The position numbers and the translations under genes are program-made. DNA of 64,000 bases from Iphione sp. A-MEVVRFRX5 (taxonomy: Eukaryota), in NCBI GenBank assembly GCA_976226885.1, contig OZ320315.1, positions 73,346,001 to 73,410,000 of the forward strand, read 5' to 3'. This document shows positions 1 through 64,000 of this stretch, one piece after another. Position 1 is the stretch's first letter. Every line of letters starts with the position of its first letter. The notes below the pieces were generated by a model. That model worked only from the letters and a program-made list of their open reading frames with translations. It was not told the origin of the DNA and did not search any database.

Positions 1-344
1 TAGATAGTGAGAATATCCATAGGCCGGTGTCTGCCCACCTTAAAGCGGGTGTGGAGGATATCAGAGCAAGACTCTTCATGCGTGACTCCTCCAGATTCTA
101 GGAGTTCGATGCCCTCCTTATAGTAAACTGCAACACCTCCACCTCGGACCTTCTTACCAGCCAGTCGATCTTGTCGCACCAGCTGGTATCCAGGAATGTT
201 TAATTCCTTGTCCAATATGGACTTTCCTAACCAGGTCTCACTTAGGCAGCAGATGTCCACATTGTCCTGATGAAGTAGCTGCGATAATTGCCAAACTTTC
301 TTAGTTAGGCTCCGAATATTATAAGCAACTATGCGGAAACCCAT
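1..344 (-). CDS. ORF2 N-terminus: AP-endonuclease (APE/EEP) domain of a LINE; partial at window edge, not in the ORF track
   Basis: Manual translation from ATG at 344: MGFRIVAYNIRSLTKKVWQLSQLLHQDNVDICCLSETWLGKSILDKELNIPGYQLVRQDRLAGKKVRGGGVAVYYKEG. This contains the N-I-R-S-L, D-I-x-x-L-S-E-T-W-L, G-Y-x-x-x-R-x-D-R and G-G-G-V-A-V-Y motifs of CR1/L2-like APE domains. Confidence 0.92.
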   Translation of the reverse strand, partial: MGFRIVAYNIRSLTKKVWQLSQLLHQDNVDICCLSETWLGKSILDKELNIPGYQLVRQDRLAGKKVRGGGVAVYYKEGIELLESGGVTHEESCSDILHTRFKVGRHRPMDILTI

Positions 345-1171
345 GGTAACTTCCCACAGTTGCAGCACAAGGTTAGTAGGATTGGGATTGTGGTGGAAAG
401 GGGATTAGACTCCTCACGGTCTTAAAATTAACGATTTGTGATGTGGTGTAATTGATAGCTATTTGGGAATAGTAAAGCGTGAGGGAGGATTAATTCCAGT
501 GGGTGGGGAAAATAGTTTAGTGGTGTGGTGATTTGCATGGATGAGACCAGATACAAGCACATGCGGTAATCGACATACATATAATAGTCCACCGCCCCCG
601 TCGGCAAGCGGTGCACCGTGTTATCGAGTATTGTCTAGGATAATATAGTGTGCTTGGTTTCCAGGATGAAAACAGAGGTAGCGCAAATACAGCAAGGTTT
701 CAGGCACATTCATACAGACAGTAATAACTACCAGACTACTAGATACATGAGAAGGTCGAAACCTCTATTCACAACTTGAGTTAACATAATCTCGTGTAAC
801 CACCAACAGTGATTTAGGGAGGTATGGACGGTCACCATGGTCACCGGGGCAACAAGCGATAGGTCAGTGTGAAAATGCGATTAGTGGTATATTAGATGGA
901 GAATGCAGCATTCAAGAGTCTTGGATATTATCATACGACACCCATGTACAATTAGATAGCATGTAACACTCTCCAGAAAAACAGTCTGAGATAAACATGG
1001 AACCAGATCACAGTGCAGGTATTACTCCAAAAAACAATCAATCTACACCCTATCATTTTGTAAAACGGTGGGTTTCCATGACGGGTGTTGACACTGAAGG
1101 ATTCACTGATCATAGGCATCAACTCGATAACTCAACATGTTGGCATCACAGGTATACTAAGTCCCGAGGTC

Positions 1172-1873
1172 CTAGTACCAATAATGGACCGGCGGCCCAT
1201 ACATGTTGAAGAACTGACACAAGAAGCGTGCCACTTCATCACACCAATCATTTATCACATAAGCCTCAACATTTATACCGTCCAGTAAGAGATGTTCACC
1301 ATTCACCCCCCAGACATCATTACTGTGACTGTTTACAAGTCTGTCCAACCCTGGCGGGTGAAGGCCATACCTTCTGCCTGTTAGATTGCTGACCCTGTTG
1401 TGAATCCTAGTCAGGTCATTTAGGATGATTTGCTGATAAGGGAATTCATAGTAGAGGTCCGGTTCGCAGCGCCTCAGCATGATGCCAGGCACAGGTGCAA
1501 CCACGAGTCTCGCACCCCTGCCGTCCATTCCTCGTGCTATTGTTGTCAGCCTACCGATGTCCATTAGCAGCCGGTCCACATACCCGTCCACTGACTGGTT
1601 GCGCGGTGTCCACTGACAGCATTCTCGTCTGATGATGTCGAACGTGCCAGTCATAAGCAGGACTAAATCAACATCCGACCAGGAAATTGACCGACCCAGG
1701 CGTCGAAGCCTTGAGTATGTTACCCGTCTCACTCGCAGTACCTGTAGAAACATCGGCGGTAATGGCATCTGCCTCAGTCGAGACATTATCCATCTTGTGC
1801 GACTGTCAACCACGATCAGAACCCTAATACACCAGCAGTCCGGTATATTGTAGTGCGTCCGAATGACAGTCAC
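1172..1873 (-). CDS. SGNH/GDSL-hydrolase-fold protein (esterase-like), probably catalytically impaired
   Basis: RVLIVVDS (block I-like), DLVLLMTGTFDI (block III GxND-like, N to F), HLLLDGINV (block V DGxH-like, H to N). Alignable with 61826..62536. The track start is a GTG overlapping CAG, and there is no ATG before block I. Confidence 0.7.
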   Translation of the reverse strand: MTVIRTHYNIPDCWCIRVLIVVDSRTRWIMSRLRQMPLPPMFLQVLRVRRVTYSRLRRLGRSISWSDVDLVLLMTGTFDIIRRECCQWTPRNQSVDGYVDRLLMDIGRLTTIARGMDGRGARLVVAPVPGIMLRRCEPDLYYEFPYQQIILNDLTRIHNRVSNLTGRRYGLHPPGLDRLVNSHSNDVWGVNGEHLLLDGINVEAYVINDWCDEVARFLCQFFNMYGPPVHYWY

Positions 1874-2070
1874 TGCAGCAGAACGTCATACACATGATCA
1901 GTAAGCAGCAAGAGCTTGTCGCTGTAGTTCACATATCACACTTAATTGAGTAGCAGGCGCACATCTTTGACAATGTACGACAACCAAAAATATAACAAGC
2001 TACGGACACCATCATTTATACATCGACATAAATCAACATGCGACATGACTCGTAGATGTAACATCACTCG

Positions 2071-3504
2071 TTAACTGCTGATGATCTTATCCCTGAAGCG
2101 CGTAAGTGCTTTACCTAGCATGTTTGAGGCATTTTCTGCGTAACCGGCACTGCTATCATCTAGCGTTATAACACCAGCACCTAGACGCGGGTCATAATCA
2201 AGATATACTAACGATCTATTGCCCGTGTTCTTTAAAAAGATAATTAACTCTGGATTTGCGTTGTATTTGCACTCAATGAGAGTGTCTAGGGTTACCTCGA
2301 CAGCGTCCTTCCATAATTGAGATTCTTTTATCCTTTTGCCAATACGGCGCGATTCGTAGCCCGAAACAGCGTTGTTGATGTCTCGCTCCGCGCGAGAATC
2401 AGCGCAAATGCGCGATTTGCAAGAGTTGAACGCAGTTTCGAGGCAGTCGTAGACATTGCCATCTAGTTCCAGCGGCGAGTTTTCTGTGGGAGATAAGCCA
2501 GGCGTGTCGTTGGAGAATCCCAGTATGTTGTCCTTCTCTTCCATCTTCTCTATCTCCTGTAGGATCTCATCGGGCAACGAGTGATGGTCTAGCGGCGTGT
2601 AACGCTCCCCCTCGATCAGAAGGTCCACGCCTCGCACAGTCGCGCGTTTCCCGTTCTTGCGAGCAGACGATGCTAGTCGTGCCTGTTTGCGATGAGTGTC
2701 CATCGCTCTCGGCGGTATGTCCTCCTTCACGAAAATCTTGTTGTACTCCGTTTTGGCGAGACTGGCTCTGTTCTTCAATATTAGATTCCTCGTCTCTATG
2801 CTGTCAAGTCTTACGCCAACCCGTGTGGTGTAGGTATCCTCCGTGAGGACATAGACATCTCGGATCTTCCGCCTGTGGATGCCAGCACACGCATGGAGCA
2901 CGGAGGCCACAAATTGATCTACATTGAGAGATTCCTTCTTGGGGATCCCTTCAACTACAATTCTGTGGCTGCGTTCTTTGATGTCTTTCCTCGATACGTC
3001 TAGATCAACTCTGTCACATTTCTTCTCCACACAAGTTATCCTCGCCTTCAGGCCGTCGGTTGCACGTTGTGACTTCTTCTCCATGAGATCCCGCTGCGCC
3101 TCCAGTTTGCTGGTAAGTTTAACGTTCTCGTCACGCAGGGCAGCAATCTCCTTCCTGAGCTCAGAAGTGATATGATTGAAATCCTTGCGTAGCTCAATCA
3201 TTTGATCTCTCAGCTGTTCAAATGATTTAGAATCTCTCTTGGTGCTGTCAGCGCCCACACCATTGCGAGTAGTGTTGTCGGAGTTGACAGCATTGACAGC
3301 TGTGTCAGCCGTGGGTTTGTTGACATTGTGGTCCCGCTCAATGATGGCGTCGTTCTTGGTATTATCGCCCGCACCCAGTTTGTCCTCCGACAATTTCTGG
3401 GTACCATCCTGATTCCCTTCCGGTCGCCCTCCTCTGGTCATCGAACGAAGGACTGGTGTCTTAGCACCATCCTTGTTCACGTTTGATTGAGTTAACTTTG
3501 GCAT
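2071..3504 (-). CDS. LINE ORF1: disordered N-terminus, coiled coil, L1-type RRM/CTD, C-terminal NADAR (YbiA-like) domain
   Basis: Heptad-rich FEQLRDQMIELRKDFNHITSELRKEIAALRDEN; RSHRIVVEGIP and KIFVKEDIPP (ORF1 RRM/CTD-type); NADAR-like LSPTENSPLELDGNVYDCLETAFNSCK...ESRRIGK...KYNANPELIIFLKNTG...DPRLGAG...ASNMLGKALTRFRDKI. First ATG is at 3504; the track extends to a GTG at 3555. Confidence 0.85.
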   Translation of the reverse strand: MPKLTQSNVNKDGAKTPVLRSMTRGGRPEGNQDGTQKLSEDKLGAGDNTKNDAIIERDHNVNKPTADTAVNAVNSDNTTRNGVGADSTKRDSKSFEQLRDQMIELRKDFNHITSELRKEIAALRDENVKLTSKLEAQRDLMEKKSQRATDGLKARITCVEKKCDRVDLDVSRKDIKERSHRIVVEGIPKKESLNVDQFVASVLHACAGIHRRKIRDVYVLTEDTYTTRVGVRLDSIETRNLILKNRASLAKTEYNKIFVKEDIPPRAMDTHRKQARLASSARKNGKRATVRGVDLLIEGERYTPLDHHSLPDEILQEIEKMEEKDNILGFSNDTPGLSPTENSPLELDGNVYDCLETAFNSCKSRICADSRAERDINNAVSGYESRRIGKRIKESQLWKDAVEVTLDTLIECKYNANPELIIFLKNTGNRSLVYLDYDPRLGAGVITLDDSSAGYAENASNMLGKALTRFRDKIISS

Positions 3505-3555
3505 GACTACCTTAAAAGCACTCTTCCTTGAGGAGTCTAACCACCTACGCGTCAC

Positions 3556-3570
3556 CTACTCTTGCGCCAT
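3556..3570 (-). promoter_or_regulatory. 4-codon uORF / ATGGCG leader motif (MAQE*) upstream of ORF1
   Basis: ATG GCG CAA GAG TAG, 66 nt upstream of the ORF1 ATG. The equivalent ATG GCG TCT GAA TAG occurs in member B. Confidence 0.5.
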
Positions 3571-4655
3571 TTAAATTTATGGATTTTTTTTTCTGTACAT
3601 TTGGCACTCTTCGCTTGAATTTTAATATCTGTACGCTGTATCGACGTTTGGCTGCGTGCTATAGCTATTATCAGCCAAATGTGTATTTTTAGCATGCATG
3701 TTCAGTCCACAAACCAACGTATCCTATGCACAAAGCCTGCATAAACCATTAAAACACTGATCACAAGATACCAAATGTCCTGCAGTTCGCTGTGAAAGTA
3801 CCTTGCAACACTAGGAGTGTGACTAACCATAAAACAATGGGCAAGTGACTAGGCCAGAGAAATTAATATTACAAAAAGATTTAATATGGCTGATATGATG
3901 AAGCCGGAAGTTAGACACCATTTGGTTGGATGCCAAAGATTACAGAAAAAGCATTCTAAATGAAGGAGTTACTGACATGTAAGTAAAAGGACTGCAAGTT
4001 GATAATTACTTTACAGTATAGAACACTTCTACATGTATTTGTCTATGGAGTCTGATGAAACTATGCATGACCCTATACAAACCGAAACAGCAAAATTTTC
4101 ACTATGTGAGTGTACAGTATAACAAACCTAAAAAGTGTATTTATGCTTGGTGCGACAACAGCACAGATACAGTTGAGTCCCAATTTGCAATTAGTGGTGC
4201 AGTCCGAGTTCAAATGGTCGCAATAGCAAGTTTGGCCAGAAATCGATCGAGTAGAGAGTCTGGGCTTGAAAAAATATTTTAGCAGAAACGTGTCTGTCAT
4301 CCGCTACTTCCTCACCATGTGGTATGAGTATAGGTTAAGAATAGACTTCAGGGTTGATTGTTATTATGTAATCTGGTGTCTAGACATTGCGTTAGAGTGG
4401 TCACCTGGTTCCTCCGGTAACCACTCCGGTAGCTTTTTAACAAAGCAACCAATCAGAAGGTTGCAGGGGTTATATTTAGCAACAGGACTAGACAGAATGT
4501 CTAGACACACTCCAAGAGAGCACCATTCCAGCAGGCTATATTTCTGCATTGGGAGTGAATTTTATTTTATGATCATTGTCATTATTTCTTGTCGCTTCCC
4601 TTGTCAGAGACCAAGCCCATGTTACAATATCCCTTTCTCCCTCTGTCTCTATTAA

Positions 4656-4835
4656 TGTCAGAGAGGTTGATGCCCTCAGTCTCTCCAACCAGCCTCTCCA
4701 GGGTGTGAGGTACATCAGAGAGGTCACTGTTGACACCCTCGGTCTCCCCCAACCAGCCCCTCTATGGTATTAGGAACATCAGAGAGGTTGCCATTGATGC
4801 CCCGTCTCTCCCAACCAGCCCCTCCAGGGTGTATA
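4656..4835. repeat. About 3 imperfect tandem copies of a 58-63 bp unit
   Basis: Recurring TCAGAGAGGT...GA(T/C)(G/A)CCC...TCTC(T/C)C(C)AACCAGCC(C/T)CT at about 4657, 4715 and 4778. Confidence 0.75.
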
Positions 4836-7119
4836 GACTGCGAATTGGTTGGAAATTGATATTAAAATACAGTAGAACTGGATAGTGTGGTCCGACCCTG
4901 AAATTGGTCAGAAATTGATTTGGTCTGTAATCAATAATCAATCGCATTGGTTATGTATGGGGAAAACTTTGGTACCAAGCTCAACTGGTCAGAATGGCTG
5001 GTTTGGTCAGAATTCGCAGGGGTCAGAAATAGAAACTCCACCGTAAGTTGTGACCCCATTGTGTGTTGTATTACCTGTCTCGTGTTGGCTGTACAACTGA
5101 TTCTTTACAAATCCTTTGAGAGAAAACCTCCTTTGTAATGAAGTTCCCGCTCCCCACAAGATTTGTGGTCTTAGGCCACTTTCCACATGTCTATCTTTTA
5201 AAAACTTTAAGAGGAGGATAAATTTGAACATAAAGATTTAAAAGGGAAACTTATTTATAAATAAATGTCTAGTCAAAATTCCATGAGTACCGTCGACTTT
5301 AGATAGTGTGAAGGTTGGCTACATTGCTACAAAGATTGACCCAATATGATGAAGTCCAAGAGGATATTCATGATGGGAATCAGACATGGCTGTTCTGCCA
5401 CCTGATGCCTTCCCTGGTAATAGGACATGTCAAGAGGGAGAAGTAGAACATAGGCAAGATTACCATCGCCTGGTCTACAAACGCAACAGACATGGGTAAG
5501 CGCCAGCCATTCATCAGTGCAAACGCCGCTCACCAGCGCTGTTTCTGCCGCAGTGTAAATCCCAGTACACGCTGCAAGTTCAATTCACAGGCATGGATGA
5601 CCAGAGAGGTTTAGACTGAGATGGTCTTGTGCTGGACAAGTGAGCTTAGGCCAAGGGCAAACACTGTTTTGTCATGCTACAACAGATATCATGACATTGT
5701 GTATATCTGCTCACGCTAATTAGTTTCCGTCACCTATCGGGAATGAATACAGTTTCATTTCCAATGATACGTTACGTTTATGTGCAATGAATTCATCGAT
5801 TTATTAATGATTTATCATCATAAAGAATGTGAGATATGTTTCAGTATGTGCTTGTCTACACATTATGATTTTGGAAGAGAAGGATAAAGTACGGCAAACA
5901 TCTAATTATACGTCAAATAACTTACAAAACTATCTGATGAGGAACTATCAAGAAAGTACCAAAAATACCATGGTTAAAGAAGTATTACAGTTTGAAAACT
6001 ACACATTAGTCCAGTCATCTTTACTAACGAGCCCCAGGAAGGAATCCCAGTCTCACACGCATACCTTGGGTCGGCATGGTTGACCAACCCTTGGCTCTCT
6101 GTCTGCATTTATGGTGTGGTGTGCTGTGGCCAAAGGCAGCAAAGGATAGAATTGCTGTGGGTGTGAAAAGAGCTCTCACTGTTCTTCCAGTGCTACTTGG
6201 GGCCCCTGGTATTGCCAGCTCCTGCCAAGATGTAGAATTAACATCTTAATGCACACCTCCATAACGGCCGTCTTGTCTGGTGACATCATTTGGGACACTA
6301 AGGATCAGCAGAAGTTATGGCTTGCTCTCTCCGATTCATTCTCTACGCAACCACATGCATGTATATGATCATGGATTTTATCTTTTCCCGATCAGAGTCA
6401 GCATCAGCCTGCATCTGTTGCAACAATTGCTACATTTCGTCGTCATCATTATGCTTTGTCTGTTTCCTTAGTGACGCCTTTTGGGCGATAGTTCCTGTCT
6501 TTGGTACTAATGCCCAGCATGGTTGTGCCAGTGGATCTTAGGGTACAGTCTCTTGTTTAGGCCCATTTTCCATATCTGCGTTTGTGTCCGGATACATTTA
6601 TCTGTCTTTTTATCCATCATGTTGATTACAATGTGGGTGACCCTTATATGTCGGAGCTGTCCATGTACATTGCTGTGTATTGCCCATTATTGGTACATAC
6701 TGGATAATTTTTCCACACGCACACATCAATGCCTATTTCTTCAAATTTACTCATATTACTTACTTTTTACTGTGATTCATGCACATTTATGCACGTCCAT
6801 ATTTTATCCTTTTTCACACTTTTACCATCAATTTCGGCAGCTTTCACTCGTTGTTGTCCTTTTTCCCAATAATTTCGTTTTTGCCCGTTTTGTCCTTTTC
6901 CCCATCAATTTTGATGGTTTTTCTTCATTTTGGTTATAATTTGTCTCTTTGGCATCAATTTTGGTGGTTTTTGCTTGTTTTTGTCCATTTCCCATTCAAT
7001 TTTACCTGTTTTCCTACAAGTAAAAAGCTCAGAGTACACCCTCTCTGTGAGCTTGCGGGGAAGAAAAAACGCATGTATACCAATGCACATGGGCTTCTCC
7101 CACAGTTCTCCGCGGACAT

Positions 7120-7400
7120 GGAAACTGGACCTTAAGGTATGTCCTCTTACTAAATAAGTACTACATATTTTTACACATTGTCTATCTTTATTTAGGTATG
7201 TGGCTGCAGGGGAGTCATTCACCGGTCTCTCCCAATACTCTTGACTGGTCTGCACAACTGTCAGTCAGATTGTGCATGAGGTTTCGGTGGGCATCTGCAC
7301 CCAACTCAACTCCGAGGAGCAATGGCAACTCATCGCTGCCAACATCAAACAGTGGTGGAACCTCCCAAATTGCCTCAGGGCAGTTGATGGGAAACATATC
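7120..7400 (+). pseudogene. PIF/Harbinger transposase relic with a 59-nt intron
   Basis: LR|YVAAGESFTGLSQYS*LVCTTVSQIVHEVS...QWQLIAANIKQWWNLPNCLRAVDGKH matches the Harbinger RYLATGxSF...STVSxIVxEV...WNFPNCxGAIDGKH pattern. Intron 7137..7195 is GT-AG. One in-frame stop. Confidence 0.8.
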
Positions 7401-10400
7401 ATCCATGTTCTTAAAAGAACCCAAATCACCTGCACTACATTTAAAAAGGGACTTTCTTACAGAGGTATGATTGTAACTCGGATGCAAGCATAGAAAACAA
7501 CGACCAGGCATGACAGACAAAGTTTCTACAAAAAAATTGAAACATGTCAAGCGGGTAAGCACAATGGACAACAGTGGCTGAGGAAGAGCATGGGGTCAAG
7601 CACAGGTGGGGAGGTTTCACATATTCTATTTTAACATATTTTGTCACCCTGTACACGGATCCATATAAGGGAAAAACGGTGTTTGTCTGACCGCCTTCAC
7701 GGCCCTACATCTGAATACGTTACGATCCCACCACACATTGGTAGGTTTAACACGTTTGCACGGAATGGCCGTCTATATGTAGACGTCACCCTACACAGTT
7801 CCCATAAATCCACCCGCCAATGGCAAGCACCTTTTACTGCTAAGAATATACTCTGGTAAACAGGAAAATACATGAAACATGTGATTTATAACATGCTTCA
7901 ATTCTCATGGACTAATGAGTTGACACCTTGTGGTTAGTTGTCCCTTGACCTATAAGTTTACAGCCAGATCATCCATATTCATGTGTCGCAAGCCAGCCTT
8001 AATTTTTCCGTCAAGAAGCATGATTGATGTATGTCGAGGGACCTTAACATGAGCGCACCTTACATAATAATGTCCGCACAGGCAATGATGACAGGTCAGA
8101 GTAGTAGGTTACCTAAAGGCCGATGCTAGTTTGCTGCTCTTTGCTTGACGAGTGACCATATTCTGTCTCTCACACGCCCACCCACCCAGACACCCACAAA
8201 TCTCCAATGCCAACACACGATCCTTCGAGTTAGGTCTTGAACTATGCCTATTTCCCTGCACTCCTTATGAATAAGTGATAAGCGAGCATTCCCTGAGGTA
8301 TTTTCTAGTATCTAATAATCCTTTATGATATAGCGTCTGCTTCTCTGCTCATTGGTCGGAGGATGGGTGTAGTACGTTTATGGAGGTAGTTGTCGGCTAA
8401 CACTAATGCATCCTGCCGACGGTCCACCCTTTGATTCGACCTATTCACGTTGTTAAAACGCCCTAGCTGGTGCACACCAGCTTATTTATGTGGTAATGCT
8501 ACTATGGCAGCAACAATCGCTTCTCGCCCACAAAATGGGGACCTTATGTTTGCCGTCGAACAATGAATAGCCAGGATTTCTTTTTATTATTCCATCACTG
8601 GACGAAAAAAAGCTGCCCATTCGACTCAGGTAATGTATCGTGTGAGAGTCTGCTGTGTTAAGTTGGCACATCATACGTACATACATAAAGGTATCTGTAC
8701 GTAGGTGGTCTAGGACCTATTATTCACCACCACAGCACGTCTACATACATATACGTAGACATTACAGCCACTGTCCACATGGTGCGAGAGTGCTGTCATC
8801 TTACCGTGAGTACAGTTGGGATTAGTCGAGAAGTTTTGCTTGATACGTAATCATGCTTTCCTGTAAAAGATGCTCTGATAGTGCGATGACAGTGAAATGG
8901 TGTCTCAGTTTTTGAAAAGCACATATATAAAGATGCATGTGAGCCAGCAGGTCTGAAACTACTGAAAAAGAAGCTCAGCTTCCTTTAAGTTCACATGTGT
9001 ATCCTGACCTTAGCCAAACATTTCACCTGCGGCTATTGCATCGAATGTGCGTGATATTTGCTACGACATGAACTAATAATGCCAGTGAGCAGAAAATACC
9101 ATGCAATTTATATATGTTAATGGTTGGTACTATTCGAAGAGAATGTTAAAGTCTACTCCCTATAATACTACTGTAAAAAGAAGATGCAAAAGAAAGTAAT
9201 TATTTTGGTATGATCAAGGAAAGGCGTTCCAAACAAGGTGAACTATGAAATAAACTGAAGATGCCATTCATGACAAAAGAATTTCAATTTTCCTTACAGC
9301 ATTTTTTGGGATGAAATATATGCTTAACTTCCCTATCAGATTAGTTATTTTAATGAATGTGCCGTCAGCCGTTATGATCTGAACGGAGTATATTTCAGCC
9401 GATTCTATTTGATATGATGTTTGTTTAGCCATTGAAATGTCAATGTACATGACCTTTATGCTGATACGTTTTCTTAACTTATCTTCTGCTTATGAGATGT
9501 TTCTTGACTTATCTGCTGTTCATGAGATGTTCATATACATAGGATTTGTCTGTGCGAACTCTCGTGAAATCCTCTCGATCATATTCACTAAAAGAATGTT
9601 TATATACGTACTCTCTCTCTTACATATAACATGACGGCGCGGCACTAGAACGGTAAGCACAGACTCACTCTAATACGTCTTATTTCAGCAGAATACAGCA
9701 GACAAACATCACGTAGGTTTTTAAATTAAGAAGAATAAATAGCGTTAGACAGCGTCATATTGAACAGATCTAGTATCGCCTACAGGGCAACTAGATTACA
9801 TTTAAACTTACAAATAGGAAGGGAAAAGTAATCTTTTTCATTGCTGTATGTGTATTTTACATCCTAGGTGCAGGACTAGATAGAATGTACAGTTCTGCTT
9901 GTTGTCGTGTTGTCTTTTCGTTGCATGCAGTCTTTTAGCTTCCGTACAGCTTCTCGATATACAAGTCATAATCTTTAGGTGAGAAAATGACAAAGAACAT
10001 GAACCGGTAATGGGAACTGTAACTAAATAATGTGATGGGGATGTCGAACGTTTTCCTACAGTCAGAAATATAGCTGCTTGTTGTCAGAAGCGGTGATGGC
10101 CTATTTGAAAATTTCTGCTGCCGTATCTAGTTGAGTCTCCATCATCAACTCGCATAAATCTACTTTCCACAGTGTAGTTGTGCCAGACCTTGGTGGAAAT
10201 TCCACCTCAAACATGTGACTATCCTTTCACTGCACAACCTCGGTTTCTTTCCTTCAATGAAATAAATACATAGGAATAGCTGTTTCCCTTTCATTGTGCA
10301 TGTATTATTTCTTTCATTTACCGAGGTTGCAGTGTACTAGCATTTTCGTTCGTAGACGTGTCTTTTACAGATTTGTCTTCAATTCTAAATCCAACTATTT

Positions 10401-12386
10401 CAGGTATAAGTATGGCGTCTCCAAGAAAACTTAGTTCCTTTTCCGCATACATTGATACTGCATATCGTGTAGCCATCCTGGTGCATAGGCTGGAATTTCT
10501 TCTTGCTCTCATTACCGTTAATATAGTTCTTCTTTTGTAGTGTAGCAGCCTCTCAGAGTGCAAGGCCTGCCTTCTTGGTCGCTTCCTAAATCATGCTGGT
10601 TGTACTCCCCAAGTATTTTGAACTGGCCCTGCCGTCTGCAGCAGCATTGGGGTATGGATCCAAAAGTCATAGCGGAAGGCATTTCTCTCATATGAAAATC
10701 AGCAGATTACGAATAACTTCCAAGGAAGAAACGTGTTACGTGATATATCGTCATCATGAAAGGCTGGATCATATCTCATTCCCATTCTCCGCTTTGCACA
10801 ATATTCTGCTTATTATCAGTAAATCGTTTCAATAATCCCATCACTTTGGTAATGTAATTCTGTTGATTATGTTTTAGATATTTCAAAGGCATGGCATAAT
10901 ACTTGACTAAAGTCTTGTCTTTTAAAGTTTCTTCCTCAGTCCAAACATAGCTCATTGAAGGTTCTGTATCTCTTCAAACATTTAACAATATATTGACGGA
11001 CATATGAGATGATCCCTGGACGAGCGCGATAGGAGGTGTGTATCTATAAGCCGGGCCGTCGGCCTCAAACATTTGAATGTTCTGACATGAAATATAGAAG
11101 AACTGAATAATTTTTACTTATGACCGGGTGTTCAATTGAGCTGTCTGAGTGTACAGATAAGAGACATGCCTTGGTTTTTGGTGTGCACATTCAACAGTCT
11201 TATCAGTGTAGATTATGTAGCTATCCCGAGCTGGCAATAGGGGTGTGCTCATTTATACTAGACCACAGATAAGACACTAGGGCAAAGGTGTCTTGGGCAC
11301 TTGACATGATGAAAATGGGTATTTTTAGATCATTGGCACACATGTCCACACATGTCCGCACATTTCTGCACAATTGTCATACTTTTTCTAGTGAAATTCA
11401 ACAGCTTTTATATTTTTCCAGTGAAATTCACCAGTATTCATACTTTTTTTTTCAGTGAAATTTGCCACTGTTCTTACTTTTCCCAGTGGAAAAACCCTAC
11501 CACTACTGACGCACATGTGTACATCCCTTCCTGTGTCACCTAAACAGTCTCACATATGTCTCCCCTGATCTATCTGGCTTCCATATGTCTCCCCTGACCG
11601 ATCTGCCTTCCATTTAAGCTTGGTAATGAACACACCACTTGAGACAATAGTTTGAGCCAAGGTACAGCAAGTAGAGATAAGACACGAAAAATCAACATGT
11701 TGTGATTGACAGTATGTTTTTTTAACCCATTGAGGCTAAGGGGATGGTGCTTAAATAATATACGTCCCAATGTTATGTTACATTTATTGGAGCTATTAAC
11801 CTGACAATTCCTGATGCTACGAAATCGCTATTACTTTGTGCCGTTCCATTTTGCCATATGCCAACAGACGAGACCTAAAATCCATAAAGACAGATCCATC
11901 GCTGACCTACCTAATTTATGTCGCCCATGTGACCTAGAAGATAAAGGTCATGCTATTATGCCTTGTGTTTTTGCTCAAACATGTATAACTAGAAAAGTCA
12001 CCAAATGAAGCTGGAAATAAATTTGTGCCGTGAATAAGAATTGTTATTGTTCTAGACCTGTCTGAGTGTAAAAACTACAGCACAGGTTATCCACCTGAAG
12101 ACCATCGTTTTGGAACAAACTCCCCAACAATAAAGAGAGTTTAGTCCAACAATGGTTGATCATATGTGCATTACAACATTATAAGGAGGAAAACTATTCT
12201 TTGTGCCACCAGGTTTCTATTTGAGAACCTTTCATGCATTGGCAAATATTTGTCAGAGGACAAGTAATTTCAAAATAAAGCATTGAGTGATTGTTTCAGT
12301 AACGTGATGCTTTCTCCTTATTATCTATTGATTGATGTGTAGAGGATGTCGTAATGTAGACTGTACTCTGTGACTTGTTAGAAGAA

Positions 12387-12533
12387 GGGCCCCAACCATT
12401 ATTGTCAGGGGCCCAACTAGTTAGATAGAGGGCCCAAGCAGTCTGAAGAGGGGCCCTAGGGGCCCAAGCATTTGGTAAGGGGGGGCCAACCATTTTTGTA
12501 CAGGTGCCCAACTGTTGTACTTAGTGCCCCCAG
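12387..12533. repeat. Array of GGGCCCAA-like motifs mostly at 21-22 bp spacing
   Basis: Motif or variant at about 12387, 12409, 12430, 12451, 12460, 12482, 12504 and 12525. Confidence 0.6.
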
Positions 12534-14438
12534 GTCTGATTGACAGAAGAGGCAGACAAGAATAATGTTGAATCAACTTTATTCCATTTTTGGATACATT
12601 GATCTGATCACATGATATGTGTATCTGCTATAAATATGGCCCCTATGTGGCCAATAAACCAGTCTGCACTTGGAGCTACCTTGTGGAACTTGTCTTTATG
12701 GGGATGCTAATGAACCATTAGCTACTTGGAGTTACCATTATGTGGGATAGCCAATCGGATTAACTGAAGGAATACTAAGCCAGAAATACTAATACAATAG
12801 CTGGATTATTTCCAAGTAGAGTGACAACACACATTAATTCACAGATGAATAATTATTTTGTCATCTTTCTGCTAACGTTTTGCAATAGCTGCTGCATTGA
12901 TTTAAGTATAATTCTGGTATTTCCTTACCACAATCCACAGGTAATTCCTCAGCCTATAGGGATGGTCCACTATGAAAATAAATTGCTTGTCGATGTCTCC
13001 TAATGGGTATTTCTCATTTGCACTAAAGGATAATGAAAAACATACAAACTTATGGAAGAGTACTTCTCCAAAAGTTTTCGTGAAATATACTTCTGTAAGC
13101 TTCCTTTACAGCGTATAACAATCAGAGTTAACTTCAATATACGTATATGTATGACATGTATATTGTATAACACCTCTCTGTACCATTTCTGTAGAACAAT
13201 TGACCGATTCCTGAATGACATTATTATGATATGAAATTACATTGTTTACATTCACGGTAAAATTTAGGGCATTTACATGGTGAGTTCATGGGACTACTTT
13301 ACAGGGCTGTAACTTCTCTGTAAATCAAGCTAGGAAAACAATCTATAGCTCATACTATTCCTCAGTTTTCATTTGGTAAAAGTTTTATCAAAATTGGACC
13401 ACTAGAAGATGGTCATTTGAGCTTGGAAAGAAACCTCCTATCTTTACTTTTGTACTGGCAGCATGTGGGCTGTCAAAGTCTAATCTGTGGCTGCCATAGG
13501 CTGTTGTAGCATCATTCTACACTGAATGATGCGAAAAGGCGATCGGCTCGTGGTACATACTTTGACAGGGGAGCCTGTTCAATTCGTTAATTTATTATCA
13601 CATTGATGGTTTATTAATATTGCAGAAATTTTGAAACATTCTCAAATAGCTTACAGAACAACAGGATAAACATGTAAACATTTTGCTATACTGTAATTGG
13701 TCTGATATCTCATTTACTGTTAAAGACCTAAACCTAGTGTTAAATGACTAAAAAACTGAGGGCCATTACACCTAGTGTTGCACTTGGTGTCGCAGCTGGT
13801 GTTCTATCATTCATGTCATCTATACTTTCATGTTCGTTAGTAATGTAGTCCAAGGTAAAGTACAGATTTTGTGTGATCAGAATTACTGATAAGGGCCTCG
13901 TCAACCACCTTGATAGCAAATCCATGATTACTACAGAAGTCTATTTGAAAAGTTCCACCACCTCCATAAGTACATGCATAGAAAGGCAACGTTTATGTAG
14001 CATGTGCTGATTTGAGATACCTTGGCACAAATAAAGGTACATTTTGTGCTGAATCATCTCATCTCTATACAAACAAAAAGATACACCATGATTTCTTCTG
14101 CAGTTAAGACGTACGTACATGTACAGTATTTTAACTCTCACATACTGACTAAGCTTTCAGCAATTTTGAACGAATATAGGACTTCTTTCACATGCATTTA
14201 TATGGGAGACAACTAGAAGCAACGCTGATATTTTGGCATATTTCCTCTAGTCCTATACAGATCTATCTTCGAATTGCAATGTGGCGGTCACCCAGTATAT
14301 CCATTCACCCAAAGTTTCCCTAATTACGAGGGTACTGAATGCAATGAAAGAATATCCTGAATCAGTGTTCTGACTGGAGCGTGAAAAAGTTGAAAGTAAT
14401 ACTTGGATATATTACACTGACACGTCATTATTCTTTGC

Positions 14439-14452
14439 ATTAGGAAAAAATG
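14439..14452. other. Target-site duplication (left copy) of the Penelope element
   Basis: ATTAGGAAAAAATG, identical to 19559..19572. The last few bases overlap the repeat edge (microhomology). Confidence 0.75.
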
Positions 14453-14643
14453 GTTCAGATGTAGGTAAACACACAAACACAACTAGGTGAATTTGAAGTT
14501 TGATGATTTTTAATACCCAACGTTTCGGACATAGGTGATGCCTTCTTCATGGGTGATTTTCTTGGGATAAATGTACTCTAAAGTAGCTATTTGGAGCCCT
14601 TAAGGGATTACCATACACTTCTATGTTAACTTTCAACGAGTGT
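14449..14643 (-). repeat. Penelope pseudo-LTR (3' copy)
   Basis: Near-identical to 19353..19546 with scattered substitutions. Confidence 0.92.
14512..14559 (-). ncRNA. Hammerhead ribozyme copy with a core substitution (CUGAAGA to AUGAAGA)
   Basis: Same structure as 19416..19463, but the plus strand reads CTTCATGGG instead of CTTCAGGGG. Confidence 0.7.
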
Positions 14644-14955
14644 AAAAAAAAAACAAGTCCATCTCTGGAATGTAAACTTGAAGTGTAGAGCGTTCTTGGG
14701 ATATATCAATAAAAGTCCATGTAAATATTATGAGGTAGTTGTTGTTCATGCCTTAATTATCACGAGCTTAAATCATCCTATGGACATGGAGAAATATTAT
14801 AGTGTACACGTCAATCATCACAGTCTCATAGTATTATAGTATGGCAGTGTGGATCACAGGTAATAACGCAAATTATCACAGTAACGTCTGACTATCGACG
14901 TTGTCATAACATCCGCTAAGGTAAAAAGGTTCATAAACATCTTGAGTAAAGCTAT

Positions 14956-15963
14956 CTAAACTTTCTTGGGGACCATAATCCCTAACCTTATCATCTCCTT
15001 TTTCATCGCCTCAGCTACCTGTTGGTTAAGTTTATGGATTATACGCAACTGATCACAAAGAACCTCATTGGCTGGTACTAACTTGTTGGGTGCTCTATGG
15101 TCCCCCTGGTTACCTGGCCTGTCTATGGGTGTAGGGATATACTCAGTCGTCCTCCTCTCCTCTGGTCTCGGGCGTTTCAGAGGGACGTACTCTGGTACAT
15201 AGGGTTCGTGAATTTTGCTAGCTGGTCTAGGGTGATGCTCTTGTCGGGGCTTATGGCCGCTGTTGCTCAGAACAGCTTGCTGGCGGTTGTCGGTCTGCGA
15301 TGCCCGGTTGTCAGGTCCCTGTTTAGATGACCAGATGTCGTTTGATAGCTGTCGTAGTGTCGAGGAAACCTTGCCTTGAGTCACTCTGCGATTGTTACGG
15401 TCTTGTTTGGTTGGTGGTGGTACCACCAGCGGCATTGATGGCTTGACTTGGTCGGGAGGGTGGGTAGACCCCTCCTTGAATCTGGCTGTGCTGTCCTTGC
15501 CCTCACTATCGCTTTCAGAGGAGCTTACTTGTAGATCGTCCTTGAGGTGTTCGTCGTCACTGCTACCGCTGTCAGTATCACTGTCAGACAAGCTGATGGC
15601 TCGTCCGTTAGATGTAGTCACAGGCCCTTGAGGTGGGGCTGGTTCTTGGCCCCCACGGTTGTTGATGTTCCTGGTCTTGTGTAGTCGTCCTGCTTGGACG
15701 GAGGAGTGTGCGCCATTTGGGTGGGAGCGCACTGTGTTGTCGGTCAGCGGTCTATTCTTGGGTTTCATGTTTGGGTGCTTGGTGAGTAACTCGGGAGTGG
15801 CTTTCGGGGTCTTGCGTGAGGTCTTGCCTTGTGTCACTCCCTCTACTCTCGGTTGCGGCGTTCTTGGCTGTGGTTGTGCGGGTGGTTGGCACTCTACCGG
15901 GTTGGTTCCTGGTGCTGTTGGCATGTCCACTGTTGTCTCAGGATTGGGGGTCTCTGTAAGCAA
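14956..15963 (-). CDS. 335-codon Pro/Gln/Ser/Arg-rich disordered ORF with an acidic Ser/Asp tract and a C-terminal helix; may be the frameshifted continuation of the zinc-finger ORF
   Basis: Long stop-free frame overlapping the zinc-finger ORF end by 26 nt; SLSDSDTDSGSSDDEH tract; ends VLCDQLRIIHKLNQQVAEAMKKEMIRLG. Confidence 0.6.
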   Translation of the reverse strand: MLTETPNPETTVDMPTAPGTNPVECQPPAQPQPRTPQPRVEGVTQGKTSRKTPKATPELLTKHPNMKPKNRPLTDNTVRSHPNGAHSSVQAGRLHKTRNINNRGGQEPAPPQGPVTTSNGRAISLSDSDTDSGSSDDEHLKDDLQVSSSESDSEGKDSTARFKEGSTHPPDQVKPSMPLVVPPPTKQDRNNRRVTQGKVSSTLRQLSNDIWSSKQGPDNRASQTDNRQQAVLSNSGHKPRQEHHPRPASKIHEPYVPEYVPLKRPRPEERRTTEYIPTPIDRPGNQGDHRAPNKLVPANEVLCDQLRIIHKLNQQVAEAMKKEMIRLGIMVPKKV

Positions 15964-16306
15964 CAGGGGCTGGTATCAGTCTAAAGCGTACGTTTGACGG
16001 TGTGATGTTTGGGTTGCGCCATAACTGTTTCAGTTTACTTTTCTTGTTACGGGCGACAGTGGTGATATTATTAGAGAGTTCAAACTTAAAGCCATGTGTT
16101 GAAATTTGATGTCTATGCAAGTTGTAGTGTTTAGAGTACGTGCGACCGCATGAGCAGATTAGCTTACCGATGATTAGGGCGTCGTCATCCTCATCGTGCA
16201 GATGCGCGGCATTAAGGTGTCTCATCAATGAGCGGTCGTTCTTTAGCCATGCTCGACATCTTGGTCGAGGGCATCGTTGTGGGTTAAGTTTTGGAGTGAT
16301 TGGCAT
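15938..16306 (-). CDS. Accessory ORF with two C2H2-like zinc fingers inside the Penelope element
   Basis: CPRPRC-x12-HLNAAH and CSC-x12-HQISTH. Likely ATG at 16306 (the track starts at 16378). Lies downstream of GIY-YIG and inside the repeats. Confidence 0.7.
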   Translation of the reverse strand: MPITPKLNPQRCPRPRCRAWLKNDRSLMRHLNAAHLHDEDDDALIIGKLICSCGRTYSKHYNLHRHQISTHGFKFELSNNITTVARNKKSKLKQLWRNPNITPSNVRFRLIPAPVAYRDPQS

Positions 16307-16481
16307 GCTGTTGGTGGTTGTTTTGGTACAACGAATGTAATTGCGACAGCGGAGAAGTTTCGCGGTCTGTCTCAGCATCCTAAGGTGGTTAAAATGAGCC
16401 GCTTGGGCACTTGCCTTGATGACGTCATAGAATTCGGTGATTGCGTCACGGGGTTTCCCTCATGACGCGGGGATGCCCTTG

Positions 16482-19307
16482 TTACAGATTCCAGTTCATG
16501 CCGTGCGGTGTTGTCGTGCCAAGTATGCGTACCCACGCTTCTTCTAGTCGTAGTCGTGTGTTTCTGTTGTTGGCAGAGGAGTCGATGATGCATACAATTA
16601 TTTCATTTGGATCGACATCGTGGTCTAACAAGTGTTGTACGCAAGGGTTGTCTTTCCGGTGAGTGTGTACATTGTACTTGTGTTCTCTGATTCTGGTTGA
16701 CACAGATCGCCCTGTTTCCCCAACGTATTGTGATTTGCACACGGGGCATGTTAACACATATACCGTACTCTTGGTGTTGCATGTGTTGTTCCCTACTATA
16801 TTGAATGTTTTCCCGGTGTGAGTGGAGGTGATTGTGTTACATGTCTGTATGTTTACGCATTCTCTGCACCTGGGCCTGAAACAGGGTCTGCTGCCTGCGG
16901 GGCGTGGTTCAGGTTTTGGGAATTGCGAGCTAGTTAGTATGTCACGGAGGTTTCTTGTGCGTTTGAAGGCTACAAGGGCTTTGTGTTTATGTACAACTGG
17001 ATTCCTTGCTTCACTGATGTAGGTGAAGGCTTGTTTGGTGAGTTTTGGGGCTGTGAAGTGTTTCGGATTGTATTCCAGTACAAATGGAATTACTGGTGTT
17101 GTCATTCCCTTCTTTTTGTTTAGGAGTTCGGTGCGATCCATGTCTCGGACCTTGGCAATAGCGAGTTTACACTTGCCATGCGGATGGCCACGTACGGTGA
17201 GTGCTTTGAGTAATTGTTTACTGCTCAGATCATAGTCTTCAATGGTGGAGCATATGGTCCATAGACGTATTGCTTGTGAATAAGCTATTGAGGATTTTTG
17301 ATAGGTAGGATGGTGTGATGAGTAGTCCAAATATAATTGGGCATCTGTGGGTTTGTGGTAGACCCTACTCTGTATGCAGTTGTTTGTGTCTCTGTAGATG
17401 GTGGTGTCTAAAAAATTGACAGTGTCACGGTTTATTTCATAGGTGAATTTGATTGTTGGATGCGCAGTGTTCAGGCGGTCTAGGCATGAGCGTACTTCGT
17501 CCTCGGTTCCTCTCCAGACGCTGAATATGTCGTCGATGAAGCGGAACCAAGCTCGTGGTTGTAAGGGTAAGTCCGCTAGCAGTTTTTCTTCAAGGTTTGC
17601 CATGAAGAGGTTAGCGTAGCAGGGGGTCATTTTGGTCCCCATGGCAGTACCTTGTATCTGTAGGTAGAACTTATTGTTGAAGGTTATTAGGTTGTTTTTT
17701 CAGAACTAAGGCAGTGAGCGTTGCAGCGGTTGTTGGATCCATGTGTGGCGATGGTGATTGGCTTAGTGTGCGTCTGATGGCCTCCACCCCTTCCGCATGG
17801 GGAATCGAAGTGTAGAGGTCACAAACGTCTATTGTAGCCAGTATTTCGTCTTCATGTAGTGTTTGTATAGTGCTCAGTTTGTTTAGGAAGTCAGTTGTGT
17901 CCCTGATGTAGCTTTGAATGTTCGGAAGGTAAGGTTTTAGTATTCGGTCTAAGGTCTGGCTGATGCGGTCTGTTGGGCTGTCAATACCTGACACAATGGG
18001 TCTCCCTGGGTTGTTAGCTTTATGGATTTTAGGTAGTAGGTAGAAAGCCGAAGTTCTAGGTTTCGATGGGATCAGGGTTTGGGCTGCATCTGGCGGGAGT
18101 TTGTTGTCTAGGATCAGATCGGTTAATGTTGTTCTGATATTGTTGATGGTTTTGTCAGTGATGTCTCCTGGTAATAGTTGATATGTGTCAACGTCAGATA
18201 GTTGTCGTTCTCCTTCAAGGATATAGTCTTCCTTGTTCATGATTACGATAGCCCCTCCCTTATCTGCTGGCTGGATGATGATATTGGGGTCCGAGCGTAA
18301 GTCTTGTATAGCTTGAATTTCCTCCTTGCTGAGGTTGTGTGTAGTTGGCCGTGATTTGGCCTTTTGCATATAGTGTATTAAGTGGTTGGATGTCGTATCT
18401 ATTTCGGGGCAGAGTCCCCCAGGAGGGGTCCACCTGGATGATTCTTTGGGGAGTATGTTTGACGAGGGGGCCCAGTTGTTGTCTTCATCAGAGAAATAGT
18501 GTGTAAGCCGCAAACGACGTGTGAACAGGAGGGTGTCTCTTAATGTATGCATGGGGTGTGGTGCTGGTGGTGTTGGGACAAAGCTAAGTCCCTTGCATAA
18601 TACGCTCATTTCAAATTCATTTAGTTGTCTAGTAGAAAGGTTCTTGACCTCTTTGCTGATTTGATGACTGGGTTGGTACTTCTTGAATCTGCGGTTTTTC
18701 TTTCCCGTCTTTCTTGGAGTGTGCGTTCCTGGTTGTCCTGCAATGTTTGTATTAGGTCCGTGATGAGTTGAGATACTTCTGGCAGACATGATTCTTGGAT
18801 GTGAGTTTGGTAGGTTGTAAGTTGCTCTGAGAGCGATATAATGCAGGAGTTGTAATAGTTGAGTAGCAGTTCTGTGAGTGTTCGGCTAAATTCGAGGTGT
18901 GCCTTCTCCCAAGATAGGGTAAAGTCCAAGTCCTGTTCAGGTACTTGGGCCGCTACCTTGGTCTGCAGGCCTTTAGGAGTAGTTTTGTTGTCTATGCATT
19001 GTTGTAGGTATCGACTATGGTGTTCTGCTTTATTTTTGCCGAGTGCCAACTTTCGGAGTATACAAAAGTATGGTACTGCAGCATCTGGAATACGCCGTCG
19101 TGGCGTAGGTGAAGGTGACCTAGAGGCGCGCTCTGGTATGTGGAGTGTGGTTGTGTTGTTGTTTTCCATGTGGTATTGGTTGGTTGCCTGACGGTTGGTG
19201 GTACCTGATGTGTCCAGATCCTTTTTGGGATGCGAGGGGAGAAATTCCGTGTGGAAATGTATTGAATGGTTGGTAGTCCCCAAATGGACACATTTGTCGG
19301 CAGTCAC
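16482..19307 (-). pseudogene. Penelope RT-GIY-YIG polyprotein split by two single-base frameshifts (track ORFs 18621..19307, 17671..18789, 16482..17642)
   Basis: HHSRYLQQC...PKGL; NLS...LCKGLSFVPTP; ADKGGAIVIMN; FYLLPKIHK...PGRPIVS; DVCDLYTSIPH; GTAMGTKMTPCYANLFM; WFRFIDDIF; FLD; YHKPTD; CFRPRCREC...TCNTKSTVYVLTCPVCKSQYVGETGR...RIREH...E...W...GMN. Frameshifts lie in A-runs near 18695 and 17697. Confidence 0.95.
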
Positions 19308-19352
19308 TCAAGTTGTGGATCCCGTGGTAGGATGCTCGTGTGTGGGTGGTAG

Positions 19353-19546
19353 AATGGTTCAGATGTAGGTAAACACACAAACACAACTCGGTGCATTTGA
19401 AGTTTGATGATTTTTAATACCCAACGTTTCGGACATAGGTGATGCCTTCTTCAGGGGTGATTTTCTTGGAATCAATGTACTCTAAAGTAGCTATTTGGAG
19501 CCCTTAAGGGACTACCAACACTTCTATGTTAACTTTCAACGAGTGT
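19353..19546 (-). repeat. Penelope pseudo-LTR (5' copy)
   Basis: Near-identical to 14449..14643. Confidence 0.92.
19416..19463 (-). ncRNA. Minimal type-I hammerhead ribozyme (core intact)
   Basis: Minus strand AATCACCC-CTGAAGA-A-GGCAT-CACCT-ATGTC-C-GAA-ACGT-T-GGGTATT. Stem I ACCC/GGGT, stem II GGCAT/ATGTC, palindromic ACGT stem III (dimer type), GUU cleavage triplet. Confidence 0.8.
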
Positions 19547-19558
19547 CCAAAAAAAGAA

Positions 19559-19572
19559 ATTAGGAAAAAATG
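19559..19572. other. Target-site duplication (right copy) of the Penelope element
   Basis: ATTAGGAAAAAATG, identical to 14439..14452. Confidence 0.75.
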
Positions 19573-22500
19573 TCTAATATCTGGTTGTTTCTGCTCCCAA
19601 CGTTTATTCTGATCAGTTTCAAAAGTTATTATATTTCAGCTTAAGGCAGAAGAGAACACATTTGTATTCATGTACATATAATATATGCAATATCCGAATA
19701 TCACCTCCGGATTAGCAGTTTGTATACCATCCTTTCTTGTTCGAACCCAATAGGGTATGAAGTGAAGATCTAATAACAAAGGTGCCCACGTATTAGAATT
19801 CGTGCAGTTTGAAACAATGGATGAGAGCATGTTTATGATACACCTCTAAATTCATTCAAACCCCTCGACTGTCTATATTAATTGCATTAATGATCGTCTA
19901 GACATCCTGCGCCTCTGTAGATAGTGGCATTTGCTTCTTGGTCTTCTCAGCAGTACCCCGCTGTGAACGGTCTTAAAGCTTTGTCCTGATTGGTCGGTAA
20001 GGATCATATAAAGACACATTTTGCCGTTGTTTTCAGCCTAACGTTGTCCTTGAGGTGGATGGCCCTTACAAAAGGTAGGCGATAAAAGTTCACTGTGACC
20101 AGAATACATCGATGCGCCTGAAACGTAAGATTTTAAGTTTTATCACACTTATACACCAATCAAATAAACCAATTCTAGTTTATCTGATTGAATTGGACTC
20201 ATCCTCCTTACCTTCCTTCCTCATTTACACCGTCCCTGTCCCTCCCAATAATGCTTGACACCTTGAATTGTTTCTGAGAGTGTCACTTTTTTATGATTTA
20301 CCGTTTTTAACGGCCTGCCTGATTACCGCTACGTGGTTCCTATCTCACCCAATACCTGACTGACAGCTTTAACCAAGTTCCCTGAAATCTTCTTACTCTA
20401 ACCGCAGGATACATCCTGAGATCGCTGTCCTCGGCTGAACCCGGCCCTGTCCTAGATATGAATTATATCGGATGAATTTTGAAAAGTCGCAATACGCTGA
20501 GCCGAGCTGATCTCCCTTTGTTCGCCGATCCCCTAAACCTTCGGACCAGCATCCCCATTGGTGAGAGGGATATATCCTCCTACAGTCGGGGTCTGACCTG
20601 TCTGCAAAGATCCATCATCACCCTGGAGACACTATCTATTCTCCCTAAATAGCTGAGGCGCAGCGCTGCACACAAAGAGCCTTTTCTGGCCAGCGGTCCG
20701 CCAACCGCCGCCGGATCAGTTGTCCGACTGATTTGTTCCTCGCCGCACTGTGTGGGACTTTCACTTCCAGTGGCCCATGTCTCGTTATAGCTGAGTCCAG
20801 ACTTCGAGATCAGGAAGTTCCCCTGGGAATAGGGAAGTCATCTCCAGCAGAAAAGGAAGGCCAGACTAATTTCTCCAAGTGTGGCGGAATATTGGTTGAG
20901 GAAAGAGGCGCCCCACGCGAATCACGTACAAAAAGTAAAGTAACCTCGCATGTTCCCCATTGAGGTACTTTCTAAGTGAAACACATTTTACCACATCTAG
21001 TCGTAAACATCAAAGAGAAGTCCTACACTTTGACACACACCGTTGATCAATCACGAAGACTGCACCAAACTGTCCCTAACCACATCCATCATCGCCGAAC
21101 TCATGGACTGTACCATCCTTTTATATGTGCGAAGCGTGAATCTGGCCGATATCATCTCGTGGTGTGTTGTAGCGCCCTGACGGGATGGATTGTGCTACTG
21201 CTGTGCCGTAGCTGTCTAACTGCATCATTTCCACGTTGAATTAGCGTCTGCCAGTTGTCAAGGTCATCGTCCTGTTAGAATGTCTGTATCTGTCGCAGGT
21301 TGGTTAGTCCCAGGTGACAAATTGGCCGAAGAAGAAAGGCCTGGCAAAAGAATACAAGACCCGCTTTCTAGCTAGATTCTCCACATTTGAGGTATTATTT
21401 GTACCTTAAAAAGACGAAGAATACCGTTTGTTTGGAATCGGCACCTAACAACCGAGAACATTCACGCCGAGGACGCATTCAACAAAATCGCCTATTTACT
21501 GTCTTACTTCTCATTGTCTGACGCTCCGATTTTTCACTCTTAAACGTTCGTTTTCCAGTGTTCATTTCATTCAAATTGTCTCCACAAATTAATGTAATTT
21601 CTAAAATCACTCAGAAGGGTCATCGATGCCTGTTATTGGACACTTTCCTGGCTTTTCAGTTCTTAGACCTACAGACGTAATTATATTCAGTTTTTGAGAA
21701 ACTGCATTTTGGACTCGTCCGGTTCTTACATGTGTATATGAGTCGGTGGACTTTCAAAAAGGTAGAACATAAGCAAATGCGAAAGATATTTTTGTCAAAA
21801 AATATTCCATGTCGTGCCAAACCATTCACCACTTCTAGACACCTTCCCTAAGGTAGAGGAACAAAAAGGCCAGGTACCTGCTTCATGAACGTTAGGAGAA
21901 ATTATTATGATAAAAGAACGATACTTGTGATACATAAAATGAAATGTCCGCACCCATAACAGGGGAAAGTCGTGAGAAATTTCATCACAAGTATTGTGCA
22001 GAGGAAAATATTGTTTACTGGTTCGCTCCGAATGATATTCTATGATGCCTCCGAATATGAATACCAATGAGTACAAAAACATGTTTTCCTTTTGTAAATA
22101 TTTTCCAACTATTTCAACGAGGAATAGTGGCAACATCGATGTCTGCTACTTCTTGTTCAGTTTCTACACTGTATCATTTTCAAGCCTAGCCCACGAGAGT
22201 CACCTATAATCATAACCTTTTCCTTCGGGAGTAATGTCTCGGGAACCAACTCACCTTGAATGCGTTTAGCTCCAATTATAAGCAAATTCTTTCTAATGGT
22301 TTTTCCTCGAAAAACGTTTCTTCTATATTAGTGGCCAGGGATGCCGTCGCCTTGGTTTCCCTTGGCCATGCTTGTAACAATAGTTTTTGTCCGTTCGTTC
22401 TCTGGAATTGCAGTGTTGCCGGCCACTTTCTTGGATAACATGCCAGTTCCATGAGCAGTTTCCGCTGCAAGCAGTCAGTTATAATTGCTTCATGCAACAA

Positions 22501-22819
22501 TAAGGGTTGACAGCACTAGCAGCAGGTTATAACTGCTTTATGTAACCATCAAAGTTAACTGCAGGAGTGGTCAGTTACAACTGCTTCGTGCAACTGTTAC
22601 GGTTGACTGGAAAAGTAGTCAGTCACAATCAGTTTGTGTGAGTTTAGAGGTGAAGTTTTCAGTTGTTATTCTGTTCTGGAACACGTATGCAAATACAGAG
22701 GTTACTCCAAAACCAAACACTCAAAAACCAAATCTTCCCAAATCCGAACAATATTTCTGGGGACGAAACGTTTTTCTCTCATTAGATACTCATATAACCA
22801 AACAATTTTATCTGAAATC

Positions 22820-22945
22820 TGACCGATTTTTGGATGAATTTGGGTCATTTTTGGACAAATTTGGCTCATTTTCGCCGATTTTCGGATGAATTTGGGTCAT
22901 TTTGGATGAATTTGGCTCATTCATTTTCGCCGATTTTCGGACGAT
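22820..22945. repeat. Imperfect tandem repeat (GGATGAATTTGG(G/C)TCATTTT / TTTCGCCGATTTTCGG units)
   Basis: Directly visible recurring 20-30 bp units. Confidence 0.75.
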
Positions 22946-23587
22946 TAAAGGTCACATGCATGATTTGATTTATTTGATTTTTATAGGTATGCATGGTCGA
23001 AGTAGGGCCTGGGGCCCCCTAACTGATCAAAATTGGCAGTGGCCTGAGGCCACTATTCGAAATCTGAATTATCCAAAAACTGAACAATTTTGGTGGAAAC
23101 GGCGATCGTTCAGTTTTGGAATTCTCTCTGTACACATGCACATATGCACACTGCACAAGTGGTCAGTTACAATTATTTCATGTAAATCATTAGGTGAAGT
23201 TGTCTCGTGTCATTCTGTTCTCTTTGAACACAGAGACATGCACAATGACTGCGACTTCCAAGACTGTTTTATTTCCTTCCAAACCAGTCCTTTTATATCC
23301 TTTCTAAGAGGTATTCCACCAATCGGAAGCCTAGCTCAGTTAGTTAACCAATCAAATGGTGGTTCCATGCTTTGCTACAAACTTGCATTTCAATAGAATC
23401 ATTTCAGCCAATGAAATTACATCTTCCAATATAAGATAGAAAGTTTTAGAACACCTGTTAACCAGATGTCTCCCTTCATATTTGGGAGTATGGGGTGTTC
23501 TCTAAGTAACCAATCAGGGACCTTTCACAAAATACCGAGAGTGGGGCAATCTCCCATTGACAAATCACAATAGATCAGCACAGGTAG

Positions 23588-23735
23588 AAATTTCAATGAG
23601 GTCACCCAGTTGCACTCACTGAGCCCCATATTTTGGTCTATGGAATGGTGGCATTGACAGTTGCACTCATTGACCCCAAATTTCAGGCTTTGCACTCATT
23701 GAACCCAGATTAGCAGTTTCACTCATTGACCCCTA
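23588..23735. repeat. Four copies of a TTGCACTCA(C/T)TGA(G/C/A)CCC-like motif followed by a CA-rich low-complexity tract
   Basis: Motif at about 23590, 23662, 23692 and 23718 (last copy TTTCACTCATTGACCCC); CA/TG-rich to about 23935. Confidence 0.6.
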
Positions 23736-26700
23736 TGCATTTACTGACCAGTCAGCCTCCCTCAACATACAATATGTAAATGCATCCACATGAACACATG
23801 CAAAGGGGAACGAATACACACTGCAAATGTGCACTGGTGTACATGCACATATGCAAGCATGTGCACACATTCATATGTGCACACACATGTATGTAACAAA
23901 ACATGTACAGGCACAAACGTGTGCAAACCAAGCACAAAGAAGTAGCAGCTGCAGGCAGTATGTGTAGCTTCCTAGGCCCTCCTTGATATGTCTGGTCCTA
24001 GTACCTAAGATCAGTTGAAAATGAATTAGTGCTGGGGTTTGGAAGAAAACAGCCTGCTATTTTTAAGACCATTCCTTTTAATTTCTGCAAACAGATTCTC
24101 TTAAGTCAGTTTCTTAATGATTGCTATTAGTTGGTGATTCTTAAACTGAAGGTTATAACAGAGTTGTGTCATTTTGAATAGATGCAGTGCTATAATGTCA
24201 AGTGATCAGATAAAAGTGGTGAAGTCAAGCTTATGGTCAGAAAGAGAAAAGGTTTGCATTAAGACCGGACATGTCTCTATGTAAATGGATTTACACTGGT
24301 ACCAATTGGGTTGCCAGTTGAAATAAAATTGCAATGTATTTGGAATAGGAGAATTAGTGTTATTATAACAATCACTAAGAGCTTAAAATCTGTTTTTAAG
24401 GGGAATATCGATTACTTCAGACCTCACATCCAGCGTCGAGGCAAGCAGACCATGCACTCCCAGGATCTATGGCCAGGGGTACTCATGGTCCCATATTCTC
24501 TTGTGTCGTTAGTTGAGCTCTGTAACCTCTTGGAATGACGCTGTAGTATAGTTGATCCATTTTGCTTGGGTAGATTTCCTTCTTTACAGGAGTATTTTTC
24601 ATCAGTGAATTTCAAGTGACATGTATAGACTTTATGGGTTTAATCATTCCTAAATTAATATCTGTTTGAAAGGTGTTTGACCACAGATATGTAGATATAT
24701 ATATATATATATACTTATATATCTCCCTGGTCAGGATACATCCAAATGCTAGGCTGCCATGTTGAAAAAACAGTAAGATTGCTGGATAGCACTGATTAAC
24801 TAATCTAGAGCTTTTCGATCAGGCAGGTTCAAACCTGTGCCTTGGACACTTGATCATATCCAGAATTACTGTAGTCTTATCTGACTACAGTAAGACCTGT
24901 AGTATAATTAGACCTCCTAAGTAGGGAGTGTTGGATCCGAGTTTTGGACCGATGCCATTCAGATCTTGTTATAGTTGATTCGCTCATTTTGTTTCTATCC
25001 CGTCCGTTTATAATATCATCATAGAATATAGTATCTGCACCGTTGACCTTTTTGGAAGATCGCTTACGAGTATTGGTATCTCTGTTAACTGATTCTGGGG
25101 AACGTCGTGAGAGGTACAGGTTTCTAGCTTCGATTTTCGAAGGTTTTCAATAGACTCTCTTCTGCACTTTGGGAACTGTATGTACGTATCTGTTTCCTGT
25201 CATTATAGTTACCTTTATAAACTAGGATCACAGCACGTGGTCTTAGGCCAGAGTACTACATAAAAGCTTACTTTGGACCCCAATTAGAAACTGTTTACTT
25301 CGGTCTAAAGGATAAAATTTCTGTTTAATTCCTAGGCTCAATATGTACTCACATTTTTACTATCAGGACATTTTCTTTGTACACTTGGTCTGTCCAAATA
25401 TTCATATAGAAAGTCCAATTGCTGACAATTATATGCTGGCATTCACAAAATTTAAAATAAGATTGAAACATTTTTTTACTTTTTATTGGTGTATATAATA
25501 ATGTAATATTAATGTCGAACTCTCAATCACTGCATCATTATGTGTAACTATATGATTGCAATTCTCATACAACTACAGAAGATTTGATCTCTAAATGATA
25601 GACATGCCATGCCTGGGCGAGTCCTGGGTAAGAGATCGAAGAGACAACATTTAACCTGTTACGGCAATACTGGTCGCCTGTCAACAAAGCTTGGGGTGAT
25701 GGCTGTAGATAATAGAAATGAATTACATGTTATTAAGGAATGTGTCAGAAATTAGAAGCTCAGAATGAATGCAGTAAGTTTGAGTGAAATATAGAGGCCG
25801 CTATTTGTTATCGTCTACAGATCGCAAACAAAGCAAATCAATAACCTCCTTAGTCTGATGAGGAACTCCATGAGGAAACTGAAACAAAACACTCAGGGAA
25901 TAGCTTCCAGATGCAAAGCTCAAAGCTCTCTTTTATGTAGACCTGAAGAAATTGTAGCAAGAGAAAGCTGTCTATTAAATGATATTAATAGTAGTAATAC
26001 CTGATTGCAAATATCTATGCAAAGAACTATTCGCGACTAAGAATATATGTGGGGTATCTTTGCATGCCCAATTGTACGTCCCTTCTGTATAAATAGCGGT
26101 GTGAAGGTTCACTAGTGTCTTTGCTGCCGTGAAAAAACGTTTCCTTTTAAATGAAATTGTCGTTTGGATTCCCGAAGCAGGCCCGGCCGAGCACAGCGTA
26201 GTTAAACAAGCAGTCGGAAGGCTACAACGTACCATTGTTTCATCATAGTGACGTGCTAGGAATAGAAATGTTTAAAATTAAACCGATAAAATTGCGTGTC
26301 ATGGAATAATGGCATTATAATAAATGAAACCGCTCCTGTCCCCATAAAGCCTGGTCCAAAACGTACGTAATAGCTTACACGTTCGAAAAATGATTCTATC
26401 ATGGCGATAGGTTTGCTACCAACAATACACCCGACCTCCTGCATTTGATTCATATCCATTTTTGTCACTAATCTTAATTGTTGAGTGGCTCACATTACCT
26501 TTCGTAACATTCTCATATCAGGCTTCTTTTAGAGAATCGTTGCACAAGGCGGTGATATACTATACAGGTCGCTTTATCAACCTCGCAATCAAGCAAAACG
26601 CCCTCTCTCAAGTAAAGGTCCCTGATCACCACTTTTCTTAGTTGCGCTGCCCAATACATCACTGTTAATTGCCAGATGGTCTGATTATATCTGCCAATTG

Positions 26701-29315
26701 TGGTCACGCTGCAGCGCCAATTTCAGCTCGTTCTATTGCAGTTAAGCCTATAATGCTTGTTGAACTACTGTCAACTCCTAACCTATCGGCCTGCCCCAAT
26801 CCGGGGACCATTAGTCATTTCACAATGACTGACCTATAGTCCCAAGCATACAGTCCAGCAGGAAAATATTTCCGCTTCCTGCCAAGAGCGGGAAAGGACC
26901 CTGTGTGGGCGGGCTGAGACTCTCCACCGACGCCTGAACTTCCGGTCCTTGCACTCAATGTCGCTCAATGTCCTAACACATGCCTACTGAGGGGCGGTTA
27001 GTTATAAAATTGCATGAGTATGGTCGACTGCTAAGAGTAGGCTGACATGTGCATATGTATGTGGTCTTGGGACATGTTTGCACAAATTACTACTGGCCTG
27101 GAGTTAACACAGGCGGGAGCACTCATCAAAACCTTTCGAAGAGCAGTCCGTTCCATCATGCAGAGATTCAGTAAACGTCTCTTTAAGTTTGATATATTCA
27201 CTTTTATTTGTAAGCAACCTTTTTTACTTTAATGAATTTGAGTGCATCATTCTGTTTGTAAATAATATGACAGAATCTAATTTGTATTGAACGAAGGAAA
27301 TTTGTAAGCACTATCAAAGAACTCACTTGTTTTGTTTAGTATTTCTCATTATGAATGGGGTAAACGTCAAATAGCCGCATTTTCGAAATATGTTCGATAA
27401 TAACTCCAAATTGCAGGAAACATGAGTCATTTAATATGCACCGAGGCGATTGCATAGGGTGCTTTTTAAGAAGGCATTTGCAAGCATGACCCGAATTATA
27501 GCTTCTTTACCTCAACATTTATAACATCTGTTTTGATAGCCAGATCATTATAAACACTTATGGCCTTCCACCGTTTCAAAATTTAGCTGGCTCTCCTTCT
27601 CTATGAAAATAATGGTTACTGGAAGTTGACCTATCACTAGGAGACTTGGCCATGAATTTGATTGCTCTCTTCACAAAAGCCTTGATATATCTCCTAGTTG
27701 CAGATGAATTTCCACCAGTCAGTTATGACCTGCAGCTAAGAAATGCATAATTAGAACCAGTAATCAAAAACAAGTGAAACATGACCAAGCCTCCTGGTGA
27801 TAGGTTAGTTGTGGAAAGGAATCGTATTCAATATACAGTTATCTACATCATCCGCCGCTCCATCCCCTACTTCATTCTCCTCCCCCTCATCTTCCCCCTC
27901 CTACATTACATGTACATGTCATGTATCAGCCAAAAAAGACAAAAGGTACATATTGCGCATGTCCTTAAAACAGCTTTTTCACCAGTTTCTATCTCCGACA
28001 CAAAGGAATCAAGATGATAAAAAGTGTTCCTTTGTGTGAAAATTCTTTGTCAGACCACACGGGAATAATGTTGAAATGGTTTATTCACGATGCTCTACTT
28101 ATTTTATATAAATAAATTGCCCTGATGGTATATGAAAAACTTCACTGATCAGATAAGAGATTAAAACAATATGGTAGTTTTTAGAAATGTACAATTACGT
28201 TTAACTCAGAAAACGGAATTTATTCCCCCTAATGGTCAGATTAATGCCTCTTGGGAATTTTTTTAAAATTTGGTTTAATATACTTTCACCAGCCTGCTGT
28301 TTTGACAGAAATTCAATCGTTTTCAAACAGATGTATAAATATATATTCCATAGGAAGCATGCGACCACAACATGCATGTGGTTCATAGAATTATCATATA
28401 TTAACTGTTGTGCTTTAAGACGGAGATTGACGGTTAAAGAAAGGGATCTTTTACCTGTAATGATATGTATTACGTACGTTAGGTACATCTATACTCTGTG
28501 GTCATCTGTATTCAGTGTCATGATTTTTCCCTTTCTCTCTCACAACGTACATTAATCATCAATGACATCCTGATCTCCGTGTGCTGATCTAGATTGTCAA
28601 TACATCCCCACCAGTGCAGAGGAAGAAGTAATCACAGTCTCCTGGGCGTGCCTTTCGTCCAGGTTAAACGGAATCCCAGCCCTGATGAGTCGTTAGTGTG
28701 CCCCTCACCGTCATCTAATCTCAGCGCCTCTTGGTAGGCGCCACTACAGTGCCCGTCACAACTGGCACCGAGATGTTTGTAGATGCGACACCTCCTCGGC
28801 CAGCCTGACTGACCTTTTTTGTTGATTGATTTTCCCATCTTTGTGTCTGTGTACTCCCTTGCAGCGTGGTTCAACTGCCTACCCGACCGACACATATTAA
28901 ACGGGACGGATCGTCCTGGGCTGAGAACGCACTGGAGAGGCAAACGCTGACCCAAGTCCTTTAAGACAACACAACGTGTAACTACGGCCAGTACTGTAAA
29001 GTGAAAATATTCTCTGGTAGAAAAGTGCAAAGGCTTCGAGCATGTGTGGGGCGTTCTGCTATATTCTCACACAGAATGAATCAGAGTGAAAGAGTTTATC
29101 CTGGAATGTTCACTTACATATGGATGCAAAATTCTGTTATGTATGCACGTATATATATATACGTGTACGTTTACAATCTTGATTAATGATACATTGTATT
29201 TGACATTATGGACATAGATTTCCGATGAACACCTTCCGAATTCCTGCAACTACTACACTCTGCAACTTGGTGTTTCGCGTTCCTCAGCTTCTGTGCATTC
29301 AACACTGAAATTTAA

Positions 29316-29329
29316 CCCTATCCAGACCG
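29316..29329 (+). repeat. piggyBac left TIR
   Basis: CCCTATCCAGACCG, the exact reverse complement of 34061..34074. Confidence 0.95.
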
Positions 29330-29550
29330 CGCCTATTCAAATCGATCACCGGTGATCGATGACTTTCAGGTACAGAATAAAGGCATTAAAACCGATTGTC
29401 ATTGTGTTTTTTGCATGCATATGAATAAAAGCATGTCTGAAATTGTTTATTATTGGAAATAAAGTTAGATTTGAAATTTATTTATGTAAAAAACAAATAA
29501 ATTTATGCGATTGAGTGCGTTATTGCAAAGCGCCTCACTCGGGCGTCAAA

Positions 29551-32456
29551 ATGGCTCGCATGGAGACCCGGGCAGCCGCTAAGGCTAGGGAATTATTTGA
29601 ACGTGGTATAAGAACAAAAGACATTGATGATGCTTTAGGCCCAGGATTATCACCAGAAGTTGAAGATGCTTTGAATAGGCAATTGTTAGGGGAAAGTTCC
29701 GATGAAGAATGCATGGAAAGCTCTTCTGAAGATGGAGACCCTGGAGGAACCAGTACTGGATCTCAACCAGTGAGGTAGGTTGTTTTGTATGTGATCGTAA
29801 TTAATCATTGTTTCCCTTATAATGAAAACATCTAAATGAAACCTGAATATGCCCTTTGAATGTCAAAGTCCTACTATACACATATGTAATATGTAAAATT
29901 CTGTTATTTAATGGATTGTCTTAAGTCCAGACAAAGATTTATGTGAGGGCGCCCAAAAAAAATTACGGTCGGAGCGGGACTCGAACCAGGGTCCGGCACG
30001 CTAAAAGCGAAGACTCTACCACTAGACCACCTATGTTCAACATATGGATAGGATGCCCACCTGCATATCTAATATTGTTTTTTTATTGTAGAATGTAGCA
30101 TTTCAACTCTGTAATGTTATTAAATGTATATTTTGGTAAATTGAATTGCAGGAATCGGTCGTACTATGATGCAGATGTGAAGAAAAAAAAAATTCCATTC
30201 AAGCCTGCTCGTGTGCCTGGTCCACAGGTGGCAGAACGAATTACCAGACAAGGAATACTGCAGTTTACTAAAGAAATCGACTTTTTTAAACTGTTCTTCA
30301 CCATGGAATTTGTGGCTGTATGTATTCTGTTCCATTCAGTGCTTCTTTATGGTCATGCAATTGAACACCATTGAATGCTATAATTTGATATTGCTCTCCA
30401 TGTATTGTAATTCTGTCCTTCCAGGAGATTTGTGAATACACCAATATCTACGCTGCCCTGCATATCCTGGAGAAGCCCTCCTATGCTAAGTCTGCAGATG
30501 GCTCTTGGACTGAGGCTACGGTAGATGAAATGTACATGCTGATTGCACTCTTGCTTTACATGGGCTTCAAACCTCTGATTGATATTCCACGGTACTGGTC
30601 TGATGCGACGATGTACTCCGGTGGATGGGCACGCAGGTTCCTTTCAAGGAACAGGTATGTTGAAGTGTACAATGTACACCTCAGTGCTATGTACATTTTT
30701 GGTTTGACAGTAAGTAATATTTATATAATTTAATATTGTCGACACAAAAAAATAATGTATGGTGAATTATTTTTTGTGCAGATTCAAGGCAATTTTGGCG
30801 ATGCTGCATGTGTGTCATCCTGACAGAGAATGTGATACAGACAAGTTGACTAAAGTACGTGGTGCCCTTCAACATATCAAAGCATCCTGCAAGTCTCTCT
30901 ATCAGCCTGATAAACATATTGCCATTGACGAGAGAATGGTTCCATCAAAGAGTCGGTCGCCAATTACTCAGTACATGCCCAGCAAGCCTTCACGCTTCGG
31001 CTTCAAATTATGGTGTCTATGTGACTCTGTCACAGGATACACAGTAGATTTCAGGTGGGTAGCTTAGAATTAGACAATCACAGAAATATTTAAAAAAAAA
31101 AGCCTGGTAGTGTACACCATAAATTAACGTCAGTGAAACATACAATTATTTTCCTTAGGTTGTACTAAGAATTTACTTTGACACATTCCCATTTCAGTGT
31201 ATACACAGGGAGGCGTGAAAGGCCAAGTAAACTTGGGCTTGGATACGATGTTGTTACTGATTTGACAGAAGGCTTTCACAACCAAGGTTACAACGTATAC
31301 TTTGACAATTTCTTCACGTCCATGGATTTACTGAAGGATCTTCACACAAAAGGCACATTTGCTTGTGGAACGATGAAGAAAAGCAGACGTGGATTCCCCC
31401 AGGTTGGAAAGACGTTATATTATTTGAGAGTTTTCTTTTTTCTAAGTGTCATCTATTAAATGCAAATTCAACTATATCGTGAAAATTACAGTGAATTTCT
31501 AAGTATGTGCCCAATACTTATGTATTATATGATTGGCTTGTTTTGTTGCCATTGCAGGAACTGAAAGATGATAAATGGGAAAAGAAATCCCAGAAAGGCA
31601 GTATGCGATATGCTAGGCGTGGTGAAGTCCTATGTGTGGAATGGAAAGACTCCAAATCTGTGCGTTTGGCTACTACCTTACATAGTGCCAATGACTACAC
31701 GATGGTCAAGAGGAACAAGACAATAAAAGGGGATTACAGGCAAGTGTTGGTGAGGCAGCCCATGGCCATCCACCACTACAACCAATACATGGGTGGTGTC
31801 GATGTTTCGGACCAGCTCATTAACTCGTACAACATTCTGATGAAGTCAACAAAATGGTGGCGCACTCTCTTCCTTCATTTCGTGGATATAGCTGTTGTGA
31901 ACAGCTACATTATCTTCATGAAGTGGCGCACGCTACACCCTGAGGTGGCTGATCTACGAAGATGTTCAGGTAATATACATTACAGGCAACATAAGTCATC
32001 ATGTACTTTCTTTTCCTTAGGTGACGATTGTATAGATTCATGAAAACATTGAGTTTATGCTTAGGTGGTATTTCTTGGGGGAAACAAAAAACTATTATGC
32101 ACATGCCTAAACATATTTAATCTAACTTGTGTCACATAGGGTACGCCCAGATTCACTTCAGGGAGGAGTTGGCCCGCCAACTGGCTGGTATTGAAGATGA
32201 CGAGGAGTGCCCCTTGTACCATCCAGGCTGCATGAGGAGGTATTCGTCCAAGTTCATCGGACTGCACATTCCACAGTTCAAGAAGATCCGCAAGAACTGT
32301 AAAGTCTGCTATGCTAAAAAGAAAGTTGAACATAAAACACCATGGTATTGTGAAAGCCCACAGTGTGGGGTTTATTTGTGTATGTGCAGAGCAAGGAATT
32401 GCTTCAACACCTGGCACTCTTCTTCCTTTGACAGGTTAAGAGCTCTATGCAACTGA
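29551..32456 (+). CDS. piggyBac transposase, 7 exons, 608 aa by my splice model
   Basis: Exons 29551-29774, 30152-30317, 30425-30654, 30782-31054, 31198-31402, 31558-31969 and 32140-32456. All introns GT-AG, phases compatible, 1827 nt, no internal stop found. DDD motifs AIDERMV, YFDNFFTS, MGGVDVSDQ; C-terminal CRD NCKVC...CESPQCGVYLC...NCFNTWH. Confidence 0.9.
29955..30032 (-). other. tRNA-derived sequence (SINE head or tRNA pseudogene) in transposase intron 1
   Basis: A box TGGTCTAGTGG (30019..30029), B box GGTTCGAGTCC (29977..29987), followed by an oligo-T run. The acceptor stem does not pair. Confidence 0.7.
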
Positions 32457-32490
32457 AATTGTTGAGATGGTACCAGATGTCCACACTGAT

Positions 32491-33425
32491 CTACTTCATG
32501 GGAGGGTAAGGGCATGCAGCCAGGTCATACAGCGTGACAGCATATGTCTGGAAGACATAAAGTGATAAATGTTTGTATAAGAAATAAAGTAATATGTATC
32601 TGGACAATGAAGCACACACAAGATTTTGTCACTGATTATTTCTATTTTCAGAGTTATTGGGCAAAAATTTGTATCATTTGTTCATTTTCTCAGATGCAGC
32701 TCTCTTACCCCACGCTTCTTTTCGTACTGGGCATCGTACCCAGCATCTTCATCATCAGAGAATCTTTCCCTGATAGCAAGTCGAAGAGGCAATGGATACA
32801 CAAAGGTCTTTGCAGTCGTTGCCAGTCTAGCCCCAAACTGTAATGGAAATCCAATACTTGGATTAGTCATAATTTGTAGTCTATAATATTTAAATTCAAC
32901 AGTGGATATCTCTCATGGGAATAAGAGAAAAACGGACATATTATCATTTCACACAATCCTTCCAGTGAAAGCATACCGAGATATACATCTAGGATTCCAG
33001 ATATACTAACCTTGAGAGCAGCCCAAATACGTTTGTAGACATATTTTCTACTCTTCCCCTTTTCGATCAAATTAATCAGGCCAGGTGGTATAATTAACCT
33101 TTAAGGATAAATAAAATAAATGTAAATTAATTCAGATACATCATAGATTGGGCAAAGCCATTTCAGTAAAGGTTCAGTTAAATTATTCTACCCCTATGCC
33201 CATTGCGGTAATGCCGTGTCACCCATGCGGCCACTCGCTACGAGTTGACGTCATGTACCGGCAATGAAAATCTGTGTATATTAATATAATTTCAATCGCA
33301 ACTCTCGTAGCAGACATGAATAAATGATCTATAAATATTGTATTTGTACCTACCCAGCTTCAAGGAATGCTGCTCTCAAAGATTCCATCACTTTTTCAAG
33401 AAATAAGCAGGAGCACGTGTTGTAC
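32491..33425 (-). CDS. Probable second, spliced, convergent gene inside the piggyBac (5' end not resolved)
   Basis: Phase-compatible GT-AG exons 33425-33354, 33098-33011, 32837-32709 and 32547-32491 give YNTCSCLFLEKVMESLRAAFLEAGLIIPPGLINLIEKGKSRKYVYKRIWAALKFGARLATTAKTFVYPLPLRLAIRERFSDDEDAGYDAQYEKKRGTYAVTLYDLAACPYPPMK*. Donors GTAGGT, GTTAGT, GTAAGA. Confidence 0.55.
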
Positions 33426-34060
33426 CTAGGTTGTCGTATCGTCAGGAATGACGTAAACAAATTTACGTCGAGTAAACAGAGTTCTCATGTAATACAAATT
33501 AGATATTTTTAATGTTAGGCACCTCCTGAATATTACATGGCAAAAACCTAATATGCTGACTGGTTCTGTGAAAAAAATATCAATTATTAAGTTCCTATGA
33601 ATGATTTCCTGTAAACCATTGTCATTGACGTTACGCATTTTACGTCACGATGTCATGCGTCAATTTTTTATTCGCAGACATTACCACTTTACAACACTCG
33701 CCCTGTTAACATTTTTTACCATATAGAATTATATGATTGTCCAAAGTGTAGCTTATCCCTTTGTCTACAACTTCTCCGCAGACCATATACTGATAAAAAT
33801 AATATTTTTCAATGTTTTCTGCATTTTTCGATTCACAACGCTTTTTTTTCCATGATTTTTTAATGCTTCCTGCTGCTTTCACATTATATTTTACTTAATC
33901 TAAATGTACAAAAACCACAAAATAAGAAAACAGTACTGTACAATGTACCGATTCCTTGAGAATGATACCCAAAACACTTGCATTTTTTCCAATTTTTTAT
34001 ATTTAATATGGACATTTCACACCAGACATCAAGTCCGCTTCGTATTACGTCGTTACGTCA

Positions 34061-34074
34061 CGGTCTGGATAGGG
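34061..34074 (-). repeat. piggyBac right TIR
   Basis: CGGTCTGGATAGGG followed by TTAA. Confidence 0.95.
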
Positions 34075-34608
34075 TTAAAGAACTACAACGGAGTACGTAA
34101 CCTCACTGGTGAAACCCTCCAACATGCATGAAGTGGTAGGCGCTGTAACCCAGCAGGACGACTGACGTGACAGAGACACTTCTATGACTTATGACATTGT
34201 TTATGACATATTCTATCAGAGTTTGAGTGGGATAAACGTCATGGCGAGAGTTTGGACTAGTACCCTGACCTCTAGGACAGAGTGTCTGCTGTAAAGGTGA
34301 AAAAAGGGTTGTGCCTCTTTGAGCCGTTAACCCTTTAAGGGTGCCGTATGCCTCAAGGCATTTCCGTGTCAATGGTATTATATGAATGAAGACATTCCCT
34401 TGTAGTGGGCGCCATATGACTAGAGGCATTATATTGGGATATTTAATAAATCATTCCAAATAAACAGAAATATTGCAGAATCCAGACTTCATACACAGTT
34501 TCTTTATTGTAAAACCACAATTCATGTTTTTACCACGAAAATACAAGGGTGAGCAGAAACAGTTTCCAAAATAGGAAGATTACATCCTAATGCACCAGAT
34601 TTGCTCAT

Positions 34609-35070
34609 CTAGTTAGGTTGCTCCCCAAACATGTTGCTCTCGATGGCAGATTTGAACTGGCGCTTCTCAGTGATATTGTGCAGATCAACCTGTAGTTTGT
34701 TCCACAACATCAAGCCGTCACAATAGAAAGATCTCTGGACCAGGGCACTTTTGAGCCTCAGCGTTGGTAGTCTTGTGGCCTTGCTTGATCTTGTTTGGCC
34801 GATGCTTGGATGGTCGGGTGACTGTAATGGAACAAAATCATACATGGTTAGGCACAGAAAATACCGAGTCCGTTCGTCCAGAGTGGTCAAACCAAGTTGC
34901 CTCGCCCAGGCCTTACACCATTCATGGGACCAGTCTCCATCTGTCAGACAGGCCTTTAAACTGTGGGCATAACTCCTATCTAGGCATCTTAAATTTGACT
35001 GAGTAGATCCACTCTCAAAAACAAGGCCATAATCAATAACTGACATAATACAAGCCTTGAAGATCAGCAC
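34609..35070 (-). pseudogene. 3' end of a CR1/L2-like LINE ORF2 (post-RT C-terminal region), 5'-truncated
   Basis: IFKACIMSVIDYG...LGLTTLDERTRYFLCLTMY...RSFYCDGLMLWNKL...KRQFKSAI. AATAAA downstream on the minus strand (plus 34503..34508). Confidence 0.8.
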
Positions 35071-37831
35071 CTGGTTGCCTGATATAAGAAAGGTTTAGCC
35101 CTGTGCAACCAGTAGACCACTTTGTTAAGTTTTTTTATTTTGTTGTCAATTGAAATCTTAAACCTTAATTGGTCATCTAGCCAGTAGCCCAGGAATTTGA
35201 AGCTTCTGACCTTTGCCACCATACCATCTCCTAGCTTTAGCCCTAACTCAAAGCTTACCGCCTTTTCAAAATTTAAGTATTTACACTTATCCAGGTTCAG
35301 GGTTAATCCATTTGTTCCACACCACTTGGCTACTCTGCTCAGGAAATGTTGGGCCTTTCTTTATAGGGCCCAGGCACTAGTCCCCCATAATCAAATTGTG
35401 ATGTCATCTGAGTACATAAACACTTTTGACGGAAAGTATTTTATAGTAATTTTAAAGTATTTTAAGGAGAGGTATTTTATTAAAATCAAATCATTAGAAC
35501 GTAGCTTACTATACATTTGTTACTTAGGACGGTTATTGACACTACAAATAAAAGGAAAAAAGTGTATGTGCCACTGAGGTTATCATTTTGGAAACTATTA
35601 TGAAAAATATTATGGGAACTATTAAACGGCTCATAAGAATATGCAGAGCCTCCTAATTTTCACACACTCTTCATGTCTGGAGTATTTCTGATTATTTACA
35701 ACCATTAAAGTAAAATTGAAATATTGTACTAATTTTTCAGGTGTAAAGGTCATTGAATGATTCTATAAGCTCAAGATTCTATGATCTAAATTTGCAAAAA
35801 CAGCTTTGATACGCCTTTCTGTACATGTGACGAAGCAAAAGTGGCTGGATTCTTTGCAAGACTACTATAACCACATTATTTCCACGTACACAAACACACG
35901 CAAGCATATACAAAGATCGAATGCCTTGGTATATCGCAATGATCCTGTCTCCCTATTATGGCTGGATGCCAAATTCGTCTTTGGGATACAAAGGGTTACA
36001 CATGTATAAAATCAATAGTATTTCAAAAGCATTGTACAATCAACAAAACCATTTGTGAAATCATTTGGTCGAAATTTTTGTCAACCCCATTGGTTGGTTG
36101 TATACTATCTGACTTAATCTGTGCGTTAATGCATTTCCCTTGCATTTGCATTATATTGAGGTAATCCAATTCAGCCCTTTTTTGACATGCGAATGCACAG
36201 TAGTGTCCTTTTATTTTCATTTGTACTGCGCTGTGTTTTGTTGCAATGCAGGTTAGAATATTTGTGAACATAAGAAGTAAAGGTGACAGTGAAAGAATCA
36301 TGCTAGGAAAAACTGCCCAACGGTGTAATATTTCATGAAAGAATAACCCACTAAAAACATTACAACAGTACAAATGATGAAACAATGCACTACAATATAA
36401 AACTCATACCCTCCCGTACCCCGCGTGTGCTTTTGTGTGCATTTGTGTGAAATTCATGCACTCTGGTTGAAAGTAAACAAAATATAAGCAACACACCAAA
36501 GTAAGGTATGGAAACACGCTCAGTGACCTAAACCTGTTAGTGATTACATGTAATACACATGGAAGTTACTACGACAAGTCTGGAAACCTACCCTGTACCT
36601 GTGTGGGCTATTGTGCTTTTCTAATATAAAATCGATTCATCAACTGCCGTCGTTTGGAAATCAGAGTGATCCTGGCCAGTATGACCACTGCACTCTTTCT
36701 CGCATTGTTACTTGCACCTCTTAGCTGGTTGAGAGCTCAATGGTAGGGAGGTCTACTTAAATCAGACAGCAGTGCAAATGCACATGCAGTTATCCAGTCC
36801 CTATATAATTAAGGCCTTGAAGCTACAGTGGAATATCAATACCTCAAGGTTGTCCTTGGAGGGGTGGAGTAGAAAGTAGATCTAATCAAGATGCCGAAGG
36901 CTGTTCACATTGTCTTCTCCGTCAGTTACTGAAGAAACTGCGTATACTGACAAATGACAGCAGATGGCGCTTAGCCCGGCCTGAGGAGAGGCTCCTATTT
37001 TCCCAGAGGATGTTGAAGGGAATAGTGAGAACAAGGTAGATAGCAGTATATCTCTGACATGACTGATGAAGGGTAATTAGAGATGTCTTATATCTTAAAA
37101 AAATACTCACGGTCTAAAGAGAGCACGGACCTTGCAGACATCTCTTGAGACTGAATAGGAGACCAACCATTAGAATTTTGGGGGGGAAAGATCGAGACCA
37201 ATGTCCCTTTACATAGGGAGAGAAGTCGTTACAATGTTCTCCACTGGCAGCACTTTCCTTGAAGAATACCGAAGCCCGTAATTTTTAGTCAGCGCTAGAA
37301 TATACCGTTTCAGGAGCTCAGTAGATATGACAACCAAATAGAACCTTTAATGAGAACTTCTTTAGAATATTTTGTGTCGTGTTTGGAATGTTATCAAATC
37401 CTAAAGCATTTGTAAGTATTAGGAATTAGTTATTAGCAAAAAATACTAATAGTAATTTTGTTTGCAATGGATTCTTTGTGCTGGTTCTCAAACGTACGTT
37501 CCTTCCAGTTATGGGTTCAACAAATCTGTTATTTCTTTAGCAGTAAACGTGGACCAAAACTGTATCGAGTGCCCAGTAATAGGGAATAAATACTGCTTTA
37601 GATTCCACATTTTCCTGTCCTATGTGAATGCACTTTCGCTTGCATAAGCAGGAAAGGTTAGTAGCAATACGTGTAAACGTAACATTTCCGTTACAAGCCA
37701 CTGAAGAACTGTAATTTGGCTTCTTTTTCCCTCTTCCTTCTAACGAGTACAATATTGGCGATGCAATATTTAAAGTAAAATAATCTTATCTTAATGAATA
37801 AAACTGTGTAACACAGTTGTATCATTTGGCG

Positions 37832-38040
37832 TAAACCAAAAAAAATGTGTTTCCAGTAGCCCGACCGACCCTATATTAGAGAAAATTGTGACTTTTTATT
37901 TATTTCTTGTTTTTTTAATAACTTTACAACGAATAATGTTTTTAACATTGAAAAAAATAGAAAATAAATAATGGACCTAGCAACCGATCCTATATATTTT
38001 CAGCATGTTACCTGAAACACAGATATTTTTTTTAGGCCTT
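37832..38040. mobile_element. Short MITE-like element with imperfect TIRs
   Basis: Left ...AAAAAAAATGTGTTTCCAGTAGC versus right (reverse complement) AAGGCCTAAAAAAAATATCTGTGTTTCAGGTAACATGC; internal CCGACCGACCCTA. Related ends at 45197 and 60070. Confidence 0.6.
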
Positions 38041-41000
38041 ATCAGACATAAATACACTATCAAGTAAGTTTGGTATAGGTTGCTTATAGCACAGTGCGAA
38101 AGGTAAAAGCAGTAATATCTACGTGTATGGCAAACAGAGCAGGTGAACACAACTCAAGACAACACAGGTTTCCAAGTTAGTTGATCCTCTTTATTATGGA
38201 CAGTAGGCACTTACAGGTGGTAGCAGCAGAACTCTCTGAAATGTGCAGAGAAATCAAGACATTATATATGAATAGTTCATGACCCTATGAAGGGAGTTCA
38301 AAACTCTATAGTCATAGTTTGTAACCTTAAGCACAAAGTTCATGACATATTGCAACCTTAGGTCATATTTTACTTGACCTTTGACCTGGGTGCATGCCCT
38401 GAGTCATGACCAGTCATTTTTCGAATTAACCCCTGGTCCTACCCTAGCACCTTGTTGTGATAGATGTGAAAGCTGGCAATGCCTATCTTGGAAGTGCCTA
38501 GAAACCTCTGCTCCAATGTTGCATTTTTTTTAGGCTAACCTGTCACTTTTCATGTTTTACAAATGTCTACTGGTGTGTGTGGACTACCAATGTCCAGACT
38601 ATCAGAGGCGCCACTTCGTAACATGACACACCTGTTGTCTCGGACAACGCTCCACATTTATGAACTTATATCTGTACACTATACAAGAGAACCCTCATCC
38701 TTTACTTTGCCATTGAAACATATAACAATTATGAATTCCATAATTATTGAGACATTTGACATGGACACATGATTATGTCCACAATGTCTACAAAACTTAT
38801 TGTTCACAAAATTATATTTAATGTCCGCAAAACCTATTTGTCTGCAATATAGTGTCCATATGTCTGAATGTCTGTTTATTAACACACTGTGTTACACAGG
38901 ATCCTATTTGTATGCATGCAGCTCCTTTTTGTTTTTATATGCTGTAGCAGTGTATGGTTCAGTATCTTACAACCAATAAATAAAACTGCTTCACGTGCAT
39001 TTGGGGACCAGTTGATGGGAACATATAGGCTTTGACATGAATTTTGTTAGTGTCTGGACATAATGGACACCTGATCCTACTAGATCATCTTCTTAAATTA
39101 TTTTAAACGTTTTCCTTCCACTGGAGAATTTGTACAATAGTATGTATACTTGTACAATAGTCTCTTCAAGATAACACCATGCCTCTACCTCTTGTCATTT
39201 GATTGAAAAAATGGTCTATATCAAGGGTTTAAATATCAGAGTGTAACTGATGTCAATTGTAATGCACTATAAAAACATAAATGGCAGCTGCATTCTTCGG
39301 TTTGCTCCTACTTTGTGCCACTGTATGATTTTTGCTACAATAGAGACCAATTACAATGGACCTTGAGTAATTCTGCATTGTACTTTGATTCAACAGAAGC
39401 ACACATGAGAAAAAGGATAATGAGCTAATTAAGACTAGTTTGTCTTTAGAAAAATGAGAGCCTCGATCTGATCATACGTTGTCATCAATGACGTTAAACT
39501 TTAATACATATCAAGATCTTAAAAATCTTACCTTACTAAGAAGTCTGTAAACCAAACCAAAATTAGCACTTTCTCGTGCAAGCGTAAGATGAAATTGCCA
39601 CAAAACTGGCGTGGGCTTTAAGACGGTTTGTCTATGATGTAGACAGATTCAGCCAAAACACTGCTTAAGGAGAACATCCAAACATCCGTTGTTCTATACT
39701 AATGTCGCTGTCCTGTATAGTGAAGGAAAACGTAACTTGTCACAGGTCTGAATAGATATACACATATATTGAGTTACAGGAGTTTTCCAGAAACAGAAGC
39801 CTATTTACAAAATTGTACGTCTGTGAACAGAAATACATCTTCCCTACTATTCGTATAGACCAATTTATTTTGGTTATAATCTGTATTCGATATCATTTGC
39901 ACGGATTTCGCAAAAGAAAACCCTGCAACATAACCAACGACAGGAATCTATAATTTTTATCTAAGTCAGCGCTTGACGTGCAATCACAGATTAACAAGCC
40001 CAACCACCTGCTCGGACCCAGGTCATACAATCCTTCTCACTAGAAAGATTGCTTTTTCTTTTACGACAGTTCGATGGTTTTCCCAAATTATTGAACACCT
40101 ATCATCTTGAAACGAACCTTATCACAGAGAAAATGAACACAGATAAGACGCTGATTACTGTGCTTTTAGTAGAATTCCCGGGAAGGTCTATAATATTCTC
40201 CAATACACGTTTCTTACTATGATGTTTACGTCATTACGATCCCGTTTCCCCAAATTGGTACTGTAAATACCTCACCCCCACTTCGTTTGCCCCATCTTAT
40301 TCCGTGGAACCGATTACATGCAGGCAGCTGTGCAACCTCTGTTCAGCGGGCTTCGAGAATTTTACCCTAGTGGCATGTATTTTTTCGGTCCATCTGGGGT
40401 TGAATCAGGTCCGTTGTAATCCTCATTCATTTCCGGATTGCCTAAATCGGGTATAAGTTTTATTTTCAAATTGTTCATCCCAAGACTGTTTATATAGCCA
40501 TATTGCAGCAGAGTGAGACCTGCTAGATTATGTTACTTATGATCTCCTGTGGACTAGCATGCTGCAGGGTATGAAACTTTTGTGAGTGCGATCAACAGTG
40601 TGGTATTGAGGTGGCACTAAAGCAGAGAGTCTCTGTATTATTCCTCATTAACACTGTGATTTACACATTAGTCATAGGACCAAAGAGTGACAGCTCTGTA
40701 TGGAACTACATAAAAGATACAGATTAACAAAGATAGATACATAGAATAGACAGTCATGCATCATTCAAAACTTCTAACAGACTTAGTGCACGTGTTAGTG
40801 ATGAGAATGATACATATTCATGAAGTAAGGTCATCGTTTAGTAAAGTTAGGGCTATATATGCTCTGGGCTACTCACTCTCATTGTAGAAAGTGGGTATGA
40901 AGAGGTATTTACAGTATCAAACATCACTTAAATGTAGGATAATAAATTGTAATTTTGAGGAGATCGCAAGATTGTGTCTGTTAGAGTGATAGCAGAGGTT

Positions 41001-41399
41001 CTTCTGGAGGGGTGCTGTTTCTTATCCTCTGGTGGGAAACAAAAATGGCGATGTCAAGGAGAACAAAAATGGCGATATCAAGGAGCAGTCGCTGTTGACG
41101 AGGGCTGCCAATGGTGCCCTCACTGTTGACGGGGCCTGCCAATGGTGATCATTTGAGATCTGTTTAACAGCAAATATCAGTGAACGATACTATCGGAAAG
41201 GGTGGGGAAGCCTTTCGTGAACGTGATACGCCTGCCAAACTAAAATCAAAAAGGGGAAGGCGGTGTAAAAAAGGGCCCCCAGAGTTAAAGAATTAAAAAA
41301 AATACAATAGTTAAAGAACTTTTGATGAGAACACTGGGTTCTCTCAAGCTGAGCAAACATGACAATAAAAAATAAAATTAACGTCACTCGCTATTGAAA

Positions 41400-42400
41400 A
41401 CATCTTTAATTTACTATGGACGAACGAGTAAGGAAAGCTTTCCAGGACATCACTGCGGCAACACCACCATGAAGATTATCAAATTAGATTAACATTCGAA
41501 AAAATAACAACAATCTTTCACATGGGTTAGCGACCGCACGTGTCCATCGGGGAATGCATGTGGAGACCAGCAGTGATTCTTAATCCATTTTTCTTCATCA
41601 CCTGGCTCTCACTTATGCATCGCCACATAAGTGGGAACAACTATTTTTCATGTAAAATTTCGTCAAATGCCTGGAAAAATTCCAGGACGGAGATTTGCAC
41701 ACTAAGCCATCCCGTTTATGTCAAAACAGATGTCAATTGTTGTAGCAACAATCTTATCTACTTGATCACATGCAATACATGCGGGATCAACTATGTCGGA
41801 CAGACACAAAACAGCATCAAGAAAAGATTCAGTAGTCACAAACATGATATCAAGCATAAACTAGACAACACAGTGGCCGCACACTTTAACACATGTCCTG
41901 ATGCAAACCCGTCAGGTTGGGATGGTGTGCAAATCTCCGTCCTGGAATTTTTCCATTTGCCACCAACTTCTGACAATCGGTCAGCCAGAGAAAAGTTGGA
42001 ACAGAGATGGATCCATAGGCTACGGACTGTGATCCCTGAGAGTTTGAATACTTTGGACTGAAACCAGAATGTCCACGTAATCCACCATCACGTCCCTACT
42101 TGTTCTTTTCCTTTCCCGGCTACGTGACACATTCTAGCGGTGGGCCTGATAACATTAGTTGATGGACCGGGTCCGACCACGCTCGAACACCAGGGGATAT
42201 CTGCTATCAGCGGGTGGACTGCCAATCAAGGCTGACCTGGGATCTATATACTGGACAGGGAACAAGACATCTACCACTTCTAATACGTCCAGATGAATAC
42301 TCCTATACTGGACATACTAGTCATCATCATTAACCCTTACAGGACAATGCGATAAAAATATATTAGCACCTGATGAGACTATTCTGTCAGAACCACTTAT
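41400..42400 (+). pseudogene. Penelope (Neptune-type) 3' fragment: GIY-YIG plus decayed hammerhead
   Basis: NCCSNNLIYLITCNTCGINYVGQTQNSIKKRFSSHKHDI...VAAHFN...REKLEQRWIHRLRTVIPESLN (41540..42061); CTGATGA-GAC-TATTCT-GTC-AGAA at 42370..42392. Confidence 0.8.
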
Positions 42401-45196
42401 ACAGAGGAGTGTAATACACTGGAATACTCTATATAAAATATATTTAATTCCACTGACAGCCTTTCAATAACCATATTGATGTTATAAGGACAAAAACACT
42501 TCATTACACCCATCACCCAAATTGTTGATATCAACAAAATTGGTTCCTACCCAACCAGTTCTCCCACACATGATGCCTTAGCAATGTTGACATCACAATG
42601 CCCTCCTCCAATGATGTCACAATGGGTATAGAACAGATTTGAGCATAACAGCCAGTCTTGAACTGGCAAGTGGTCGCGCAACACCCACATACGTCGTCTA
42701 CATATATTTACAAATTGCAGACTTTCTAAGGTGGGAAATACGAAAAGTGAATTATAAATGCAATTAGAATAACACAAAATGCATCTGACATAGACGTGCT
42801 ATTTGATAAGATTTTACAATTAGAACACAATATGAATAAGGGTAAAGAAACAATACCACATACTAGGAGGCCATGGTCGTCGTTTCCAATCTGCATTCCC
42901 ACTCGTAAGTACTATGAATCAAATAAAATATTCGCACTTCACCGAGATAATATCAGGCAGGAGGATATTACACCATGTGTGCTGCGGGCATGGCTGAGCT
43001 GGAAATGGAAAGGTAGCGCACTATATATGGTGTCAATGCCAATCTTCGTAAGTAAGTATCTGATAAGGTTGTCAGCAAAGAGGTACGCAGTTAACATGCT
43101 TGAAAAAATGGCGAATTATTTTCCTTTCATGCCTGATGAATAAGACATATACAAATTCAATTTACCCCCGAAACAATAAACAGTTAAATTTGTAATCTGT
43201 CCAAAACTATATTGAGTGTAATAGTTCCTACGCGATTTATAAATTGCGTGCCTTTACATGTTCGCATTCCTATTTCCACACTACCATTAACCTAGGCAGA
43301 AGGGAAAATCATAATTTAAGACAGATGAGGTTGTCCCATTAGCAGTCTCCTACCGGAATGATACCCCAAAATCTTGATTGATATTGATTGCATACAGCGG
43401 TACCAATCACAAGCAATGCTAACTGGAATGACGTCGCGGATTAACCGCACAGTGCTTCCAAGGAGTTTGATGCATTTCATTAATGCAAACGTATACCACT
43501 TTAGCCTGTGGTAAAAAAACATAGAAACCTATCAGAGGCCACATTTCAAAACAAACAATTACAATATGACGAAACATTAAATGAATTTAAAGCAGAGCTG
43601 CCATCTTTTTTCTCTATACGCCTATATAGGATAGTGTACCAATAGTGTACTCATCGTCATAAGTTTTCCACATATTTGTTGTCTATTCATAACTATGTTT
43701 TTGGATGCATATCTGAGTTTTGGTTCATTCTTTAATTCGTGGTATTACTCTGAACGTGCGTCGCACTTACCTTTCCTCAGCATTAGCTGTCTCAAATGGG
43801 ATGTTGTTGTATTGAACGTTGTGATCATCTCTTTAATTTTGAAGCCTCGTAGAACAGATAAAATTAATTGTTTTAAAATATTTATTGTGATAAATTCGTC
43901 TTCATAAAGTAATTGTGATTAGTTGATTGGGCGAGCTGGTAGACAGTATGTAAGGAAGTCTTGTATATTTCTAGAAACAACGTGACTACTGAGCAAACAA
44001 AAAGAACTTTAGCACTGTGCTTTGATATCAGCCTCATTTTCAAGACTTGAAAAGCTTAATTATCTCAAACGGTATGAATATCTGCTCGGTGGGCAGGATA
44101 TCTATGGCATATTAGCACCTGAGCGGATTATGCTGCAATTCACTAGGCTTGTATAGGTAACTTAGTGTCACGGCTTGTATAGGCAACTTAGTGCCTATGC
44201 CTGCGCAGTGACACTGCGGCGATGCGCCTTAAAGCAAAGACTGGTATGGCATAGACTGCAAAGTACGGCTGAGTGCTAACGCCACGTAGCTCCAGGGGAC
44301 TAACCCCCTTCCGTCCTTTATCTCACGCTCATTGGCTAAGCATCTCTGCATCTAATGTCAGGAGATTACGTCAATCAGAAAGGCTATTTGAGGACAGTTT
44401 GATAAAAAAAACCCAGGCTCTCCACTGGGATATAACCTTAGCCGGTGAAGGCCTGGAATTCCATTCGCCTGCTGGTTGTCGTCGTTATAGCGCGTCAATT
44501 GAACTTTGTATTCATCGCCTCCACTTCAAATGATCAATACGCAGTGGGTGCTTTAGGACGCTGGAGTCTTTCTATCACTATACAGGGCCACCACTCTCTG
44601 AAGTTACCTTGCAAGGGAAAAATCCATCATACCGTCCTTTCACTCAGCCTATTCTGCCCGTCTGATATAATGGAGAAACTCTGACTAAGCCGTCAATGAA
44701 TAACCCCATAAAATCAGGTTTCATTGCAATAAATTAGCTTTTGCTTCTAGGAGAGGAGCGAGAGCTTTAGGCTATATGTGTTGAGTACGGCGTTGACGCC
44801 AAACATGCCTGCTGCACTGACATAGAGAATCTCCGGACATCCTCTTCTCGCCGTTCATCTGGCAGCCAAGTCCCACTCCCATCCCCGCCCCGTCCTCGAT
44901 GAGACAAGCTACAATTAGAGAAGAAAGAAGCTATCTCTCATCATGCTGAATTGGGCCAGTTATTGGTTGCCCAGATCAACCCGGACTTGTGTTCCTTTCT
45001 TGTTGCATGCAAGCTTGAATGGGCATTACGGTGACGGATGACTAGCCTGACATGGCACCAAGAGCTTATTAATGCAGCAGTGAATACGAACTTATTCACT
45101 GAGACAATCCTGTCTTTTCGTATTTCCTCTGGTGACTTAGCAGCATATCTGGAGTCTAATCTAAAAATATGAACCGTAACTCCTGTGAACATCAAT

Positions 45197-45270
45197 TAGG
45201 CCTAAAAAAATTCTGTGTTTCCGGTAACAAGCAAAATATATTATACAGGGTCGGTCGGTAGGTGGTATTT
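45197..45270. mobile_element. One end of the same MITE family as 37832..38040
   Basis: TAGGCCTAAAAAAATTCTGTGTTTCCGGTAACAAGC...GGGTCGGTCGGTAGG. Confidence 0.5.
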
Positions 45271-45997
45271 TTTTCATTTTGTCTTTTTTCCAATGTTGAA
45301 TGCCACTCAAAGTAACAAACGTATATGGTAAGATCAGTCCTCCTGCTTAGATTTTAATGAAATATACTTCACATGAAAGAAACGTATAGCATATTTTCTG
45401 TACAACATAAAGTTAAGGGAAAGAGATGACTAAAGCTATAAGGCAATTGGCAGATGCCTAGTTCAAATAACTGCTGATGATATTAAATGGAATAGAGTTG
45501 TATATGACCTGAACAGCATTTTCCCATGCCTGAGTGGGTATTTTTCGAGGAACACGCAAATGAAACAATGTCTGCACACAAAGGTCTGCTGTAAACAATG
45601 CTACTTTTGACTATTGCATGTTGTATGGTTATGATTGCTTTTTTTGCAATTCGAATTTTTTTCGGATAGTGTAGGATGCTTGTGCCTGTGATGAGCTCAT
45701 ATAAAATCATCGATTTCACCCCTTCATAAGTACCACCTTTCCCCTTTTCGAACTAATCCATTGGAGAGGAATCTATACTGTTTACAGGTCGTATCCTCTT
45801 ACTTCGGACCTGTTCTTTACCAGTCTATCCGTATTTCGGTCTACTCTGCTTGCGATATTATAGGTCTTCCGTTGGTTACGGGATTTATACAATCACACGA
45901 TATAAAAATACATCACCAACGCCGAAAGATCGCACCTATGACGGTAACCAACAGATAGATGTCGGATAGTGGCATAGTTATTATTAATACACAAAAA

Positions 45998-46177
45998 GAA
46001 ATCGCTCTGGAAATGGCTGGTTGAATGAAAACTGTTCTCTTATCTTCAGACTTTCACTCTTAGATTCCACTTTTCAAAGATTTTCTGAAATCGCTCTCGA
46101 AATGGCTGGTTGAATGAAAACTATTTTCTTGATTTCAGACTTTCACTCTTAGATTCCATTTTCAAAGATTTTCTGAG
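45998..46177. repeat. 89-bp tandem duplication
   Basis: GAAATCGCTCT(G/C)GAAATGGCTGGTTGAATGAAAACT...CAGACTTTCACTCTTAGATTCCA...AAAGATTTTCTGA starting at 45998 and 46087. Confidence 0.85.
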
Positions 46178-46189
46178 AATTCATATTTT

Positions 46190-46920
46190 TCATTAACCAT
46201 TCAGGCTTAGCTGCGAATGTGGAAACTTGTTCAATATTCCGATAAGCATACTCATTTCAGCGTGAATGCTGTGCCATAAAAACACGATTGGCCCACAATT
46301 ACATGACAGCATTGGACATTCATACACGGCCTGTATGAATAACGTGAAGCATTTGGATTGTCTACTGACCTCATTTGAAAATGTAATACTTTTTTGTGCT
46401 GAAAGTAACATTCGGTGATTGATGGAGTTCGAAATGTCTTCAGGACTGCCCCAGTTGCATGACAGTGGATCGTTTATGAAACATTTTCCCGACATGTTAG
46501 TTGTCTTAGATGATGGTGCTTTTTGTTCAGCCTTTTTGTAATGGGCGTTTTCTTTGGGGTGAATTTAATCAATGCTTATAAAAGTGTCTTTATTGTTTGT
46601 CGGGCCAAGGTATAAAACATTATGGACAGTCCCAACCTTCCTCGTCCACATCAACTGATAAAAGTCTTGAAAGGCAGTGATAACCGTGGAAGAACCGTGT
46701 CCTTCTAACATGGGAACGTTCTTAATACATGTATAATGCGTATTGCTGAACAGCTCTGCTAACGGCAATCTCAAAACGGCACATACATGTCACAAGGTAA
46801 ATGAATATTGGGCCTTTATTTGTAGATGAATTTGAATCCATATTGCTAGATAACCATGTATTCGAAGCAGAACGGCCATCTGATGTTAGGGTCCATTTCA
46901 CACCTCCTTTTGACATTAAG
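46190..46920 (-). pseudogene. Heavily decayed hAT (ZMYM1/TTF-finger-type) transposase relic
   Basis: Fragments GRSASNTWL...IYLVTCMCRF (TTF-finger-like), LEGHGSS, GSPEDISNSI (SxxIQNELI-like) and SKCFTLF occur in the expected order. Confidence 0.35.
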
Positions 46921-49900
46921 TTAACTGGGTGAGCTTTTTCAATTCAACGAAGGAGCATCTCAGCACGTTCTGAAATTACGTTAAGTATAGTCCCTCTGCC
47001 TCTGAGTACTGAAGGCGTATGTATGAATTGAGGGTCGAGTTGATGCCCCCTGTAGCCAAGTACCACAAATCCAACTTCCCATAAATTAAAAATCATATCA
47101 AAGAGTCATCAGATACAAGAAGTAGAACAAAATAAATATATAGGGTCGTAACGAATTGCACTTTTAAACAGCACTCTAAACTATTGCAGAACAAAATACG
47201 CCGTTGTACCTTTTCTCAAATTCAGTGGTTCTCTCATGCTACGCAGTACGAAATTGGTGTCAAAATCATCAGGACCTTCTTTTAACAATTGTTAGCAATG
47301 ACCACTTAATGCAAAATGCATAGAGAGAGATTCAATAAAGAGTTACACAGAGTAAATTTCCGCGCCAGCGCCGGCTGTATGTCGGTGAGACTATCTGTAC
47401 ACATGCGTGTAAGTGCAGGTAAATATGGGAATGTTTTTAATAACAATTACATTTTATTGCATAGCGTACAGATATAGAAATATACGGTGACAGTGTACTA
47501 TAGTAGGAGTCATAATCTAGAAAAATGTGAGTTCGAAAAAGCATACCATATTGGTCATAGCAAGAACGAAGTGATTTAATCAACAGTCAATAAGAATGCA
47601 TTAGCCCCTTGCTTTGTGTAACAAACAATGCATGATTCTCACTAATTGTAGCAGCCTACGACTATGTGTTTTTTTCTCTTTCAGACAAGACACGCCATTC
47701 TTTAATGTACACAGTAACAGCAAGTCTACTGCAACATTTGCCTATCCTACTGACATGTCCTGCAGTGTAAATCCTCTCTTAACTGCTATTTGTTAGAAAA
47801 TAACTTTTCCATACCTAATTCACGTGCAAACGAAGGTACTGAAAAGATAAAAGGGCATCCAAGAACACGTCCACCGGAGAACAGCTATATGAAAACGTGG
47901 TGAATGTTGTCATAGCAACAACAAATACAGAGAGGCTGAGCTCTCACGCTGACAATCTCTACCATTAGTCCCTGATGATCACCAACACCACGCCTGGTTC
48001 TCCTCCCGGCCGTTTGCCACCCCATCCTTCAGGGTGTCCAGCCTCTGGCTAGGTGTCACGGTAACTGCTAAGTATCATTACTGCCCAGCAGTCGAGAGTG
48101 ATGTCACTGTCACATGCTGGCTAATAAATTGCTCCCGCTCCGAGCACTTAGAGACGGTTGCACCGCTCTTAGCGGACTGGTGGCACTTTTAAAAACGCCC
48201 TGACGCAAAGAGGCCATTTTGGGGCCAGTTTAAGGACGGTGCGGGCGTGACATCAATGTATAATGGTTTGATCTCACTTCGGGACTTTCTGTCGTTTTCA
48301 TTCCGAGGCTCACGTGGCAGGAGACGGCCTTCCAGCTGCCTGCCTGCCCCGTTTACACTTTTAGCCCGGCTACACACTTCATCATGAGACTGCTTAATGA
48401 AGTCGTCCTTTTTGCCACCGGGAAGGCTTCTCCTGTGTGGTGTGATTAGCCAGATAAAACAGTGCGTTCCCTTTCCATCTTGCCGCTTATCTGCCCTCCG
48501 TTTGATCATGTTTCGAGCGAGTTGCTCTTCAACACTAGTTCTGCTCTTTTATCCTTTTGGCCTATGTTTACCGCATTAAAGGACATACAGGTAATTGTCT
48601 AATTATGTGATATGTCAGGTGCCTGGGTCAAAATGTGCCGGGATCGATGTTGCTTCAATGTAATAAGCGCACGCATTCATTGGCCCTTAGTTCGGATAAT
48701 TACATTGGCTAAGGAAGATTTGTGTAAATGCGGCTGAGAAGTCTGTCGAAAAAGAGTCGTAATTATGATTATGGTGGAGTTTCACCAGTACGATGACCCA
48801 TGGGACAGGCCGTAAATAATCATTTTGTGAAACCAAAGCGGTACTAAAATCACAAAATATAGATGTCATTGTATATGGTCCAACAATGTGATCTTTGTTG
48901 TTTCGTTGTGAAGAATCTATTTATTGTGGAATGCCTTTATGTATTGAATAGTATTATCTGACTTTAATCTGGTTTGAAGATTAAAATGCATAGTATTGAA
49001 CGCGATCGACAACTCCATTGACAATAATAAAGACAAATTACACGTCGTGAGAATACCATAGCACACAAACAATCCTCTTCTAATATTATACCAAGTCAAC
49101 ATTGTATCTAGATTTTGGTAAAGGAATTTTCAAGGTTCAGTGCATATACTGCCTTAACTTGTCATAAATAACCAGCACTATCAGCTAGCTAAGGTACTCA
49201 GATAGAATCCAGACTCTCCTGGTTACAATAAAGCCCTGAGGGCGGTGGTAAAGCAAGCCAACTAATTTAGGCGATAAACGAACTCTTAACCATCTTCATT
49301 ATGTTCTCATGCCTACAAAACACACACCTTCTCCAACTCTTTCTTCATCTGATCAGAAGATGGATAAACCTCGACCACCTTCTGAGATTCCTCAACTACG
49401 AGACGCAGGAACCGATCTTGCGGACCCCTTGGTCATAGTGTATGAGGTCACGTGGTGGCCTATTCTCTCCTTCACAAGACGTTGAGATTATCTGATCATC
49501 CGGAGGTGACCCAACATGCTTTCCAGACACACGTTTCAACAGCTGTTGATTTTACCTATTTTGCCTGGAGAGAAATACAGGAGAAATAGTCCATTCCATA
49601 CCGGACCAACCATTGTTGCTGGGAGACTACATCAGAATCTTTTGTTCATTGATATAGAATCACTTATATAACCCACCCAGACACCCCCGTGAGGCAATTG
49701 TGCTCAACCTATCCGACCTGTGGAACTCTCCTTGAACCTAACCCCATATATATAGCTGATATATATCTCTTTGTAGTCCATGCCTGTTTTCAGCCCTTTC
49801 AGTGCAGCATTTATCATCACGGCTACATATATATTTGATGACATTCTGCAGATATCAGGCACTCGAACGTCGCATGTGAACCTACCTGGGGTTTCATTGA

Positions 49901-52489
49901 CATTGAAGCATTGACCGAAAGACTACCGTGTCACTCAGTACTTGGTCCGACACACAACATCATCTTACACTTTGTAGCTGATGGCTGTAGCATGAGCTCT
50001 CGACCTTTTCACCGGGTGCCTGGTCTCTTTGGCGAAGCACGTGTGAGCTCCCACCCCTGCTTCTATCAGCACAGGGTGTCAGCTAAGTGACGTTGTTTGT
50101 CACTGGTTACATCGGCCAACCACTATAGACCAAAAGAGCATAGGTGTGTTTCTGGTTACCCACCCCTACCTAGTAAAACCTCAACCTACCTAAACATTTT
50201 TTTCCCAAAGACTTTCCAATGCTGAATTTCCTTAGATACGTATTTTCACAGTACATTTTGGGGTAAATTCGGTAGAAACCAACAATATTATATGAGTTGA
50301 GCAAAAAACTGTACAACTCATGCAAATTGGTCAAAAGTTCTCATATTATCTTTATCATTGAAAGCCAGAGGAGGAAAGTGGAAAAGAATTTAAAAGACAC
50401 CCGCCCCTCCTAGGTTTTTGGCTGGTCATAACCAGAAACAAAAATATTTGGGGGGGGGGCATTACCATCTATAATGCTGACGGCGTTCATACTCTTCGCT
50501 GTAAAGCTGCAATACGTGATAAGTATGAAGCTAGTCTTGGCCAATTATTTATGTTTGCTTCAAGATGCCTACGCCAGAGGAAACGCTAGCTCAGTGCCAC
50601 AGTGAGGCCATAGATTGTGCTTTAAAGTGAGGGAGTGAGGTGATGGAAGGCTGCAATTGAAACGACTAAGGCGGAAAGAATTCAGAGAGAAATTTTGTAC
50701 CCCTCACCAGTCACGTAATAGGCTCCCCCCCGGCAACAGACGCGTGCCGTCCTATTTGGATGGTGTCGGAAACCAGTGTCATTCTCATATGTCGTTATCG
50801 CTTCAATACGGCAGAGCAACCCCGATAATACCATACATCATGCAAAGTACCACTACTACCAGACGAAGAATGTGGGCCGCAAGGAAATAAATGTACAACA
50901 TGTGATAATGACGACTCTTATGTATGGGCAATTTCTTTTTCTGCAATACCTTGCGAAATATTCACTTGTTTAATAGAAGGAACATACCATGACAAAAATA
51001 CACTAGGTCAATAAAATATACTTCAAGAGTGCAAAAACTGGGGTCCATATTACCAGTGTACTGAAACTAAACAGCACTGAGTCAAATCTAGCACAATTAT
51101 AGCAGTGTACTACATGTAATGTAAACTGTAGATTCCCTCTAATTCGAACCACTGAGCCAAACTGTTCTTAATGTGAGATGTTTTGAATTGGAGGAGTTCC
51201 AAACTTAGATTAATAAGGGATGGTTCTGTCTCTGCAACAGAACTTACGGACCATATAATGACTTTGGAGTTGGAGAGCAGATCAAGATCTGATTACCATT
51301 GAAAAGAAAACAACCGACGTTGGACAGGGCAGGCCAGCATATCAAAATGTACCGAAGTGGAAGGCAAAAATAAAAGATAAAAATTTGACTATCCCATGGA
51401 CACCGGCCAGGAACAATTTGGTCCAGGGAACAAACATGGAACACCTTTTACACTGGTCGGACCATTTGGTGAACAGATCCCAGTAACTGGGAATGGAAGC
51501 AATTTAACTACACCGTAATGGCCAGACTTCTCACACTCAAGCAGTTGCGATGACGACTGTGAAGATGTCATTCAAGGGAACGATTTTCTGTCAACACAGG
51601 AAGCTGTGTTGAGCTTCCCAAGAAAGAAATGAACATGAAGACCGTATATTCACCAGGTAAAAAGAAAGAACAAGAGTTCATAAATAAAATTGGATACACA
51701 ACATGAACCATTCAACTAGCACCTGTAAGAGCTTTGGATGAGGATAAATTACCTTTATGTAGCACAAATGCAAACACCACGAGTCAGGTTCGAGTCAGCC
51801 TTTATTCTTCAGCCAATATCAGCATACAGCAATCATCATCTCAACAGCAACCGGGGCAAGTCCGACCTTTCACAATGGACCGCTAACCTTATATACCAAT
51901 ACGACCAGATTTGGCCGTTCATCAGTTTTCAAACATACAATGGGTCATTAAGATTTTATGTCTTTGACGTCACTAACACCCCGAGTCCAGGGTCGTGCTC
52001 GAGCATCGCTTATGCTCTTATCTTGTTTTGGCGCGCCATGACACCATGTGAAACAAGTAGACTTTTAATGTTCACAGGTCTGATTACCATTATCGCTGAT
52101 ACAATGAAGAACTACGAAGTATGCGAAAGAGCACTTCCTGTGTAGGACAAACAAAATTTTTGTTCTGTACCATTACATTACTCCGTGAGTGGCCTTCCTT
52201 ATAATTCGTATATCTATACACTGTACATACATTGTATTATTTCAATAGCCCTTCAGGCACAATCACCTTGTTATGAATACTCTAATACAACGTCAAATCC
52301 CTTTTTGTTCTGTTTATTACATCGGACAATCCAAGATGTCACAATACAGCATCATCATCATATCCGTAACTGTGTTACATTTATATCTCAGGCTACACGG
52401 GTGAAGAAAGATGAACCATCAGAACCATGGAAAGAAGTACATAGCCTAGATCCTGATTGATCATCGATTAACCTTCTCGTCTCGATTTT

Positions 52490-52780
52490 GTGATACTGGA
52501 AAACAGGAATTATTACACCATCGATGTAGAAGAACATGCTCCAGTCAAACAAAGCGTATCTTGAATGCCTTTAGAAAGAGACGGGAAGAACAAAACCTGA
52601 TCCAAGAAAGGCTGGCTGTGGGACTCACCACTGAAAATATAAGCTCTAAGTTAAGTCCCATTCTCCTGGAAAAGAAAAAAGGATGGTTCTGCAAGATTTT
52701 GTTGACTATAAGGAGCTGAATGAAATAACTCAAAAGATGCTTACCCATTTCGGCTCATGCATGACTCCTTTAATACCAAA
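52490..52780 (+). pseudogene. Ty3/Gypsy reverse-transcriptase 5' relic
   Basis: Frameshifted ...IDVEEHAPVKQ.AY.MP...SPILLEKKK(D)GSARF(C)VDYKELNEIT.KDAYP matches the Gypsy RT start. A possible protease remnant VNTGSCV lies near 51590. Confidence 0.65.
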
Positions 52781-53128
52781 CCAACCACACCAACGCACAG
52801 CAACATTCTGATCCAACGGCGGTGCCATCAGCCGTGAATTAATGATACTGAGTGTGTAGGATGGGGTTATAGTACCCCTCCTGAACATACAGTGTTTACT
52901 TATTTCATCTCTTAAACAATAACAGTATGGTGCTCAGTGACTAGGACATGCATTATTGGGTGCTCCATAACTACCTACAGCAATCTACATGCCAGTATGG
53001 GTAAGAAGTCTCTGACTACTGCTGATAAATGCAAAACACGCAACACCATAACACTTTGATGACGAACAAAGGTGATAAAAGTGTTCCAAATGTGGTGATT
53101 TACGCCGAGCATTCAACAAAAGGCCATA

Positions 53129-55270
53129 ATGAGTGCAATGGAAGTCTGGTTCAAACTGGTGCTGACTGTTAGCACTGGTGACAGCTATACTAACAGCAAT
53201 ACTAGCTTATGGGAGGCTGAACCTGAGCTTGAAAAACTTTGCGGTGACTTTGCTTCACTAAGCAGTACCTTCAAACGAGAAGTTTTATCTCTGAGGAAGG
53301 AACTTACTGACCTGAAAGAGAATGACAACCTGAGGATATCGATCATCACCCGAGACAAAATGAGCTGCAACAGAGTATCAAGTGGATCGATGCCAGAGTA
53401 ACGTGTCTTAAGCAGCAATGTGATCGGATGGTCACAGACGTGTCTCAGATTAAAGTCAAGGACAGATCAAGATGCATTGTAGTGGAAGGAATGCCGAGAA
53501 CAGATGGCATAGACCTCTTCAGTTATATGGAGGACATGTTGATAACCAGCGGAGATTCGAAAGGAAACCACTGTGCATCGTGTGCATGGCTGAAGATGCA
53601 TGCTTCCTCATTGCGGATGTGGTTTGACACAATAGCCAGTTGCAGCAGGGGCCTAAAACATCGGTCAAAGCCGGCAAAGTCTCAATGCTTCAGGGATGTA
53701 TATGTACAGGAGGCTATTCCATTAAGGGCTTTTGATACCCACAAATGACAGGCAAGGGTAGTGGCGTCTGCAAGGCGTGGCGGCAAGTGCGCTATTATGA
53801 AGGTGGGAAGGGTATAGATCTGTACATGGAAAGTTAGCAGTTTACATTGGCCAACACTGATCTACTTCCAACTGAATGAAATCTGAATTCTGAACAAAGA
53901 ACTGTATCGCATGACGTGCAATAGATGCGGCCAAAAATATGTTGGTCAAACGAAGAGCCGACTCATGGACCTCTTCCAGAGTCACTTTGGGAACATCAAG
54001 AGGAAGGTTTCCATCTTAATCATCAGTGAACAATTCAACGACAGCTTCCACAAAGGTATCAATGATGTTAAAATTCACATTGTTGATTTTAGACACAGTA
54101 AACTGAATAGCATACGCGCAAAGGTACTTCTTGCACACAGTGGCACCTACCAGGCTTAATGTCATGGATGCCACATATCATATTGAATGCATCTATGACC
54201 AGGTACCCCAGCAGACCTAGCCATATTTGCAAACATTAACTGTGTACCTCTGATGGTGAGTCCCTATTGGACCTACGAGTACTCCAGGGAGCTATTCTGT
54301 ATAGGTATCCAACAGTCGAAACAAGTGTGTTGGGTCTACATCAGTCGTCCCACTACATCTGTAATTAAGGCCTCTAGGCCCCCATGCAGATACCACACCC
54401 ACAGAGACCTAACAGTCACCCAGGCTGTCAGTTGAGGCGCCGCATAACCAGGATGCAGCCCATGTATTGTCTATCAAAGACCAGCTATCTCTGCTGACAC
54501 CATTACTAACTGTCAAAATTAAAACATAGATATGTTTGTGCCTGATGACACAACTATGTTGAAACTGTAAAACCCTGTCTTGGTACATACATTAAGACAA
54601 ATAATTGCCAATCTAAAACAAAAGCCTATTTTGTTTTAAATGAAATAACAATGGGCATGAGATAGTTACCAAAAGGTTTCCATGTGATTTCTCCTCCTCC
54701 CCTGACAACTGGATTCCAATCGAACAATCTACACCACAGCAGACACACAGAGACATGGTAGCACCACCATAATTGCACTAGCCATGTTGTCGTCAATAAA
54801 ATCTGAAGGAGAATTCATGTGTGTCAACTGCAACGACCGTGTTCTTTTCTAGCAACACTGAATATTTGTCACACCTTGAGAGCTCGCCCATCATCTTTAA
54901 GGGCAGGTCGCATGGCTCCATTGAATGTGCTTATCAATGCACAAAATTTTATGCATAGAACAACAAAGCAGACGGATCTGCTTGACAACTCAATGGGCTT
55001 CGAGGCAAGGAGAATAGGCAATGGAATTTGTTTATACTCGACATGGGATAAGACTTTCAAGGTAACTTTGGAAAGGATCTTCCAATCTAAGCTAGATCTT
55101 TATCTAAAATTTGCTAAGGCGCATCACAAGACGGGGATCCTAGAACTGGTATACACTGACTACACGAACGTACGGGGCACTGGCATTCGGTTTTCTCTGA
55201 GCCTGCCTAACAAAAGCAAATTTATACAGTGGGAAGATAATGGTAGGGAGGGTTCTGATCAAGATAAAGG
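53129..55270 (+). pseudogene. Member C: decayed ORF1-NADAR, interrupted by a Penelope fragment
   Basis: KDRSRCIVVEGMP...DVYVQEAIPLRAFDTHK*QARVVASARRGGK...GIDLYMES*QFTLANTDLLPTE (to about 53880). After the insertion: VFFSSNTEYLSHLESSPIIFKGRSHGSIECAYQCTK and GFEARRIGNGI...W...TLERIFQSK...TG..ELVYTDY..VRGTG. Confidence 0.8.
53895..54790 (+). mobile_element. 5'-truncated Penelope fragment (GIY-YIG + hammerhead-like motif) nested in member C
   Basis: TCNRCGQKYVGQTKSRLMDLFQSHFGNIKRK...HIVDF (53911..54159); CTGATGA...GAAAC at 54542..54565. Boundaries approximate. Confidence 0.7.
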
Positions 55271-55599
55271 AGGGTATTACTGGGGTGTAGCTTGTGCAAG
55301 TTGACGGAAATTTGCAATTAATTGTTCATGTGACAGGTATTTATTTTCTGTTTATTGCCCAGTACAGGTTCATACGGCGATGTTAATCTCTGCATTCTCT
55401 CATTAGAGTTGGCTTCTTTTAGAACAGCTTTGTACTAAGAGATTTCTCCTTATCTGGTATTAGCTCTAACAAAAATGGGAAGTGACAGTAGACCGCTGGA
55501 GGAGGATTCATGCAAAGGTCAAATCCTGATTATCTGTGGTAACAGAACTGAAGGAGCTCTGCGGCTACCACCTTTAAGCATCTACTGTCTGTAATAACT

Positions 55600-56700
55600 A
55601 ACTTGCAAACCTGTGTCATCTTGAATTGTGTTACAAAACTGAAGACCTCTCAGCCAGGATAGGGTCAATGTGTTTTGCATAGCAGAAACATGGTTAAATA
55701 CCTCCGACAGAGAAAGTGAGACTTGCATTGACTAATCACAGAGATAAAAAAAATGCAGGGGGAAAAAGAGAGATTGCGTATCATTAATTATCGTAAAGGT
55801 GACATAGAGATCACGCAAGTGCACCACAGGAACTGGTAGATTCTCTATGTGAGATTGTTGCGGCGACCTTCAAGGCAGGTAAGAGTAGGCCAATCAGCAT
55901 TATTGTGGTCTACAGGGGAAGGGCAAGGTAGGGATGGGAATAACTAATCTATTTGCAGGTAAAGGTCTAGTACAAGTAGTCAGAGACAGCACGATGGTCA
56001 ACGACAGCCACTGTCTAGACTATATTGGGGTACATTTTGGGGCACAGTAGTGCTCAACTGCTCAATGGGCTGCTGAGTGAACATCTGCCTGTTTTGCCCG
56101 TGATAAAAAAATGCAATTAAAAGATTCAACGGACAAAGGGTAACAGTTAGGCAAAGCAGATATCAGTGCCCTACCAGCAACTCAGGAAAAATGGGATTGC
56201 TAGGAGGGCGATCATGTAAGAGCTTAGAATAACTTAATTGGCATATTGACAGTAGACCTGAATGAAAGCTGATCTGAAAGATGTGTCCCCCTCGTGTAAT
56301 TTTGTAAACACTGTCATAATGGTGCTTACAACCCAGACCCACGAATCTTAGAGGCAATCAAGGACAGGGATTATCCCTTTAATAAATGAAAGAAAATGGG
56401 ATACAGTAACTCCCTGAGGATCTTTAAATTCTACACTAAATTAATCAAGAGGGAAGTAAAGAAATGGCAAGGAATTTCTGGCATATGAGGATCAAAAATG
56501 AAGGGCGCCCCTCTAAGGGGCTCTGGGGCATCTCAAGGCACTGGGAAGGGAAAGAGTGGGGAGGTGCTTCCTGATGATGACCTGATATCCAAAGGAGGGG
56601 GTAGTAACCATGGCAACAGCTTCAATGAGTATTTCACTGGGGCAGTAAGCAAGATACCCCAGATAAGGAGGGATGTGATTTCCCTGAGACTTCCATTAGG
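55600..56700 (+). pseudogene. Member C ORF2 relic (APE and post-APE region)
   Basis: VNVFCIAETWLNTS (about 55665), IIVVYRG (about 55900), HCLDYI and LLSEHLPV (about 56030-56095), FNEYFTG (about 56625). Confidence 0.6.
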
Positions 56701-57099
56701 AGAAGTGCTGAGACTTTCAACCTTCCTGAGTCAACACCGACAAAAATCAGACCCTTTGTCATGAAACGGAAAGTAAGGTGTGTCCCATCTGTGGAATCAC
56801 TCTCGACAAAGAATGAGATTGGATCGTCCGCCGGATGGCCGTGTCCTTGGTGCCCAGGGTGGGCTTGCCTGTGTGATGCGGTGACCCGGGTGGCCTAAAT
56901 GCCCCAGCAACACCTTTTGGGTATGCCGTTAAACGTAAAGGCACTTCACCACGTCTTCGCCAATACATCCAGCAGTGATATCAGTGAGGTTGAAACGACC
57001 TAGGGTAGAGCCGGAAAACCGAATGACCAAATAGAGAAGGCCGGAAGGTGAACTCCAGCCTTTGATGAACTATGATAAACAGACTAGTCACAGAAGCGT

Positions 57100-58050
57100 A
57101 ATCTCTACAGCGCTGCCCTTCTGGGAAAGAGGACATCGCTGAGGAGAAAGTCGTCAAACTCTTGGTATCATTATGTCAAACTAAACCCTGGCTACAGCCC
57201 AAGAAGAGACGCCAACCTGAAAGACCTGATGAGAATGAGGCGGTTATCCGGTCCACTCTGGAGGACCCAGTCTTCACGCCACATCCTGACCCTCCAACTG
57301 TGCCCGTGCCTGTCCCTAGATCTGCTCCATCTGCCGAAACTATAACCATACCTGCCCCTGGACCTGGAATATATGCCCTTACGACGACTGAACCTGTCCC
57401 TCGTCCCTCTGCCGGTCTGCCTCCATGACAACCATATCTGCCTCCGGATCTCCGTCGCGGATACCACCAACCAGTCTGTATGGGATCAGTGGTGTCATGC
57501 AATAAACAGATGGGAAGGTGCTGCCATACACTAGCAGGCTGAGCGCTGTTCCTGTCCGGCAGACGCAGGCTCGATTTGATAGGCCGCTGGAAGGCTGGGA
57601 GATTATGCAGCTTTAGCAGCAAGACTTTACATCGGGGATAATGGCAATGGTGGTCACACTCCTTCCCAAGGGGCCAGAATATTTACAAACAACTTAGCAG
57701 GCCCTCTGCAGGATTCGCCGATCCCTCCTATTGCCGCACTCCTGACCCCCTACCCTGGATGCGTGTCTTGACCTCCTGCCCAGGATGAGCGGCCCGACAG
57801 ATTCATTGGGGCAACGGAACACCAATTTTGGCACCACAATGAAACCATCAGAGCTTGAGAGGGCATTCAAAGAAAGAGTGCTGCAGGATTGGATGCCGCT
57901 TCTCCAGATAGACCTGTGGGGGGCCTTCCTGATGGTTGGCATCAGGAGGTGCGGGATCCAGTTATTGCGGGAGTATTTTGTATCCAGTGTTGCAGAGGCT
58001 GGATCCCGACATCCTCTTGGATTCCAGTTTGTGCTTTGGTGTTCACTCAT
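57100..58050 (+). pseudogene. Possible Gypsy gag-like relic
   Basis: Pro-rich segment then ERAFKERVLQDWMPLLQIDLWGAF...LLREYFVSSV, resembling FxxRxQ...ExFVxxL gag motifs. Weak. Confidence 0.3.
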
Positions 58051-60069
58051 TAGTGCACTACACTTTGTTGTGACTTGAAGAAATATTCAGACTAATAAAA
58101 TGAAATCGTTGATCATTATCTAATATGAATAAGTTCCTGATATGATAACAAATCATTCAAAGATTGAAATTAATTGATAATAAGTAATATCATGCAAGGA
58201 TAAATCATATACATGCATGCATATAAGACAAGACAGAACATCCACTGTATCAGGTTTCATTAATCCAGTTACAGTTCCATTACCTCATGTAGTATTAAAT
58301 TATCCACTGACAGTAATGGAACATCTTGTGAAATGTATAGTGCCACATTATATTATCTACTCTCCATGACCCATGATCTGTGATCCATGATAGTTCACCC
58401 CTGGATTATGGAACTTCATAGAGTAACTTCGTAATATGTAACTGCATCATATGTAACTGCATCAGGATCTGGATGGTTATAGCCTATTTAACTTCTGCTG
58501 ACCATATTTAGCTCAAATTATGTAATCCAATCAAGAATTTAGATTTATAAGGAGGCAGTTCTTAGGAATAAACAGACAGTCTCTCCCTGTACCTCTTGAG
58601 AGAGCCCATCTATGTACAACTGATGTCCGTGCCCTTGGAGTGAACCAGATATTTTTGTCTTAGACATTCTGTATTATCTAATAACTAATCCAGGATCTGC
58701 AGTTTCCAGAGTTCAATATCTTAGACACATTATAATCTCCAAAGGAGCACATTGTAGGAACAATAATGTTTCATGATGATTAAGGCAAGATGTATGAAAG
58801 GCAGTAAAAGATCAAGACAGAAGAGATGTTAAATGCAAAGGCAAATGGTAAACGAGGTAAGACTAGAAACCCAATAATTGCAGAAATTAACGAAAACAGT
58901 TGCAGTAAAGAACATTCATCAAAGAGTCCCATCTTTTTCAATCAAAGCGTAAATCACAATTGACAATCCATGAGCGTCAGCTTCATGTAGGAACAAAGAA
59001 GTAAACTTATTTTCCCTAACATACACGGAGGCCATTCTCTCCATTGCAGGCAGGAGAAACGTCAAGACGTTTTACGGACCAAGTTTTCATGGAAGGAGTA
59101 TTTCTTTTTAAAACCTCTGTAAGTATCACGGGGATTGATCATGTACAATACTGCTATGGTATTTTTGTTATATGAAAGTTACAATTTAAAAAAGAACTAA
59201 GCTGAGACCGTCTGTGGCCAACAGACAACAAGATAAGACGTGAATCTTATAGTTTTTCCGAAGACGTCAATTTCATAGTTTAACAAGGGGAGGAAACATC
59301 TAAATCCTGATGAAAGCCTACCTAGGCCTAGTCAGACCCACCTTGGTAACGTATGCCTGTTTGGGTAACAACACAAAACAGTAACAAAAACAAATGTGGC
59401 ACAATGCAGAGAAAAGCATTTAGAAAATAACTCCAGGAGAGATTATGAGATTATTAAGTTATTTCTAATATTGTCTGCTTCTGTAAGAGATGGATGTCTC
59501 ATCGACTTTTCCCTGCATGTACTATTCATCTTGAAATTCAGTTTCAGGATTGGATTACAGTGCTTGTGTGTGGGGCAGAGACAGTGTATGCGCGCAGATG
59601 ACGGATAAAAAGCTGTTATTCAGGCAAAGTTACTCTATGGCTTCATGGTACATCGCTCCGTGCATCATTTGCATTAGCGGATGAAGTTTTGTATCATCCC
59701 ACCTCATCGTAAGAGCACAAGAAATATTCAAAGTAAAAACAAATTAATTATTAAACAAAATGAGAAATAAATTAGAAATGGTCCTGATAAACACTATTTT
59801 CTAAAAATCAAATCATGCTTCGAGATATCGCCAGGGATTTATATTTATGATATGGTACCTACCTGAAGCACAAAAAACGATATGGTGTCCTTAGGTAACT
59901 ACCGACAGATGTCAAAAGAAACATTATCAAATGTTATAAGATTTATCCTAGGAGCTGCTTCACAATTACAAAGATATGATTAAATCGTATTATAATAACA
60001 TTTTGAAAGTCCCAATAATGCATACCTTTTGATTAGATTGTTGTATTGTACAATAACAAATGCTCTTGA

Positions 60070-60127
60070 TAAGGCCCGGGAATATTATCTCTGTTTCCAG
60101 TAACATGCATAGTGGGAAGGTCGGTAG
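60070..60127. mobile_element. Truncated MITE end abutting the 5' end of LINE member B
   Basis: TAAGGCC...TATCTCTGTTTCCAGTAACATGC...GGTCGGTAG resembles the ends at 38040 and 45197. Confidence 0.45.
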
Positions 60128-60144
60128 TTTAGTTTCGTTTTCTT

Positions 60145-60159
60145 ATGGCGTCTGAATAG
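60145..60159 (+). promoter_or_regulatory. 4-codon uORF / ATGGCG leader motif (MASE*)
   Basis: ATG GCG TCT GAA TAG, 64 nt upstream of the ORF1 ATG. Confidence 0.5.
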
Positions 60160-60208
60160 ACGTGTGCGTTAGCGCTACCCTGAGCATCGGAGTGCATGCA
60201 GCATAAGA

Positions 60209-61702
60209 ATGGGCAAGAAATCGCAAACAAACGAAGAAAGGCCAGGGGATACCTCAGAGACGCCGAAACTGCGACCTAGAGGACGACCCAGAGGCCCGTC
60301 AAAATCATCCAGCCGTGATTCAAGTCTGGTGGGCGAAAATAGGAAAGAGTCACTACCGAGGCGGCCTCGACAAGGCACGCAGAGCGGGAGCGGGAACGAG
60401 CATGTAAACAAACCGGAGAAGCCAATGCCGCCAGGGAAGCCTGTCAACGGTGTCCCCGGTCAGCTGACAGACGACTCGCCTGAGACTGACACTGACACTA
60501 GTACCAGCGGTGTCGGCGGGGGTAGCGTGAGTACAGACTCTTCTCTCCACACAGCTATCCAAGAGCTACGTGATGATCTGACTGCAATTCGCACTCATTA
60601 TGACCAAGAAATTGCCAACCTGCATAGAGAGCTGGCAGCTTCACAAGCCGAAAATAACAGACTGCGGGAAGCTGTCAAAGAGCTTACACAGCCGGAGTCT
60701 GTAGTGAGTAGGCTTGACACATTAGGCGTTGAGCTAAAGGCGATTTCGGTAGAGTGTGATAGGCTGAAGGAAGATGTAATAAAAATGGAAATTGAGAGTA
60801 GATCACGCAGAATTATTTTGGAAGGCATTAGGAAGGAGAACGCTAAGGAAGTTGACTTGTTTATTTACAGACTAGTATGGGACATTGCTGGAGTCCGCAG
60901 GGAGAGTGTCAAGAAAATACTACCAGTCGCGGACAACAACAATGGGGCACGTTTTAGTGTCCTGTTTGACACAAAACAAACGCGGAACAGTGTTCTAAAA
61001 CACCGAGCAAAGCTGATGAGCTACCACAAGTATAAACGAGTTTTCTTGCGTGAAGACTTACCAGCAAGTGCCATAGATAAACATCGTCGCCAGGCAAGAA
61101 TCGCGGCGGCTGCTAAGCGTCAAGGCAGAAGCGCGATGGTGAAAGGAATGGACCTAGTGCTAGACGGCGAGACATACTCACCGAGTGAAGAAAAATTCCT
61201 GCCAGTTGAGCTGCAACCTGCAAATAATGCCACAAAGGTTGAAACAGAAGTTTTCAGCTTCAACAGTGATTGCCCATATCTGTCACCAATGGAGGATTCC
61301 CCCATGATTTTCGATGGCATTTTCTACCGGAACCTCGAAACTGCGTACCAATGCCAGAAATCGCGCGCATGCGAGAGTGGAGCCAGTGTGAAGACGCTGC
61401 TACATACGACGTGCGGTTACACAGCAAGAAAAGTCGGAAACTCCATTAATACAACGCCAGAATGGGTTCAAGATTCCGAGGTACAGTTGAAAAAATTGTA
61501 TGAGCATAAGATAAACCGCAGTTTGGCATTCCGCGAGCTTTTACTAAGCACAGGTTCAAAGAACATTCTGTACGCGGACGTGGATCAGTCACTCGGTAGT
61601 GGCTTCTCACTCGCTAGTGAAACAGACAGTGAAGCAGAGCTGGCAGGTAGCAACCTAATTGGACGGGTGCTGATGAGCATTCGTGCTGAACTTAATGCAT
61701 AG
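60209..61702 (+). CDS. LINE ORF1: basic/disordered N-terminus, coiled coil, RRM/CTD, C-terminal NADAR (YbiA-like) domain
   Basis: RSRRIILEGIRKE, RVFLREDLPA; PYLSPMEDSPMIFDGIFYRNLETAYQCQK...YTARKVGN...W...FRELLLSTG...DQSLGSG...GSNLIGRVLMSIRAEL parallels the NADAR pattern (SNF..P...DG..Y...EHYFQAQK...A...G...W...K..Q...LR.LLL.T...D..WG...G.N.LG..LM..R..L). Confidence 0.88.
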   Translation: MGKKSQTNEERPGDTSETPKLRPRGRPRGPSKSSSRDSSLVGENRKESLPRRPRQGTQSGSGNEHVNKPEKPMPPGKPVNGVPGQLTDDSPETDTDTSTSGVGGGSVSTDSSLHTAIQELRDDLTAIRTHYDQEIANLHRELAASQAENNRLREAVKELTQPESVVSRLDTLGVELKAISVECDRLKEDVIKMEIESRSRRIILEGIRKENAKEVDLFIYRLVWDIAGVRRESVKKILPVADNNNGARFSVLFDTKQTRNSVLKHRAKLMSYHKYKRVFLREDLPASAIDKHRRQARIAAAAKRQGRSAMVKGMDLVLDGETYSPSEEKFLPVELQPANNATKVETEVFSFNSDCPYLSPMEDSPMIFDGIFYRNLETAYQCQKSRACESGASVKTLLHTTCGYTARKVGNSINTTPEWVQDSEVQLKKLYEHKINRSLAFRELLLSTGSKNILYADVDQSLGSGFSLASETDSEAELAGSNLIGRVLMSIRAELNA

Positions 61703-61825
61703 TCATGCATGATATGCTGAGCTTTAGTTGCATTATGCTAAACAACTTAGATGCAGTCATAAGCATGATGTGCTGAGCTTTAGTTGCCGTGAGCTAGTCA
61801 GTCGTGATGCAGTTACACGTCATTA

Positions 61826-62536
61826 ATGTACTTTCATTTATATTCAGAATGGTCCTACATCAGCCAACCGGAGGTGAGCAGTGCGCGCAGAATGCGTGTG
61901 CTCATCATCACGGATGGTCGTCTGATACGCACCTTGGAGGATTTGGAACGGGAGGATCTGCCGCCACTAACGATCCATATGCTGCAGGCTACGAAAGGGT
62001 CGTACAAGAAGCTGTGGAAAGAACGTCTCTACGTTGATGTCACCACCTACGACCTGATTCTTATCTCCTTTGGCATAAGGGAGGTTCTTCGCCGAGAAAT
62101 GGGGCAGTGGTCAGTCCGCTGTCGCAGCCCCATGAAATACCTGGAAATGCTGCACTACTACGTTGGTCGCATACGTAATTGGGCGAGTGGACCACTGAAT
62201 ACGGGGCCTAAAGTGATCTGCTGCCCTATGGCTGGAATTCTGCTGTGCCGATGCGAACCCGACATAATCGGTACCGATGAGCAATATCTGCTAGACGCCC
62301 TGGTGTCTACCCACAACCTTTTTTGCAAGATGGAAGCTGTAAGATACGATATGAGTGTACCACGCATTGACTTGCCGGTCAACGATTACGCGAACAATCA
62401 TGTCATAGTCCAGAGTCAGTTTCTACGACGTGATGGATATCAAGTTACGGTTGAAGTAAGTGCTATATGGGCCCGCATGCTAGCTCTATATTTTGCTGAG
62501 TATGTTAGGGGCAATGAAAATGGTGGTGCTAATTAA
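61826..62536 (+). CDS. SGNH/GDSL-fold protein lacking the catalytic Ser and His
   Basis: MRVLIITDGR (Ser absent), YDLILISFGIREV, FLRRDGYQV (His absent). Alignable with 1172..1873. Confidence 0.7.
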   Translation: MYFHLYSEWSYISQPEVSSARRMRVLIITDGRLIRTLEDLEREDLPPLTIHMLQATKGSYKKLWKERLYVDVTTYDLILISFGIREVLRREMGQWSVRCRSPMKYLEMLHYYVGRIRNWASGPLNTGPKVICCPMAGILLCRCEPDIIGTDEQYLLDALVSTHNLFCKMEAVRYDMSVPRIDLPVNDYANNHVIVQSQFLRRDGYQVTVEVSAIWARMLALYFAEYVRGNENGGAN

Positions 62537-62588
62537 GTCAACCTCCATCCGGCACATAAGACTACGCCCAAAATCATAACATGCTAAA

Positions 62589-62815
62589 CAGCGATGCATG
62601 TATAGACATTTTCGATTATTTTAATTCTCACTAATGATCGTTTCTCGTACGGTCTTAATTTCAGAGCAGCGATGCATGTATGGACACTTGATTAGTTAAA
62701 TCATTCAATAGTGATCCTTTTCTCACACGATCTTATTTTTAGAGCAGCGATGCATGTATGGACACTTGATTATTTAAATCCTTCAGTAGTGATCCTATCT
62801 CATACGATCTTAATC
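62589..62815. repeat. Three 78-bp tandem repeats in the SGNH-ORF2 spacer
   Basis: CAGCGATGCATGTAT(A/G)GACA starts at 62589, 62667 and 62745. A second duplication of about 59 bp lies at 62999..63117. Confidence 0.9.
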
Positions 62816-63600
62816 TATGTTTGTTAATCTACCTCTATTTTTATGCATGTCAGGAGCCTAACGATTAGTCGCCCAATTATCTCCTTGGTGCATGTTAGCA
62901 CTAATGATCGTGGACTTTTAATATAAATCAAAGGTCTCATCCCGAATATCTGCAATAATCTGTGATATTTATGTAGTTTGGATAATCTGATGTTAAATTA
63001 TACTGTAGCAAATTTTCTATCAGTTCTTAATTGATGAAAACCATGATAGCTCTGGGATTATACTGTGTAGCAACTTTTCTAGATCTATTCATACTTAATG
63101 AAAACTATGATAGCTCTTGTATCGCAATAATATGATTGTAATCAACAGTGTGCAGCATGTTTAACCAAGATTTGTTCTGACTTGGATGCAGGATGTGTAG
63201 TTAATAAGAGCCTGTCTGGTGACTTAGCATAAGTATACTAAACGCAAGCTGCTAGTAAATGGCCTCTCATGTCAAGATTTCAACCTAGACTGGCCATGTA
63301 TGGTGAGATATTATGTCAGGGCAGTATTGACTTGATTTACGTACCTCTCTAGGGATTCCTTACAAGGTATGACTGAGCGGTTATCTTTTAAACGGTCTTC
63401 ATTGTATGCAACAGTTAAATAAAATTAAACAAAACGCACATGGCAACTCCTAGTTAATGGCGGTGTGACTGCTTCAGGAATGGTTGGTGCACGGTGGCTG
63501 CTGCTTGGTATGATTAAACGGATGGAAGGAGGCATGAAAATGCGTACAAGGTATGGTGTATGGGCCCGATGTCTCGGGGTAGCGTGAATGTAAACTAGAA

Positions 63601-64000
63601 ATGAAAGGAGTGAGACTCGTGGCTTATAATATAAGAAGCCTAAGATCGAAAGTGGTTGAATTGGGGTTATGTCTGAGGGAGAATGATATCGACATATGTG
63701 TGATTACCGAAACATGGCTAAATCATACACATAGTGATGGAGAAATCCGAATAGATGGATATTCGGCTGTAAGGAAGGACAGACACAGTGTGACGCGTGC
63801 TAAAGGGGGGGGGATTGTAATATATGTAAAGAATGGCGTTGAGATACTTCAGGAATTTGACACAGATCCTGAGAATGGTGAATGTGAGTCATTAGGCGTG
63901 ATGCTCAAGATGGGGAAGCGTCGTAAGCATGTGGTGTACGGGATTTACCGACCACCACACGACAGGATGAAAGACAGTATGAAAGAGATTGAACGTGTGG
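63601..64000 (+). CDS. ORF2 N-terminus: APE endonuclease; partial at window edge, not in the ORF track
   Basis: MKGVRLVAYNIRSLRSKVVELGLCLRENDIDICVITETWLNHTHSDGEIRIDGYSAVRKDR...KGGGIVIYVK...ECESL...VYGIYRPP; stop-free to the window end. Confidence 0.93.
   Translation, partial: MKGVRLVAYNIRSLRSKVVELGLCLRENDIDICVITETWLNHTHSDGEIRIDGYSAVRKDRHSVTRAKGGGIVIYVKNGVEILQEFDTDPENGECESLGVMLKMGKRRKHVVYGIYRPPHDRMKDSMKEIERV

Follow-up and report, generated by a model that had tools for sequence, protein, structure and literature searches.

Esterase-containing ORF1 proteins of LINEs were reportedly noted by Kapitonov and Jurka in 2003. The OSK domain of Oskar, a host germ-plasm protein, has an SGNH fold without catalytic residues and functions in a ribonucleoprotein. 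Esterases have been described in the ORF1 proteins of CR1, L2 and RTEX LINEs and of Penelope-like elements, including ZfL2-1, and in the same work the OSK domain is cited as an SGNH protein that is not catalytic (Schneider et al. 2013, PMC3905857). In ORF1 proteins of the ZfL2-1 type, the esterase domain follows the coiled coil, no RRM is present, and the strongly conserved active site is functional (PMC3905857). The NADAR/YbiA hydrolases, among them the DarT1-NADAR antitoxins and the P. nicotianae NADAR (PMC11543638, PMC11125620), carry a family-defining acid (Glu, Asp or His) on the last strand, and mutation of the equivalent acid abolishes NADAR activity (PMC11543638). Within LINEs, YbiA-family NADAR domains were mentioned in 2025, in one sentence, as part of ORF1 in several Repbase Tx1 LINE families of Crassostrea gigas (PMC12477816).

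At each edge of the window, which is the whole 64,000-nucleotide stretch of DNA that was analyzed, lies a full-length LINE with three ORFs instead of two, copy A on the minus strand and copy B on the plus strand. Positions 1..3572 hold the 5′ 3.57 kb of copy A, an element of ~6.95 kb whose remainder reaches ~3381 bases before the window start (3′ end at ~4619 of the extended locus L009). Its 5′ boundary was set by similarity to three family members, which ends at 3570-3572. Copy B occupies 60145..64000, the 5′ 3.86 kb of an element of ~7.25 kb, and continues for ~3395 bases past the window end, a 3′ limit (~7396 of L010) taken from a copy on contig C19. The match to that 99%-identical full copy also begins at 60145. 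The two copies were found where the earlier note had placed them, with the 5′ end of copy A at about 3572 and that of copy B at 60145 rather than 60128. Both elements start with ATGGCG, and their 5′ UTRs of 68 nt (3505..3572, minus strand) and 64 nt (60145..60208, plus strand) are followed by ORF1, which encodes 477 aa in copy A when counted from the first ATG (2071..3504, minus strand; the ORF program lists 494 aa, from a GTG at 3555) and 497 aa in copy B (60209..61702, plus strand). The identity between copies A and B is 29% for ORF1 and 26% for the middle ORF, in agreement with the earlier description of two members with the same gene order and strongly diverged proteins. The three-ORF layout is not due to chance, because dozens of loci sampled independently show it.

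The middle ORF has 2,316-2,579 candidate copies in this genome, and most of the 150 copies that were scored are stop-free. It travels with the other two ORFs, as the earlier note had supposed, since the middle ORF is flanked on the same strand by an ORF1 motif in 53 of 58 loci and by an ORF2 motif in 52 of 58. All three ORFs are under purifying selection, which had also been proposed beforehand; over 17 informative pairs, dN/dS was 0.05-0.18 for the middle ORF, 0.11-0.20 for ORF1 and 0.05-0.15 for the N-terminus of ORF2 (0.05-0.20 overall). Mobility is indicated by the 99%-identical full copy of B on C19 and by a 99%-identical 3′ fragment of copy A on C12, 1.07 kb long and truncated at its 5′ end. 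Many loci have just the last 60-80 nt in common.

In both copies, the domain order of the ORF1 protein is a disordered N-terminus, a coiled coil, an RRM, a CTD and a NADAR domain, which in copy B correspond to residues 1-108, 109-197, 201-282, 286-323 and 342-496, respectively. When the AF2 model made from copy B was compared with solved structures using Foldseek, it matched the human L1ORF1p trimer 2yko (E 1.9e-5, TM 0.61, ~180 residues), 2ykp and 2ykq, as well as the P. nicotianae NADAR 8bau (E 1.7e-7, TM 0.70). The C-terminal domain scores above the curated cut-off of Pfam PF08719 (35.1 bits) in copy A (2083..2487, minus strand; 48.7 bits, E 1.3e-12, with alignments in agreement) and in copy B (61238..61693, plus strand; 57.3 bits, E 3.1e-15). 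A profile of the domain matched 2b3w (E 2.1e-6), a single-sequence search of the PDB with the NADAR domain gave no match, and a search of the word-indexed protein database with the ORF1 profile gave none either. As judged from the predicted fold, ORF1 is of the L1 type and not of the CR1 type. It shares with the human LINE-1 type II ORF1 protein the long coiled coil followed by the RRM and CTD trimer fold, and differs from it in the 150-residue NADAR domain fused at the C-terminus. The protein is probably an L1-type RNA-packaging protein to which NADAR was added C-terminally.

ORF2 begins with an ATG at 344 in copy A, where the first 114 codons (1..344, minus strand) encode the APE domain before the frame leaves the window, and with an ATG at 63601 in copy B, where the first 133 codons of a 923-aa APE and RT protein lie at 63601..64000 (plus strand). 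The start of both ORF2s is matched by Exo_endo_phos in Pfam. The RT that was expected after the APE was recovered from DNA outside the window: the intact copy B ORF2 carries Exo_endo_phos and RVT_1 (E 2.7e-30), and in copy A these domains are split between pieces of 632 aa and 275 aa in different frames. The frames described earlier as uninterrupted are so inside the window, but ORF2 of copy A is broken once beyond it. The element is an APE-type LINE, with APE and then RT within one ORF.

With respect to its clade, the traits associated with L1 and Tx1 are split: the coiled coil, RRM and CTD of the ORF1 protein are present, and a C-terminal CCHC or zinc knuckle in the 923-aa ORF2 of copy B and a poly(A) tail at the 3′ end of either copy are absent, two points in which the element also differs from human LINE-1. 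The 3′ end consists of AATAAAC followed by short tandem repeats of 5-6 nt (AATAAACG(GATTT)4 in copy A and AATAAACAG(ATTGAA)2 in copy B), and such repeats in place of poly(A) are a CR1/L2-like trait. ORF2 matches L1 ORF2p weakly (E 2.5e-7), over the RT alone and with a score below that of its match to R2. It also matches PF14529, as do its best relatives in the database, one of which is a killifish element and some of which have PHD fingers. A CR1/L2-like RT clade is plausible and seems the most likely, and Tx1 is the other candidate. The sole paper on LINEs with NADAR in ORF1 (PMC12477816) files the oyster families under Tx1. In a comparison of the flanks of copies A and B themselves, no matching target-site duplications were found, and an Rfam scan of copy B returned nothing.

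These characters bear on whether the element belongs to an already curated family, for example a Repbase "Tx1" family of Crassostrea gigas, with a layout known to curators. This is possible though somewhat doubtful, and it concerns novelty alone and not the identity of the element. The ORF1 protein is of the L1/Tx1 type, and the oyster families resemble the present element in having NADAR within an invertebrate LINE ORF1 protein (PMC12477816). Nevertheless, the lack of a C-terminal CCHC and of a poly(A) tail, the presence of PF14529 in ORF2 and its best database relatives, and the lower score against L1 ORF2p than against R2 all speak against a curated Tx1 family. No middle ORF is mentioned for the oyster families, which are set apart by description only, and no description of a separate esterase ORF in such LINEs was found in the literature. 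The layout was unfamiliar to the earlier note; NADAR in a LINE ORF1 has its one-sentence precedent, and the separate esterase ORF is undescribed in the papers searched.

The middle ORF encodes a putative SGNH-fold pseudo-esterase of 233 aa in copy A (1172..1873, minus strand) and 236 aa in copy B (61826..62536, plus strand). Its ~215 conserved residues are predicted to form a free-standing SGNH/GDSL alpha/beta/alpha fold (AF2 model, pLDDT 90.8). Of the 78 Foldseek matches at E<=1e-3, almost all of those listed are GDSL/SGNH esterases, lipases or acyltransferases; VIA Z was 13-15.6 over 170-190 residues. Two profiles gave no significant match to solved SGNH proteins in the PDB, and the middle ORF as a single query found no match in the word-indexed protein database. 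An SGNH/GDSL hydrolase carries a catalytic Ser in block I, a Gly, an Asn in block III and Asp-x-x-His in block V, and the Ser, Asn and His positions were scored in 27 A-type and 30 B-type sequences. The oxyanion Asn is present in none of the 57, the Ser in 17/27 A-type and 1/30 B-type sequences, and the His in 3/27 and 10/30, respectively, so that no sequence has the full Ser/Asn/His set. In copy A the Ser is kept, Asn is replaced by Phe and His by Asn; in copy B the replacements are Ser to Gly, Asn to Arg and His to Gln. Read from these motif positions, catalysis was probably lost in the middle proteins of the window lineages, in keeping with the label of pseudo-esterase that the ORF had been given. 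Outside the classical motifs, Asp-x-Arg, Glu-x-x-Gln-Trp, Glu-Pro-Asp and His-Asn are invariant across the 26%-identical lineages. The A-type middle proteins, including that of copy A, contain no lysine.

The NADAR domain of the window lineages is likewise predicted from its motif positions to be catalytically degenerate. It resembles the NADAR/YbiA hydrolases in its Pfam score, the 8bau and 2b3w fold, the first Glu and the pyrophosphate-binding Lys, and differs from them in its fusion to a LINE ORF1 protein and in having Tyr for the last-strand acid and Leu for the Trp that follows. These two replacements are found in all A- and B-type lineages. Copy A retains the first catalytic Glu and the Lys, and copy B retains Glu377 and Lys384 and has Tyr455 in place of the last-strand Glu; the ORF1 alignments show no variation at the first Glu, the Lys and one of the Trp residues. 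The Tyr or a neighboring Asp could support an altered chemistry. Both active sites are degenerate in the window lineages, and the proteins are nonetheless under strong purifying selection.

It could be argued that both accessory modules remain enzymatic, on a new substrate and with rewired sites, NADAR acting through Tyr455 or the neighboring Asp and the SGNH protein through its newly invariant residues. The invariance of a non-classical residue set across lineages that are just 26% identical, the constancy of three NADAR residues (the first Glu, the Lys and a Trp), and a dN/dS as low as that of ORF2 would fit, but we consider this reading distinctly unlikely, since the oxyanion Asn is missing from 57/57 sequences, Ser and His vary freely between lineages, so that a rewired site could make no use of them, and loss of the equivalent last-strand acid abolishes the activity of NADAR (PMC11543638). 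The view of the middle ORF as a passenger (a host or foreign gene that some copies captured, or a nested insertion) and no functional part of the retroelement is refuted for practical purposes. Several retroelement classes have each acquired esterase ORFs independently (PMC5408684), which is nothing specific to this case. The middle ORF has the same position and orientation in at least 50 loci from many lineages of deep divergence, and also in further organisms, is under purifying selection that matches ORF2 in strength, and in deep comparisons is more conserved than ORF1 (57-62% versus 43-54%).

In the preferred reading, the NADAR and SGNH modules of the window lineages would be non-catalytic parts of the LINE ribonucleoprotein, with binding or structural roles, or would have a changed chemistry. 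A complex prediction with residues 198-497 of the copy B ORF1 protein and the middle protein scored 0.00, which speaks neither for nor against such an assembly. The middle protein is comparable to the OSK domain of Oskar in having an SGNH fold without catalytic residues, a likeness seen in the fold, and differs from it in being encoded by a transposon. It shares with the ZfL2-1 type an SGNH-fold module upstream of APE-RT and a 3′ tail that ends in repeats instead of poly(A). In contrast to the ZfL2-1 type, the esterase fold here is a separate cistron behind an RRM-containing ORF1 protein, and its catalytic residues are lost.

Relatives with the same gene order and intact motifs were found in this genome (L077-L082), in the ENA assembly ERZ25767047 (L074, L076 and L083) and on a Logan contig (L073). 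The last-strand Glu and the Trp of NADAR are both kept in L073, L074 and L076, and the Glu alone in L077, L079 and L081/L082, where the Trp is replaced by Ser, Thr or Arg; the upstream ORF1 was not recovered in L078 or L080. In the middle protein, Ser, Asn and His are kept in P0124-P0126 (ERZ25767047) and in the Logan protein P0123, and Ser and His in L083. The best match to ORF2 in the protein database (P0001) sits within a unit of the same order with intact motifs. An exhaustive profile search gave six weak relatives among 1.84 billion representatives, which led to the loci outside this genome. There, the layout was found in two public assemblies only, and when JGI metagenome contigs were scanned with the middle-ORF and ORF1 profiles, neither of the two scans returned a match. 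Since the NADAR Glu and the SGNH Ser and His survive in relatives, both within this genome and in other assemblies, our data indicate that the ancestral state was a pair of catalytically competent accessory enzymes.

The arrangement of the cistrons raises the question of how they are translated. The middle ORF begins 8-290 nt past the ORF1 stop, and 42/58 middle ORFs lack an in-frame ATG before beta-strand 1. In copy A, where 1874..2070 (minus strand) separates the ORF1 stop from the listed GTG start, the stop-free frame opens ~4 codons before the GTG, which leaves a gap of 185 nt, and the first in-frame ATG comes only after beta-strand 1. The middle cistron may dispense with a conventional AUG and be translated from a near-cognate start or through reinitiation downstream of ORF1. 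Fusion of the middle ORF to ORF1 by frameshift or read-through was rejected, as their relative frame is 0, 1 or 2 and stops intervene. Ahead of ORF2 lies a non-coding spacer of 525-1422 nt, 827 nt in copy A (345..1171, minus strand) and 1064 nt with internal ~78-nt tandem repeats in copy B (62537..63600, plus strand), which is alignable within families only. Conserved coding in this spacer was rejected, since a translated comparison shows similarity within families only. After this long, fast-evolving spacer, ORF2 would be translated by internal initiation or reinitiation.

In summary, the elements probably belong to a group of three-cistron APE-type LINEs that is old, abundant and very diverse, at a probability of about 0.78 for the whole of this explanation, including the pseudo-enzyme and translation proposals. 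A further suggestion, which we hold to be unlikely, is that the ancestral NADAR and SGNH pair removed an ADP-ribose-type mark from LINE RNA or cDNA or from target DNA and so countered host defense, that the dead versions now serve as binding subunits or decoys of the ribonucleoprotein, and that the lysine-free A-type middle protein escapes ubiquitin-dependent degradation. If true, the LINE would encode an anti-restriction module of which both active and dead natural versions occur in one genome.

How LINE accessory proteins work is poorly understood, and this includes what the known ORF1 esterase does. Work since 2023 has shown that the NADAR fold removes ADP-ribose from nucleic-acid bases. 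Here it is coupled to an L1-type ORF1 protein, in a group that numbers thousands of copies from dozens of deep lineages in one genome and that adds an SGNH protein which would be translated on its own. With a middle cistron that lacks an AUG and a long spacer ahead of ORF2, the group also lends itself to the study of polycistronic translation in animal cells. The coexistence of intact and degenerate versions in one genome offers a natural comparison for the roles of the modules in retrotransposition, and the same comparison bears on whether nucleic-acid ADP-ribosylation restricts animal retroelements.

The three-ORF layout proposed in the earlier note, in which a NADAR-bearing ORF1 is followed by a separate middle ORF and an APE-type ORF2, was borne out in both LINEs of the window, copy A on the minus strand at the left edge and the diverged copy B on the plus strand at the right edge. 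On the minus strand, copy A ORF1 spans 3555-2071 (494 aa as listed, with a GTG start) or 3504-2071 (477 aa) when counted from the first ATG, the middle ORF spans 1873-1172 (233 aa), and ORF2 begins with the ATG at 344 in a frame that exits the window. On the plus strand, the corresponding features of copy B are ORF1 at 60209-61702 (497 aa), the middle ORF at 61826-62536 (236 aa), and an ORF2 that starts at 63601. Pfam placed the NADAR domain at the C-terminus of ORF1 in both copies, with E values of 1.3e-12 (A) and 3.1e-15 (B) that pass the curated cut-off, and Exo_endo_phos at the start of ORF2 in A and B. The middle ORFs of A and B matched no Pfam family.

The RT that the earlier note had proposed to look for downstream of the APE was found in the flanking DNA of both copies. 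When the window and the fetched flank were joined, copy B ORF2 proved to be intact, with 923 aa that comprise APE and RVT_1 (E 2.7e-30). Copy A ORF2 has the same domains, but in pieces of 632 aa and 275 aa in different frames, so that the description of the frames as uninterrupted holds for copy B ORF2 and fails for copy A ORF2 once the off-window pieces are added.

Comparison with sister copies set the ends of the full elements at 60145 to ~67395 for copy B (plus strand, 7.25 kb) and at ~-3381 to 3572 for copy A (minus strand, 6.95 kb), all in window coordinates. The 5′ UTRs are 64-68 nt long, and the first hexamer of both elements is ATGGCG (3567-3572, minus strand; 60145-60150, plus strand). 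This hexamer is common to A and B despite proteins that are just 26-29% identical, and it could represent a conserved motif of the 5′ terminus or an initiator. Each element terminates in AATAAAC plus a short tandem repeat, which is (GATTT)4 for A and (ATTGAA)2 for B; poly(A) is absent from the 3′ ends of both copies, and no target-site duplication was recognised at the flanks of either. Copy B has a full-length sister on contig C19 with 99% identity. Copy A is matched at 99% identity by a 1.07-kb 5′-truncated fragment on contig C12, and the closest full copies are separated from it by a dS of 0.19-0.43. The terminal 60-80 nt of the elements (7331-7395 of L010, the B-side flank, and 4619-4700 of L009, the A-side flank) match dozens of loci at 78-97% identity, and loci that share only the LINE tail may be LINE copies with a severe 5′ truncation or SINEs with a borrowed tail.

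In the 1.18-Gb assembly, where the window occupies 73346001-73410000 of contig C4, protein searches for the middle ORF returned 2,579 candidates when copy B served as query and 2,316 when copy A did, and most of the 150 candidates scored per search were stop-free, at 32-100% identity. Among 58 fetched loci, 53 carry the ORF1 motif upstream of the middle ORF in the same orientation and 52 carry the APE motif downstream of it, and the SGNH-like ORF thus co-segregates with ORF1 and ORF2. For 17 pairs with unsaturated dS, Nei-Gojobori dN/dS values were 0.05-0.18 for the middle ORF, 0.11-0.20 for ORF1 and 0.05-0.15 for the ORF2 N-terminus. This range of 0.05-0.20 agrees with the earlier suggestion that all three proteins are under selection. 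In deep comparisons, identity was 57-62% in the middle protein versus 43-54% in ORF1.

An AF2 model of the copy A middle ORF, built from an alignment of 35 diverse copies, had a pLDDT of 90.8 and a pTM of 0.89. Foldseek found 78 PDB matches to this model at E≤1e-3, and among the matches listed almost all were GDSL/SGNH esterases, lipases or acyltransferases; Z scores from a second structure aligner reached 15.6, at an rmsd of 2.6-3.7 Å over 170-190 residues. The SGNH columns were tallied in 57 distinct sequences (27 from lineages related to copy A, 30 from those related to copy B). The block I Asp is invariant in both types. The nucleophile Ser is present in 17/27 A-type and 1/30 B-type sequences (mostly Asp in the latter), the oxyanion Asn in 0/27 (Phe/Tyr) and 0/30 (Arg/Gln), and the block V His in 3/27 and 10/30; the Ser/Asn/His positions read Ser/Phe/Asn in copy A and Gly/Arg/Gln in copy B. 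The SGNH fold together with the missing catalytic set upholds the designation of this ORF as a pseudo-esterase. Across the 26%-identical lineages, Asp-x-Arg after strand 1, Glu-x-x-Gln-Trp, Glu-Pro-Asp and His-Asn are invariant.

Lysine is absent from the conserved core of 22 of 28 A-type middle proteins (window 1172-1873, minus strand, and fetched loci L041-L070), which contain 25-32 arginines. The A-type lineages with a lysine-free middle protein are only 45-60% identical to one another, ORF1 of the same elements contains 20-37 lysines, and B-type middle proteins contain 7-10. This pattern is taken as a sign of protein-level selection against lysine in the A-type middle protein, and one reading is that the lysine loss may serve escape from ubiquitylation.

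An in-frame ATG upstream of beta-strand 1 is missing in 42 of the 58 middle ORFs, copy A included, although the conserved frame stays open there. The gap from the ORF1 stop to the middle ORF is 0-468 nt, mostly 8-290 nt. A programmed frameshift or a read-through fusion of ORF1 and the middle ORF is unlikely because the frame of the middle ORF relative to ORF1 varies among copies. The SGNH ORF of the outside relatives has an AUG start codon, located at the ORF1 stop or overlapping with it. We infer from these sequence features that the middle ORF is probably translated by termination-reinitiation or from a near-cognate start. ORF2 is preceded by a spacer of 525-1422 nt (827 nt in A and 1064 nt in B) that is T-rich and G-poor and can be aligned within families only; no coding similarity was found in it between lineages. 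In copy B it contains ~3 tandem copies of a ~78-nt unit (62589-62815), and Rfam gave no match in copy B.

The AF2 model of copy B ORF1, built from an alignment of 27 ORF1s, consists of a disordered segment (residues 1-108), a single long helix (109-197), an alpha/beta domain (201-282), a helix with a small sheet (286-323) and a NADAR fold (342-496). Because Foldseek matched this model to the human LINE-1 ORF1p trimer (2yko/2ykp/2ykq; ~180 residues, E 1.9e-5, TM ~0.6), to the P. nicotianae NADAR 8bau (E 1.7e-7, TM 0.70) and to E. coli YbiA, ORF1p is an L1-type coiled coil-RRM-CTD protein with an added NADAR. In the P. nicotianae NADAR, Glu43 and Glu125 contact the distal ribose (PMC11543638), and the last-strand residue (Glu, Asp or His) is family-defining (PMC11543638, PMC11125620). 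Profile alignment to 2b3w and 8bau and direct alignment revealed no variation in these elements at the first catalytic Glu (Glu377 of copy B) or at the Lys (Lys384 of copy B), and showed that the last-strand Glu is replaced by Tyr and the next Trp by Leu in every sampled A-type and B-type lineage.

In contrast to this resemblance of ORF1p to the L1/Tx1 type, ORF2 and the tail count against L1/Tx1. A C-terminal Cys motif was not found in ORF2, PF14529 is matched as it is by the best relatives, the match to R2 (4.6e-11) is stronger than that to L1 ORF2p (2.5e-7), a killifish element and LINEs with PHD fingers are among the named relatives, and the 3′ tail of A and B ends in repeats. Because of these features a CR1/L2-like group is tentatively favoured. 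Oyster LINE families with NADAR in ORF1 have been filed under Tx1 (PMC12477816), in a single sentence that was the one mention found in the literature on NADAR/YbiA/DUF1768 or SGNH with LINE/ORF1. The esterases known from CR1, L2 and RTEX LINEs and from Penelope-like elements are domains of ORF1p; their active sites are conserved, and the ORF1ps that bear them have no RRM (PMC3905857). Rotifer LTR elements have captured GDSL ORFs (PMC5408684).

An exhaustive profile search of 1.84 billion representatives matched six proteins to the middle-ORF profile, four of which weakly match Pfam GDSL families. In the public assembly ENA ERZ25767047, locus L071 (5001-11408) has a 2,135-aa called protein in which six stretches match the profile as tandem SGNH-like units, and no LINE genes were called near it. 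Locus L074 of the same assembly encodes an 817-aa NADAR protein, a 4-nt gap, a 205-aa SGNH ORF and, ~1 kb further on, a 962-aa APE-RT, and L076 has the same gene order. The source of these two loci is a eukaryote in a 'metagenome' assembly, and their NADAR and SGNH motifs are fully canonical. In the Logan contig L073, the NADAR and SGNH ORFs overlap via ATGA. The top ORF2 match in a 5.8-billion-protein database, P0001 (E 2.8e-77, 25% identity), lies in L083 (ERZ25767047) after a NADAR ORF and a 204-aa SGNH ORF.

Proteins P0123-P0126 have the canonical SGNH motifs Asp-Ser-Arg-Gly, Gly-x-Asn and Asp-Gly-x-His; the SGNH ORF of L083 retains Ser and His, with Gly-Ile-Cys in place of Gly-x-Asn. The NADAR last-strand Glu and Trp are retained in L073, L074 and L076. 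Besides the A and B types, a third abundant set of three-ORF LINEs was found in this genome (L077-L082; 1,719 candidates), in which the SGNH ORF retains Ser and His, and the NADAR Glu is retained in the copies with a recovered ORF1 (L077, L079, L081/L082). Here the long spacer separates ORF1 from the SGNH ORF, and ORF2 comes within ~70-120 nt of the latter, whereas in A and B the long spacer precedes ORF2. Because the relatives that keep the catalytic residues share the layout, these sequences indicate that the three-cistron design is old, and that both active sites are ancestral and have degenerated in the A and B lineages.
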